This document shows positions 1 to 64,000 of a DNA stretch of 64,000 nucleotides, piece after piece. Position 1 is the first letter of the stretch, and each line of letters starts with the position of its first letter. The DNA lies in the NCBI GenBank assembly GCA_963665115.1, contig OY762007.1:2272001-2336000 (forward strand), in the 5' to 3' direction. The stretch is from an uncultured Rivularia sp. (GTDB lineage: Bacteria; Cyanobacteriota; Cyanobacteriia; Cyanobacteriales; Nostocaceae). The notes beneath the pieces are model-generated. The model was not told the DNA's origin. It searched no databases and saw only the letters and a program-made list of their open reading frames with translations. The position numbers were made by a program, and so were the translations under genes.

Positions 1-523
1 GTTGTTTGCTGGGTTTGCGAAAAATCCCAGGATGCACTGAAGCGGTATGAGGAACATCAATAAAATTTTCTGCACAGTTAGTGACGTTATTACGAAAGCG
101 ATTGATAACTTTTACAGTTTCCCATCCCGGCTGTTGGTACTCAGGCATTTTGAAAGGTGCAAATTCCTCCAAAGGTGACGATAAGCGCACGTAAACGAAA
201 CCATCTTCTTCTTTAGTTTGATAAAGTTGGTTTTTTCGCATTTTGCTTGAACAAAAATTCTCTCCTTCCGAAGGTACGGTAACAACCTTGCCGGTATCAT
301 CGTAAACCCAACCGTGGTAAGGACATTCGAGCTTGCCCTGACAAACTTTACCTTTTGATAAACGGGTATTTCTGTGAATGCACCTATCTTGTAAAGCAAC
401 AGGTTTACCATCTTCCCCACGGAAAACTGCCAGCCATTCACCTAAAATTGTTCGTGAAAGGACTTGATTTGGTTTTAATTGGTTGCTCAAAGCGACAACA
501 TACCAAAAATCTTCAAGTTTCAT
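1..523 (-). CDS. Rieske non-heme iron oxygenase alpha subunit (5' part; runs off the window edge; not in the ORF track)
   Basis: Manual translation from the ATG at 523 gives MKLEDFWYVVALS...DRCIHRN...LECPYHGW...ENFIDVPHTASVHPG, with Rieske CxH...CxxH and mononuclear-iron DxxHxxxxH motifs and no stop before position 1. Confidence 0.9.
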   Translation of the reverse strand, partial: MKLEDFWYVVALSNQLKPNQVLSRTILGEWLAVFRGEDGKPVALQDRCIHRNTRLSKGKVCQGKLECPYHGWVYDDTGKVVTVPSEGENFCSSKMRKNQLYQTKEEDGFVYVRLSSPLEEFAPFKMPEYQQPGWETVKVINRFRNNVTNCAENFIDVPHTASVHPGIFRKPSKQ

Positions 524-609
524 AATGTTGTTAGTGGATAGTTGTTAGTTGATTGAAATACCTGGCGAATGTAATTCACTGCTACACAGGCAAAGTCCAC
601 CTGCGTGGA

Positions 610-897
610 CTATTTTATTGTTGTAATTTGAATATTATTAGTTAACTGAATTTGACAAGCTAATCTTGCCTTTGGATTTTCTGGATCTAGTACTTCTAAA
701 AGTTCTATTTCCTCTTCCGATGCAGGTGGAATATCTCCTTCTACAGCTACAATACAAGTGCCACAAATTCCAGTACGACAACCGAAAAGTATCGGTGAGT
801 TTTCTACAGTTAAATGTTCGGCAAGGTTTTGATTTATTTCTAATTCAATCGGTTGATAATTTGTTTCTGGAAATTGAATAATACATTTTTTAGTCAT
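610..897 (-). CDS. 2Fe-2S ferredoxin
   Basis: CRTGICGTC...RLACQ motif, 95 aa. Confidence 0.9.
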   Translation of the reverse strand: MTKKCIIQFPETNYQPIELEINQNLAEHLTVENSPILFGCRTGICGTCIVAVEGDIPPASEEEIELLEVLDPENPKARLACQIQLTNNIQITTIK

Positions 898-1027
898 ATT
901 TATAAGTTATTTACTATTAACTATTCCTAATACTCTTTAAGACGACTTATCTCTCTTAATTTCTTTCCTCTGCGTCTCTGCGTCTAGTAAGGTTTATTAT
1001 CTTATAATGCCTCTACAAATCAATAAT

Positions 1028-2062
1028 TTATTTTTTATTTGACCATATTGAAGGTTGAAGTCGATTTACATAGCTCATATATTTAACCAACGGCTCATCA
1101 ATAGTTAAAAGAGCATTTGGATTATAACGAATATTGTCATAAATCATTCCATCTTCACCACGTAAGAAATAGTAAGCTAGTTTCGTCATAAATAACAAAA
1201 ATCTACTTATCAACCAACCAATAATTCCTTTTCTTTTTTTAGTTATATAAATAGGCTGAATTCTAGTTTTTCTACCTTCTAAAGGTGTATAGGCATAAAT
1301 CATATGCAAAGAAGGTATAAATCGCACTTTTTTCATGATAGTTAGCAATCCTATACAGCCATCGGCGTATCTCATGGTGTATTCGTAATCATCGCCGAGT
1401 ATTCTTTTAGCAATTTTCTCTCTAGATGTAGTTTGTGGAAACTTACCACTAAGGGTAAAATCAATGATATTTCCAGATTTATTTTCCTCTAGCGATAAAT
1501 CCATTTTGATATTTAGTTTATGTACGGTTTGAAGATGTTGAGCATCAATTCCGTTCATCATACAAATATGATGATGACAATTGCGTTCAAATGCTTTGTC
1601 GTATGATGTAACAAGAGATTTATTTTTTAATTCACCAAACTCTGCAATCTCTGGTGCTTTTTCCTCTGGATAAACCCAAATAAAACCATATTTTTCGTCA
1701 GTAGCATAAGATTGCAACTTGGCTTTTTGAGGAATATTTGATTGACAGGGAATATCTTGACATTTACCTTCACCATCAAATGCCCAATGATGGAAGAAAC
1801 AGCGAATTAAATTACCATCGACTTTCCCAATTGCTAAATCGGTTCCTAAATGGGGACAGTAAGCATCTAATGCCCTAACTTCATTATCTTTACCGCGAAA
1901 AATCACTATTTTCTGTCCGCAAATAGTAAAAGATTTGGCTTTGCCTTGGGATATGTCTTTACTCAGACAAACTATATACCAACCTTTAGTAACAACGTCC
2001 CAATTATTAAATACTTCCATCTTTATTAATGGTTGGGTATTTTTGTTTTGTAATGAGTTCAT
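1028..2062 (-). CDS. Rieske non-heme iron oxygenase alpha subunit
   Basis: YCPHLG...RCFFHHW Rieske motif and NGIDAQHLQTVH iron motif. Confidence 0.9.
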   Translation of the reverse strand: MNSLQNKNTQPLIKMEVFNNWDVVTKGWYIVCLSKDISQGKAKSFTICGQKIVIFRGKDNEVRALDAYCPHLGTDLAIGKVDGNLIRCFFHHWAFDGEGKCQDIPCQSNIPQKAKLQSYATDEKYGFIWVYPEEKAPEIAEFGELKNKSLVTSYDKAFERNCHHHICMMNGIDAQHLQTVHKLNIKMDLSLEENKSGNIIDFTLSGKFPQTTSREKIAKRILGDDYEYTMRYADGCIGLLTIMKKVRFIPSLHMIYAYTPLEGRKTRIQPIYITKKRKGIIGWLISRFLLFMTKLAYYFLRGEDGMIYDNIRYNPNALLTIDEPLVKYMSYVNRLQPSIWSNKK

Positions 2063-2077
2063 GTAATTAATTGACTC

Positions 2078-2254
2078 TTATTGATTTTTAGCATCAAGAA
2101 TAAACAGAATTGATCCGATAGTAAATAATATTCCTCCGCAGACAGAAGAAATAGAATAAAAGGATATCTCTTTAAATAAATCGATAAAAGAATTGTTCGT
2201 AAATAGAAGAGAACCAATTAGAAACAAATAACTTCCTAATAACGTATAGCTCAT
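2078..2254 (-). CDS. small two-helix membrane protein, 58 aa (below the ORF-track cutoff)
   Basis: MSYTLLGSYLFLIGSLLFTNNSFIDLFKEISFYSISSVCGGILFTIGSILFILDAKNQ; fills the gap between cluster genes, starting 2 nt after the upstream stop. Confidence 0.65.
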   Translation of the reverse strand: MSYTLLGSYLFLIGSLLFTNNSFIDLFKEISFYSISSVCGGILFTIGSILFILDAKNQ

Positions 2255-2256
2255 AA

Positions 2257-3420
2257 TTAATCGTGTTGATTATTAATTACCCATTTTTTAAAAGCTTTTC
2301 TTTGCCGATTCAAATATCGAGAAGTAGAATTTTCAGCCATCAAAGACATTTCACGGTTGCTTTTCCATAGATAATCCAGAGATTGCAGATAAACTTTATA
2401 GGATTCCATCGCTTCATGATGAGTTTGAAAGCTGTTGTGTAACGCTTCCGTCTCTTCAGTAAAACAACGACGCATCATATCTTTCGCATCTGCATCGCTC
2501 ATCCCGAAAATGCGCGATCGCAATACTTTGTAAATCGCTGAATACAGTGCAGCATCGTACCAAAATATCCCGTTGACTGCCACAGAACAATGATAATGGT
2601 CTTTTTGACAGCCGCGTACTCCTAAGTTTGCAACCAGTTTCTCAAAGTCGGTAGGAGGTTTGATGCAGTTAATTACATCGTGGGAAATTATAGTTGAACT
2701 ATTAAAATGAAAGCTTTCATCCATAAAATGATAGTAGGAAATTTTTGCGGGGATGGGTGCATCTTCCGGATTAAGATGTTTTTGATAATAATTGCTGAGC
2801 TTATGTTGAACTAACTTACCGTTAAGAGTACGCACGCCCCTAACTGTAAAATACTGACAAGCAAGAAATGTATTATCTGCGGATATTAATCCAAAAGCTT
2901 GTAGCTGAAGTTTTTTCCATTGTTGCTTGAGCAAGTTGGTATCAGTAAACACCATAGTTTCTGTATAAGGGCCGCGCATTGGGTAGCTGAAAATACGTTC
3001 TTCAAACAGCTTTAATTCGACTTCTTTAGAGATGGTTTTGAAAGCATTAATATGGGCGCGTTCCTGTGAAGATTCCAAATCGAGCATATCGCAGATCGAA
3101 CGAAAATCCTCTTGAGCATACAATCCAGCAGCGCTAGTTTGGTTAAAAAAGATAGTCGCAATTTCAGCAGAAATGATTTGAGAATAGTAAGCTACCCAGT
3201 AAAGTTGATTGAGAATAATTCTTTGACTTGGACTTGATTCTAACCATAAAGGCGTACCAAAAAGTAACGAGAACTCTTCTGGATTCCAGTATTCATTTTT
3301 GCAATCATCATACTTAAAATCAGTCGCAGCTTGATCTAATAATTCCGTACAATCTTGCTGTTTATTACGTTTATAGTTAATTTGCAACTTACGGCAGACT
3401 TGTTGATTTTCTAAAAGCAT
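2257..3420 (-). CDS. CylC/AurF-like dimetal-carboxylate enzyme (putative halogenase or oxygenase)
   Basis: YWNPEEFSLLFGTPLW...LNQLYW, SAEIAT, LESSQERAH and HFMDESFH; two ExxH motifs and an N-terminal pattern recalled from the CylC family. Confidence 0.7.
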   Translation of the reverse strand: MLLENQQVCRKLQINYKRNKQQDCTELLDQAATDFKYDDCKNEYWNPEEFSLLFGTPLWLESSPSQRIILNQLYWVAYYSQIISAEIATIFFNQTSAAGLYAQEDFRSICDMLDLESSQERAHINAFKTISKEVELKLFEERIFSYPMRGPYTETMVFTDTNLLKQQWKKLQLQAFGLISADNTFLACQYFTVRGVRTLNGKLVQHKLSNYYQKHLNPEDAPIPAKISYYHFMDESFHFNSSTIISHDVINCIKPPTDFEKLVANLGVRGCQKDHYHCSVAVNGIFWYDAALYSAIYKVLRSRIFGMSDADAKDMMRRCFTEETEALHNSFQTHHEAMESYKVYLQSLDYLWKSNREMSLMAENSTSRYLNRQRKAFKKWVINNQHD

Positions 3421-3522
3421 TTTCAATTATCAATTATCAGTTATCAATTAAGCTGATGTGCAGCTAAACTCTATAAAACGTTAGCGTTCACCGAAGGTGC
3501 GGCTCAGCGTGTCCGAAGGACA

Positions 3523-3629
3523 TACAGCATATTTAGTTTTGGTGAAGTACATTCTGACGGGCAGGGATGCCCATCCCACAAGACTTTCGGAATATAGTTT
3601 TGTACCTCATTTAGCTGCAAAGGGCTGTA
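3523..3629. mobile_element. 107-bp MITE-like element, copy 1
   Basis: Ends TACAGC...GCTGTA; same length as the copy at 49590-49696 and shares an identical 28-bp core with it. Confidence 0.65.
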
Positions 3630-3732
3630 AATCTAAAATTATTGTAGTGCGGGCATCTTGCCCGCCAGAAAAATACAAATAAAATGCACGACACCCTACT
3701 TACAAATTTGAGAATATTTTTCTACTCTCTTT

Positions 3733-4638
3733 CTAAAAAACACATTGACTGGGTTTTAAAGCTTGAAAACTTCCCTTAATATCCAGATTTTCAAGTATAT
3801 TTTTAGCATTGGGTAAATCAATCAAATTGCGTAACAATTTCAAGCGACTTCCACTATGATTTTCAGTATCAAGTTGTGCAAAAATATTAATTTTATCTTC
3901 TTTTGATAAATGTCCTTTGACTTGTTCAATTGCTTTAACAACACTTTGAGGCCCCAGTTGCACCATTTGTAAAAACATTGCTAATATTTCCACAATATAT
4001 TGACTAGATTTACTTAGCGATATATTCTCAAACAGCGTTACTCCGGTAGCGTGATGTCGGCTTTCATCTTGCAAAAAACCTTGCAATATCGATTTTAATT
4101 GAGGATTTTGACAATATGAAGCAATACTGCGGTAATGAGTTAAACCCCACCCTTCTAAAACGACTTGCAGCACAAATAATAAAACTGTTTTATCATCGCT
4201 TTCTACCACCTTTTCCAGCAAATCTAAAAATGGGTTGTTGCTTACTTCCGGAGTCGGTAAAAAACTACTAATTTGTGCAAAATGGGTTACTTCATCCGCA
4301 GCAAATAAACCATAAAGCATTCTTTCCTCAGTGGTTTCTGCTAGCAAAATCATTTTCGCCATATAGCCCATGCCAGCTTTTTCGATAAAATAAGCTTCCT
4401 CCAAAATTCCTAAATTGCAAAGTTGTAAAATAGAACTTTGTTCCCCAGGTGTGGAATCTTTAAAAATTTTGACTTTATCGAGATTAAAATAATTAGCATT
4501 CCAGTAATTAACTAAAGTAGATCTATTTTCATAATATCTATTTGTTTTTTCAAGTGCTGAAGATAGAATTCGATTTAATTTATCTTTTGAATTAATATCA
4601 GGTAAATCTAATCCAGCAATAGTATATTGTCGATCCAT
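3733..4638 (-). CDS. ferritin-like diiron protein
   Basis: FIEKAG...ADEVTH...VLEGWG...QDESRHH, an E/ExxH/E/ExxH ligand pattern. Confidence 0.8.
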   Translation of the reverse strand: MDRQYTIAGLDLPDINSKDKLNRILSSALEKTNRYYENRSTLVNYWNANYFNLDKVKIFKDSTPGEQSSILQLCNLGILEEAYFIEKAGMGYMAKMILLAETTEERMLYGLFAADEVTHFAQISSFLPTPEVSNNPFLDLLEKVVESDDKTVLLFVLQVVLEGWGLTHYRSIASYCQNPQLKSILQGFLQDESRHHATGVTLFENISLSKSSQYIVEILAMFLQMVQLGPQSVVKAIEQVKGHLSKEDKINIFAQLDTENHSGSRLKLLRNLIDLPNAKNILENLDIKGSFQALKPSQCVF

Positions 4639-4695
4639 GATTTTATATTTTAAGCTACTAACTAAGAGTTGAATATCTGAAAATTTATTAAAAGG

Positions 4696-4754
4696 GTTTG
4701 TAGTAGCGCTTCAGCGCCTCCGGATTCATGAGGCGCTGAAGCGCTACTACGAAC
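4696..4754. repeat. palindromic dispersed repeat (GTTTGTAGT...ACTACRAAC family)
   Basis: 25-bp arms, 24/25 complementary, 9-nt loop; related copies near 5278-5302, 10536-10592, 28501-28549 and 52331. Confidence 0.8.
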
Positions 4755-4895
4755 TTTAATTATTCATGACTTATAAAGTGGAGCTGGCAAAAGTTCAAGT
4801 TTATTTAAGCTTATTAAAAATGATAAAAACGTAAATTGAAACCTACTAATATAAACATTAAAGTAAATAAAATATTCTATTCTTAACTTTCCTTC

Positions 4896-5153
4896 TTACT
4901 CTTGCGATTTTAAACAGCTGGGAATAACCATAGGATGAGATTCTTTTTCAAAGCTACGATCTTTCGGTAAAACCATAGGATGAGAATTCTCTTCAGTTTT
5001 GTTATTCGCGAATTTTTTTCCCGGTATAAGCATCTCCGAGTCCTCATGAGGGCAGATTTCGGCTTTTTTCTGAGAATTTGCACCGCAAGCAGCAAAAATA
5101 ATTACTATCAGGGAGTTGAAAAGGATTGAACGAACTGTAAGGGCTTTTTTCAC
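4896..5153 (-). CDS. small putative lipoprotein with a repeated SHPMV(L/I)P motif
   Basis: From the GTG at 5153: MKK, a hydrophobic stretch, then FAA|C lipobox-like site; exact 15-bp DNA repeat at 4926-4940 and 4971-4985. Confidence 0.55.
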   Translation of the reverse strand: MKKALTVRSILFNSLIVIIFAACGANSQKKAEICPHEDSEMLIPGKKFANNKTEENSHPMVLPKDRSFEKESHPMVIPSCLKSQE

Positions 5154-5306
5154 GATCGAATATTTGATTAATATATTTCTTGTAATTATTGTTGTTTGGT
5201 TAACCTTCAATCTAGTTGTTTCAATTTTTGTAACGCTTTAGTACTCCACCACATTAAATCTCCAAATTCCGTAAAGTGAGGCGCTAAAGCGCTACTACAA
5301 ACCTAA

Positions 5307-6401
5307 TTAATCATTCGCTTCTCCTTTTGATTCCACCATCTCTGCTTTTTTTTGTCTTTGTCTTTCTTGTTCCTCGTTTATGGGTTCCCAACTTTCCCAA
5401 CGTAAGGCTTTTTGTGTTTCTACATTTTGGATAAATTGCAAAATGGCATTATCTGCTTTAGTTGGTGTTTGAAAGTCGAAGTTGATTGTTTGAAATATCT
5501 GAGTATCTCCGGAAGCAAAGTAGTTACCCACCAACTTTGTCAGCAAAAGTACCGCTCTGTTGAACAACCAACCGAAAACACCCCGACGCTTTTTAGTTAT
5601 TAGAATGGTTTGTCCCTCTGCTTTCCCGCCTTCAAGCAAACGCAAAGCAAACATAATATGAAAATGTAGAAAATCGGGTCCTAAAGTTACTGTGCCAATA
5701 CTTCCATACCAATAACACATATTATAAGTAACGGCTTTTTTGTAAAAAGGGCGGATTAATTTCATCAGAAACGAATCTTCGCCACCCCTAGTAATGTTGT
5801 TAAAAATAATCGCATTATCATTGAGTTGCTGCTTGCGAAAAACAATCTCTAAGGGTAGATTGTGAACCGTATTAAAATGATGAGCATCGATAGCATTAAT
5901 CATCACCACGTTGGGATGACAGTTTTTCACAAACTCAGAAGTTACAAGACTATCACATTCATAATTTTCTAATTCTGGAACAAACGGTAAGGGTTGAGCA
6001 TGAGTTTCACCCACCCAAACCCATATCATGCCGTATTTTTCGGCAACGTGCCAGGTTTTCAACTGCAACGGAAGACTCGTTCCCAAACAAGGAACATCAA
6101 CGCAATTACCTTGACTATCAAACTTCCAATTATGAAATAAACAACGCAATCCCTTACCTTCAACTTTACCTTCGGCAAGGTGAGCGCCCATATGAGGACA
6201 CTTAGCGTCAAAGCAAACTAGTTCACCATCAATATTCCGGTAAATTGCTAACTCTTTACCCAGTAACGAAACCGCTTTGACTTGTCCTTTTCGCAACTTT
6301 TTGGCAGGAATAGCCCAATACCAACCTTCAATAAACCGCCTTGGATGGTTAAATATTTGCGTGTAACGATATGAACTAATAGTATTTGGTACGGCTTTCA
6401 T
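5307..6401 (-). CDS. Rieske non-heme iron oxygenase alpha subunit
   Basis: KCPHMG...RCLFHNW and NAIDAHHFNTVH; paralog of 1028-2062. Confidence 0.9.
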   Translation of the reverse strand: MKAVPNTISSYRYTQIFNHPRRFIEGWYWAIPAKKLRKGQVKAVSLLGKELAIYRNIDGELVCFDAKCPHMGAHLAEGKVEGKGLRCLFHNWKFDSQGNCVDVPCLGTSLPLQLKTWHVAEKYGMIWVWVGETHAQPLPFVPELENYECDSLVTSEFVKNCHPNVVMINAIDAHHFNTVHNLPLEIVFRKQQLNDNAIIFNNITRGGEDSFLMKLIRPFYKKAVTYNMCYWYGSIGTVTLGPDFLHFHIMFALRLLEGGKAEGQTILITKKRRGVFGWLFNRAVLLLTKLVGNYFASGDTQIFQTINFDFQTPTKADNAILQFIQNVETQKALRWESWEPINEEQERQRQKKAEMVESKGEAND

Positions 6402-6572
6402 GTCATTTTCATTACCGGAAGTTCCGGGTTTTAAATAAGTTGTATTTAAAAGCGTTATATCAAGGATGAGTAATTTTTAGTGTGTTGAAAGCATCACCTC
6501 GAAACTATTCAACGCCCTCTATTTCAACCCGACCGCATTTTTAGTTTTAAAGCGAACTTTGAAACAGGACTT

Positions 6573-7325
6573 TTAAACCGGAATTTTAAAGTCGGAATTT
6601 TTATCTTCGCTCTTACAATTTGTATTTGCAAACCACATTCTACGTCCGGCACGAGTCAAATTTTCCTCGCAAATCTCCGTAAAACAAACTAATTCATCAC
6701 CATTAAGATGCCCTGGGTTGAGCGTCTGGAAAAACTGAATATGCGGATCTCGCAATCTTTGAACGGGTATACCGTGCAAGCCATCTCGGAGTTTGTGGGG
6801 ATGGGGAAAACGAACCACACCAGTTTTAATATTATAATTTTCGCCAAAACGTTTGACAGATAAATCTTGCATCAAATTCAAAATACGTTCGGGGGTTACG
6901 GAGTCGTAGCAGGGATAAAACTCTTTCCAAAATAAGGGTAAAAAACGATAGGTGCGATAACCACCAGAAATTAATAGCCAGTAGAGTTTTCCTTTACAGT
7001 ATTCCCGGCGTAATTTATTTATCGAAGCTATCCAGCCCGTAGATAGAGCCGAACTTGACCAAGCGGTAGGATCTACAATAGTATCTCCAGAAAATACAAT
7101 GCTAATATTTTCACCTTCAAAATAGGTGTCGTACATTAGTAATGTAGAAAAACCTTTTAATTGATTTGTTTCTTCATCTTTAATTAAGATTACCCAATTT
7201 TTACTATCCAAATCGTTGTTGAATACGTCTCTCTTAACTCCTTCAAAGTGATTCGTTAAAAGCGCAAACATTTCTTCTACATCCAAAGCCGACAAATCGC
7301 TGGTGCTAATTAAATTACTATTCAT
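6573..7325 (-). CDS. conserved hypothetical protein, possible GNAT-fold acyltransferase
   Basis: Long ORF with LKGFST, FSGDTIVD and LLISGGYRTYRFLP motifs; the fold assignment is inference. Confidence 0.5.
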   Translation of the reverse strand: MNSNLISTSDLSALDVEEMFALLTNHFEGVKRDVFNNDLDSKNWVILIKDEETNQLKGFSTLLMYDTYFEGENISIVFSGDTIVDPTAWSSSALSTGWIASINKLRREYCKGKLYWLLISGGYRTYRFLPLFWKEFYPCYDSVTPERILNLMQDLSVKRFGENYNIKTGVVRFPHPHKLRDGLHGIPVQRLRDPHIQFFQTLNPGHLNGDELVCFTEICEENLTRAGRRMWFANTNCKSEDKNSDFKIPV

Positions 7326-8741
7326 TTTTATCAATATTTTCTATTTACTTATTATCAACTATAGTTTTTTATTCTAGAAAGTTATTAAATGTATGTGTCA
7401 GATAGTTATCTGTCCAGGGTATTTTCACAGAAAAATATATCTATAAATAAATCCTAATAGATTGATATGCATAGCTTTGAGATTGTGAACTATCTCTTTT
7501 ACAAAAAATATCCCGCTCAATTAATAATATGAATTATTGTAAACTACTAAAAACTTCATCCCGCTTCATGTCGATTCAGCTATGTTCAATTAATATCTTA
7601 GTGATTGTTATATCTTCTAAGCAAAATGATAAATAATAGTAGACTATCTGACTAGAAATTGATGTTGAGAATATAAAAAAAATATCTAAATTTTAGTGGT
7701 TTGAGTATTCTTTAATAGTAATAATGGCAAAATATACTTTAGATAGGATATTTATTTCATTTGCTGTAGTGCAAGCATTTTGCTCGCGACTCCATATAAA
7801 TAAGGAGTTATTTATTTCCTCCCCATAAATATTAGTGTAAAAACCTTATGCTTCCGGTAATAGAAGCGCGATCGCCATGCTATTACTTTCAATATAGAAT
7901 AATTTATCTAGCAAGCCGGTGTTATCTTTATTTTCTTATTTTTTTATACTTCATTGTAGTTACCTACTCCGTATTTCGTTAAAAATATTGAGTCTTTATC
8001 AAAAAAACTAGCTCCCATGAAGTGAAAAGCTAATTTTTACAGACTCTACAGTCGAGCTAATCCCTGATATAGGGCATATTTACCAGATATATGTTCGATT
8101 CCATGTAAAATGCGCTACAATAATTCCAGCTTTGGCTGACGACATAATTTTAGTGCATCTACATTTAAAGTCAGGGTTGCATCTTCAAACTCAATTTTTT
8201 TTCTACGTAATGGCATCTTAAGATTACTGTTGCTACTTCTCTACAAGATAGCTGAGCAACTAATTTTACTGTTTTATAACAATTTGATTCTCTTTGAGAA
8301 AGATTTCAGCAAATTTCTCAGCAATAATTGTGATTTTGATATAAAAACCCTCAAAATGGGCAAACTAAACTGAAAAAATAATTAAATATTTTTGCACTTT
8401 TTGCTTGGATAGAATATCAAGTAATTTTGGATTTACGATTTTAAATTTTAAATTATCTCTGAAAGTATTGCCATAGCTGAAGTTACAGGCATATTTTTTG
8501 AATTATTTAAAGCTAAAAATCTAAAATCTGTTATGGCTGACATAAAAACTTGATTTTGGGGGAGCATCTCAATTTTTTTAACATATTGTAGTGGGAGCGT
8601 CTCGCTCCCTCGTAGTAAATAGCGAGCTCGTACTACTAATTTAAATCCGTAGGGATGCTCCCAATTTTGGGGTTAGCTCTATCTATCTAAATTAAAGCTG
8701 CTTTGTTTAATTATTCTAATCCAGGGAAAAATCTACATATT

Positions 8742-10503
8742 ATGTACGACTTAACTAAATTTACTCTTAGGGATATGTCAGAGTGCGGTTTAGCGCTACG
8801 ACAAATTGCAGAAAAATCTGATTGCATGGAAGATGCTAGTAATTTAATTATCAAATATTTTTACGAAAATTTTATTAATAAAGATACTGGAGAAAAATCT
8901 TGCATTCTTGTACGCTTTTTTAAAACTCATACCTACGAGAAACTAACTCCCGAATTACAAGAATTTGCACGGGATATATTAGCTCAAAACAAGGTTGCCG
9001 ATGATTTAAAATGTTTGACTTTACTATCTACTGCGGGTGAACTTCCAGAATGGAATTCTCGCTATAAATCAACAGCACACAAAGCAATACCACTTGCAAG
9101 TGAAGATTCTATACATCGCATACCAATGATTTCGCAATTGATTAGACAAATGGGTTTAAATCCTGGAACACTATTACAAACCGATGCCGATTTATTAATT
9201 GATAGCGAACAGAAGATGTATAACGTATTTTATGTTCCTAATGCTTTGGGTAGCTCTTATATTCCTTGCCAAACATCTTTCGTAATTCCGTTCGGAGTCA
9301 AATCTGTGATTGGATTTGGTGGATTATTGCCTACTGGCAATATGTTTACGATTTTGATGTTTTTGAGGATAGTAGTTTCCGCAAACAATTGTAGATTTAA
9401 TACGTCCTTTAGCCCTAAATGTTAAAACTGCGATTCTTCCTTTTGATGACGGCAGAATTTTCAAAGAACCTCATCAAGTATCTATTAACGAAGACAATAT
9501 TTTACAGCGCCTAAATTCTAAAGTTGGCACTTTAAATCAGTTACTAAATGTTTCCGAACAATCCACTATTACTCAGTCAGATCGTTTAGAGAAAGCAATT
9601 ATCAACCTTGAGCAAACTTTGAATCAGCTTCAGAAAACTCAAATTCAACTAGTACATAATGAAAAAATGTCTAGTTTAGGTCAGATGGTGGCAGGTGTTG
9701 CTCATGAAATTAATAATCCTGTAAGCTTTATTCATGGAAATCTTAACTACGTAGAGGAATACAGCCAAACTTTACTCAAATTAATCCACTTGTATCAACA
9801 GAAAGATGCCGACGATTTAGAACAAATTCAACAAGAACTTGATTTTGAAGAATTAGATTTTATCAAAGAAGACTTTATCCAAATTATTCGGTCGATGAAG
9901 GTAGGAACTGAACGTATTCAAGAAATTGTTAAATCTCTAAGAATTTTTTCTCGCTTAGACGAAGCAGAAATTAAACGGGTTGATATTCATTTAGGTATCG
10001 ATAGTACTTTGATGATTTTACAAAGTCGTTTAAAAGATCAATCCACTCATTCAAATATTGAAGTAATAAAAGAATATGGCAAATTACCAGAAATAGATTG
10101 CTATCCCGGTCAACTAAATCAAGTATTCATGAATATTATTGCTAATGCGATTGATGCTTTAGAAGAACAAATAGGTAATAGAGGATGGGCAACAGAAGAT
10201 AATAAAAAAGAATGGAACAAAGATATTTTTAAACCTTTTCAAATTCGTATTCGTACTAAAGTTTTAAATGAAAAATGGATATCTGTTAGTATTTCTGATA
10301 ATGGTTTGGGGATGACAGAAGAAGTTAGTTCTAAATTATTCGATCCATTTTTTACAACTAAAGAAGTCGGAAAAGGTACGGGATTGGGATTATCTATCAG
10401 TCATCAAATTGTAGTAGAAAAACATGGCGGACAACTCAAATGTAATTCTGTACTTGGAGAAGGTACGGAATTTGTAATAATGCTTCCGATTAATTCGCTT
10501 TAA
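8742..10503 (+). CDS. sensor histidine kinase with an uncharacterised N-terminal domain; +1 frameshift near 9377
   Basis: H-box VAHEINNP, N-box QVFMNIIANA and G-box GKGTGLGL; removing one T at 9376-9378 joins the two ORFs (span 3n+1). Confidence 0.8.
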
Positions 10504-10605
10504 AGAAAGTGCTGTATGATTTTACTTCACTAGATTCGTAGTAAGGAATTTAGTCTTCAGATTAAGAGAACTGAAGTTCTTACTACAAACCATTATAAAG
10601 CCTTA

Positions 10606-11742
10606 TCAAAGTTTCGTTTTTAGTCTTGCATTAACCGTTGGCGATCGACTTTCCCAAAGACGAACTGTTTTATCGAAACCACCGCTAGCAAGAGTTTTTC
10701 CGTCAGGGCTGAAAGCGAGGGAACTTACCCAGTCTGAATGCCCGTAAAGCGTACTTAATAAACTACCTGTATTCAAATCCCAGATTTTTATCCCGTCTTT
10801 ACCACCGCTAGCTAAAGTTTGTCCGTCTGGATTAACTGCGATCGCAATCACTGAGTTAGTATGCCCGGTGAAGGTTTGCAATACTTCTCCAGAATTGAAA
10901 TTCCACATTTTCACAACGCGATCGCTACTAGCGGTAATCACATTATTTCCATCCGGTGTAAAGGCTATAGCTTTAACTTCCCTCTGATGCGCTTGGAATC
11001 CGCGAATCAACCTTCCACTTTGCAAATCCCACAGTTTCACAATACCTTTATTGTCGCCGCTAATTAATGTTCTACCATCGGGGCTAATTGCTACGGTGTA
11101 AATTAAATTATCAAACTTTGCTAATCTCCCCAAAGGACGTTGTTGCAACAAATCCCATATCCTAATTCCATCTAAAGCACCGCTAACAAGAACTTTACTA
11201 TCTGGAGTCACCGCGATTGAAAGTACGTTACTGCTATGTGCCCTAAAGGAACGGATAAATTTGTAGCTTTCCAAACTCCAAATATTAACGGAGTTATCAG
11301 TACTACAACTGACTAAATGTCTACCATCTGGGGAAATTAACAAAGATTGTATCGATTCTTGATGTGCTTTACGAATCTCACCCAAGCGTTTCTTCTTTTT
11401 CAAATTCCATAAACGAATAATACCATCGTTGTTAGAACCTCCGCTGACAAGCATTCTACCGTCAGGGCTGAAAGTTACAGCTTTAACGGCTCCTTTATGG
11501 CCTTTAAAAGTATGACTTAATTGAGGATTCGTAAAATTATTTGCAGCAGTTGAACCTATAATAACTTGTGCAGTAGCTGGCTCAGTCAATGGTAATTGAG
11601 TAATACCCACAATACCTACTGCTCCCATTAATACCGGCATAAGGTTTTTTGCGACAAATATTTTAGATTTAGAAGCTAAGATCTCAAATACAGAGGAATT
11701 AATAAAGCTGGACTTTATAAAGTTATGATGAAATATTTTCAT
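10606..11742 (-). CDS. WD40-repeat protein with an N-terminal signal/anchor
   Basis: About seven GH...VAFSPDG...IxLWD/N repeats. Confidence 0.9.
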   Translation of the reverse strand: MKIFHHNFIKSSFINSSVFEILASKSKIFVAKNLMPVLMGAVGIVGITQLPLTEPATAQVIIGSTAANNFTNPQLSHTFKGHKGAVKAVTFSPDGRMLVSGGSNNDGIIRLWNLKKKKRLGEIRKAHQESIQSLLISPDGRHLVSCSTDNSVNIWSLESYKFIRSFRAHSSNVLSIAVTPDSKVLVSGALDGIRIWDLLQQRPLGRLAKFDNLIYTVAISPDGRTLISGDNKGIVKLWDLQSGRLIRGFQAHQREVKAIAFTPDGNNVITASSDRVVKMWNFNSGEVLQTFTGHTNSVIAIAVNPDGQTLASGGKDGIKIWDLNTGSLLSTLYGHSDWVSSLAFSPDGKTLASGGFDKTVRLWESRSPTVNARLKTKL

Positions 11743-11961
11743 GGTTTACAAAATAATCTAAGCAAATACCCTTAAAAAGCATAAAAGAGGGTTTCCCCTC
11801 CTCAAAATCTATTTTGCCTTGTACATCAAAGGTTTGCCAATAGACAGTAATTTTCGATAATTGATATTTCTTTCCTAAAAATGTTTGAGACGTTGCATTA
11901 CAACGTCTCTACATTGTTTATGTAGCTTTTTATTCAACTTTTCAACTTCGATCTTTAATGC

Positions 11962-12261
11962 CTACTGTGGTGGTTTCTTCTTAGAGATACTCAACATTGG
12001 CAACGACGAATTAGATGAATGGGGAGGTAAATATAATTGTTTTGCAGGTTCATCCGAATTTTGTAAAGTAGGACTTTGTTTAATCCGCAACCACCTGATA
12101 ATTAAGGCTGTTCCAGCAGTTCCTAAGCCAAAAACAAACAGTGCCCAACTGTCATCGAATCCACCTATGAGTGCATCCACTATTCCCATCGTGATTAATA
12201 TGGTGATTAGCGGTTCTTTACGGTAGGCTGATTTTACAATACGAGGAAATACAGCATTCAT
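11962..12261 (-). CDS. small hypothetical membrane protein
   Basis: Two hydrophobic segments and a basic, Pro-rich tail. Confidence 0.65.
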   Translation of the reverse strand: MNAVFPRIVKSAYRKEPLITILITMGIVDALIGGFDDSWALFVFGLGTAGTALIIRWLRIKQSPTLQNSDEPAKQLYLPPHSSNSSLPMLSISKKKPPQ

Positions 12262-12905
12262 CACAGCGTGTTTTCAGTTCCCCTTAAGTTAATTGTTTAC
12301 TAATATAGCGATATTGCATTATAGACGCTTAATATCAAAGCATTAATACTATTATAATTTTATTCAACAGGCAAGTAAGGAATTCCCTAACTTTACTAAA
12401 AGTTTAGCTTCTATTCAGTTTAGCTATTATCCCTCGTCTTTATATTTAATTGCAAGTTCACAATAGCACTTATATCAAAGACAGGGAATAGGGAGTAAGA
12501 GATTGTAGGGCAAGGGGAGATGAATATATTATTTTGATTTTGTCTCGACCGTTTTTCTTGCTTAACTAAAAAATAATTCCTCTTTAGCGGATAATTTCAA
12601 CGTAAAAGTTAGGATTAGAAGCAAGATAGTTTTTATTTAAGTACTTGTGCAAAATTAATTAAATATTTTCTTTGGCTAGGGAACATTCATATCACTGAGC
12701 AGTAAATATATAAATAATGCAGGCTTGACTACTTAAATTAAATTTTAGAGACAAATCTTGAGGGAATCGAAAAAACCGGGTTTTTAAATGAATCGATCGG
12801 TTTTTCTAGTTCACTCATTATCAAAAAACCCGGTTTTAACTAAAAGTAATGCTTTCTAATTACTCACCGCCGCGATCGCACTCTTATTTGTTGCCTAAAA
12901 AAAGA

Positions 12906-13082
12906 CTATCTCAGCCCCAACCATGCTAAAACACCTTGATTGGTTATACATTCAATCGCCACCATTATCACAAAACCAATCATTGCAGCTCTACCATTTA
13001 AACGTTCTGCATACTCGTTAAAGCCTAATTTTGGTTCTTCCAATCTGGGTGTAACGGTTGGTTGTGGTTGCTGTACTGTCAT
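12906..13082 (-). CDS. hli: high light-inducible protein (Hli/Scp, CAB-like)
   Basis: AERLNGRAAMIGF motif; AAGGAGG SD before the ATG at 13082; 58 aa. Confidence 0.92.
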   Translation of the reverse strand: MTVQQPQPTVTPRLEEPKLGFNEYAERLNGRAAMIGFVIMVAIECITNQGVLAWLGLR

Positions 13083-13186
13083 TGAAAATACCTCCTTATA
13101 TAAAGATCGACATATTCGATCGGATTTAAATTTTAATTGCACTGCTTGAACTAGCAATATTCAAAATTAAGGCAATACAACTACAA

Positions 13187-13204
13187 TTTACAAAATTTTA
13201 CTAT
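13187..13204. promoter_or_regulatory. HLR1-like (RpaB) site upstream of hli
   Basis: TTTACAAA-AT-TTTACTAT direct repeat fitting (G/T)TTACA(T/A)(T/A)-N2-repeat. Confidence 0.65.
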
Positions 13205-13383
13205 TTTTTATATAACGTAACAAGGCGCTGGTGGTGGTTAAAACAGCTAATTGTAAGGCTCCGCCGAAGAATTGAGGGTATGTAAGATGAAATTGGTAGT
13301 ATTTAATTCAGCATGACTGCTATTAAATTGACAGACTACAGTTAAAGCAATATTGAAGCTGTAAGTTAATTTAGGGGCAGTAT

Positions 13384-14473
13384 ATGGAAATCGGTGTTCC
13401 CAAGGAAACAAAAGATAGAGAGTTTCGAGTAGGGTTAAGTCCTTCCAGTGTCAGGGTTTTAAAGGAAGCAGGCCATAATATTTTTGTAGAAACCAAAGCC
13501 GGTACTGGTGCTGGATTTACAGATGACAATTACGTAAGTGCGGGCGCACAAATTGTTACCACACCTGAAACTGCTTGGAATCGTGAATTAATTGTAAAAG
13601 TCAAAGAAACCGCTACAGGCAGAATATAAATTTTTGCAAAAAGGGCAATTACTATTTACTTATTTACATTTAGCAGCAGATAGAAAATTAACTGAACATT
13701 TAATTGATTGTGGTGTAACGGCGATCGCCTACGAAACAGTAGAGCAACCTGGTGCGAATAAGTTACCTTTGCTTACTCCGATGAGTATAATTGCCGGTCG
13801 TCTTTCGGTACAGTTTGGTGCTAGATACCTTGAAAGTCAGCAAGGTGGAAGAGGGGTACTTTTAGGTGGAGTACCAGGAGTTAAACCGGGTAAAGTCGTA
13901 ATTTTAGGTGGTGGTGTAGTTGGTACCGAAGCTGCAAAAATTGCCGTCGGCATGGGTGCTACAGTACAAATTTTAGATATTAACGTCGAACGCTTATCTT
14001 ATTTAGAAACATTATTCGGTTCCAGAGTTGAACTGCTTTATAGTAATTCTGCCTATATTGAAGAAGTAGTTCCTCAAGCGGATTTACTTATAGGTGCAGT
14101 TTTAGTCTTAGGAAGACGAGCGCCTACCTTAGTATCTCGCGAATTGATCAAAAAGATGAAGCCCGGTGCAGTAATTGTAGATGTTGCCGTCGATCAAGGT
14201 GGATGTATTGAGACTTTACACCCTACATCTCATACAAATCCAGTTTATGAAGAAGAAGGAGTAATACATTACGGCGTACCTAATATGCCAGGTGCCGTAC
14301 CAAGGAGTGCAACTCAGGCACTAAACAATAGTACTTTACCCTATGTACGACAGTTAGCGAATGAGGGAATAAAAGCTTTGGTTAATAATCCAGCATTAGC
14401 GAAAGGATTAAATGTAGATCATCATAAAATCGTGCATCCAGCCGTAAAAGAAGTATTTCCAGATTTGGTTTAA
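13384..14473 (+). CDS. ald: alanine dehydrogenase; +1 frameshift near 13608
   Basis: MEIGVPKE, FTYLHLAA, GGGVVG and YGVPNMPGAVP; removing one A at 13607-13609 restores KVKEPLQAEY. Confidence 0.9.
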
Positions 14474-14616
14474 GATAATTGCAAAATGCCCGCAGCCTCC
14501 AAGGCTGGGGCTACAATTACAAAGATCGAGGGACGATCTAAGCTATATTTTTTTAATAAGGAAAGCAAATTACGTTAAAAATTGGGTTTTAAATTGGAAT
14601 AAAAATTTTTTAATAC

Positions 14617-14727
14617 CTAGTACCGCTGCGCGGAAGTAAAAAGTCAAAAGTAAGAAGTAAAAAGTATTATATGATAAGGCTTTCAAACTTTTTAAATGGG
14701 TGCTTTATTTACGCCGTACTGTACTAG
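14617..14727. mobile_element. MITE-like element, 111 bp
   Basis: Imperfect terminal inverted repeats CTAGTACCGC...GTACTGTACTAG around internal AAAAGT(C/A) heptamers. Confidence 0.6.
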
Positions 14728-15096
14728 CACGCTAAAACCTTGCTATAAAAGGCTTTAATATATATTATACGATAATTATCTCAAAAAAAAACTCAGATTA
14801 CTTATTAATACTGTCTTATTTACTGTTCCCTCTTGTACAACTTTTTAATTAGCGTACCGAGTACAGAATAACCTTTTTTTATAATTATTTTGAAATCAAG
14901 TTTTTCCTTAATCTATCAAAGAAGTAATTTATTCATCGTCCTAAAACAATTAAAAATTAAAAATTACCATTACCTGAAGTCTGAAGCTTAAAGCGGTATA
15001 ATAATTCTTTTATATTTTTCTCCTTAAAAGGAGAGGCTTGTATCCTTAATTTTGAATTCAAAAAATGATCAACTAGTATTTAGAGGGAACAATAAA

Positions 15097-16062
15097 ATGC
15101 CGAAAATATCTGTTATAATTCCCGCTTATAATGCAATGAATTATCTTCCAGATACTTTAGATAATCTTCTGAAGCAAACATATAATGATTTTGAAATAAT
15201 TATTGTTAATGATGGTAGTTCCGATAGCATTGAACAATGGTTTTCTCAACTCCAAGATCGGCGAGTTAAGCTGATTTCTCAAGAAAATCAAGGGGCGGGA
15301 TTAGCAAGAAATACAGGTATAATTAATGCCAAAGGCGAATATTTAGCATTTTTAGATGCAGATGATATTTGGGAATCAACAAAACTGGAAAAACAACTAC
15401 GTATTTTGGAAGAAAATCCAGAAGTTGGATTAGTATATACTTGGGTCGAATATATTAGTGAAACAGGTCAATCTACAGGTAGAATTGTTAAGCATCAGGC
15501 TGAAGGTAATGTTTGGGAAAAACTCATAAAATGTAATCTTGTTGAATGCGGTAGCGTTGCAATGGTTCGTCGCAGTTGTTTTGATGATGTTGGCATATTC
15601 GATCGGAATTTAAGTTCATTTGTTGAAGATTGGGATATGTGGCTGCGTATTGCTTCCCGTTTTCCTTTTAAAGTGGCTAAGGAAGTTTTAGTATATTATC
15701 GACAACACCCCAATGGGGGTTCTAAAAATTGGCCATCGATGGAAGAAAACTATAAAATAGTGATTGAAAAAGCTTTTTCTTCTGCTCCAAATAAATTAGA
15801 ACATTTGAAGAATAAATCCTATACATCAGCTTATCTCTGTCTAGCTTGGAAGCCCTTACAAAGCAGCATTCAAGACTATAAAAAAGCTATTTATTTTCGT
15901 AGTTTAGCAATTAAATACTATCCCCAGACTTGTTTATCTAAAGAATTTTTCAGACTGAGTTTAGCAATCGAGATTCAGCGCTGGTTGGGAAATGAAGCTT
16001 ATCAAAAGTTTCTCAAGTTATTTTTTCTACTGCGGAGATGTACGACAGCAATTAGTAAATAA
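15097..16062 (+). CDS. glycosyltransferase family 2
   Basis: ISVIIPAYN, VNDGSSD, FLDADD and EDWDMW. Confidence 0.9.
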   Translation: MPKISVIIPAYNAMNYLPDTLDNLLKQTYNDFEIIIVNDGSSDSIEQWFSQLQDRRVKLISQENQGAGLARNTGIINAKGEYLAFLDADDIWESTKLEKQLRILEENPEVGLVYTWVEYISETGQSTGRIVKHQAEGNVWEKLIKCNLVECGSVAMVRRSCFDDVGIFDRNLSSFVEDWDMWLRIASRFPFKVAKEVLVYYRQHPNGGSKNWPSMEENYKIVIEKAFSSAPNKLEHLKNKSYTSAYLCLAWKPLQSSIQDYKKAIYFRSLAIKYYPQTCLSKEFFRLSLAIEIQRWLGNEAYQKFLKLFFLLRRCTTAISK

Positions 16063-16161
16063 TATTAGCCCTTTAGGTTATAGCCGTACCTAGTGTGCGA
16101 AAAATACAATCAAAATCATCTACGGATTTTATCAGGCTAACTCAACCTTTAACCTTTAACC

Positions 16162-17548
16162 TCAAGACCGTAATATTTGATAATATCCCCACAAATTCTT
16201 TCTTTCTTTTGTCGATATCAATGGCAGCATTAATAATAATATAGAGAAGTAACGCAATGGACTTTCAACTGTACCTAAAAACAATACAGTTACCGAAAGA
16301 GTAAACCAGATCGAAGGGGTAATATAATTTGGTTTACCAAGTTCTTTTGAAACATATAAATGTAGAACAATATAACTGATTAAAGTACAGACTTCAGCCC
16401 ATCCATATCCAACTATGCCGATACGAGGTACTAGTAACAACGCAGTTCCCCCGAGTATGACTACATTAATTAAATGAAACCAAGCAACTTGCATATTTTT
16501 GCTTAATAAATAAAGAGCGGAAATATGTAAATTAAATATTGAATTGGCTATATAGCTAACTGCAATAAATGGATACACATCTAATACCGGGTCCCATTTT
16601 TGACCAAAAACAATACTCAAGACTATTGGTGCTATTAGGGAAAAACACGCCATTGGTAATCCGACTATCAAAGCTAATAAATGCATTCCTTCTTCAACGC
16701 TATAAAGCAAGCGAGCTTTATTGTCTTTAAATTTCGCTAAAGCCGCCATTGCTAAACGCCAAGCAATATATTTTACGAAGGAAAGTATTTCTACCAAGCG
16801 GATGGCTAAAGCGACAAAAGCAACAGCTTCTGCACCAGCAAAACGTCCTACAACTACCAGATTTACCAGCGATCGCAATTCCCAAGTCCAGCTAGAAGCG
16901 GAATAGGTAAAGCCAAAGCTCAACATTTGTTTTGCTAATTTCGGGTTCCAGCACAAGCCGAATTTTAAATTAGCACCTAACTGACTAAGTATAAAGAAGA
17001 TATGTTGTTGAACTAATAAACCTACTGCGTGCGACCAAGCACCAGCCCCTTGAAACGCCAACGGTATGGCAATTACGTAGTAGCTAATTTGACTTATTAA
17101 CTCATTGAAAGCAACACGTTTATAATTCAGGTCGCGTTCGAGTTTCACCGTCGAAGGTACTTTTAAAAGAGTCGGAGGAATTGTAAAAGCTAAGGCTAAT
17201 AAAAGTGGTGAAACTTGCTCAATTCTGAGAAAACCAGCAATAATATCTCGGAAGAACGCCATACCCAAAGTCAGAACTATACTGATACCAAGTAAAATTG
17301 TGAAAGCTTGATTGTACTCTTTCTGGTCTGGATTCTCAGTTTGACGCACCAGATAAACATCCAAACCCCAAGGGCCCTAAACGGTGAAGAAAAACAGCGA
17401 TTCCCGAAGCAGCACCAAAAAAACCAAATTGCTCCGGGCCAATAATTCGCGTCACAAAGATAATGCTCGACAAGCTGAGTAAAATACCCAAACCTTGGCG
17501 GATAACCATAATAAATCCGCCTTTTACGGCTTGATTACGTAATCCCAT
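16162..17548 (-). CDS. wzx: Wzx-type polysaccharide flippase; +1 frameshift near 17370
   Basis: Multi-TM protein in a polysaccharide cluster; N-terminal ORF MGLRNQAVKGG...RIIGPEQFG overlaps the main ORF; span 3n+1. Confidence 0.8.
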
Positions 17549-17664
17549 ATATATTTAAAATATTATGTATGTTTGCAATGGATTTGGGCATTGGGAATTG
17601 GGCATTGGGCATTCTTTACTACTCCTTACTCCCTACTTACTACTCCCAACTTATTTAAGGACTA

Positions 17665-18624
17665 TCATGAAACGGTACCAGCCCTAAGCTTACCCAAGGT
17701 TTTCTTCAATCCTCGGACTTTGCCGTAAGTTTGAGGTCCAAATAAAGCTAATATCATGATGGCGACACTCAAACGTAGATATATTGATGTAAAACGTATT
17801 TCAGGGTAATGGTGTACGGCCTGTTGACGGTAATACGCTGCTTGTTTGTAGTCTTTTTCTTCGTCATTAGCCAACCAAGCGGCTAAGATATTCATCCATC
17901 CATAGCTGCGGTTTTTTAAATAAAGTAATTTTTCTGGGACATTTTGAAAGGTTTTTTCTATTACCCTAGATAGTTCGGGAACTATTTTTTTATTGCTTTT
18001 AGTTGTATTCTGAGGATGCCTTCTATAGAGAGTTAAAGGTTCTTTGATTACTGCAAAAGGATAACAGCTCGCGATACGAGTCCACATATCCCTATCTTCA
18101 CCAATAGATAAATCTGAATCGAACAGACCTACTTTATCAAAGCATTCAGCCCGAATCATTGTAGAACTACCAGTGGATATCATATCTCGAACCACGATTT
18201 TTTCCCATACATTTCCCTCAATATGAGAAATAAGTGATACCCCTATAGGCTGACTAAATTGGTCTATAAAAGCTGTCCAGGTATAAGCTAAACCTACTTT
18301 GGGACTAGCTTCGAGACGATTCACTTGTTTTTCTAACTTTGTCGATTCCCATAAATCATCAGCATCAAGAAAAGCTATATACTTCCCTTGAGAGTTGCGA
18401 ATTCCCGTATTTCGTGCTGCGGACACACCCTGATTTGCTTGCGAAATCAACTTGACTCGCGAGTCTGTTATTTGTGAAACCCATTCCACAACATTATCTG
18501 AACTACCATCATTAATAATCAATATTTCAAAATCGCTGAAAGTCTGCTTAAAAACACTTTCTAGAGTTTCCGGCAGATAATTCATCGCGTTGTAAACTGG
18601 AATAATTACAGAAAGTTTTGGCAT
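17665..18624 (-). CDS. glycosyltransferase family 2
   Basis: LSVIIPVYN, INDGSSD and FLDADD; close paralog of 15097-16062. Confidence 0.9.
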   Translation of the reverse strand: MPKLSVIIPVYNAMNYLPETLESVFKQTFSDFEILIINDGSSDNVVEWVSQITDSRVKLISQANQGVSAARNTGIRNSQGKYIAFLDADDLWESTKLEKQVNRLEASPKVGLAYTWTAFIDQFSQPIGVSLISHIEGNVWEKIVVRDMISTGSSTMIRAECFDKVGLFDSDLSIGEDRDMWTRIASCYPFAVIKEPLTLYRRHPQNTTKSNKKIVPELSRVIEKTFQNVPEKLLYLKNRSYGWMNILAAWLANDEEKDYKQAAYYRQQAVHHYPEIRFTSIYLRLSVAIMILALFGPQTYGKVRGLKKTLGKLRAGTVS

Positions 18625-18965
18625 AGTTCGATTTTGGATTTTAGATTTTGGATTTTGGATTTTAATAACGGATATTTTTGGAGTTAGGGATTAGGAGTTA
18701 AATTAGGTAAGTCGGCGTAAAATATAATTGTGTTCTGTCATTGCGTTACCCTAACGGTGAGGCAAGCTGAACACGGAGTGTTCCCAAAAGCGGGAATGGA
18801 GGCACGACGACGCATTCAGCCGAGCTGCGGTTAATCCCAATCGTTTTGAGGCTTTTACTTTCCGTTACATAGTTAGTACGAGCCTACTAATTAAATTATT
18901 TTTAAAGCTATTTTTAAAGCTATTTTTAAGGCTATTTTTTAAATAAATTTATCAAATAATAATAT

Positions 18966-20150
18966 CTATCCAGCTTGCTCCTGCTTTCTTTTAATAGTTG
19001 CTAAAATCACATCTCTGTATTTTAAAGCAATAGTATCAGAATTAAATCTTAAAACGTTATTTATAGGTTTTTGTTGCCAATTTTGTTGCAATACTTTTAT
19101 TAATGTGTCTGCATATATTCGTGGGTTCGTAACATCACATAAGATACCGCTATTGCCGACAATATAACGCCGCATTTCGTCATCAGTTGCAACTATTGGT
19201 AAACCACTCGCCATCGCTTCAATATAAGCAAAACCAAAAGGTTCATTAATAGAAGGAAGTGTAAACATATCGGCACTACGATATACTTCGGGCATTCTTT
19301 TAAAAGGAAACGTACATATTTTAAATCGATTTGAACCGAGTAATTTATCGCCTCTAATTTTAAAATATTTTTTATCTGGCCCATCTCCGCATAGCAATAA
19401 ACTTGCTTCAGGCAAACGAGCAACCGCGTCGATAGCTAAATCTACTCTTTTATGATTATTACGATTTAAGGAAGCGACACACAATATAATTGGTTTTTTC
19501 AAACCAAATTCCATCTTGCTTCCTTTGGGATTAAACTGTTCTAAATCAACTCCATTGGGAATAATACTTACAGGTTGCGTTGATTTAATATTGCGAGCTA
19601 ATTTAGCAGTTTTATCATCATAAACTATTAAATGGTCGGGAGAAAAATGCAAATTGCGTTTCAAACATTTACCTCCAGCTAATAGATTATTATGTTCGGT
19701 ATAGAGTATAGGAATACCTTTTATCGCACGTACTAGAGCAGCAATTGCTAACCCACCATAATCATTACAAGGGAATATTAAATCGGTAGAATTATTTAAA
19801 CAATGAGTCACGCAGGGTAAAAAATTAGTTAGATGTTCAATTATAATTTCGGGATGATTTACAAAGCGATGTAATAAATTTTTAATCAACGGTTGATTGA
19901 TAAAATCATAAGTATAAGCGCGAGGAATACCACCAGAAGGAAGAGAAAATTCACCGCACTCAGCACCACTTAAAAGTTCTACGTCAAAGTAATTACTAAG
20001 ACGACGAGAAATTTCGATTGCAAAAACTTCTGAACCACCGCTCCAATTAACTCCCGCGCTGGGATGAATGATGGTTATTTTGTAAGAATGTTTTTTGTTA
20101 TTTAACAGTTGCTGCCGATTCTTTGTAGATTTGATTAGTTGTTGAATCAT
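18966..20150 (-). CDS. glycosyltransferase family 4
   Basis: IPNGVD and EPFGFAYIEAMASGLP. Confidence 0.9.
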   Translation of the reverse strand: MIQQLIKSTKNRQQLLNNKKHSYKITIIHPSAGVNWSGGSEVFAIEISRRLSNYFDVELLSGAECGEFSLPSGGIPRAYTYDFINQPLIKNLLHRFVNHPEIIIEHLTNFLPCVTHCLNNSTDLIFPCNDYGGLAIAALVRAIKGIPILYTEHNNLLAGGKCLKRNLHFSPDHLIVYDDKTAKLARNIKSTQPVSIIPNGVDLEQFNPKGSKMEFGLKKPIILCVASLNRNNHKRVDLAIDAVARLPEASLLLCGDGPDKKYFKIRGDKLLGSNRFKICTFPFKRMPEVYRSADMFTLPSINEPFGFAYIEAMASGLPIVATDDEMRRYIVGNSGILCDVTNPRIYADTLIKVLQQNWQQKPINNVLRFNSDTIALKYRDVILATIKRKQEQAG

Positions 20151-20204
20151 TCTATTTTACATTTTCAATTCCCAATTTCCAATTCCCAATTGCCCTTTAA
20201 TCTT

Positions 20205-20909
20205 TTAGTCATCATTAATTACAACCACAAAATCTAAAGTGAAAAATAGCAATCTATTTTTAATGATTTTATATTTAGTAATACCCGCAGCTTCTAGTCT
20301 TTTGCACAAATCACTTAATGACAACAAATACATATATTCTTCAGCAGCCCATCCTTTACCAACAAAGTGTAAAAAATGGTCAAATACTTTCTTGGGCAAA
20401 AAATGCAATAGCGGTATGCGTGTATGAACTTCAATCGGAAAATATCTATTTGGAGTTGTGATAAATGCCCGTTTTGCTACTCTCTTAATCTCCTTTAAAA
20501 AAATTATTTGTTCTTCCTCATCACCGACGTGTTCTAAAACAGCATTTGACCAACAAATATCAAAAGTTTTGTCGCTAAAGGGGAAAGTTTTACCGTTATA
20601 TGTGACAATTTCTAGCTGTGGATATCGTTTTGAAGCTTGTTTCTTTTTGACTGCAATTGCTTCTTTTGGTACTTGAAAATCGACCTCTTTTCTAGCGTGA
20701 AGATATGCTTCCGGTGTTTCTAGACATAAAGCCGTTATTTGTTCGGTTTGAGGATAATGTTTCTCTAAAAAATTATCTGTATCGCTATATTCTTCTTCAC
20801 TAAAACCAATATCTAAAATAGTACTTTGAGTAGTTGGTCTAATTTCTTTAAGAAAGGATTCCCATTTACGTTTGCGATTCCAACCAGATACTTGATAAGC
20901 GAATGACAT
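20205..20909 (-). CDS. class I SAM-dependent methyltransferase
   Basis: ILDIG and FPFSDKTFDICWSNAVLEHV; AGGAG SD before the ATG at 20909. Confidence 0.8.
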   Translation of the reverse strand: MSFAYQVSGWNRKRKWESFLKEIRPTTQSTILDIGFSEEEYSDTDNFLEKHYPQTEQITALCLETPEAYLHARKEVDFQVPKEAIAVKKKQASKRYPQLEIVTYNGKTFPFSDKTFDICWSNAVLEHVGDEEEQIIFLKEIKRVAKRAFITTPNRYFPIEVHTRIPLLHFLPKKVFDHFLHFVGKGWAAEEYMYLLSLSDLCKRLEAAGITKYKIIKNRLLFFTLDFVVVINDD

Positions 20910-21015
20910 ATTATAAACTCCTGCGGACAATCTATATTTTTGCAATAAGGAGTAGGGTAGAAGGGGAAGAGTGGGAGAAATAACTCCTAACTTTTAACTC
21001 GCTACTTACTACTTG

Positions 21016-22437
21016 CTACTTACTACTTGCTACTCCTAACTCCTCCCCATTCTCCCAATACTTCGATTCCCAACCTAATACCGCAAATAACAAACACCAG
21101 TAGAAAAACAATGTTGTGTGACTCCAAACATTATCAGTGGTCATTCCTACAAGTATTGCCATAAAAATGGCTATCATAATTGAAGACAGTTTGCGACGCG
21201 GACTTGATATCGCAGAAGACTGCAAATATTTAATCAAACGAAGCATTTTCACTCCTAAAAATATCATAAAACTAGTGAATCCGATAATTCCCGTTTCTGT
21301 AAGGAATCTAAGATAATCGTTATGAGCATAATTTTCAAAATAGGTGATATATTTACTTGTACCCAAACCATATCCCAAAAAGGGTGATTCTTTCCAAGCG
21401 TCTATTAAAAAAGTCCATTGGGCAATTCGCCAATTCGCGCTGTTTCCATCTCCAAACGACAATAATATTGTTCGCGATATATCCAATTCTTGATTAAATA
21501 CAGGCGTTTCTAAAACTGCATTTAGCTTATCGTGACCAAATTCTGTATTCACGAATAAGTAAAATACAAGTACGATAAATAAAATCCCCCCAATTAGTCT
21601 TATAAGGTTCAATTTAGGCGCAATTAAAGCAATAATAAATACGGTAAACATCAATAAGCTGGTTAATGAACGACTCATAACCATTAAGAAAGCAGCTAAT
21701 CCTAATAAAAGTAACCATCCCCAGCGGTTACGTGCGTGACCTAATTTCCATAAAGTTAAACAAATAAAAAGAAACAAAAAGCTTCCAAAAGCGCTAGGAT
21801 GACCAATTGTTGAATTAAGATAGTTTGGGCGATCGAGAAGCACGCTCGGAAGTAGCGAAGGTGTGAAAAGCTGTAATAATCCTACTATCAGCGGTACGAT
21901 AGTGCTAAAAAATAAAGCAGAAATTGCTTTTTGCGGATGAATTCTTCCTTTTAACTGCATCACCAGCAGATATACCATCAACCAGGTAAATATTCGCGTC
22001 CATTCTCGAATACCGTCTATTAAATAGCTTTTTCCTAAACTACCCCAACCAACTATTGGTAGCACCAGCCATATTCCCAAAAATGCTACCCATCCCGCAA
22101 AAAACCAGAAAAATTTATCCGTATTAACCTTTTGTCTTAACAATATTTGTACTATTACATAGAGTATTGTCAAAGCATCCAATCCAATCGCAAAAGCAGC
22201 AGGTACTTGCTGTGCCGAAAAAGGATCGAGGGAACTACGTAAAACTAATAAAGTTAATACTGCTTGTTCAAATCGAGCAAAAAAGAACACCAGTACTGCG
22301 ATTACACCCAAAAGCAAACCTATATAAACGGGTACCGCACCAGCCCCATATCCCACAGCGACACCAATTAAAACCCCTGCCAATCCAATTACCAGTGACG
22401 TATAAAAAGAAGCATTTAATCCTTTATTGCTTAACAT
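21016..22437 (-). CDS. O-antigen ligase/Wzy-family polymerase
   Basis: Multi-TM; GYGLGT...AHNDYLRFLTETGIIG. Confidence 0.8.
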   Translation of the reverse strand: MLSNKGLNASFYTSLVIGLAGVLIGVAVGYGAGAVPVYIGLLLGVIAVLVFFFARFEQAVLTLLVLRSSLDPFSAQQVPAAFAIGLDALTILYVIVQILLRQKVNTDKFFWFFAGWVAFLGIWLVLPIVGWGSLGKSYLIDGIREWTRIFTWLMVYLLVMQLKGRIHPQKAISALFFSTIVPLIVGLLQLFTPSLLPSVLLDRPNYLNSTIGHPSAFGSFLFLFICLTLWKLGHARNRWGWLLLLGLAAFLMVMSRSLTSLLMFTVFIIALIAPKLNLIRLIGGILFIVLVFYLFVNTEFGHDKLNAVLETPVFNQELDISRTILLSFGDGNSANWRIAQWTFLIDAWKESPFLGYGLGTSKYITYFENYAHNDYLRFLTETGIIGFTSFMIFLGVKMLRLIKYLQSSAISSPRRKLSSIMIAIFMAILVGMTTDNVWSHTTLFFYWCLLFAVLGWESKYWENGEELGVASSK

Positions 22438-22610
22438 AAAAATTTTGGATTTTAGATTTTAGATTTAATTGAGGATTGAGGATTGGGGATTGGGGATTGG
22501 GCATAGTTAAGAGTAGAAAGTAGAGAGTTAATCACTTTTTATTATTGTCATAAATGTCGCTACTCACTACTCATTACTCACTACTTTAATAATGTCCCCT
22601 TGTCTCCCCC

Positions 22611-22790
22611 TACCCTTCGGGAACACCTCCGGTGAACGGGTTGCGCCACTTGCTACAACGCGGCGGCAGTCCCCTCAACGGAGGGAACCTCCGCACAGGG
22701 CTGCCTTGGGAACCCCTCCGGGTTCAACTCTTTGCTTATGCCGGGGAACCCGTCCACCGCAAGTGTTTCACCGCGCAACGCAGTGGCTTA
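22611..22790. repeat. nested short dispersed repeats (GGGAACC-core hairpins)
   Basis: GC-rich island in an AT-rich spacer, with three GGGAACC-centred units and GCCACT...AGTGGC outer arms. Confidence 0.6.
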
Positions 22791-22808
22791 CCATCTTCCT
22801 ATCTCCTC

Positions 22809-24971
22809 TCATCTACTCCTTGCCCCTGAAGTCAAATGTTTTGTCGGTTGATAACTTTTAACGGGATAGCGGTAATATTTTTCTGTCAGATTGGACATTC
22901 CGTTAACTACAACTCCTAAAATCGGTATGTGATTATCGGTCAATTCCGATACTACTTTTTTCAGCATTTCTTTGTTTGTAAAGCTAGGTCGTGTAACTAA
23001 AACTACTCCATCGCTGTATTTACCTAAAGTGGCAGCATCCGCACAAGCGCTAACTGGAGGTGTATCTATTACAACTAAATCGTATTCTTTCGCAGCTTCT
23101 TCTAATATTGATTTCATTGCAGCAGACTCTAATAACTGCGAAGGTCTGCCGTGGAGTTCTCCGCAAGTTAAGACATCTAAGTTTTCTACATCAGTTTTTT
23201 GTATAGCGTCGGTGAAACTTCTGTTGCCCTCAATTATCTCGGTAATCCCTGGCTTTGGTGGTAAATTAAACAGAGTGTGCTGTACTGGTCTGCGTAAATC
23301 TGCATCAATAACTAGTGTTTTTCGAGACAGCATTGCTGAAACTGCTGCTAAGTGAGATACTACTACCGATTTACCTTCACCAGAGATGGTGCTGCTGACT
23401 ACAATTTTTTGCAACTCCTTATCACTACGAAACTCTAAAGTTTTAAACAGCATTCGGTAAGGTTCCACCAAACCAATTCGGTCTAAAAATCTATCTGAAG
23501 GTTCTAATACTAAAGTTTTTCCCGGTAAACGGGGTAATACTCCTAGTAACGGTAGGTTGAGCAATTCTCCTGCTTCTCTAGCATCTCGAAGGGTGTTATC
23601 CATTAATTCCAGCAGCAAGATAACGCCAGTTGCTAAAATACCTCCAAAAATTGTAGCTAATGCTAAAACCACAGCTTTTTTCGGTGAAGATGGCGATTCT
23701 GGCACTTTAGCTGATTGTATGACCCGGATATTGCTTACCTTCTGCGCTTGAGCAAGTCTTGCTTCTTCTAACTTACTTTGTAAAAATTTTAGAGTTGAAG
23801 CAACTTCTTCCCTTCGGCGGACGAGTGCAGTTAAAGGTTGCTGTTTAATTGGTAATTGAGCCACACGAGCTTTCAATTGTGATGCTTGTGCCCGCACGAT
23901 TGCTAATTTCTTTTGAATAGCTAAGCGTTCAATTTCACTAGTAATTAACTTAGAAGTCAACTCCTGAGAAATTTCGTCTGAAGCTATTTGGTTTGTAGGA
24001 ACAGTTTGGCTTGACTGGGATACTTTCGCTAACTCCCTTTCGTACATTTGACGGAAAGCATCTCGTTTTTCGGCTAACTCAATTACCTGGGGGTGATTAA
24101 AAGTAAACCGCAAACGTGTTTCCACAAATTGCCGTTCCAACTCTGCTAAGCTAGCCCGCATTTTAACTAATTCTTCATCCGAACCACTGCGAACCGAAGA
24201 ATAAGCACTATTCAAACTCTTCGCATCTGTAATTTCTCGTAAAGAATTTTCTTGCGATCGCACTTGTTCGAGTAAGGCGCTCAAGGTTCGTTCTTGCTCT
24301 TCAAGAGATCCTAAATTCTCAACTAAAGATTTAGTTTGTTCTTCAAAAGAAACAATACCGCTATCTTGTCTGTACTTACTTTCAGCAACTTCAACTTGTT
24401 GTAAATTCTTCCTAGCAATCGGAAGTTGTTTATTTTCCAAAAAGTCTTTTACTTTTGTAGCTTCAGAGCTAATAGCTTTAATATCGTACTCAACCATCGC
24501 CCTCGATACAGCATTAAGCAGTTCAGCCGCTAAAACGGGATCTTGATTTTCATAACTAGTTTGTAAAATATTAGTTGCAGGAACTATTTTTACGCTTAAA
24601 TTTTTACGCAAATATTCCGAAGTCAATGCATCTTTACTAAGACTCTCCTCCGAGTCAACTTTGTAATTAGAATTAAATATCTCAATCGCTTTGTGCAAAA
24701 CCCGTTGTGACTTTACCAACTCGGCTTGATCGGCTAAAGGATTTGCTCCACCAGGAGTAGCATTTGCAACTTGAGTTAAATCTCTACCTAATTCCGACAC
24801 GCTCACCTGTTTTTGATCGAGCATTAACCGCGCCGAGGTTTCATAAACACGCGGCGTAACCCTCAAGTAAACAAAAGCCCCACCAATGACTGCAACAAAA
24901 GTAGCCAGCGCAGGCAAACTTCGTCGCATTACAACTGTTAGCAAGGATGAAATTCCTTTCTCCATTCGCAT
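22809..24971 (-). CDS. wzc: Wzc/GumC polysaccharide co-polymerase tyrosine kinase
   Basis: Two TMs flanking a coiled coil; SSTISGEGKS, IDADLRRP, VIDTPP and C-terminal tyrosines. Confidence 0.9.
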   Translation of the reverse strand: MRMEKGISSLLTVVMRRSLPALATFVAVIGGAFVYLRVTPRVYETSARLMLDQKQVSVSELGRDLTQVANATPGGANPLADQAELVKSQRVLHKAIEIFNSNYKVDSEESLSKDALTSEYLRKNLSVKIVPATNILQTSYENQDPVLAAELLNAVSRAMVEYDIKAISSEATKVKDFLENKQLPIARKNLQQVEVAESKYRQDSGIVSFEEQTKSLVENLGSLEEQERTLSALLEQVRSQENSLREITDAKSLNSAYSSVRSGSDEELVKMRASLAELERQFVETRLRFTFNHPQVIELAEKRDAFRQMYERELAKVSQSSQTVPTNQIASDEISQELTSKLITSEIERLAIQKKLAIVRAQASQLKARVAQLPIKQQPLTALVRRREEVASTLKFLQSKLEEARLAQAQKVSNIRVIQSAKVPESPSSPKKAVVLALATIFGGILATGVILLLELMDNTLRDAREAGELLNLPLLGVLPRLPGKTLVLEPSDRFLDRIGLVEPYRMLFKTLEFRSDKELQKIVVSSTISGEGKSVVVSHLAAVSAMLSRKTLVIDADLRRPVQHTLFNLPPKPGITEIIEGNRSFTDAIQKTDVENLDVLTCGELHGRPSQLLESAAMKSILEEAAKEYDLVVIDTPPVSACADAATLGKYSDGVVLVTRPSFTNKEMLKKVVSELTDNHIPILGVVVNGMSNLTEKYYRYPVKSYQPTKHLTSGARSR

Positions 24972-25151
24972 ACCTTTTTTGAATCACGTTTAAGCTGCTA
25001 CGCATTTAATTTGTATAGTAATAGCGAGCAAGATGCTCGCACTACAACCTTTTCAAATTTTCCCATTATCCAATTTAGCTGGAAATCAGCTTATTAAAGG
25101 GAGAGGGGGGGGGAGATAGAGAGACAAGAAGACAAGGAGATGGGGAAAGAA

Positions 25152-25312
25152 TTCTTAACTACTTAACTTACTTACTACTCCCAACTCCCTACTTACTACT
25201 CCCTACTTACTACTCCCTACTCCCTACTCCCTACTCCCTACTTACTACTCCCTACTCCCTACTTACTACTCCCTACTTACTACTCCCTACTCCCTACCCC
25301 CAACTCCCTACT
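25152..25312. repeat. STRR heptamer array (TACTCCC/TACTTAC)
   Basis: About 20 tandem 7-mers; similar arrays at ~17583-17650, 31630-31731, 33575-33617, 34698-34760, 40501-40545 and 55008-55050. Confidence 0.9.
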
Positions 25313-26489
25313 CCTTAAAAGCTCCCGCTAATCCTTTTTCGTTGGTTTCTACTTCCAGATGGGAAGGTGACGATAGCGTTTGATATAATTTCAGGGTTTC
25401 GTTTGTAATGTAGTCCCAGCTATAGTTGTGGTCTACGTATTTTTGTGCATTTTGAGCCATTGCCGTCATGTGAGCGGAGTTTTCGGTGGCCCAAGACAAT
25501 TCGTTGATGCAAGATTCTAAGGAACCAGCTTCAAAAAGTCTGCCTCGCCCTCCTTCAATCAATTGTTTATGGGGTGGAATATCGCTTGCGACTACGGGAA
25601 TACGTTCGCGCATGGCTTCTAACATTGCCATTGGTAATCCTTCGACATCTGAAGGTAAAACAAATAACCCAGCCCCTCGAACAATCTCGGCTAAACGCGC
25701 TCCTCGAAGCTCCCCTGCAAATACTATGTTGCGGTTGTCTGCAACTTTTTCTAATAGTTGTGAAGTAAAAGACTTTGTATTACTCACACCTCCAGCTAAA
25801 ACAAGCTTCCAGTTTTGTGCTTGTAAATTTACGAAGGCTTCTACAAGTAAGTCGGGACGTTTTTCGGGTACTAATCTACCCAGAAACAACATATATCGTC
25901 CCCGCTTAAGCCCTAAATTGCTACCGTAGGCAAAATCTGGATCGGATCTTACATAGCTTGCCGGGGCAGTAGGAATATATACAACTTCTCTTCCGTAAGT
26001 TTGCAAAAAATAGGTCTTAAGTGCATCGGAGACTGCAATTATTCCGTGAGCGCAACGCACAGCTGTTTGTTCGCCCATTTGAATTAAACGGGTAGAAAAA
26101 TTACCCCATTTAGCGCGTTGCCAATCTAATCCATGACAAGTTACGACGATTTTTGATTTTGATGTAATTCTAGATAAGCCTGTAAATAAAGATGGACCGA
26201 GAGCTTGAAAATGAATAATGTCATATCTTTTACCAGTAGCTGCTAAAGCACCCAGAGCGGATGTAATAAAAGCATCTACGCCTCTCGTGCGTACATCTGG
26301 TAAAGAAATAACTTTCACGCCCTCAAAATAATAATTCTCTAGCCAAGAACTATCGGTATAAGAAGAACGAGCAAACAAATCTACACTATGACCTTGAGCT
26401 ACCATGCGGGGAAACACTTCAGCACAGTAATGTTCAATTCCCCCCTGTGTGGGAGGTAGACCTTTTGCACCAATTACAGCAATTTTCAT
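25308..26489 (-). CDS. glycosyltransferase family 4
   Basis: GGIEHY, FLGRLVPEK and EGLPMAMLEAM. Confidence 0.9.
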   Translation of the reverse strand: MKIAVIGAKGLPPTQGGIEHYCAEVFPRMVAQGHSVDLFARSSYTDSSWLENYYFEGVKVISLPDVRTRGVDAFITSALGALAATGKRYDIIHFQALGPSLFTGLSRITSKSKIVVTCHGLDWQRAKWGNFSTRLIQMGEQTAVRCAHGIIAVSDALKTYFLQTYGREVVYIPTAPASYVRSDPDFAYGSNLGLKRGRYMLFLGRLVPEKRPDLLVEAFVNLQAQNWKLVLAGGVSNTKSFTSQLLEKVADNRNIVFAGELRGARLAEIVRGAGLFVLPSDVEGLPMAMLEAMRERIPVVASDIPPHKQLIEGGRGRLFEAGSLESCINELSWATENSAHMTAMAQNAQKYVDHNYSWDYITNETLKLYQTLSSPSHLEVETNEKGLAGAFKE

Positions 26490-26528
26490 CTTTTGCTCGT
26501 TTTTGCTCTCAATTGAGGTTTATAAGTG

Positions 26529-27743
26529 CTAAACGTTAACAATTTTTTTTTGAACGTTCCAACGTTGCCACATTTGACTGTAAACTTGGTTGACTACAGT
26601 GCTTGCAGCATAAGGTGCGGCTACTCTTACGCATTCTTCCACTGGATAACTTTCTGGATGCATGACAACCGTTAGTAAAGCTGAAGCAATACATTGAGGT
26701 GTTCGTTGCGAACAAACAACCCCACTATCGGCAGATAGTAATTTATGAGTTTCTCCAGCTTCGGTGGTGACGATTGGAGTTCCACAAGCAAGGGCTTCTA
26801 AAACCACAAACGGCAATCCTTCAAAAGCACTGGTTAGAACAACAGCGTTGCAAGCACGGTGTAAGTTAGATAGTTCTTGTTGTCGAACTATTCCCAGCAT
26901 CGTCACTCGCTCGGAGAGTCCTAAAGAACTAATTTCATTACGTACTGTAGCTGCTAATTCACCCTCACCTGCGATCAATAAATGAATATTCGGCTCGTCC
27001 AATGCTTTTATAGAACGTATCAATAACAAAGGATCTTTTTGTGGATGCAACCTTCCAGCGAACAGTACAAATCGCGTATTCTTGTCTAAATTCAACTTGA
27101 GTGCCAACTCGCGCCTTATTGCATCGCGTTCTTGGAGAGAAACAGGATAAAATACTTTCTCATCAAAAGTATTGTTCAACAAGCTTACCCTGTCGGATAT
27201 ATCGGGATAACGCTGTTGATAAAGTGACTTTGAATCGCTATTGCAAGAATAAATATGGTCAAACTGTCCAACTAATAAACGTTCTAAAGCAAAATAAGCT
27301 GCCGGTAATCGTCGCCATAAGATTGCATTCTTATCGCGATCTGATGACATCTGCTTTTCTATATCGTTTTGAATAAATAAAGTTTTTTCCCCTTTCCATT
27401 TGAAAGTGGCTAAAGTTGGCTCTAATCTGTAAAAGTGCATAAAATCAGAGGCATAACAACGCCCCATCATTGCAGCTGTATATTTAACCGTTGTCGGTAC
27501 CAAACCTCTAACGTTATCATCTTCTACTACAAACAAAGGCAGAAAATCAATTTCTCTGCCTCCAAATTCTCTTTTGTGCCATTTGCCTAATGTTTCATTT
27601 TTGTTGTTTGCCGTTCCAACAAGCCTCACCTCAAAATCTGAAGGAGCATACTTGATAAAAGTATTGATTAATGTCTGTATTCCTCCAATTGTGGTGTCCC
27701 AAGGATTATATTGGTAAAAAATTGTTAAAACAGGCTTACGCAT
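26529..27743 (-). CDS. glycosyltransferase family 4
   Basis: FAGRLHPQK and EGLPFVVLEALACGTP. Confidence 0.9.
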   Translation of the reverse strand: MRKPVLTIFYQYNPWDTTIGGIQTLINTFIKYAPSDFEVRLVGTANNKNETLGKWHKREFGGREIDFLPLFVVEDDNVRGLVPTTVKYTAAMMGRCYASDFMHFYRLEPTLATFKWKGEKTLFIQNDIEKQMSSDRDKNAILWRRLPAAYFALERLLVGQFDHIYSCNSDSKSLYQQRYPDISDRVSLLNNTFDEKVFYPVSLQERDAIRRELALKLNLDKNTRFVLFAGRLHPQKDPLLLIRSIKALDEPNIHLLIAGEGELAATVRNEISSLGLSERVTMLGIVRQQELSNLHRACNAVVLTSAFEGLPFVVLEALACGTPIVTTEAGETHKLLSADSGVVCSQRTPQCIASALLTVVMHPESYPVEECVRVAAPYAASTVVNQVYSQMWQRWNVQKKIVNV

Positions 27744-28591
27744 TTCTAACCACCCTGCACTTCAAGTATTAAGCGTGCAAATTGTTATTGTCAGATTCTT
27801 TACTTTCGCTCTACGATCTTGCCATTTTAAAATAGTCCATTGACCAAAAAATTTACTCCGACCATAGCAGTATTTTCAATAATTTTACTTATCAATTTTG
27901 GGAACTCAATTTTAAGGGCAATTTCAGCAATCCTTTAGTAATGAAGGTACAAATATTTATGCCAATCGCAGTTATACGCAAAATAAATACTGTTTATGCA
28001 TTGAAAATTTGTCACACCTTTAAAATCGTAATATTAATGAACTTTAAAGTCACTCCAGCTTACCCAATCTTTATGATTTTTTTACTTATAAAGTATAAAA
28101 TGCGTCTTTATAGTTTGAGATGTATGTTAATATACAATAATTTTGTAGGATAGAAAACAAAATTAATCGTCTCAAGCCTACTGGCTTTATAATATCTTAA
28201 TATAAAAAATCGTAAAAACCTCAATAGGGTTTTATTTTTTTAGTCAATAATACGATTTCATGGCAGATAAATAGTTAAGTAACAACTATGTTTCCTAAAT
28301 AGCTACCTGTATTAAAGATGCCACCAGACAAAACGAACAATTAAACTTATATCTATAATTATTATATTTATTAGTCAAGAAGTAATGTATATAAATACAA
28401 GCGAACAAATATTGGTAAATACTTAGTTTATTTTTATAATTTTAAAAACTTATACATCGAATTGTTTTCAACGATGATTAATTGATCGTATATTTTATAG
28501 GTTTGTAGTAAGCGCTATGCCGCATACGGGCATTCTTTACTACAAACCCATCAAAATTAATGTCCCGAAATAGTACATTAATCCTAAGTGT

Positions 28592-31192
28592 TTAATCTAA
28601 CTTAGATTTTGCTTCCAAACTTTCCAAACGACTTCTAAGTTGTTGATTCTGCTGCTTGAGTTGTTCAACTTCGGTACGTAAATCGTTTACGGCACTATCA
28701 GATGAAGTCTTCCGAACCAATTTGTCAACTTCTTCCTCAGCATAACGACGCACGCGGCCATCGGGAGTTTGTTCGGCTAAAGTACGCAGAATTCCAATGG
28801 CTTTTTTATTTTCCATCTGTCCGAGGGAGTTTGCTACGGCAATTTGGGTTAAAAAGAAAGTTTCTTGAGAAATTTTGCTCAATCTTTCCAAAATTCTTTC
28901 TAAATTTGTGCTATCTTGACCAACAGAAATTTTTCCTAAAGCGCGAATTGCACCTAAACGCAGAGGTTGAGGAACGCCTAATTTGGTATAATCCAAGATT
29001 AAATTTAAAGCCGCCTCGCTGGTTTTTAATTCAGCCAAACCTGCGATCGCGCCATTTCTTACTACTTCATTCCAACCAGCTTTGGATTGCAAAATGTTCT
29101 CAAACAGCTTTATTACTTCTGCTTCATCGGGTTTGTCTTCTCCCACTGTTGCAGCAATCGAACCAATAGAAGCAACAGCAGCAGCTTCAACAGAATAGCT
29201 ATCATCTCCAGTTTGAGACAATTTTTTCAAAGCTTCATAGCTAGGAATAGTTTTGATCGTACCAAGTGCTTGCGCTACAGCCTTACGCACGTATGGGTTT
29301 GGATCTGATATATACTCGATTAAAACATCAAAAACTTGATCTAACTTAACTTCCGCCAGCTGTTTGACTACCTCTACACGCACACCCCAAAAATCATCAT
29401 TTTTCAAAGATTCCGATAGTGCCTTCACAGCTTCTAAACTATTCTTTTTTGCTAAAGCAACCGCTGCGTAAATTCGCGAAACGGGATTTGCATCGTGGAG
29501 TAACTGCGCTTTCAACTCAGGTATGGGATATTCTAAAGTCACTGTTTTCAGGTAATGATTCCCTACGTCAAAGCTGATAAAATCGGGTTTTTTCTCCACA
29601 GGGAAGTAAAAGCTCTGCTCCTTTTCCGAAACCTTTATCGTAAAAACTTTCAAATCATCAGTTCGATCGATATAGCCCAAACCGATGGGAATTCTTAAAT
29701 CAAATAAACTTTCGTCATTTTTATCATCCGAAGTTACCTGAGTTTGTGTTACCGTCACCTTCGCCAAATTCGCATCCCCATCCCAAGCATAAGCGACTTT
29801 AAAATCGGGATGTCCGCCACGATAAACGTACTGATCGAAAAGAAACGTTAAATTACGACCAGTAGCCTTTTCAATTGCTCGTAACAAATCTATGGTTTCT
29901 ACAGTTTGATGAGCATTACTGTTAACAAACTCACCTATAGCCAGCCAAAACAACTCTTCTCCCAACTGCGATCGCATCATATGATAGAGGCACGAACCTT
30001 TTTCATAAATATGGCGATCGTATAGCTCGATAGCTTCCCGGTAAACATGAGTTACCATTGGACGACGGTAGCGACTGCTGTCTTCAGCAATATAGCGGCG
30101 TGCTTGCTGCAAACGATAGTAATCTGCTTCTTGAGAACCATATTCGCGTTCCGTCCACATTACCTCAGAGTAACTTGCCATTCCCTCCTTAACCCAAGCA
30201 TGGGACCAATGCTTAATTACTACTAAATCGCCAAACCACTGATGCGCTAATTCATGAACAACCAAGCTTTCGGCATTGCGGTTATCAATAGCTGCTTTTT
30301 CATCAAGCAGACATCGATCCGTTAACAGAGTAGTAGAAGTATTCTCCATTCCCCCAAAAATGAAGTCATCAACGCAGACTTGCGCGTATTTTGGGAAAGC
30401 ATAATTTAATCCATACTTATCGCTGAGAAACTCCATCATTTGAGGAGTTTTACCCATAGTCCGTTTAGCATCTGCTTCCCGTCCCTTCTCTACATAGTAA
30501 GTAACGGGTTTATCCTGCCATTGGTCGCTAATTTCAGCAAAATCACCTACAGCAAGAGTCATTAAATAAGTTGGATGAACCTGCTTTTGCAACCAGTGAT
30601 AAACAACATAATCTTTATTTTCCCTATCTTCCTCGGTGTCTATTAATTCACCATTAGAAATAACCTTCAAAGGTTTAGGAACCTTTACCCGAATCTCCGA
30701 AGTAGATAATTGTCCGGGATAATCAAAGCAAGGAAACCAAAACCGCGAATCTTCGTCTTCTCCTTGAGTCCAGACTTGAGTCGGTTTATTGGGATAATGT
30801 TCGTCCGGTTGAATAAAATAAATCCCACGAGTCGGTTTTTCTACCGAGTAGGCGATAATAATATCAAGTCGCCGATTAATTTGAGTTGGAGAATTAAGTT
30901 CGATATCCAGATGTTCGCCATCGTAATTAAACTTTTGTGAAATTTCTCCAATAAAAACCGACTCAATATTTAAATTAACAGCATCCAAGTGTAAGCGGTC
31001 TACACCGTTACTTATCGGAGCCAAAGTTATTTTACAGGTGCCGCGAACAGTTTGGTTTACTATATCCAAACTTAGATCCAGGAAAATATGCTTTACCTGT
31101 CCAGGTCTATCCGGATTGTATTGCGGTTTTGCGCCTGGTGAAACAAAAGATTTGTGGCGCTGATTTTCGGTATCAAAATGTGACTGCAACAT
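28592..31192 (-). CDS. pepN: M1 aminopeptidase with C-terminal HEAT repeats and coiled coil
   Basis: GGMEN, HELAHQWFG...KEG (HExxH-x18-E) and YEKG. Confidence 0.9.
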   Translation of the reverse strand: MLQSHFDTENQRHKSFVSPGAKPQYNPDRPGQVKHIFLDLSLDIVNQTVRGTCKITLAPISNGVDRLHLDAVNLNIESVFIGEISQKFNYDGEHLDIELNSPTQINRRLDIIIAYSVEKPTRGIYFIQPDEHYPNKPTQVWTQGEDEDSRFWFPCFDYPGQLSTSEIRVKVPKPLKVISNGELIDTEEDRENKDYVVYHWLQKQVHPTYLMTLAVGDFAEISDQWQDKPVTYYVEKGREADAKRTMGKTPQMMEFLSDKYGLNYAFPKYAQVCVDDFIFGGMENTSTTLLTDRCLLDEKAAIDNRNAESLVVHELAHQWFGDLVVIKHWSHAWVKEGMASYSEVMWTEREYGSQEADYYRLQQARRYIAEDSSRYRRPMVTHVYREAIELYDRHIYEKGSCLYHMMRSQLGEELFWLAIGEFVNSNAHQTVETIDLLRAIEKATGRNLTFLFDQYVYRGGHPDFKVAYAWDGDANLAKVTVTQTQVTSDDKNDESLFDLRIPIGLGYIDRTDDLKVFTIKVSEKEQSFYFPVEKKPDFISFDVGNHYLKTVTLEYPIPELKAQLLHDANPVSRIYAAVALAKKNSLEAVKALSESLKNDDFWGVRVEVVKQLAEVKLDQVFDVLIEYISDPNPYVRKAVAQALGTIKTIPSYEALKKLSQTGDDSYSVEAAAVASIGSIAATVGEDKPDEAEVIKLFENILQSKAGWNEVVRNGAIAGLAELKTSEAALNLILDYTKLGVPQPLRLGAIRALGKISVGQDSTNLERILERLSKISQETFFLTQIAVANSLGQMENKKAIGILRTLAEQTPDGRVRRYAEEEVDKLVRKTSSDSAVNDLRTEVEQLKQQNQQLRSRLESLEAKSKLD

Positions 31193-31767
31193 CGATTTAT
31201 CTTGACCTTATAATTGGGAAAACTCTCAATTTAGTTAATAAAAAATAACATTATGTGGTGAATTTTGGTGAACTACCACCATATAAAGCTGCGCTTGCTT
31301 TACAAAACCCATTTACTTCAAAGTGCATTACTCATTTTAATTCCGATCTGGTTTTTTATGAGTAAAAATACTTGGATCTTGTTTTATATAGATTAGAATT
31401 ATTTGTCACCGTTATTCTTTTAGCCTATAGAGGTAAGAAAGATTTAGTGGTTAATGGATTATCTTACTGACGTAAATTTTGCCAAATTTTAAACCCTATA
31501 GTATGTAGAATGACTAATCTTATCAGTAAATACCCATAATATGTTGTATGGAATATGAAGTATAAAAGCTGAAGAATAAAATAGAACTTTGAGTAGATGG
31601 GGAGATGGGGAGATGGGGAGAGAATTATTAACTACTCACTACTCCTTACTCCTTACTTACTACTCCCTACTCACTACTCACTACTCACTACTTTCTACTC
31701 ACTACTCCCTACTCACTCCCTACTCCCTACTCGCAATTTAATTACCATCGTTATAAGAAAGAGAATA

Positions 31768-33417
31768 ATGTCTAAACTTAAGCCTAAATTTTTAATTCCC
31801 GCGATTGCTGCTGCTGTAGTCATCGGCGGCGGTATCGCAACTTATTTATACTTGAAAGGCGGCCCATCGGGAGGTATTTCTGATGCTAGTGCTAGCGCTA
31901 AACTAGTTCCAGATGATGCGATGATGGCAACTTATATTGCCACAGATCCAAAACTTTGGTCAAAATTAGAAGAATTTGGTACTCCTGAAGCACAAAAATT
32001 GGTAGCTGCGGGACTAAAAAACTTGAATGAAAATTTTTCGGCAGATGACAGCATTACTTACGATAAAGACTTAAAACCTTGGGTTGGTGGTGTCATGGTA
32101 GCCGTATTACCTCCAAGTGCAGTTCAACCCGCACAGAATAAGCCTCAATCATCGCCAGAACCAAATATCCTCATGGTGGTAGGAATTAAAGACAAAGTAG
32201 AAGCTTTAAATTTTACCAACAAACTCAAGCAGCAGAAAAACGTCAAGATTAAAGAAATTAAATATAAAGGTCAAACAATCCAAGAAACCAAAGGCAAAGG
32301 AAGTCCTACATACAGCACCATATTAAACGATCGCGTATTATTTTCTCCTTCCCAGAATGCTGTAACCCAAGCAATCGACACTTCTCAAGGAGAACCTTCA
32401 TTTTTAAGTAAAACAGGTGCTTCTCAAGTTATCGGAAATGATCTCAATTTGGAGAACACTTTAGCACAAGTTTACGTACCCGATTATTCGAGTATGGTAA
32501 AGCAGTTAATTGCTACTAATCCCCAAGCGCAACAACTACCACCGCAAACCCTAGAACAGTTGAAGCAGATAAAATCCGTTGTTGCAGGGATCGGCGTTGA
32601 CGACAATGGATTGCGAGTCAAAGCAAACACCAACCTAGACGCGCAAAGAGTAAAATTCAAATACGATAAAACACCCGGTAAAGTATTAACCCAAGTCCCC
32701 CAAGATACAATCGCTCTAGTCAGTGGAGCAGGAATCAGTAAATGGTGGACGACTTTTGCAGAACAAGCAAAAGATACCCCCGAACTCAACGTAGTACTTC
32801 AACAAACACGCGGACAATTAAAATTAGTCAATATTGATTTAGATAAAGACGTATTTAGCTGGATGGATGGAGAATTTGGTATAGCCGCAATTCCTATAAA
32901 TGAAGGGCTATTAAAGCAAATTGGTTTCGGTGGTGCATTCCTATTTCACACCGGCGATCGCCAAACAGCGGAAGCCACATTTAGTAAATTAGATGCTATA
33001 GCCAAAGGGCAATCAATCAAAATAGCTCAGAAAGACATCGACGGCAAAAAAATTACCGAATGGCAAATTCCCGGACAAGGTGCATTACTAGCTCACGGTT
33101 GGCTAGATGACAAAACCGCACTACTAGCCCTCGGCGGTCCCATAGCTGAAACGCTTGTCAACAAAGAGTTTAAGCCTCTAAACGGCAGTCAAAGCTTCCA
33201 AGGAATAACGGAAACATTACCACAAGAAAACGGCGGTTACTTCTACCTCGATATGGAAAAAGCCCTACCATTCGTTACCCGTTTCTCCCCACAAACACCA
33301 GAAGCAACCGCTATCCTCAATTCCATTCGTGGAATCGGCGTTACCGCAACCAGCCCCAACAATTCCTTAACCCAAATGGAAATGTTGTTAGCGCTGAAGA
33401 AAAGCAGCGAACAGTAA
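31768..33417 (+). CDS. DUF3352-like membrane-anchored protein
   Basis: Start moved past the STRR array to MSKLKPK; N-terminal TM; DLKPWVG and FSWMDGEF patterns recalled for this family. Confidence 0.65.
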   Translation: MSKLKPKFLIPAIAAAVVIGGGIATYLYLKGGPSGGISDASASAKLVPDDAMMATYIATDPKLWSKLEEFGTPEAQKLVAAGLKNLNENFSADDSITYDKDLKPWVGGVMVAVLPPSAVQPAQNKPQSSPEPNILMVVGIKDKVEALNFTNKLKQQKNVKIKEIKYKGQTIQETKGKGSPTYSTILNDRVLFSPSQNAVTQAIDTSQGEPSFLSKTGASQVIGNDLNLENTLAQVYVPDYSSMVKQLIATNPQAQQLPPQTLEQLKQIKSVVAGIGVDDNGLRVKANTNLDAQRVKFKYDKTPGKVLTQVPQDTIALVSGAGISKWWTTFAEQAKDTPELNVVLQQTRGQLKLVNIDLDKDVFSWMDGEFGIAAIPINEGLLKQIGFGGAFLFHTGDRQTAEATFSKLDAIAKGQSIKIAQKDIDGKKITEWQIPGQGALLAHGWLDDKTALLALGGPIAETLVNKEFKPLNGSQSFQGITETLPQENGGYFYLDMEKALPFVTRFSPQTPEATAILNSIRGIGVTATSPNNSLTQMEMLLALKKSSEQ

Positions 33418-33732
33418 CCAGTTAAGAGTTAGGAGTTAGGAGTTGAAGAGAGCGGAGGAAGCGGAGGGAGTGGAGGGAACGGAGGAAGAAAATAAATAAT
33501 TAAAAGATAAAATTAATTGCTTCCTCTGCCTCCCCTGCTCTCTTCCCCTCTTCTCCCTCTTCCCCCTCTATCTCCTTATCCCATGCCCAATCCCCAATTC
33601 CCAATCCCCAATTCCCATCTTCTGTTAAATATTCTTTTCAAATTAAAACAAAATTCCCTCCAAGGCTTATTATTCTTACAGGCAAATTTTTTCCTAATTC
33701 CAAAATCAATAAATTAATTACTAATATTACTG

Positions 33733-34653
33733 ATGGTTATCGCTACAAAAAATACTATTCCGTTATCTACACGCTTGATAAATGGATTGCTGGGAATCAA
33801 GCCGCTGTACGGAATAGCTAAGCATCAAGCCCGTCAAATGATGATTAAGCGTGCGGAAAGAATTGGTGTTCCTTGGAAAAAGCAAGTAGAAGAAATGAAA
33901 ACCGTTGATTGGGAAAGTGAAATCAAGAAAGTAGAAAATCCCAATGTTTCTTATCCCGATTATTATCTTGATTCATTCCACGCTTATGAAGAAGGGAATT
34001 TAGGTTGGAAACCCGCTTTAGAATTAGAAGTAGCTGCTTTGACAGTTCACTCTACACTTTTTAATAAAGCTGGTGATAAGACAGGAGACGCAAAATTACG
34101 CGCTTCTTATCACAATGTAATCAAACCAGAAATTCCCGAGCCACAAGATATTTTAGATTTAGCTTGTGGTGTTGGTTTAAGTACCTTTGCTTTGCAAGAA
34201 ATTTATCCCCAAGCCAAAATCACAGGTTTAGATTTATCTCCCTATTTCCTGTCAGTAGCCAACCATAATTCGCAACAGCATCAAGCAAATATTGACTGGA
34301 TTCACGCAGCAGGAGAATCAACAGGTTTAGCAGATGATTCATTTGATTTGGTTTCAATTTTCCTAACTTGTCACGAATTACCCCAATCCGCGACTCGAAA
34401 AATATTTACAGAAGTAAAACGAGTATTACGTCCTAATGGTCATTTAGCAATTATGGACATGAATCCTCAGTCAGAAAATTATCAAAAAATGCCACCTTAC
34501 GTTTTTACTTTACTCAAGAGTACCGAACCCTGCTTGGATGAATATTTCACCTTAGACATCAAACAAGCCTTAATCGATGCCGGTTTCCAAGCTCCAACAA
34601 TCACTCCCAACAGCCCCCGTCATCGGACTGTGGTAGCGAGAGTTATGAAGTAA
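33733..34653 (+). CDS. class I SAM-dependent methyltransferase
   Basis: ILDLACGVG, GLDLSPY and RVLRPNG. Confidence 0.88.
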   Translation: MVIATKNTIPLSTRLINGLLGIKPLYGIAKHQARQMMIKRAERIGVPWKKQVEEMKTVDWESEIKKVENPNVSYPDYYLDSFHAYEEGNLGWKPALELEVAALTVHSTLFNKAGDKTGDAKLRASYHNVIKPEIPEPQDILDLACGVGLSTFALQEIYPQAKITGLDLSPYFLSVANHNSQQHQANIDWIHAAGESTGLADDSFDLVSIFLTCHELPQSATRKIFTEVKRVLRPNGHLAIMDMNPQSENYQKMPPYVFTLLKSTEPCLDEYFTLDIKQALIDAGFQAPTITPNSPRHRTVVARVMK

Positions 34654-34764
34654 GGGGATAGGGAGATGAGGAGACAAGGAGACATTAATCCAATATTTCC
34701 TAACTCCTAACTCCTAACTCTTTACTCCCTACTCCCTACTCCCTACTCCCTACTCCTAACTTTC

Positions 34765-35760
34765 CTACGCCCCATTTCCAATTAACAATTTACGTGCCAA
34801 TGGTTTGGGAATAAAGCTAATCAAGAATGCCGCGATAGTTCTTGGATTGAATTTTTGTTGAATCAAAGCACGCAAAAGTAAAGGTCTTGCTTCTGTTGTG
34901 TTATCATCCCGCAATAAAGCAATAGCTAAAGTAGTGTGTGCGTGTAACCATTGCTTGCGAAAGTAACTCTTGAATTCTTGTAATGCTTCGTCTTCCATGA
35001 ATTGATGAAAGCAGAAAATTGTAGCATTAGCACCTCGGATTTTAGCTTTGGTATTTTTACTACCAATATTTATGGTTTCAGATAGTGCATGGACGCGATA
35101 TTGACTCAATCTTTCTGGAGAATAATAAGCTCCACCACCATTATGACAAGCCATATAAGTTAAATATAAATCCCAGAAAGGTCCTGCTTGAGGGGGAAAC
35201 TTGTCCCAATCTATAGCATCTTTCCGAATCACTGCTGCGACAGAACTAGCTACGGCTTGATTGACTAATGCAATTTCATAAAAGGGTTGATAAACTCCTT
35301 CTTTTAATTCATTGCGCTTCCACATTTGAGTACATTCTTCTGTAGCTGCCTCATCGATATTACTATAATCATCTATTATGTAATGGTCGCAAAAAGCTAA
35401 AACCAAATCTTGATTATTCTCAAGCTGCGGAACCAGTTTTTCTAAAAAGTTTTCATTCCACGCATCATCATCGTTCAAACTGGCAATATATTTGCCTTGC
35501 GCTTCTTTAATAGTAGCAATAATATTGCCAGCTACTCCCAAATTAGTTGGATTACGACGAAATCGAACTCGTGGGTCATCAAAAGATTCTACTATCGCCT
35601 GTGGGCTTTCTGGGCTGCAATCGTCGGATACAATAATTTCAATATTTTTATAAGTTTGATTGAGAGCGCTTTGAATCGCTTGTTTCAGGTACATTGAGCG
35701 ATTGTAAACCGGCACGATCGCGCTAACTAAAGGCTGTTGAGAATCCATTTGTAAGGACAT
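34765..35760 (-). CDS. glycosyltransferase family 2
   Basis: VSAIVPVYNR, VSDDCS and LNDDD. Confidence 0.88.
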   Translation of the reverse strand: MSLQMDSQQPLVSAIVPVYNRSMYLKQAIQSALNQTYKNIEIIVSDDCSPESPQAIVESFDDPRVRFRRNPTNLGVAGNIIATIKEAQGKYIASLNDDDAWNENFLEKLVPQLENNQDLVLAFCDHYIIDDYSNIDEAATEECTQMWKRNELKEGVYQPFYEIALVNQAVASSVAAVIRKDAIDWDKFPPQAGPFWDLYLTYMACHNGGGAYYSPERLSQYRVHALSETINIGSKNTKAKIRGANATIFCFHQFMEDEALQEFKSYFRKQWLHAHTTLAIALLRDDNTTEARPLLLRALIQQKFNPRTIAAFLISFIPKPLARKLLIGNGA

Positions 35761-36072
35761 AACTTTAATTGCTAATTTTCAATAAGTAGATATTGATAAT
35801 TGATAAAAGAGATGAAATAAAAATGTATATTCATCATTTGAAGAATATACACCTCCATCAACCTTTAATGAAAGCAGATTTAGTAAGAAACAGCCCTGAA
35901 ATAATCACGAATAAAATTACTTATACCGTTTTTGTTAAATTATAAATACTAAATTGAATAACTACCAACGTCTAAAGACATATATTTTGAATACAGTATA
36001 TTTTGGTTCTTCTGTACTTGTTGTTTGAATAAAATAGTCGTAAAAAAGGGTTGGGGTATTTAAAATCAAATT

Positions 36073-36095
36073 AACCCTAAGAATTTCTTAGGGTT
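36073..36095. terminator. perfect 23-bp palindrome downstream of the queD-like gene (possible terminator)
   Basis: AACCCTAAGAA-T-TTCTTAGGGTT. Confidence 0.45.
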
Positions 36096-36124
36096 CGACA
36101 TCAAAAATTTATGGTTTATGTAAC

Positions 36125-36998
36125 TTATAGCCGTATTAAAGCAGGTTCTTCTGTTTTCCCTGGACTATAGTTAGATTCTAGATTATTACAATAAATTTCA
36201 CAGGAGTTATTCGGACTTTCGATAAGTTTAACCTTGTAAAGATTTGCTCCTAATTTTGCGATCGGTTGACGCAATCTATTGTTGATGTAAAGTGCTATAT
36301 TTTCGGCAGTGGGAACTACCTCGGCAAAATAAGGAATATCTTTGTTGAGGAAAGTATGGTCGAATGGTTCAATTACATAATCGTCTATGACTTTATTCAA
36401 AGCGCCTAAATCGACTAACATACCAGTACGCTCGGCAACTTCACCTTTGACGGTAATTTCTAAATGGTAATTGTGTCCGTGTCCGTTAGGACGAGCGCAC
36501 TTACCGTAAATCTCCAAGTTTTCCTCTTTACTCAATTTAGGACTAGCTAATCTGTGAGCCGCGCTAAAGTGAGTACCTACAGTAAGATAAGCTTCCATTG
36601 AATTTCCCATATAATCAGCCCAAAGTTGAGGATGTTCAAATAACTGCACGCGAACTATAGGTAAATAAGACGATAATCGTTTGTAGATAACCCGTGCAAT
36701 ATTTTCAGTTGTCGGTAAAATTTGCTGAAACTCTTCCCAGACATCGTTGAGATAGGAAAAGTCTAATTGACTGGTGACTTCCCTTTTTATTACCTGTTTA
36801 ACGTCAGACAAGTTGAGTACCATCCCATATTCATTTAACTCCCCTTGAAGAGAGATAAATAAAACATAGTTGTGTCCGTGTCCCAGGAAAATTAGCACAA
36901 GCACCAAATTTTTCAATATTATCTGCTTCGCTTAGCTCGGGGAAAAAATACCGATGGCTTGCCGAAAACTGAGCGCGGCGATTTACAATGCATTGCAT
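36125..36998 (-). CDS. tandem-domain 6-pyruvoyl-tetrahydropterin synthase/QueD family; +1 frameshift near 36883
   Basis: True start MQCIVNRRAQFSASHRY at 36998; two FSAxHR...C...GHGHNY...TxEN units; removing one base at 36882-36884 restores FPGHGHNY. Confidence 0.85.
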
Positions 36999-37138
36999 GA
37001 GTATCTAGAAAACAGAATTTAAGATTCTTAACGTTTCACTGCTTCCAGCATAAACTAAATCTTGTACCAAGTGCGTTTTAAGGAGTTAGGAGTTAGGAAT
37101 AATTAAGGTTAAAGGTTAAAATTCTCCTTGTCCCCTTG

Positions 37139-38365
37139 TCACGCAACTTTCACCGGAATCTGAATTACAAACTCCGTACCTTCACCTTCCGAAGAGAAAC
37201 ATTCTAAAGTTCCACCATGAGTTTCTGTAATAATCTGATAGCTAATCGAAAGCCCTAAACCAGTGCCTTTTCCTTCTGGTTTAGTAGTAAAAAAAGCATT
37301 AAATAAGTTATTTCGCACTTTCTCAGACATTCCATAACCATTATCAGCAATAATAATTTTTACGCTATTATCATTGATTAATTGTGTGGTAATACGAATT
37401 TGAGGAATAAAAAATTCTTTGTTTTTCGCTTTATCTTCAAATACATCAATAGCATTTGCAAGTAAATTCATGAATACTTGATTAAGTTGTCCCGGAAAGC
37501 ATTCAATTTCAGGTAGCTCGCCGTACTCTTTGATAACTTCAACTTTGGGATGAACTTCATTAGCTTTTAATCGATGACATAAAATCATTAAAGTTGTATC
37601 GATACCTTGATGAATATCGGCATTTTTTCGGTATGTTGCATCTTTACGTGAAAACTTACGTAGCGACTGCATAATATCGCTGATGCGCTCAATTCCCATA
37701 TTCATTGAAACAATCATTTTTGGTAAATCTTCTAATAAAAAATCTAAATCGATTGCATCAATTTTATTTGTAATTTCTTCTGGTGTATTTGGTAAATTTC
37801 TTTGATAAAGGTTTAATAAACTAATTAAGTCTTGTATGTAATTACCTGCATATTCTAAATTCCCGGCGATGAAGCCGACAGGATTTTTTACCTCATGGGC
37901 AACACCGGCGACTAATTGCCCCAAAGATGAGATTTTCTCAGCTTGCATTAATTTGAATTGGGATATTTGTAATTGACGATTCAAATTTCGTAATTTTAAC
38001 TGTACGTTGACTCGCGCAACTACTTCCTCCTGCTGAAATGGTTTAGTAATATAGTCTACCGCTCCAACTTTAAATCCTTTGATTTTATCTGCCGTATCTG
38101 TAAGAGCCGTCATGAAAATTACTGGAATATCCTTTGTTTTTTCATCCGCTTTCAACCGGATACAAGTTTCAAATCCATCCATTCCCGGCATCATAATATC
38201 TAGTAAGATTAAGTCGGGAGAGATATTTTCTAGTTGGTTCAACGCATTTTCACCATTACTAGCAACCGCCACGCAATGTCCGTGTACTTGCATGACATCA
38301 GATAAGATATTAAGGTTATTAATCTTATCATCAACAATTAAAATCAGGCTTTTTTGTATTTCCAT
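37139..38365 (-). CDS. hybrid receiver-histidine kinase
   Basis: ILIVDD, LLDIMMPGMDG, DYITKPF, VAHEVKNP and GKGTGLGL. Confidence 0.9.
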   Translation of the reverse strand: MEIQKSLILIVDDKINNLNILSDVMQVHGHCVAVASNGENALNQLENISPDLILLDIMMPGMDGFETCIRLKADEKTKDIPVIFMTALTDTADKIKGFKVGAVDYITKPFQQEEVVARVNVQLKLRNLNRQLQISQFKLMQAEKISSLGQLVAGVAHEVKNPVGFIAGNLEYAGNYIQDLISLLNLYQRNLPNTPEEITNKIDAIDLDFLLEDLPKMIVSMNMGIERISDIMQSLRKFSRKDATYRKNADIHQGIDTTLMILCHRLKANEVHPKVEVIKEYGELPEIECFPGQLNQVFMNLLANAIDVFEDKAKNKEFFIPQIRITTQLINDNSVKIIIADNGYGMSEKVRNNLFNAFFTTKPEGKGTGLGLSISYQIITETHGGTLECFSSEGEGTEFVIQIPVKVA

Positions 38366-38801
38366 TATCTGGGCGTTGAATAACTTGATGGCGCTTGCTT
38401 GAAAATGCCCCTTTTATCAAAGTCTTTACTTAGCTGTAATAACTTTATAATTAGTATAAAGTTTTCTATTCAACTGTAATACATTTATTTTAAATAATTC
38501 TAATTTAATCTCCTAATATCTCAATAATTAATAGATATTCTAATTAGTTAGTTTTCGTTACTGCAAACAATTACTGTTAGAGCGGTTCTATCTTTAATCG
38601 TTCGATAATTTTATAGTAATTAGAAAAAAAATGGTATTCTAATATGTAGCAAAAAAACAAGTGTATTACTGCAAAGAAAAGAATAATATCTTAATAATAA
38701 TATTTATATTAGACTGCCATCTAAATTAATTACTTTTATCTTTCAAAAAAGTTGCTTACTGTGTTTGCAAAATAAATCTCCGGCAAAAAAATAGTTGCTA
38801 T

Positions 38802-39500
38802 TTATTTGTAAGCACCCATAGAATCTTGTGTTTCATAATACAATTGAGTCGCAATGCGAAACATTTCTTGTCCTGCGTGCAAGTAACTTTCATCGAAATT
38901 TAGAGGAAAATATTTTAACTCTCCCAAACCATCACTAATTTGACTCAAAGTATAGTAAAGATGGGCCGCAGCTTGCGCTAAAGTAGGAGGATTAGGGAAA
39001 GAATGAAAAGTAGTTTGTGCTTGTTTAAGGTCTTCTGCACAATTTTGCAAATAGTCCCCAAACTCTTCTAACAGATCATCATCAAAGGGATCTGCTGCTA
39101 AGTTTTCAATTTGTTCGTCTAATGAATCAAGAATTCCGCATACAAACCGATTAACTGGCTGATATACAAAGCGCAGCCATTCCTCAACCTGCTCGTCGGC
39201 ATTCCGTCTCGTCTTGCGTTTCTTTTTGTATTGTTGTTGTGCTGTTTGAGTCCGTTGCTGTCTTTTGCTATTTCTTTTCTCAAAACTGTAATGAAGTTGC
39301 CTGTCATAAGACTCACGACTTTGAGTATCGCCCAAAACTTCATAAGCAGCATTTATACGAATAATTTTTTCCCTATCTGCTGCTTCTTGATTCACATCAG
39401 GATGAAATAACTTTACCAAGCGGCGATAAGCTTGCTTTATTTCCGCTTGGCTTGCATTTTGCTCTATATTAAGAGTTTGGTAGTGATTAGATTGTGGCAT
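38802..39500 (-). CDS. DnaJ-domain protein
   Basis: N-terminal J domain with FHPD and INAAYEVLGD. Confidence 0.9.
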   Translation of the reverse strand: MPQSNHYQTLNIEQNASQAEIKQAYRRLVKLFHPDVNQEAADREKIIRINAAYEVLGDTQSRESYDRQLHYSFEKRNSKRQQRTQTAQQQYKKKRKTRRNADEQVEEWLRFVYQPVNRFVCGILDSLDEQIENLAADPFDDDLLEEFGDYLQNCAEDLKQAQTTFHSFPNPPTLAQAAAHLYYTLSQISDGLGELKYFPLNFDESYLHAGQEMFRIATQLYYETQDSMGAYK

Positions 39501-39515
39501 TATTCCGATTTATCG

Positions 39516-40478
39516 TTAGCTGATGCTACTAACTGGCTTGACTTCCAAATCTTGGAACAGCGGCGTACTTAAATATCTTTCTCCGAAGCTGGGCTGAATT
39601 AATACAATTAAGCGTCCTTGGTTTTCCTTACGCTTGGCAACCCTAATTGCCGCACATAAAGCCGCTCCCGTTGAAATACCCGACAATAATCCTTCTTCTC
39701 TAGCCAATCGTCGCCCGTATGCGATCGCCTCACTATCGGTAACAGAAATTACTTCGTCAATTAATTCAACTTTCAGTATCTGAGGAACAAATCCCGCTCC
39801 AATTCCTTGGATTTTGTGAGGTCCTGGTCTTCCTCCCGACAACACGGGACTCGAAGCCGGTTCAACGGCGATCGCCTTAAAATCTGGTTTACGTGTTTTA
39901 ATGACTTCGGCGATACCCGTTATTGTTCCCCCCGTTCCTATCCCAGCTACAATCATATCCAGCTTACCATCTGTATCCTGCCATATTTCGACCGCAGTTG
40001 TATCTCTGTGTATTTTCGCATTCGCAGGGTTACGGAACTGTTGCAGCATATACGCATGAGGAGTAGTATCAACAATTTTTTGCGCTTGCATAATTGCTCC
40101 ACTCATGCCTTCAATTCCCGGTGTTAAATGTAGTTCCGCTCCATAAGCTCGCAACATTGCCCTTCTTTCGGAACTCATTGTATCTGGCATTGTTAACACC
40201 AAACGATAACCTTTTGCAGCAGCAACCATTGCTAAGGCTATTCCTGTATTTCCAGAAGTCGGTTCCACCAATAAGGTTTTTCCAGGAGTAATCAAACCTT
40301 CTTCTTCAGCGGCATTAATCATATTAGTGCCAATTCGATCTTTTACCGATGCTGCTGGATTCATACTTTCCAACTTCATCACAATGTTCGCCACACAACC
40401 GTACTCTTGCGGAATGCGATTAAGTTGCACTAAAGGAGTCCGACCAACAAGTTCTGTAATATTACGAGCAATACGCAT
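39516..40478 (-). CDS. cysK: cysteine synthase A
   Basis: [20 protein letters not shown] and HKIQGIG. Confidence 0.95.
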
Positions 40479-40810
40479 TTTCTATGTTCAATTTATTTAA
40501 AATTGGGTATTGGGCATTGGGTATTGGGAATTGAGAATTGGGAACAGAAAACATAAAAATGCCCCATCCAATTATGTATGTTCTAATTTTTGTTTTAATT
40601 CACCGCCATTAGAACAGGCTATCCCATCTATCCCACAAGAGTTATATTTTTGAATTGTATCCAAATCAAAGCTTAATATATATGCTATGGATAGCTTACA
40701 TTTTTATGAATCTATAATTAAACGGTAAATAATTAATTCAATGTAATCACTAATTTTTTATCATACCTTGCCCCACGTCCCATGCCCAATTTCCCATGCC
40801 CCATTTAAAA

Positions 40811-41251
40811 TCAAATGTAATACATAATATCTAAATGCTTTTGGGAGTCCCGCTTTTCACACAAATCTAGAAGCGTATATTTTTGTAATACCAAGTTAGC
40901 AGCTTGACGTGCTTCTTCCCAAACATCTTCTACAACAGCACTATCAGAAGTTTTGGGTTTACTGTCTTCTTCACAGTTTTGTAACTTGTCAAGCCCTTCC
41001 ACACATACAAAAACATCAAATAAAGTAATTTTCCAAGGTTCTCGTGTCAAAAAATAGCCGCCCTTAGAACCGCGTTGACTTTTAACAAGTCCACCACGTC
41101 TCAATGTTGCGAGCAACTGTTCTAAATAACGGTCGGGTATATTTTGTTTCGCTGCAATTTGTCGAATTTGCAATGGCTCCCCTTTTTGGTAATGAGTTGC
41201 TAATTCTAATAACGCCAAAATTGCATATTCTGATTTACACGATAGTTCCAC
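40811..41251 (-). CDS. Rrf2-family transcriptional regulator (CymR-like by context)
   Basis: YLEQLL...VKSQRGSKGGY; lies upstream of cysK. Confidence 0.88.
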   Translation of the reverse strand: MELSCKSEYAILALLELATHYQKGEPLQIRQIAAKQNIPDRYLEQLLATLRRGGLVKSQRGSKGGYFLTREPWKITLFDVFVCVEGLDKLQNCEEDSKPKTSDSAVVEDVWEEARQAANLVLQKYTLLDLCEKRDSQKHLDIMYYI

Positions 41252-41567
41252 AAGCAGTTTTGATAAAAGTTAAGGATTGGGAGTTGGGAGTTGGGAGTTG
41301 GGAGTTAGGAATTACAATATCAAAGCTTTCAAAAATGATTCTTAATTTTTTATAGTTATAATCGTTTTTGCTGAGGAAACAGATGGTTGGGAGTAGGAGC
41401 GTCTCGCTCCCTAACGATTAAAAAAAGGCTTTAATTTTACTAATAACCAAGATAATGGCAATACTTATCAATATTTAATTCTAATTTACACAATTCCTAA
41501 CTCATCACTCCTAACTTTCTTTAGTATACTCCGGTTCTCCACTGGGGTTTGCTGCTTTCCCTTTACA

Positions 41568-41601
41568 AATAAATTGCTCCCCATTGATTAACGGGGAGCA
41601 A
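41568..41601 (-). terminator. intrinsic terminator after the porin gene
   Basis: 9-bp stem TTGCTCCCC/GGGGAGCAA followed by a T-rich tract on the minus strand. Confidence 0.7.
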
Positions 41602-41634
41602 CTTATATCAAGCTGTCATATTTTCGTTAGTAAT

Positions 41635-43407
41635 CTAGAACGTAAAGGTTGTTCTGAGAGTACCGATGAATACATCGTCGCTATCTTCATTCTGCCCGGA
41701 AGAGGTCTGATAAACAACTCCAGGTGTGATAGAAACGTTATCGTTTACACGATACTTGTAGAATCCTTCGATGTGATAAGGAACATCACCATCTTCAGTA
41801 GAACGACCAGCTAAGTTTCTATTGATGGAATAGGGTTGAGCGCCTCCGAAGAAACCTAAAACGTTACCTCTTCCACCAAAGTCAGGTAAAGCTAAACCAG
41901 CACCCCAACTCCAAGCTTCAAAGTCATCACCAGCTCCAAATCCAGTCACATCATGATAAGAAACAAAGCCACTTACCGAGATCTTATCGCTAGGTCTGAT
42001 TGCAGCAGCCAAACCGTAGGAATTACTCGAAGATGGGTTTTCAAGCAAGTTTGCTTGTGCGGTACCAACAACAGGAACGTTTGCACCTCCGAATCCACCA
42101 GCATCAAACAAAGCACTACCCGCACCGTGATAGCCATGAACGTAAGTTGCAGCTAATGCAACGCGGCTATTTAGGTTAAAGTTCAACTGTCCGAGTGCAG
42201 CGTAGTTACCGTTGAATACACCAGAACCGATACCAGGGTTGCTAGGTTCAGAACCCAAGTAACCTACGGTTAAAGAGCTTCCACGAAGAGGACCGCCACC
42301 TTTACCAAACTTGAAATTCAACGCCGCACCGGCACCACCACCAATACGGTAGATGGGACTTTCGGAAGCGAAGGTAGACAAGGCACCATTACCACCGTCG
42401 TAATCCTCGAAGTAAGGATTAACTGTAGCAACATAGTCGCTATGAATACCGCCAGTAGCAGCTACATAAAGTTGTGCAGGGCCGAGCTTGGTGTAGTAAG
42501 CCAACCAGTCTAAGTAAACGTCATTGCTGTTAGTCGGATCGCCAGTTAAGTTAAAGGTTTGAAAGTTTTCACCACTAAAGGCATCGCCATTCGTATTCAA
42601 ACGTTGGGCATTACCAGTAGCCAAACGGGTGTGTAAAACATCTTTACCAGTGAAACTGGTCTGCAAATCCAAGCGAATTCTGTTTTGGAAGACGGTATTG
42701 TTGTTATCGTCTACGCTATCGCCAAAAGCATCGGTTAACGCGAAAATCGCTTCACCAGCTAACTTGGTTGTTGTAGAGAATTGATTAGATTCCAATTCAG
42801 CTGTACGAGCTTCTAAAGCATCTACTCTTCCGCGTAAAGTAGCTAGTTCAGCAGAAAATTCTTCCTGCAAACGCTGTAAAGTTGCCAAATCTTCTCTGGT
42901 AACAATATCAGCAGTAGCAGTTGCTATTAATTCGTTAACTCTGTCCAGACAAGCATTCAAACCTGCGGCAAATTCATAACGAGTTAAAGCACGGTTTCCA
43001 CGATAGGTACCGTTAGGATAACCAGCGATACAGCCATAACGCTCAACCAAGGATTGTAGAGCTTGGAAAGCCCAATCTGTTGGCTGTACGTCGGAAAACT
43101 GAGAAACGGAAGTTACCTGAGATTGACTTCCATTCTCTTGTCCTTCACTACTGTACTGATTTACTTCTTGTAAAACGTTGTCTTCAGTTTGTTGAGCCTG
43201 AGCCAGCGTTTGTGTTTGTTGAGACTCAAAAGAAGCTGAAAATACAGATGGAGCTTCAGTTCCTGACTTCTCGGTTTGAAAAACTTCAGCACTAACTGCT
43301 TCAGATTCGGTAGCACTGGGAGCCGCGATCGCAGTTGTTGAAACTAGCAATGAAGCTCCGAAAACCGCTTGACTTAACGCTAAGGATTTCCACAAAATAT
43401 TAGACAT
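41635..43407 (-). CDS. SLH-domain outer-membrane porin (OprB/Som-type)
   Basis: Signal peptide, VTSVSQFSDVQPTDWAFQALQSLVERYGC, FSTTTKL and terminal LRTTFTF; start MSNILWK with a GAGG SD. Confidence 0.92.
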   Translation of the reverse strand: MSNILWKSLALSQAVFGASLLVSTTAIAAPSATESEAVSAEVFQTEKSGTEAPSVFSASFESQQTQTLAQAQQTEDNVLQEVNQYSSEGQENGSQSQVTSVSQFSDVQPTDWAFQALQSLVERYGCIAGYPNGTYRGNRALTRYEFAAGLNACLDRVNELIATATADIVTREDLATLQRLQEEFSAELATLRGRVDALEARTAELESNQFSTTTKLAGEAIFALTDAFGDSVDDNNNTVFQNRIRLDLQTSFTGKDVLHTRLATGNAQRLNTNGDAFSGENFQTFNLTGDPTNSNDVYLDWLAYYTKLGPAQLYVAATGGIHSDYVATVNPYFEDYDGGNGALSTFASESPIYRIGGGAGAALNFKFGKGGGPLRGSSLTVGYLGSEPSNPGIGSGVFNGNYAALGQLNFNLNSRVALAATYVHGYHGAGSALFDAGGFGGANVPVVGTAQANLLENPSSSNSYGLAAAIRPSDKISVSGFVSYHDVTGFGAGDDFEAWSWGAGLALPDFGGRGNVLGFFGGAQPYSINRNLAGRSTEDGDVPYHIEGFYKYRVNDNVSITPGVVYQTSSGQNEDSDDVFIGTLRTTFTF

Positions 43408-43417
43408 TATTCCTCTT

Positions 43418-43427
43418 CTCCTCACAC
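43418..43427 (-). promoter_or_regulatory. putative Yfr1 sRNA target site in the porin 5' UTR
   Basis: mRNA GUGUGAGGAG, 11-20 nt before the start, is complementary to the conserved Yfr1 motif ACUCCUCACAC. Confidence 0.65.
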
Positions 43428-44059
43428 CTTGCACGGATAATCTACTTTGCTGCAAATTCGATCGACAATCCACTTTGATAGTGAAACTTGTTTAGGAGGC
43501 ACAATCACCTCACACACAATTTTAGTTACTGCTAAGCTAAGAACCGACTAAATTTAGATAAAAATCGATGTAATTAACTTATGCAAAAACATATCCTTTA
43601 TAGCCTTTAATTATAAGACAAGTAAAACAGAACGCAATTATATGGTCAGATTGTCAACTGTCACACAATTAAGTTAAAAAAGTAAAAACTGATGATAAAC
43701 AAGTTCATCCTTTTACTTAAAATTTTACTTGACGTTTCACAGTAAGTTTGGTCGTAACCTCCGAGTCAATTCTAAAATTATTAAGAAGTTCAGATCAAAA
43801 TTAACTTAACTTATTCTTAACCACATCTTACTTTAGGATGGACAATTATCGACTTGGCAAAATAATTTCTTTCTTATTTAGGTCGAGAGAACGGTTGTAA
43901 AGAGTAAGGCTTAATTTGTCAATACCTTAAGTTAGTTAGACGCTTCTATAAGCGGAATATTTTAATAAAAGTATGGATAAAATGAATACCATCCGACACA
44001 TATTATTTTATACTTCTAAATGTTTATATCTTAAAAAAAATTAATATTTAGGTACCTGC

Positions 44060-44959
44060 ATGGGGTCACACAGACTAAGACGGTTGCGATTGGCTTTCCA
44101 ACTTAAAGGTACAGTTATCACCGCAATCTACTTCCGAATTATATTTTTTGGATTGTTTGGCGGTTTTGTTTCTTTACTTTACTATTTGGATTTACCTGTA
44201 TCTCAACCTATTTTAAGTAGCGTTATCCCCAGCATTGTCTTAGGTTTACTACTCGTGTTTCGGACAAATACAGCTTACGATCGTTTTTGGGAAGGTAGAA
44301 AAGCATGGGGAGATATTGTCAATAATGTCAGAAATTTGGCTCGATTAATTTTGGTATCCGTAGATGAAATATGTCCGGAAGATAGAAAAGAGAAAATAGC
44401 AGCCTTACGTTTACTGGTAGCTTTCGCAGTAGCAACTAAATTACACTTACGTTCTTTACCTATAAATAATGAATTAGAAGAGTTAATGCTCGAATCAAGG
44501 TATATAACATTGCTAACAATGAATCATCCTCCTCTAGAAATAGCTTTTTGGATAGGAGATTATTTGCAACAGCAATGTAACAATAATCAAATAAATAATT
44601 ATCAGTTAATCGCTATGCAGGAGTTAATCAATAGCATGGTAGATAATTTGGGAGCGTGCGAGCGTATTTTAAAAACCCCTATACCTTTTGCTTATACTAT
44701 TCATTTAAAACAATTATTGCTACTTTATTGCTTGCTGCTACCTTTTCAATTGGTAGAGAATCTCGGATGGGCAACTGGTGCGATTACTGCGGTTATTAGT
44801 TTTACTTTATTTGGTATAGAAGCAATAGGATTAGAAATAGAAAATCCCTTCGGTTTTGATGATAACGATTTACCGTTAAACGCGATTTGCAATACGATGA
44901 AGCGGAATATTGAAGATTTAATCAGTTTAAGACCTACATTTGATGCGAGCAAAATCTAA
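44060..44959 (+). CDS. bestrophin-family channel (YneE/UPF0187-like)
   Basis: LLVFRTNTAYDRFWEGRKAWG, CERILKTPIP and EIENPFG..NDLP. Confidence 0.9.
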   Translation: MGSHRLRRLRLAFQLKGTVITAIYFRIIFFGLFGGFVSLLYYLDLPVSQPILSSVIPSIVLGLLLVFRTNTAYDRFWEGRKAWGDIVNNVRNLARLILVSVDEICPEDRKEKIAALRLLVAFAVATKLHLRSLPINNELEELMLESRYITLLTMNHPPLEIAFWIGDYLQQQCNNNQINNYQLIAMQELINSMVDNLGACERILKTPIPFAYTIHLKQLLLLYCLLLPFQLVENLGWATGAITAVISFTLFGIEAIGLEIENPFGFDDNDLPLNAICNTMKRNIEDLISLRPTFDASKI

Positions 44960-45243
44960 TAGATAATAGAAAAAGGAACAGGCAACAGGCAATAGGGAAC
45001 AGTGAAAAACTATCGGGTAAACTTAAAATTAACTATAAATAGAAGAGTTAGTTAATTATTCAGGTTCTTCTAATCAAAAATTATGGTTCTTCAGTTCCTA
45101 GCACTAAAAAAAATCTTGAAGTAAAAAGTTGAAACGCTTGCTATACAAAAATTCTCTTTCTCTACTTTAAGAATGTATTATTCACTAATACCGTCTTTTT
45201 CCCTGTTCCCCGTTTCCGGTTCCCTATTCAAAAAAAGTACCCA

Positions 45244-45293
45244 TAAAAAACTATCCGCTCTTAGTTAAGTCGGATAACTTAATCTAAGAGCGG
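45244..45293 (-). terminator. intrinsic terminator
   Basis: CCGCTCTTAG-TTAAGT / ACTTAA-T-CTAAGAGCGG stem followed by TTTTTT on the minus strand. Confidence 0.75.
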
Positions 45294-45394
45294 TCTAGTT
45301 GGGTCTTCAAGTTGCAACCTGACTGCCGGAAGGAACTCCAATTCAGCCTTGTCACTTAAGATAAATCAGCCTTTTAAAAAGACTAAGTTAACTC

Positions 45395-45466
45395 TTAGAG
45401 CACAGCTCCGGCACACAGCCGGTTATCTGCAACTTGACGACCCATGCGTATACTACTTTCTATCAT
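45395..45466 (-). CDS. 23-aa peptide MIESSIRMGRQVADNRLCAGAVL
   Basis: Strong SD AAGGAGGTG, with AGGAGG 8 nt before the ATG; TAA at 45397-45395. Confidence 0.5.
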   Translation of the reverse strand: MIESSIRMGRQVADNRLCAGAVL

Positions 45467-45751
45467 GGGCATCACCTCCTTGTTGCCTAAGCGGCTTTTA
45501 ATCTCAAACAAGGCAGAGCAATTTGCTCTTTCTTTGTATGTTCCTACTATAGCATGGATTTGGGAGAAATATCGGGAAAAATCTCACAATTTTGGATTTT
45601 GCTTAGGGAGTAGGGTTGGGGGTAACAGTTAAATAAATATCGGCAGCAGTCACTATATTTTTTCAAAAAGCTAGTGTTACTAATAATTCCGACGGGTTTT
45701 AGAAACTGTCTTGGTTGCGTAAGTCCTATAGTTCAATCTAAAATCCAAAAC

Positions 45752-45777
45752 AAAAATCCCCGCCATTTGACGGGGAT
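45752..45777 (-). terminator. psbD terminator
   Basis: ATCCCCG...CGGGGAT stem followed by TTTTGTTTT on the minus strand. Confidence 0.7.
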
Positions 45778-45840
45778 GAAATCAGCTTATTTCTTATCTT
45801 TTAGCTGAGAATCGAAATTCTATTAAATCTAAAATCCAAA

Positions 45841-46899
45841 TTACAGTGCGTTACCACGAGGTAAAACTTCCTCTGGAAATACAAACTGTTCGTGAGGCTG
45901 ATCTTGAGGAGCCATCCATGCACGGATACCTTCGTTCAACAGAATATTCTTTGTATAGAAAGTTTCAAATTCTGGATCTTCTGCCGCTCTCAATTCTTGA
46001 GATACGAAGTCATAAGCACGTAGGTTCAGCGCTAAGCCAACTACACCTACTGAACTCATCCATAAACCAGTTACTGGTACGAACAACATGAAGAAGTGCA
46101 ACCAACGTTTGTTGGAGAATGCAATACCGAAAATCTGTGACCAGAAACGGTTTGCTGTCACCATTGAATAGGTTTCTTCTGCTTGGGTTGGTTCAAATGC
46201 ACGGAAGGTGTTAGAACCGTCACCGTCTTCAAACAAAGTGTTTTCTACAGTTGCACCGTGAATTGCACACAACAGCGCACCACCCAATACACCTGCTACT
46301 CCCATCATATGGAAGGGATTCAAAGTCCAGTTATGGAAACCTTGGAAAAATAGCAAGAAACGGAAGATTGCTGCTACTCCGAAACTAGGAGCGAAGAACC
46401 AAGAAGATTGACCCAAGGGATACATCAAAAATACGCTGACGAATACTGCGATCGGTGCAGAAAACGCAATGGCATTATAAGGACGAATTCCCACCAAGCG
46501 GGAAATTTCAAATTGACGCAACATGAAGCCAATCAAACCGAAAGCTCCGTGTAGCGCAACAAATGTCCACAATCCGCCTAGCTGACACCAACGGGTGAAG
46601 TCACCTTGAGCTTCAGGTCCCCACAAAAGCAATAGGGAATGTCCCATGCTGTCTGCGGGTGTGGATACTGCCACTGTAAGGAAGTTACAACCTTCTAAGT
46701 AAGAAGATGCTAAACCGTGGGTATACCAAGAAGATACAAAAGTTGTACCTGTTAGCCATCCACCTAGAGCCATGTAGGCACAGGGGAAAAGCAATAGACC
46801 CGACCAACCGATAAAAACGAATCTATCTCGCTTTAACCAGTCATCGAGTACGTCAAACCAGCCTCTACTACTAGGGGCGCGTCCAACTGCGATGGTCAT
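45841..46899 (-). CDS. psbD: photosystem II D2 protein, stand-alone copy (no psbC downstream)
   Basis: MTIAVGRA...[11 protein letters not shown]...[10 protein letters not shown], 352 aa. Confidence 0.98.
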
Positions 46900-47002
46900 G
46901 AGATTAAATCTCCAAATAGTTATAATTACAGCTTTATTCAACTTTGAGGTAAGCATTTGACTGCCGCCCTCATGCAGAAAAGCAACTAGATTGTCAATCT
47001 AG

Positions 47003-47020
47003 TTTACAAATTTTTACTGT
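47003..47020. promoter_or_regulatory. HLR1-like (RpaB) site upstream of psbD
   Basis: TTTACAAA-TT-TTTACTGT, nearly identical to the site upstream of hli. Confidence 0.6.
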
Positions 47021-47269
47021 CTCTAATTTTATTGTATAGAAAAATAGGTAATTTTTCCAGTCGGTTTTAAAAATAACTGATTTTTTTTTGCGACTCTACA
47101 TGAATGCTTGGGTATGCGAAGAGTCCTATATCAGGTAATGATTACAGGTTATGAATAGTTAATATTTTTTTTAGATTTAGTAATATTTCGTTCTCATTTT
47201 TGAGTTTGGGCTGTTAATGTAGTGCTGACGCTAAAATTAGACAAAACAGTTAATTTTAATTAAGGTTCC

Positions 47270-47542
47270 ATGTTTACTATCGATTTAACAGTAAGAAATA
47301 CAGCTTTCCCCGCATCTGTTGAACGCAAGACTCAAGAAGATGCTGAAGCTATCTATCAGCTAGTTTTATCAGCAATGCGTTCTGGTAATCCAGATATTAT
47401 CGAACTTGAGTCGGAAGGCAAAGTTGAGAAAAAAATCGCGATTCGTGCTACTGAAATTTCTGGTATTCAGATAACTCAGAAAGAAGGCACAGCTAGTGGA
47501 GGTGGTAAAACTCCTGGTTTCTTTGCTTTAACTTCGGAATGA
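47270..47542 (+). CDS. conserved cyanobacterial hypothetical protein (UPF0367-like)
   Basis: MFTIDLT...SVERK...PGFF; 90 aa, immediately upstream of the ABC ATPase. Confidence 0.7.
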   Translation: MFTIDLTVRNTAFPASVERKTQEDAEAIYQLVLSAMRSGNPDIIELESEGKVEKKIAIRATEISGIQITQKEGTASGGGKTPGFFALTSE

Positions 47543-47546
47543 AACA

Positions 47547-48242
47547 TTGGTGGAACACAAAACGAGTGAACCGGGAATCTCAGTAAAAGATTTAAACTTT
47601 GACTGGCCTTCAGGGACGCAGGTAATCAAATCTTGCTCTTTAGAAGTACCTAGAAGTGAATTTTGGATGCTCTTAGGTACAAATGGTAGTGGAAAATCAA
47701 CTTTACTTAGACTGCTTGCAGGGTTATTAACTCCCAAAAGTGGCGAAATAGGAGTTTTACACCCCGTTGGTTTTGTATTCCAAAATCCCGATCATCAATT
47801 AGTAATGCCTACTGTTGGTGCTGACGTGGCTTTTGGATTAGTACAAGAACAATTGCCGCAAAAGCAAGTTAGAGAAAGAGTAGAAGAAGCACTGAGCGCA
47901 GTTAACTTACTTTCACTACAACGTCGTCCTATTTATGCTTTAAGTGGGGGACAAAAACAAAGAGTAGCCATTGCCGGTGCGATCGCCCGTCGTTGCGCTT
48001 TGTTATTGTTAGACGAACCCACTGCCTTACTCGATCCAGATAGCCAATTAGAATTAGTGGCTGGTGTCCGTCGTTTGGTAAAAAGTCGAGGTATTACAGC
48101 ACTTTGGGTGACTCATCGTTTAGATGAATTGAACTATTGCGACGGTGCTTTCCTACTTGAGCAAGGGGTTTTAATCGATAAAGGAGAGCCTGCACGTCTC
48201 AAAAAAGTTTTAATGGAATTGCAGGGAGGAAATGAAAATTAA
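47547..48242 (+). CDS. ECF/CbiO-type ABC ATP-binding protein
   Basis: GTNGSGKST, FQNPDHQ, LSGGQKQR and LLLDEPT. Confidence 0.9.
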   Translation: MVEHKTSEPGISVKDLNFDWPSGTQVIKSCSLEVPRSEFWMLLGTNGSGKSTLLRLLAGLLTPKSGEIGVLHPVGFVFQNPDHQLVMPTVGADVAFGLVQEQLPQKQVRERVEEALSAVNLLSLQRRPIYALSGGQKQRVAIAGAIARRCALLLLDEPTALLDPDSQLELVAGVRRLVKSRGITALWVTHRLDELNYCDGAFLLEQGVLIDKGEPARLKKVLMELQGGNEN

Positions 48243-48586
48243 TTTTCTTTCCTAAAGACTTCTATTTCAAGTAGTAATCATTTACTAATTATTCAGGATT
48301 TCAACGCGTCTACTAATAATAGGCGCGTTTATTTAATTTTTAATTTTTAATTTTTAATTTTTAATTTATTTTCTGGCTGAATTTTATCTTTTTTGCGAAA
48401 GTCACAAAAAGGGAAAACTCAAATAGTCTATCAAAAATATAAAATCGAATGACCTTTATTTGGTAAGGGTTTCATAGTATTGTCCGGATTTTATGCTTAT
48501 GTAACATAGTGTTACAAGTAATGATTGAATTAGTATAAGAGTTATGAATGAAAATTGTAAAATCTAGAATACTGTGATTCAGAACC

Positions 48587-49138
48587 ATGTCCCCTTCATT
48601 TACCCCAGCCGTTTTACTCGTAGACGGTTATAACATTATTGGCGCTTGGTCTTGTTTAAAAAAGACTTGCGATAACGTCGGATTAGAAACTGCACGTAAT
48701 GAGTTGCTTGAAGCCCTCGTCGGTTACAGTGCATTTACGGGTTATCAAACCCAAGTAGTGTTCGATGCCCATTTTCAAAAAAATGGCAGCAACGAAGAAG
48801 TTGTGACCAAACTTGTCACGGCTTTTTATACGGATTTTGGGCAAACAGCAGACACTTATATTGAAAAACGTTGCGCGTCACTGCGTCAAAAAGTACGAGA
48901 GCGTTTATTATCGCGAGTCGTTGTAGCCACCTCAGACCGGGCGCAACAGTTGACGGTACAGGGGTATGGAGCTGAGTGGATATCTGCACAACAACTTTGT
49001 TATGAAATAGAAGCCACTGTTTGTAGAACGCGACAAAAGTATAAATCGCACAAGAAAACCAATAGTAGATTCCTAGCTAACTCTATTGATGCTAAATCGC
49101 GTCAAAAGCTAGCTGAATTACGAATGGGTTTGAAATAG
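48587..49138 (+). CDS. NYN-domain (YacP/Rae1-like) ribonuclease
   Basis: LLVDGYNIIG, VVFDA, TADTYIE and VATSD. Confidence 0.85.
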   Translation: MSPSFTPAVLLVDGYNIIGAWSCLKKTCDNVGLETARNELLEALVGYSAFTGYQTQVVFDAHFQKNGSNEEVVTKLVTAFYTDFGQTADTYIEKRCASLRQKVRERLLSRVVVATSDRAQQLTVQGYGAEWISAQQLCYEIEATVCRTRQKYKSHKKTNSRFLANSIDAKSRQKLAELRMGLK

Positions 49139-49279
49139 ACATCTATGGCAAACTATCTGGGCATCTACTAAGTGTAAAGCTAATTATAAACCCGGTTGAC
49201 TTGGAGTCGGTCTTTATTAGTACAAAAGTATAGCTAAAGGCGCGATCAAAAATTTTTTTCTAAAAGTTTGTTAAAGTAC

Positions 49280-49308
49280 TTGCCAAATTCTATTTTTAGC
49301 TTTATTAT
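49280..49308 (+). promoter_or_regulatory. sigma70-type promoter of tRNA-Asn
   Basis: TTGCCA-N17-TATTAT ending 11 nt before the tRNA. Confidence 0.65.
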
Positions 49309-49319
49309 ATTAATCGTAG

Positions 49320-49391
49320 TCCTCAGTAGCTCAGTGGTAGAGCGGTCGGCTGTTAACCGATTGGTCGCAAGTTCGAATCTTGCCTGGGGAG
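49320..49391 (+). tRNA. trnN: tRNA-Asn(GTT)
   Basis: Acceptor stem TCCTCAG/CTGGGGA, anticodon arm GTCGG-CTGTTAA-CCGAT, T-loop GTTCGAAT; CCA not encoded. Confidence 0.97.
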
Positions 49392-49589
49392 TTTAAAATT
49401 TATTTTCTTCCTTAATGCTTGTAACTAGCGAGCATTGCAAGTGGTAGCTTTTCATGAGTTCTAAGTTGCTTTAAAGCTGCTATTTAGAATACTCGTTGAA
49501 ATGCAATCTTTTTATTTTGACATATTCCCACTCATCGAATGGGTAATATTTTGGGCTTAAACAGAGATTGCGAAATGAAAGTATCTATA

Positions 49590-49696
49590 TACAGCATATT
49601 TCATCTTTGTAAGGTACATTCGGACGGGCAGGGATGCCCATCCCACAAGAGTTTTGTAATATGAGGCTGTACCTCACTTATTTGCAAAGTGCTGTA
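49590..49696. mobile_element. 107-bp MITE-like element, copy 2
   Basis: TACAGCA...TGCTGTA ends; 28-bp core identical to 3556-3583 at the same offset. Confidence 0.65.
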
Positions 49697-50592
49697 TATA
49701 GATAAAACTGATGCGATCAACTATCAGCATCTATTGTTCTACTTCATTTGTTTTGGCGGGTAAGAAAGTTCGTAGTAGCGCATTGTTATTGCGTTTCACG
49801 TTCACGAAGTATGCCCGAAACGCTTAGTGTTCCCTTCTAGGGAATGGAACGAAGCAATCCCAATAGCTTGAAGTTTTCAGAATGTGAAATTAATTTTGCA
49901 CGATTACTTAGTCTTTCTTCGCATAATTTGACGAATTCGGAGGGACTGAAGTCGGCACGTAGAAGCTATCATATTCTATTGGACAGATCGGTAGCCCCTT
50001 AAGTAAAAACCGCGATATTTATCAAATTGAAGCGGTTAAATTATATCTACTATTGTAAATAGCATTTTGCAGAGAAGCTAGCAGTTACAGACATTGTATT
50101 CTGTCTCAAGACATTTATGTGTTTTTAGTTTTTGTTATTCAAGCAAAAATGTATACTCTTTTAATCTAATTTGAATATAATAAATACACGTTTCAAATAC
50201 ACTTAAAAATATTCAAGCAACTTAGTTTCATTCAATTGTATATATCATCTATGCCATTCATAGTTGCTTTAGTCAATCAATTTGCTTTTATATTTTATAA
50301 AAATGGGAGCATATTTATGGTAAATACTTTTGATGATTAAGTTCGCAATATTTGTGTTTGAAATAAAGAAATATGTCTGTTGTAAGGTAAGATTTGATTT
50401 GATCTTACCAATAAAATTTTGAACGTGATGGCGATATAAAGCCAAGCAGAATTAAGAAAAGATTGGTAAGGCGGGTTTTACTTGCGATCGAGCTTTGCCT
50501 GATGAAAAGGCGATTCGCAACTCATTGGGTAATGACTTTTAGCAAGCGCGAGAAAATATTTCTGAAGTGGTTATTAACAAGGATTTAAGGTT

Positions 50593-52257
50593 ATGGTGCA
50601 AAATTTAACACCTTCTTTGATTAAAGATATCAATCCTGGTAACGAGTCTTCTAATCCTGATTTTTTGGGTGCTGTCAATGGAAACTTACTTTTCAGTACT
50701 TTCAATACTAGTAGTTTAAATACGCAATTATGGAAAACAGATGGTAGCGAAGCAGGTACAGTTTTAATACAGGGTTTTGGCAATAATTCATTTCCACCTT
50801 CAGACGTAATTAATCTCAATGGGGCTGTATATTTTTTGCAGGTTTCGGGATTTTTTAATAAATCTTTGTATCGAAGTGATGGTACTGAATCAGGTACTTT
50901 TACAATAGATAGTGCCTCGTTGAGAGCGCCTGCTGATATAAGTAATTTAACTGGAGTTGATGATACTGTTTTTTATACGGCTTCCGACTCTTCAGACTTC
51001 TTTCAATCTAAGTTGTTCAAGATTGATAATAGTACTAATCAACCAGTTCAAGTACAGCAAAATATTAATTCTGGAGGTGCAAATCCTGAAGATTTAACGG
51101 CTGTTGATAATACGTTATTTTTTAGCGCAAATAGTAACGCGATTCAAGAAGGTTCAAATATAGAACTGTGGAAAAGTGACGGTACAGATGCGGGGACAGT
51201 TTTAGTTAAAGATATTAATCATGCCAATTCTTCTAACCCAAACCTTCTCGGTGATGTTAACGGTACGCTGTTTTTTACTGCTGATGACGGTAGCAACGGT
51301 AGAGAACTTTGGAAGAGCGATGGAACTGAGTTAGATATGGTTTTAATCAAAGATATAAATCCCGGTGAAGCTTCTTCTAATGCCAATAATTTAGGGAATA
51401 TTAACGGCACCGCTTTTTTCAGCGCAAATGACGGAACTAACGGTACTGAGTTGTGGAAGAGTGACGGTACTGAGTCGGGTACAAGTTTAGTTAAAGATAT
51501 TTTTGCAGGAAGTGGAAGTTCCAACCCAGATAATCTGACTAACGTGAACGGGACAGTATTTTTCACTGCTAACAATGGCAGCAATGGAACTGAATTATGG
51601 AAGAGTGACGGTACAGCAGAAGGTACGAGTTTAGTTAAAGATATTAATCCCGATGGAAATTCTAACCCAGCTAATCTGAGAAATTTTGACGGTATTCTGT
51701 ATTTTTCCGCAGACGATGGTAGTAATGGAAGCGAATTATGGAAAAGTGACGGTACAGCAGAAGGTACGGTTTTAGTTGATGACATCAATCCTGGAAGTGC
51801 TTCTTCATCTCCAGGTGATTTGACAATATTTAACAGTCAACTTTATTTCAACGCTGATGACGGTGTTAACGGTAGAGAATTGTGGGGTTTAACTGAAACG
51901 AACAAAGATGTAATTCTGGGTGGAAGTTTAAACGATGTTCTATCTGGTAACGAACAAGATAATATCATCGACGGTTTAAAAGGTGAGGATACTTTGACTG
52001 GTGGAAGTGGTAAAGATAAGTTCGTTTTGTCTGGCGATTTTGATAATGACGTAATTACCGATTTCACTTTGGGTGAAGATGAAATTATCAATGCTACAGA
52101 TAGGATTGTATTAACAGTAGGTTCCTTTGGTGATACTTTAAAAGTCGCTTTCAGCAATACTGGTGATGTTTTACAGGTAAATCTCAACGGTAACGATCAA
52201 GCTGGATTGGAAAATTACTTGTTGAGTATCGGTAGCGATCGAGCTTTGCCTTACTAA
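50593..52257 (+). CDS. ELWxxDGT-repeat protein with a C-terminal RTX-like calcium-binding region
   Basis: Five exact ELWKSDGT repeats plus degenerate ones; GEDTLTGGSGKDKF; no obvious N-terminal signal peptide. Confidence 0.88.
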   Translation: MVQNLTPSLIKDINPGNESSNPDFLGAVNGNLLFSTFNTSSLNTQLWKTDGSEAGTVLIQGFGNNSFPPSDVINLNGAVYFLQVSGFFNKSLYRSDGTESGTFTIDSASLRAPADISNLTGVDDTVFYTASDSSDFFQSKLFKIDNSTNQPVQVQQNINSGGANPEDLTAVDNTLFFSANSNAIQEGSNIELWKSDGTDAGTVLVKDINHANSSNPNLLGDVNGTLFFTADDGSNGRELWKSDGTELDMVLIKDINPGEASSNANNLGNINGTAFFSANDGTNGTELWKSDGTESGTSLVKDIFAGSGSSNPDNLTNVNGTVFFTANNGSNGTELWKSDGTAEGTSLVKDINPDGNSNPANLRNFDGILYFSADDGSNGSELWKSDGTAEGTVLVDDINPGSASSSPGDLTIFNSQLYFNADDGVNGRELWGLTETNKDVILGGSLNDVLSGNEQDNIIDGLKGEDTLTGGSGKDKFVLSGDFDNDVITDFTLGEDEIINATDRIVLTVGSFGDTLKVAFSNTGDVLQVNLNGNDQAGLENYLLSIGSDRALPY

Positions 52258-52446
52258 CGGAGCTTACCCAACCGTAAACTAAGAATAGCTATTTAGGAAA
52301 ATTTGTTGAATATTTGCGATAAAATTTCAGTTTGTAGTAGGGCTAAAGCCCTATTTTTTTTCGCAGTTAATCTACAACCGTCTTTTTAAAGATAATTCCA
52401 TTAAACTAATTCGGTTTAATATTTCCTAAAATAGCAAAAAGCACTT

Positions 52447-55002
52447 ATGAAGAGATTCAAACATTTAATTTTAATACTTTTAATATCATTATTTTTAACT
52501 GTACTATCTCCTGTTTTAGCAACTTCGCAATTTGTTAGCTCTTCCAAAATAGAAAAATTAATCGAACAAGGTAAAATATATTACGATACAGGAAGATTTT
52601 CCGAAGCAATAAGTTTATTAAAACAGGTAGTTTTAAAATATCAAGCTGATGGAGATAAATTAAATCAAGCTATGAGTTTAAGCAATATTTCTTTAGCTTA
52701 TCAAAAATTAGGAAAATGGCAAGAAGCTGAAAAAACGATAAATCTTTCATTTAATTTATTGCAGCATTTACCAAAAAATAAAGTTTACGCTCAATCATTA
52801 GATATAAAAGGAAATTTGCAGTTCGCGAGGGGGCAATTTCAGAACGCGATCGCAACTTGGCAAAATGCAGAAAGGATTTACTCGCAACTGGATTTACAAC
52901 CGGCATTAATTCAATCGCGTATAAATCAAGCTCAAGCGATGCAGGCTTTGGGGCTATTTCTGAAAGCACAAAAGACTTTGATTTCGGTTCGGGAAAGTTT
53001 AAATAAACAACCAAATTCTATTTTAAAATCTATTGGCTTGCGTAGTCTAGGAGATGTTTTCCGAATTATTGGCAATGTGGATGAATCTCAACAAGTTTTG
53101 CTGCAAAGCTTGAATGTAGCATCTTCGATAAAAGCGAATCAACAAATAAGCGAAACTTTAGTCAGTCTGGGAAATACAGTTCGCATTCAACAAGAAGAGG
53201 ACTCTCAAACTTCAGCAATTAAATATTATCGGCAAGCAGCTAATACAGCACCTTCAAATTCTGTTCTACACTTACAAGCTCGATTAAATATTTTGAATTT
53301 GCTTGTAGAAACAGAAAATTTAAATCCTGCGAAACAATTAATTCCTCAAATCGATACTGAATTGCAAAATTTGATTCCCAGCCGTCAATCTATTTACACA
53401 AGGATAAACTTTGCGAAAACTCTGCAAAAATTTCAAGATCAAACTACTATAAAAAAATCTTCGCAGTTGAATATTGCTCGAATATTATCTACAGCAATTC
53501 AACAGGCGAAAACGATTCAAGATAAACGAGCCTTGGCATATGCACTAGGGAATCTTGGCGAAGTTTACGAACAAACCAAACAATACAAAGAAGCCGAGCA
53601 ACTGACTCAAAAAGCCTTAAATATGTCCAATTCTATTAGGGCTGAAGATATTACCTATCAATTACAATGGCAAATGGGAAGATTGTACAAAGAGCAGGGA
53701 GATATTAATAATGCGCTTGAATCTTATCATGCAGCGTGGCAAATTCTCAAATCTTTGCGTAGCGATTTGGTTGCGATAGATTCTAACGTACAATTTTCCT
53801 TCCGCGAGAGTATAGAACCAGTATACAGACAGTACGTCGATCTAATTTTAAAATCCTCCGAAAATAACAAACAAGATCAAAAACAACTTATCGTTGCTCG
53901 TGAAGTCATTGAATCTCTTCAGTTAGCGGAAATCGATAATTTTTTTAATTCTGCTTGTTTTAATACCAAAGTTGTGCTTGATAATATAATTGATAAAGAT
54001 AATTTGAAAGCAGCTATAATTTACCCGATCATTTTACCAGACCGATTGGAAGTTATTATAAAATTACCTCACTCTTCTCTTATAAGCTACTCTACTTCTA
54101 TATCAAAAAATCAGGTAGAAGAAACTATTAAAAAATTACGAAATGATATCGAGGAACGCAAGATTGGTAACGACGATCGAGCGCAGTTTCACAAGTTGTA
54201 TACTTGGTTGCTTCAACCCGCAGAAAAATATTTAGAAAACAATAAAATTGATAGTTTAATTTTTGTACTTGATGGTTATTTACGTAATATCCCTCCTGCG
54301 GCTCTTTACGATGGCAAACAATATTTGATAGAAAAATATAGTATCGCTCTAAGTCCTGGTTTACAACTATACGAATTAAAACCATTGCAAAAAACAAGTT
54401 TGAATGTATTGACGGGTGGATTGAGCGAGGAGCGCTCGAATTTTCCTAAACTTGATTATGTTGAACAAGAATTGCAGCAAATTAAGTCGCACGTATCGGA
54501 TGCCAAAATACTTCTCAACCAAGAATTTACTAGTGATGCTGTTGAAAAACAGGTGAACAAAAAATCATATTCTGTAGTTCACTTAGCAACTCATGGGCAA
54601 TTCAGTTCTAACTTCGATGAAACATTTCTTTTAGCATACGACGAGCGCATTAAAGTCACAAAACTCAGTCAATGGCTCCGTAATCGGGAAGAAAATCGTG
54701 CCAAAGCGATAGAGTTACTAGTTTTAAGTGCTTGCGAAACAGCGACTGGAGATAATGAGGCGGCATTGGGGCTTGCTGGTGTGGCTATTCAAGCAGGTGC
54801 GAGGAGTACAGTTGCATCTTTATGGGCTTTAAATGATGCTTCCACAGCCGAACTAATGGGAAAGTTTTATCAAGAATTAACGAAACCTAATATTACTAAA
54901 GCACAAGCTTTACGCAATGCCCAATTAACTTTATTGAAGCAAGAAGCATATAGTATTCCTTATTTTTGGGCACCTCATATTTTGATCGGAAATTGGCTTT
55001 AG
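52447..55002 (+). CDS. exported TPR-CHAT (caspase/HetF-like) protein
   Basis: Signal peptide, TPR-like helices, VHLATHGQF, VLSACETA and PYFWAP. Confidence 0.9.
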   Translation: MKRFKHLILILLISLFLTVLSPVLATSQFVSSSKIEKLIEQGKIYYDTGRFSEAISLLKQVVLKYQADGDKLNQAMSLSNISLAYQKLGKWQEAEKTINLSFNLLQHLPKNKVYAQSLDIKGNLQFARGQFQNAIATWQNAERIYSQLDLQPALIQSRINQAQAMQALGLFLKAQKTLISVRESLNKQPNSILKSIGLRSLGDVFRIIGNVDESQQVLLQSLNVASSIKANQQISETLVSLGNTVRIQQEEDSQTSAIKYYRQAANTAPSNSVLHLQARLNILNLLVETENLNPAKQLIPQIDTELQNLIPSRQSIYTRINFAKTLQKFQDQTTIKKSSQLNIARILSTAIQQAKTIQDKRALAYALGNLGEVYEQTKQYKEAEQLTQKALNMSNSIRAEDITYQLQWQMGRLYKEQGDINNALESYHAAWQILKSLRSDLVAIDSNVQFSFRESIEPVYRQYVDLILKSSENNKQDQKQLIVAREVIESLQLAEIDNFFNSACFNTKVVLDNIIDKDNLKAAIIYPIILPDRLEVIIKLPHSSLISYSTSISKNQVEETIKKLRNDIEERKIGNDDRAQFHKLYTWLLQPAEKYLENNKIDSLIFVLDGYLRNIPPAALYDGKQYLIEKYSIALSPGLQLYELKPLQKTSLNVLTGGLSEERSNFPKLDYVEQELQQIKSHVSDAKILLNQEFTSDAVEKQVNKKSYSVVHLATHGQFSSNFDETFLLAYDERIKVTKLSQWLRNREENRAKAIELLVLSACETATGDNEAALGLAGVAIQAGARSTVASLWALNDASTAELMGKFYQELTKPNITKAQALRNAQLTLLKQEAYSIPYFWAPHILIGNWL

Positions 55003-57628
55003 AGAAAGTGGGGAATAGGGAGTAGGGAGTAGGGAGTAAGGAGTGGGAAGTAAGGAACAAAAAAGGAGAAGGACATAATATGTTGTCAATTATTAGAAGT
55101 CAAAGTTTTTACAATCGATTGGGTTGGATAATGCTGACGGGTATGCTTTTTATTTCACAAAAAGAGCCTGTATTTGCTCAAGTTAAACCAGACAGTAGTT
55201 TGCCATCGAATTCCCAGATAAATCAACAAGGAAATATTTACAATATCACTGGTGGAACTCGATCGGGAAACAATCTTTTTCACAGCTTTGAAAAGTTTGG
55301 AATTCCGTCGGGTGGTGAAGCTTATTTCAATAATCCAGTTGAGATTCAAAATATTATTAATCGAGTTACGGGTAAGTCAATATCAGAGATTAATGGTTTA
55401 ATTCGTGCTAACGGTACTGCTAATTTATTTTTAATTAATCCTAACGGCATTGTATTGGGTGAAAATGCCAAACTTGATATTGGTGGTTCTTTTATAGGCA
55501 GTACGGCTGATAGTTTTAAATTTAAGAATGGTAAGGAATTTAGTGCAATAAATCCTGAAGATAAGCCGCTGTTGAGCGTAAATGTGCCTTTGGGTTTGCA
55601 GTATGGGAAGAATCCTGGAAATATTGAAATTAAAGGTAAAGGTGATACGCAAAGAAACACACGAGAAGTATTTGAGCCAAAATCCGGCTTGCAAGTTCCT
55701 GTTAATAATACGCTAGCTTTGCTCGGTGGTGATGTTTTACTTGAAGGTGCGACGTTAAAAGCTAGTGGCGGAAGAATTGAATTAACTAGCCTCACAGGAG
55801 AAGGTTTAGTTAGTGTTTTACCTGTGGAAAAAGGTTTCAAATTCGGTTTTGAGAAATTGGATAATTTTGGGAAAATTGAACTATCTCGAAATACGGCAGT
55901 TGATGCTAATGGAAATGGCGCAGGTGATGTGTGGGTGACGGGTAAAAATGTCACTCTTGCAGATAGTTTCTGTAATTTCATCAACTCAAACTGGTACTGA
56001 AAAAGGTATGGGTATCGTAGTTAATGCCACCGAAAAGTTATATATCAATGGTATAAATGATACTTTCATGACTAGCGGTTTATACGCTAATAACGTTAGT
56101 GGAAATGCAATAATAGAAACGGGCAATATAGCGGTTAATACTCAGCAGTTAATAGTCCGAGATGGAGCTACCATTGCTACTAATACTTACAGTGATGGTA
56201 AAGGCGGAAATATCAATATTAAAGCGTCGAATTTGAGAATTGAAAATGGGGCTGTTGTTAGCGCGATCGTCAAGAGTTCTGGTAATGGCGGAAATATAGA
56301 TATTAATTCAGCACAGGTGCAAGTTATTGGAGTTGGAAATAATAATAATTTTAGTGAATTAAGTGTTTCTGCAAAGGAAAATTCAACAGGAAATACAGGA
56401 AATTTGAAGATTAACACTAATAATTTGCAGGTTGAAGATGGCGCATCTATCATAACTGCTACATTTGGTGAAGGCAATGGTGGAGATATGACAATTAATG
56501 CTACTTCTAAAATAGAATTGACTGGTCAAGGTGGCAACGAAAATGAATTTCCTAGTGCCTTATTTATTGTTGCAGAAAAACCTTCAACGGGAGATTCTGG
56601 TTCTTTAACTATTAATACAAAACAAATGCTTGTACAGAATGGAGCATTTGTTAGTGTTAGTAATAATGCTTCAGGCGGTGCAGGAGATTTGAAGATTACT
56701 ACTGATAATTTAATAATAAAAGATAATGCTCGTTTTTTTACAGGTAGAGTTAGTGAGGGTAAAGCAATCGGAGACTTAAGTATTAAAACTAATCATTTGC
56801 TTGTTGCAGGTGGCTCAACTGTAAAAGCTGGTACATCTGGTGAAGGTGGAAATTTGAATATTGATGCTCAATATGTACAAGTTATTGGTACGGGCAACGA
56901 TGGTAATACTCCTAGCTCTTTAACCTTATCGGCATCGCTAGGAAATAAGGGGAGTATAAATCTTAACGCTAAACGATTGCTAATTAAAGACGGAGCATCA
57001 GTGTCTGCTGGTACATCTAATGCAGGTGATGGAGGAAATTTGATTATCAATGCTCAGGATGTGCAAATCGTTGGAAAAGGCGGTAACGATCCTAAAAATA
57101 AAAATTTGCCATATCCGAGTGGTATATTTGTTCCAACAGAAGAGTTTGCAACCGGGGATGCAGGCAATTTGATTATTAATGCTAAACGAATGCTCGTACA
57201 AGATGGAGCATTTGTTAGTAGTGCTAGTAATGGTAGAGGCAATGGAGGAGATTTAATTATTAATGCCTCTCGCTTACAAGTGCAAGATGAGTCATCTGTA
57301 ATTTCTGGAACAAAGCGTAAAGGTACGGGTGGAAATTTAAAGATTACTGCTAATAGCGTGCTAGTTGAAGATGGAGCAAAAGTTAATGCTGGTACATCTG
57401 GTACGGGTAATGCAGGAAATTTGAATATTAATTCCGATACTATACGAGTTATAGATAAAGCTCAAGTTGCTGTAGAAAGTACGGGAACGGGAAATGCAGG
57501 TATCTTAACATTAGATGCTCGTTCTATCAGTTTAGATCGCAAAGCTTCACTTAATGCTAGTACGCAAAGTGCAGATTCTAATAATGAACAGGCAACAATT
57601 ATTATTAATAACGCACGGGATTTAATTC

Positions 57629-59794
57629 GTATCCGCTCAAAAAAATGGGGTAAAGGTACACCTTGCGTCGTAGAATATGAAGCATGACGCAAAAACGATC
57701 ATCTAAAAAATTAGTCACAGCATTATTGCAATCAATCGACCCAAAACAGATTGCAGACGAGGACGTGCGTCAAACGGTAGAAGTATTACTCAACTTAATA
57801 GAACAGCTAAATGTAAAAATCAAAGAATTAGAAGAAGAAAATCAAAAACTACGTGATGAAAACAACCGCTTAAAAGGTGAACAAGGTAAACCAGACATCA
57901 AAGCGAATAAAAACAAAGGGTTTAAGAAAAACTATTCATCAGAAAAAGAACGAAAAATAGCAAAAGAACACAGTAAAGCAAGTAAAAACGAGTCTATCAA
58001 GATAAACCGAGAAGAGATTGTAGTTTACCCACAAGAACAATTACCAGCAGACGCACAGTTCAAGGGTTATGAGGAAGTAGTAGTCCAAGACATTTTACTT
58101 AAGCCAGATAACATACTGTTCCGCAAGCAAAAATACTACTCACCAGAAACAGGAAAAACTTATTTAGCGGAACTACCAACAGGTTACGAAGGTGAATTTG
58201 GTCCAGGAGTAAAAGCTTTGGTCATGAGTCTATATTATGGTGGAAACATGACCCAAGGGAAGTTATTAGAATTTTTAGAAGATATTGGTATCTCGATTAG
58301 TGCAGGAACAATATCAAATTTATTAATTAAAAACCAAGAATATTTTGAAGCTGAATACGAAGAAGTATACAAGGAAGGGTTAGCCAGCAGTCCTTGGCAA
58401 CACTTTGACCAAACAGGTGCGCGTGTTGCAGGAGTGAACCATACAACAAATGTGATTTGTAACCCCTTGTACACAATTTACCAAACAACGCGATACAAAG
58501 ACCGTTTGACTGTATTAAAAGTATTTCAAAACACAACCGAACTCTCCTTTGTTCTCAACGAGATGACCTATGAACTTTTGGAGACTTTTAAAGTTCCAAT
58601 TAAGTGGGTTAATAAACTAAAATTACTATCTCAACAGAAGGCTTTTACCGAAACTGAGTTTAATTTTTTGATTGGTGAGTACTTAAGTAGACTTGGTTCT
58701 CAACACCGTTCTCGCATATATGAATCGGCAGCAATTGCTTTTTATCATCAGCAATCAACTGTACCAGTAATTACAACTCTAGTATGCGATGATGCTCCGC
58801 AGTTCAAGTTAATAACATCGGATTTGGCTCTTTGTTGGGTGCATGAAGGACGACATTATAAGAAATTAAGTCCGCTTATACCTTGCCATCAAAAACTTTT
58901 AGATAATTTTCTAGAAAGATTCTGGGAATATTACAGAAAATTATTATCTTATCGAGATTCTCCAAGTTGGGATAAAGCTCACGAACTAGAAATGGAATTT
59001 TGGACACTTTTTACAGAAAAAAGTGGTTATCAACAGTTAGATGAGCGAAAACGATTAACTACTTTGAAAGTAAACGAGTTGCTTCTCGTGTTGGAGCATC
59101 CAGAATTACTATTGCATAACAACCCTGCCGAATTAGCTGCTAGGACTATGGTACAACGACGTAACATCAGTTACGCAACCCAGACAAAACAAGGCACAAA
59201 AGCGTGGGATGTTTTTATGTCCCTTGTTGACACTACTCGTAAGTTGGGTATCAGTTTTTATGAGTATATGCGTGACCGCATTTCTCAAGTTGAAAATATT
59301 CCATCTTTGGGGACAATTATTCGGAAGAAATCTTCTTCTAATTCCTATGGTTGGTCATGGATGCCTCAATAACACCCCTGTATATTAAGACTGTGCTAAA
59401 CCCTCATATCCTTGGTTGTAGAATACTGTAAAGTGCATGGATTAACCACATCTATTTCTTCATAGTTTTTATAAGCGATTGAAACTTTTTTAGTTACTTT
59501 GATAGCATATTTACAATTTACCTTATTTGCAACTTCCGCTATTAATCAATTTCTTGATTTTGATTATTTTTATTTATTTGTTGCTCTCACGAGAGATCCA
59601 GCAACTGGGGAAGATTTGGCGGCGACAGCGGAGTGCCAGGTGGGGGCACGATTATTTTCTGTGCCTATGTAAAATCTATCTGCCCCTACCTGGTACCGTC
59701 AAATCAGCGTAGCGGTTCCCCAGTTGCGCCGCTGCTTTTTTTTATCGTAGTTGACATTCAAGACAGCCGATACCCCGAAATTTTGAGGGGATAC
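57629..59794 (+). mobile_element. IS66-family insertion sequence (single-ORF, ISBst12-like), 2166 bp
   Basis: 24-bp imperfect TIRs GTATCCGCTCAAAAAAATGGGGTA / TACCCCGAAATTTTGAGGGGATAC; 8-bp target duplication TTTAATTC at 57621-57628 and 59795-59802. Confidence 0.9.
57684..59372 (+). CDS. IS66-family transposase
   Basis: N-terminal leucine-zipper-like coil; HFDQTG, LVCDDA, LCWVHEGR and HNNPAELAAR; ORF intact. Confidence 0.88.
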   Translation: MTQKRSSKKLVTALLQSIDPKQIADEDVRQTVEVLLNLIEQLNVKIKELEEENQKLRDENNRLKGEQGKPDIKANKNKGFKKNYSSEKERKIAKEHSKASKNESIKINREEIVVYPQEQLPADAQFKGYEEVVVQDILLKPDNILFRKQKYYSPETGKTYLAELPTGYEGEFGPGVKALVMSLYYGGNMTQGKLLEFLEDIGISISAGTISNLLIKNQEYFEAEYEEVYKEGLASSPWQHFDQTGARVAGVNHTTNVICNPLYTIYQTTRYKDRLTVLKVFQNTTELSFVLNEMTYELLETFKVPIKWVNKLKLLSQQKAFTETEFNFLIGEYLSRLGSQHRSRIYESAAIAFYHQQSTVPVITTLVCDDAPQFKLITSDLALCWVHEGRHYKKLSPLIPCHQKLLDNFLERFWEYYRKLLSYRDSPSWDKAHELEMEFWTLFTEKSGYQQLDERKRLTTLKVNELLLVLEHPELLLHNNPAELAARTMVQRRNISYATQTKQGTKAWDVFMSLVDTTRKLGISFYEYMRDRISQVENIPSLGTIIRKKSSSNSYGWSWMPQ

Positions 59795-60563
59795 TTTAAT
59801 TCTACGTCGTGGTAGCAATATAACAACCAACGCCAAAGGTGAAAATGTCCGAGGTGGAAATATTAATATTGATAGCGAGATCGTAGCTGCCATTCCCGAT
59901 GAAAATAGCGATATTAGCGCTAATTCTGAAAACTTCCGTGGTGGTAATATTAAAATAGAAGCTCAAGGTATCTTTGGCACACAATTTAGAGAAAAACCCA
60001 CTTCCGAAAGCCATATTACAGCCACAGGTGCAAGTCAAGATTTAAGCGGTACCGTAGAAATTGAGACTCCCGATATCAATTCTACTAATGAATTATCAGA
60101 TTTACCCTCCATACCTATAAATAATAAGTTAGCCCAAGGCTGCTATAGTCCTGGTTATGCTCAAAATCAATTTTTTATAGTTGGGCGTGGTGGTTTACCA
60201 CCTTTACCGGAAGATTTCCTAACACCTTCAGCAGTGCGAGTTGACTGGGTAAGCCCTGATAAAAATGGCGAAACCAGTTTATTAAATAGAAATATTGAAG
60301 TCAAAACAACTATAGAAAAACCCAGACGTATTGTAGAAGCTACAGGTTGGATAAAAAACGATAAAGGTGAAATCATATTTACAGCAGATGCACCTGTAGC
60401 TACATCTAATAACTTTATAGAGAAAACGAAAAATTGTGAATTGGGAAGTAGGGAGTAGTGAAAAAACGTGTATGTTTCCCCTAAAAGTCTTGTTTAATTA
60501 ACATTTTGCACCATTGGTGTTAAATCCGAATTCCCGCCTTGAAATCAATTAAGGGAGCATAAT

Positions 60564-63500
60564 ATGCTAATGAATATTAAAAAACCAAGCCGCAATCGAT
60601 TGGGTTGGATAATGCTGACGCTGAGTATGCTTTTTATTTCACACAAAGAAGCAGCTTTTGCTCAAGTTAAACCAGACAGTAGTTTGCCATCGAATTCTCA
60701 AGTCAATCGACAAGGAAATATTTACAATATCACTGGTGGAACTCAATCGGGAAACAATCTTTTTCACAGTTTTGAAAAATTTGGAGTTCCGAATGGTGGT
60801 GAAGCTTATTTTAATAATGCAGTTGAGATTCAAAATATTATTAATCGAGTTACAGGTAAGTCAATATCAGAGATTAATGGTTTAATTCGTGCTAACGGTA
60901 CGGCTAATTTATTTTTGATAAATCCCAACGGTATTGTATTTGGTGAAAATGCCAAGCTTGATATTGGTGGTTCTTTTATAGGCAGTACGGCTGATAGTTT
61001 TAAATTTAATAATGGTAAGGAATTTAGTGCAATAAATCCTCAAGATAAGCCGTTGTTAAGCATAAATGTTCCTTTGGGTTTGCAGTATGGGAAGAATCAA
61101 ACAGGTAATATTACTAATTCAGGTAATCTGAGCGTTAATAATGGTAAAAGTATTACTCTTATTGGCAATAGTTTTGAAAATATAGGAAAAATAAAAACTG
61201 ATGGAGGACAAATATCTATAGCTGCGATCGGAAATGAAGGTTTTGCAACTTTAGGAGAATCTGGAGAATTATTAAATCTGGAATTTCAATCTGAAGATAC
61301 TGTTAATGGCAATGCAAATAATTTTGGAACCGTTATCAATAAAGGTAATATTGATGCTTCAATACAAGCGGGAATAGGTGGTAAAATAATTGTAGTGGGA
61401 GAAAGAATTGGTTTATTAGATAACTCGTTATTCGACGTTTCAGGAAGTGTGGGGGGCGGTGAAGTAAAAGTTGGAAATAATAATACAATTGCAGCTTATA
61501 TTGACCCAAAAGCATCTATAAAAGCTGATGCATTAATTGCAGGAAACGGCGGTAAAATTACGGTTTCGGCTACAGAATTAACTCGCGTGCATGGAAGTTT
61601 CAGCGCCAAAGGTGGTTTAAACAACGGGAATGGTGGTTTGGTTGAAAATAGGGGAAATGATTTTTTAGATATTACGGGTATATCTGTTGATACCAATGCG
61701 AATAATGGCTTGAATGGTAACTGGTTGCTTAACTCAGGTAATATATTCTTTGGTTCGCGAAACAATATTAATCCTACATTTAACAATAATAATTCTGCAA
61801 TTTTTCAACCAGCTAAAGCGGAGACAGTATTAGATGTTTCCACTATAGAGAAGCAGTTAAGTGCGGGAAATAATATCACAATTACAGCGAGTGAGACAGG
61901 AAGTGAAGTAGGAAATATTACAGCAGATAGAATTGATATTGCAGCACTAAATAATACTCCAGTCAGATTAACGCTTCAAGCCGATAACAATATTACTTTG
62001 TCAAAAGGTAATATCCAATCTACGAATAATCGCTTGGGTATGGTGTTGCAGGCAGATAGCGATAAAAACGGTTCAGGTAATATTAACCTTGGTAACGGAA
62101 GCCCACGAAGTTTTGAAATTGATACAAGTGGTGAAAAATTCACTGCATCCGCATCTGGTTCTATTTCATTTTCTGGTGCTGAGATTAAAAGTAGTAATAC
62201 GGAGGCAAAAGATTCAGAAACAATCGCGATCGCCACAGCAGGTTCTGTTATAGTTGAAAATAGCGGTATTATAAAAAAAGTATTTGCTTCGGGCAACAAT
62301 GGCGATATTTATATCGATGCAGACGCACTTTATCTACAGGGCGGAATTGAAAACAATACCAAAGTTAAGAGTAATGGGAATGCTGGAAGAATAAATATTA
62401 ATGTCAAATCTTTATCGATAACAAAGGGCGCTATAAATAATGTTACTGAAGGTAATGGTAATAGTGGTTCGACAATCATTGAAACAGAAAATTTTTTATT
62501 AAAAGAAGGTATAATTAGAAGCATTACAAAAGGTATTGGAAATGCTGGAGAAATTATTGTAAATTCTAATTCAGTTTCATTAGAAAACGGTAGTTTGTTC
62601 GCGAGAACTGAAGGTAATAGCGACGGTGGGAGTATCTCTGTGAATGCAAAACAGAAGATATTTATTGGAAATCGTGGTGGTTTAAATAGCAACTCTAATG
62701 GGCAAGGTAATGCTGGTAATATAACTGTAAATAGTGGTTCCTTAGTATTAAAAGATGATTCGACAATTACTTCTAATGCAAAAGAATTAAGCTCTCAAGG
62801 AAATGCAGGAAATATAAAAATTAATGCCGATTCTATTTTTTTGCTAGATAGTACGATCGAAGCAATCGCAAATCGTGGAGATGCAGGAGAAGTAATTCTT
62901 AAAGCCGATAACATTACTTTAAAAAATAGTTCTAATATTTCCACAAGTACCATAGATAATTCTATAAGTAATGCTGGGAAGATTGAAGTTATAGCTAAAT
63001 CTATTTTATTCGAGAACGAACCTGAATTTAAAAACAAAGATAACGAACCTAAAATAATTAATAGTTTGGGCAGTGTCACTAATGGCAAAGGTGATGCTGG
63101 GGAAATAACAATAGAAGCAGAAGAGATTATTTTGAAAAATAGAGGAGGAATTGGAATTGATACAAAAAATGAAGGCAATGCCGGTAAACTTACTATTAAT
63201 ACCTCTTTATTACAATTAGAAAACTCGCGAGTGCAAGATAACGCAGGGATAAATAGTAGTTCGAGTGGTTCTGGTAAGGCTGGGGAACTTACTATCAATG
63301 CGGACAGAATATTATTAGATAAAAGCGATATTGAAGCTCAAACTGAATCGGGAGATGGCGGTAATATTATCCTTAACTTGAAAGAACTTCTTCTATTACG
63401 TAATGGTAGCCGAATTTCTACTACGGCAGGCACGGCAGGTGGAGGGGGAAATGGCGGTAATATTGAAATTAATGCCCCTGATGGTTTCGTAGTTGCTATC

Positions 63501-64000
63501 CCGAATGAAAACAGCGATATTACCGCGAATGCTTTTGAAGGTGAAGGTGGTAATATTAAAATCACCGCTTCTGGTATATTCGGTATTCAAATTCGAGAAA
63601 ATCTAACTAAAAAAATTAGCGATATCAGTGCGAGTTCCGAGTTAGGTATAGACGGTACCGTTGAAATTAATACTCCCGATCTAAACCCTAATAATGAATT
63701 AGCCGAGTTACCATCTATACCTATTTACAGTCAATTAGCCCAAGGCTGCTATAGTCCAGGTTATGCTCAAAATCAATTTTTTGTAGTTGGGCGCGGTGGT
63801 TTACCGCCTTTACCTGAAGATTATCTTACACCTTCGGCAGTGCGAGTTGACTGGATAAATCCTCAACAAAATAGCAAAAACAATTTGCCTAATACAGATA
63901 TTGAAGTCAAAACAACTACAGAAAAACCCAAACGTATTGTAGAAGCTACGGGATGGATAACCAACGATAAAGGTGAAATTATATTCACAGCAAATGCACC
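60564..64000 (+). CDS. filamentous-haemagglutinin-like (TpsA-type) exoprotein; runs off the right edge; not in the ORF track
   Basis: [18 protein letters not shown]...AFAQVKPD...NLFHSF...INPNG; the window end ([19 protein letters not shown]) is in the same frame as the start. Confidence 0.88.

Follow-up and report, generated by a model that had tools for sequence, protein, structure and literature searches.

What does a group of iron oxygenases gathered around a relative of the CylC halogenases make, and does that relative chlorinate? The locus that raises this question lies at the left end of a 64,000-nucleotide stretch of DNA from an uncultured Rivularia sp. (the window), where positions 1–7334 hold nine open reading frames, all on the minus strand and with intact metal motifs. 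The first-pass annotation had described nine such co-oriented genes, including a third Rieske gene at 1–523 and a 58-aa membrane ORF, and open reading frames, Pfam and a motif check confirm this. Nine is the count for the window; the unit continues 4 kb leftward, where its last genes encode a fatty-acid hydroxylase, a membrane acyltransferase and a GH3 ligase, and as a whole it is a real, intact unit of 12 genes for iron oxygenases and acyl-transfer enzymes, each on the minus strand.

Gene content and conservation of the cluster

Three Rieske oxygenases, A (364 aa, positions 5307–6401, core), B (344 aa, 1028–2062, near-core) and C (core), all carry the CxH..CxxH and DxxH..H mononuclear-iron motif. 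Rieske C runs off the left end of the window at 1–523, and its length of 339 aa is completed from the genome sequence (whole gene G000:C1:2271504-2272523). These are accompanied by a 95-aa 2Fe-2S ferredoxin (610–897, near-core, PF00111) with cysteines C40, C45, C48 and C81, and by two diiron proteins: the CylC-family enzyme (389 aa, 2257–3426, core) and a ferritin-like protein (301 aa, 3733–4638, core). The latter matches PF13668 above cut-off and carries E86, E116xxH119, E162 and E192xxH195, which are invariant, as is H196. Among the window genes, Pfam recognizes the Rieske domain three times (PF00355 in A and B), Fer2, Ferritin_2 and YrhK. The YrhK match belongs to the 58-aa membrane protein (2078–2254; PF14145, E 1.9e-8), which is present at 12 of 80 loci. 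A lipoprotein-like ORF, 104 aa as called (4896–5210), has a hydrophobic stretch and a FAAC motif; it occurs at 17 of the 80 loci, all close relatives, is ∼86–90 aa in relatives, and is frameshifted in L004 and L006. Both small ORFs are lineage-specific passengers.

The ten core genes are matched in 53–80 of 80 related loci, many of which are cut by contig ends, and this conservation is far beyond chance. The earlier description of an orphan, syntenic and oxygenase-rich cluster around a CylC-like enzyme is upheld. A close homologue of that enzyme (54–78% identity) is present in 27 of 301 genomes, and all 27 also encode the GNAT, GH3, ferritin-like, hexapeptide, hydroxylase, Rieske A and Rieske C proteins, a co-inheritance among related and hence not independent genomes, with six of the ten genes searched in the 27 positive genomes only. 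Eight core genes, the CylC-like gene included, co-occur even when dispersed (for example, in G167 and G105). The cluster measures 11.4 kb, and the culturable strains Calothrix parasitica NIES-267 and Nostoc foliaceum FACHB-393 are among its carriers. The ferredoxin is found in 26 of the 27, as is a Rieske B orthologue at at least 45% identity; in G167 an insertion splits the Rieske B gene. Accessory genes at related loci encode an Mpo1-like protein (35 of 100) and an amidohydrolase (32 of 100), neighbors that point to amide and hydroxy-fatty-acid handling; neither gene was found in this genome with the queries used. GT2, SDR and C45 hydrolase neighbors (7, 3 and 1 of 100 loci, respectively) were rejected as core.

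A search of 72,556 plasmid records returned no close homologue, only four at 27%–31%, and GC content is 35.4% in the cluster and 37.9% in the genome, so there is no clear sign of recent transfer. Promoter and terminator scans gave 65 (shuffled, 54.8 ± 7.5) and 13 (shuffled, 8.6 ± 3.1), respectively, neither clearly higher, and no RNA entry is listed for the stretch.

With its 12 genes, the cluster is an intact representative of a published type. Eusebio et al. described “Rieske-containing” CylC-homologue clusters in 2021, with 36 examples and no product, and this is the commonest context of CylC homologues (PMC8406957); the class of Rieske-rich CylC clusters that the first-pass annotation had named, product unassigned, is real. 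Shared features are a single CylC homologue that falls in a separate clade, two to four Rieske proteins (three here), a Nostocales-type host, a sterol-desaturase-family gene (PF04116), an acyltransferase (PF00132), and the lack of an ACP- or FAAL-type carrier or activating domain. Nothing essential differs, this copy having extra YrhK-like and lipoprotein-like passengers, and its architecture is nothing new for a type already catalogued in cyanobacteria. GH3 has no occurrence in the main text of PMC8406957, whose supplementary gene maps may show it. No product assignment for the type was found in the literature covered, which leaves out most subscription journals; the available portions of PMC10811679, PMC11264947 and bioRxiv 10.64898/2026.09.06.749771 contain nothing about it.

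A predicted amide-lipid route

Our preferred explanation, held with moderate confidence, is that the cluster would assemble an amide-linked lipid by a route free of carrier proteins, with several oxidations of that lipid to follow. It builds on gene content, motifs, folds and co-inheritance, which are directly observed. The first step would fall to the last gene of the cluster, a core GH3 adenylating amide synthetase (539 aa; L001 15952–17571, outside the window) with three Pfam domains above cut-off and three nucleotide-binding motifs, at 95, 319 and 376. This enzyme would convert a free carboxylic acid, for which a fatty acid is the most likely candidate, to acyl-AMP and link the acyl group to an amine or amino acid, like OlsH and the plant GH3 enzymes. 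Plant GH3 enzymes join an acid to an amino acid or amine, and aromatic acids are used too. The cluster GH3 has no match at E ≤ 1e-6 to the NCBIfam OlsH model NF052613 (cut-off 620 bits); a different GH3 of the same genome reaches 1e-28 with that model. We infer the fatty acid from the neighboring genes, because this GH3 is not an OlsH member and plant GH3s also take aromatic acids.

The second step, attachment of more acyl groups, would involve a GNAT-fold protein and a membrane hexapeptide-repeat acyltransferase. The former (253 aa, 6573–7334, core) has no Pfam or NCBIfam family match; its AlphaFold model is predicted to fold as a GNAT (pLDDT 91.7, best Z 12.7, 163 chains at Z of at least 8), supporting the GNAT-like label given earlier, and many acetyltransferases match it about equally (Z 10–12.7). 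The latter (219 aa; L001 17659–18318, outside the window; PF00132, core) has two hydrophobic segments and a near-invariant H147. In a third step, the three Rieske enzymes, the two ferritin-like diiron enzymes and a membrane hydroxylase/desaturase would oxidize the chain or head group. This last enzyme (241 aa; L001 18655–19380, outside the window; core) belongs to the fatty-acid hydroxylase/sterol-desaturase family, with PF04116 and its His motifs, and its best NCBIfam match is OlsE, at 66.9 bits against a cut-off of 475. Electrons would come from the cluster ferredoxin, and the host would supply the reductase, since the cluster encodes none.

A planctomycete OlsH provides a precedent: as described in PMC12493201 and PMC12971839, it forms N-acyl-ornithine from a free fatty acid and ATP, without acyl-CoA. 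The likeness to OlsH/OlsI (PMC12493201) comprises the bacterial GH3 amide route (predicted here), a partner acyltransferase and the OlsE-like best match of the hydroxylase. In contrast to OlsH/OlsI, the GH3 here falls outside the OlsH model, the cluster has no OlsI-type hydrolase or OlsG methyltransferase, and six oxygenases are present in addition.

The 12-gene unit contains no ACP, FAAL, PKS or NRPS. No ACP/PCP or FAAL was found within the 20 kb adjoining the window on its left or across positions 1–12000, and an ACP or FAAL match occurs at 0 of 100 related loci. Because ACP and FAAL are missing left of the window and in these loci, the scaffold route is probably carrier-free; FAAL and ACP homologues are present elsewhere in the same genome and may act in trans. 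Of the scaffold genes that the first-pass annotation had proposed to look for left of position 1, a GH3 ligase and a desaturase-type gene are there, whereas ACP and FAAL are not. The search for a product is thereby narrowed to an amide-linked lipid, for which a chlorine signature would not be dependable.

Of 301 genomes, 36 carry the GNAT gene; GH3 is present as well, at E ≤ 1e-30, in 35 of the 36, and these two genes form the tightest-linked pair (35 shared of 36 each). In the nine GNAT genomes that have no CylC-like gene, the pair is accompanied by desaturases, B12 radical-SAM enzymes, a Rieske C relative or an UnbV-domain fusion. Tentatively, the Rieske/CylC genes may be the oxygen-dependent arm of a cross-phylum GH3 and GNAT amide-lipid chassis, with desaturases/B12 radical-SAM enzymes as other arms; the clade of the 389-aa enzyme (the Gln clade, described below) might then comprise non-halogenating, carrier-free diiron C-H oxidases, of the kind ancestral to CylC halogenases, and the product might be an undescribed bacterial lipid class.

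The CylC-family enzyme and halogenation

The 389-aa enzyme, the one match to a CylC-like enzyme in the genome, carries E88, Q121, E122, H125, Q207, H233, D236, E237 and H240. Both published halogenase motifs are present, as ExxQExxH (E118-Q121-E122-H125) and HxxDExxH (H233-D236-E237-H240), and at eight of nine active-site positions the residue is that of CylC; one of these eight is the QExxH Gln, which separates halogenases from AurF (PMC12101540). The protein is CylC-family, not AurF. QExxH, HxxDExxH and a ferritin-like fold are shared with the CylC, NocO and BrtJ halogenases (PMC12101540), and homology to ACP-adjacent CylC-type proteins extends over the full length at 26%–33% identity. However, the insertions of the latter are missing (389 versus 452–466 aa), and no FAAL, ACP or PKS adjoins the gene. 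In a quick, midpoint-rooted tree built without named reference sequences, 34 Rieske-context rows stand apart from 11 others (PKS/resorcinol-type) with SH-aLRT 100 and long branches. The CylC-like label given earlier is retained, with the enzyme in a clade separate from the ACP-adjacent CylC-type proteins.

The key difference lies at the position of CylC E283 and NocO E252, where the expected glutamate is missing and Q207 is found. All of 196 database homologues have Gln here, but Glu is present in 9/9 ACP-adjacent and 2/2 resorcinol-type proteins; Q207 was placed by alignment and by its spacing to Asp, 29 residues here and 30 in NocO and 11/11 Glu-type proteins. In NocO, E252A abolishes chlorination, only Ala and not Gln having been substituted there; this Glu is proposed to lie in the second sphere rather than to bind metal, and a small Gln subset is mentioned (PMC12101540). 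Halogenation by the 389-aa enzyme is doubtful, being weakened by an invariant change of the very Glu that NocO needs for chlorination. We consider it somewhat more probable that the enzyme hydroxylates or desaturates than that it chlorinates.

The main rival keeps the amide-lipid scaffold and takes the 389-aa enzyme as a true carrier-free chlorinase, so that the product or a hidden intermediate would be halogenated. This is possible, if clearly less probable: the conserved active site argues for it, a second-sphere Gln would leave the site open for chloride, and Eusebio et al. propose untethered fatty-acid derivatives as substrates of Rieske-cluster CylC homologues (PMC8406957), but the replaced Glu is essential in NocO, long branches divide the Gln clade from ACP-linked proteins, and the literature yielded no demonstrated activity for any clade member, a Synechocystis homologue, sll0266, turning up there solely in an expression screen. 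If the Gln clade is non-chlorinating, halogenases in cyanobacteria are overcounted by motif-based annotation, and members of the clade offer a natural comparison for diiron choice of chloride over hydroxide; if its enzyme chlorinates, biocatalysis would gain a C-H halogenase that needs no carrier.

Substrate class and N-oxidation

A second rival, which we regard as unlikely, is that a non-fatty-acid substrate (for example, an aromatic acid or a ring system of sterol/hopanoid-like type) is tailored or degraded, with GH3 activating that acid. The nearest solved relatives of Rieske A are SxtDIOX/SxtT and KshA (∼E 1e-22, N-terminal half only), and sterol enzymes are among the best library matches for the Rieske proteins (SdmA model at E 1e-21 to 1e-24; KshA structure). 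Sterol desaturases belong to PF04116, and benzoates or auxin are substrates of several solved GH3s. However, the sterol-enzyme matches cover the N-terminal half only and lie far under cut-off (87 versus 600 bits), SxtDIOX scores equally, and no transporter, ring-cleavage enzyme or reductase is present among the recurring neighbors scanned.

Returning to the diiron enzymes, the nearest solved folds to the 389-aa enzyme are CmlI (Z 17.9) and AurF (Z 17.3), which share its third histidine (H233), at ∼11% identity; PF11583 (AurF) scores 17.3 bits, below the gathering cut-off of 29.6. Foldseek with the CylC-like model gave no match at E ≤ 0.001, and PDB sequence searches turned up nothing meaningfully related to the CylC-like, the GNAT-like or the ferritin-like protein. 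The equivalents of AurF D135 and E196, mapped via the CylC alignment in PMC12101540 with no AurF sequence in the alignment here, are both Gln. That one diiron enzyme is an AurF/CmlI-type N-oxygenase, yielding a nitro, nitroso or N-hydroxy group, is very improbable: these folds, the database name “AurF” for homologues and AurF-family clusters among the atlas neighbors of the 301-aa protein favor it, but CylC is itself AurF-like in fold, which leaves the fold match unable to tell the two apart, and the Pfam score, the Gln at D135 and the lack of a glutamate at E196 oppose it, as does the lack of an aryl-amine supply gene among the recurring neighbors scanned. With a CylC-type Gln in QExxH as well, the N-oxidized product suggested at first is unlikely.

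The two diiron families were not called paralogous, their profile comparison being not significant (probability 0.5%). The ferritin-like gene is present in 30 of 301 genomes; in three it is solitary, with uninformative neighbors.

Gene content and surroundings of the cluster

Nine minus-strand genes lie between positions 1 and 7334 in the open reading frame (ORF) list, as the first-pass annotation had described. In the source genome, a single contig of 8.69 Mb, Rieske C (1–523 in the window) extends leftward to a whole length of 339 amino acids; beyond it come, in order, one gene of the fatty-acid-hydroxylase family, one for a hexapeptide-repeat acyltransferase, GH3 and a Uma2 nuclease gene. 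All 12 cluster genes have open reading frames, separated by 2–336 bp, and the nearest named homologs come from Rivularia. The metal-ligand motifs are indeed intact: the Rieske, ferredoxin and diiron motifs are nearly invariant, as are the likewise intact histidine-box and GH3 motifs (66–98 sequences per gene).

The cluster is a real, intact member of a known orphan type. The accessible part of PMC8406957 defines 36 “Rieske-containing” clusters, none with a known product, in which carrier proteins are absent, and proposes that they act on fatty-acid derivatives; the window's locus shows every feature given for the type. The Rieske-rich CylC clusters without assigned product named in the first-pass annotation are a genuine class, and we found no later product assignment for Rieske-containing CylC-homolog clusters in the open-access literature. 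New here are the genome-level co-occurrence of the cluster genes and their tie to wider GH3-GNAT cassettes.

Related palindromic repeats (4687–4754 and 5277–5311; arms of 25–34 nt, 88–96% complementary) occupy the gaps on either side of the lipoprotein-like ORF (4896–5210). The adjoining histidine-kinase gene (8703–10503, plus strand) consists of two ORFs, compared with one of 585–589 amino acids in four related loci (L004, L006, L015 and L016); the split marks either a pseudogene or a fault in the assembly. Left of the window (L001, 4487–7157), a gene labeled helicase-like from its motifs is likewise split, into two overlapping ORFs.

Conservation across genomes

A scan of species genomes returned 309 stretches encoding a relative, of which the best 80, many stopping at contig edges, were used for locus counts. 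Synteny across cyanobacteria, on which the first-pass reading had depended, is borne out: ten core genes recur in these 80 loci with their order mostly kept. The CylC-like gene is matched in all 80, the ferritin-like gene (3733–4638) in 76, ferredoxin and Rieske A (5307–6401) in 74 each, GNAT in 72, Rieske C in 69, Rieske B in 66, the hydroxylase in 62, the hexapeptide acyltransferase in 56 and GH3 in 53. The lipoprotein-like ORF (17 of 80) and YrhK (2078–2254; 12 of 80) are passengers.

Within a phylum sample of 301 evenly drawn genomes, 37 have a CylC-like match, which is close in 27 (54–78% identity; 17 from the window's class and 10 from other classes) and only distant in 10. GNAT, GH3, the ferritin-like protein, the hexapeptide enzyme, the hydroxylase, Rieske C and Rieske A are each present in 27/27 close-homolog genomes, and the Rieske B ortholog and ferredoxin each in 26/27; the hexapeptide, hydroxylase, ferredoxin and three Rieske genes were searched only within those 27. 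Two genomes, G167 and G105, retain the full set despite scattering. Pairwise identities of eight genes covary across 58 clusters (rho 0.84–0.93), which, because related genomes are not independent, indicates co-inheritance only. The pathway looks dispensable, given its presence in 27/301 genomes and the broken Rieske B gene of G167.

In that genome (locus L150, 4902–6881), the Rieske B ortholog is split by an insert of ∼1 kb with two ORFs, which we take to resemble a transposase pair. In three genomes of one genus (L100, L101 and L113), a fatty-acid desaturase gene is immediately followed by four cluster genes, with the others scattered. The gap between ferredoxin (610–897) and Rieske C in Nostoc-like loci (L041, L051, L054, L114 and others) acts as an insertion hot spot, as PIN-domain genes and a deaminase + SMI1/KNR4 pair gather there.

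GH3, GNAT and the proposed scaffold

The scaffold genes had been expected left of the window, unless the substrate was unusual. GH3 and fatty-acid-hydroxylase-family genes do lie there; an ACP or FAAL was matched in none of 100 related loci. By analogy, GH3 would provide the absent activation step. OlsH, described in the available parts of PMC12493201 and PMC12971839 as converting free fatty acid and ATP to N-acyl-ornithine, is a precedent for GH3 amide formation, although the cluster GH3 is not an OlsH ortholog. On an even balance, we favor as product an oxidized amide lipid, made by a route whose every chemical step we infer: GH3 would form the amide, the GNAT and hexapeptide enzymes would acylate further, and six iron enzymes, fed by ferredoxin, would oxidize the result.

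Comparison of predicted structures gives the 253-amino-acid protein (6573–7334) a GNAT fold, with no relative standing out. GNATs usually bind CoA at a loop that falls around residues 86–97 of this protein. In our alignment, this loop is glycine-rich in the most distant members and serine-rich in cyanobacterial ones, so the acyl donor may differ. Many Nostoc-like loci have an Mpo1-like gene (35/100 loci) and an amidohydrolase (32/100) next to Rieske B (1028–2062); searches of the source genome found neither.

GNAT and GH3 each occur in 36 of the 301 genomes, 35 in common, and in the remaining GNAT genome (G025) GH3 adjoins GNAT in its locus. The nine GNAT genomes that lack the CylC-like gene, together with a second locus in G055, provide 12 loci, which include a second acetyltransferase-like gene of ∼370 amino acids (9/12), an RnfD-like + FG-GAP + UnbV domain fusion (6/12), a Rieske C relative (5/12), B12 radical-SAM genes (3/12) and membrane desaturases (2/12). 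Farther afield, a Citrobacter plasmid combines four radical-SAM genes with GH3, the GNAT-like gene and an N-acetyltransferase; on a Burkholderia replicon, GH3 and both GNATs occur with a desaturase and a Rieske C relative; and GNAT alone was seen in an Azospirillum locus. The GH3s of CylC-type genomes form a single clade (FastTree support 99).

A second lipid-tailoring region (L145, contig positions 2173000–2192500) lies ∼80–100 kb left of the window. Its assignments, all under NCBIfam cut-offs, are a GH3 with a weak OlsH match, a JmjC cupin, an OlsC-like hydroxylase, a cyclopropane synthase, a desaturase, a B12 radical SAM, an SdmA-like Rieske, a BioF/serine-palmitoyltransferase-like PLP enzyme, a 383-amino-acid unassigned protein, an NAD epimerase and a fatty-acid hydroxylase. 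The region is a possible amino-lipid or sphingolipid-like cassette.

The CylC-like enzyme and alternative chemistries

By sequence, the 389-amino-acid protein (2257–3426) is a CylC family member and a candidate halogenase. The motif rules of a 2026 pipeline, as far as given in the part available of PMC13519999, would still label it a halogenase, and it keeps eight of nine active-site residues at each of which, in the portion available of PMC12101540, an Ala variant abolishes NocO chlorination (9/9). The ninth, NocO E252 (CylC E283), is Gln, a replacement that source reports in “a small subset.” Gln occupies this position in 34/34 and 98/98 homologs (overlapping sets) and in 196/196 database proteins of 50%–87% identity. 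Nine distant homologs from the sampled genomes (452–466 amino acids, 26–33% identical) all adjoin an ACP, eight also with a FAAL-type AMP-binding gene, and two more sit in a resorcinol-type context; all 11 have Glu. A tree (quick search, midpoint root, without named references) parts the Gln and Glu groups with SH-aLRT 100. A halogenated version of the amide lipid is possible, if unlikely. A substrate other than a fatty acid is less probable still.

The first-pass reading called one diiron enzyme CylC-like and offered halogenation or N-oxidation as possible chemistries. The CylC assignment stands, with a separate Gln clade; the AurF Pfam match falls under the cut-off, and N-oxidation is highly improbable. 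The predicted model (pLDDT 88.8) is nearest in fold to CmlI (Z 17.9, rmsd 4.0, 279 aligned) and then AurF (Z 17.3, rmsd 4.2, 294 aligned), as would be expected of a CylC relative.

The AurF label carried by many database homologs is at odds with the residue check. Among the matches listed, all homologs carry the precomputed Pfam family PF28091. Expression of Synechocystis sll0266, listed as a CylC homolog in the available part of PMC12101540, drops under iron deprivation according to the accessible part of PMC3516471.
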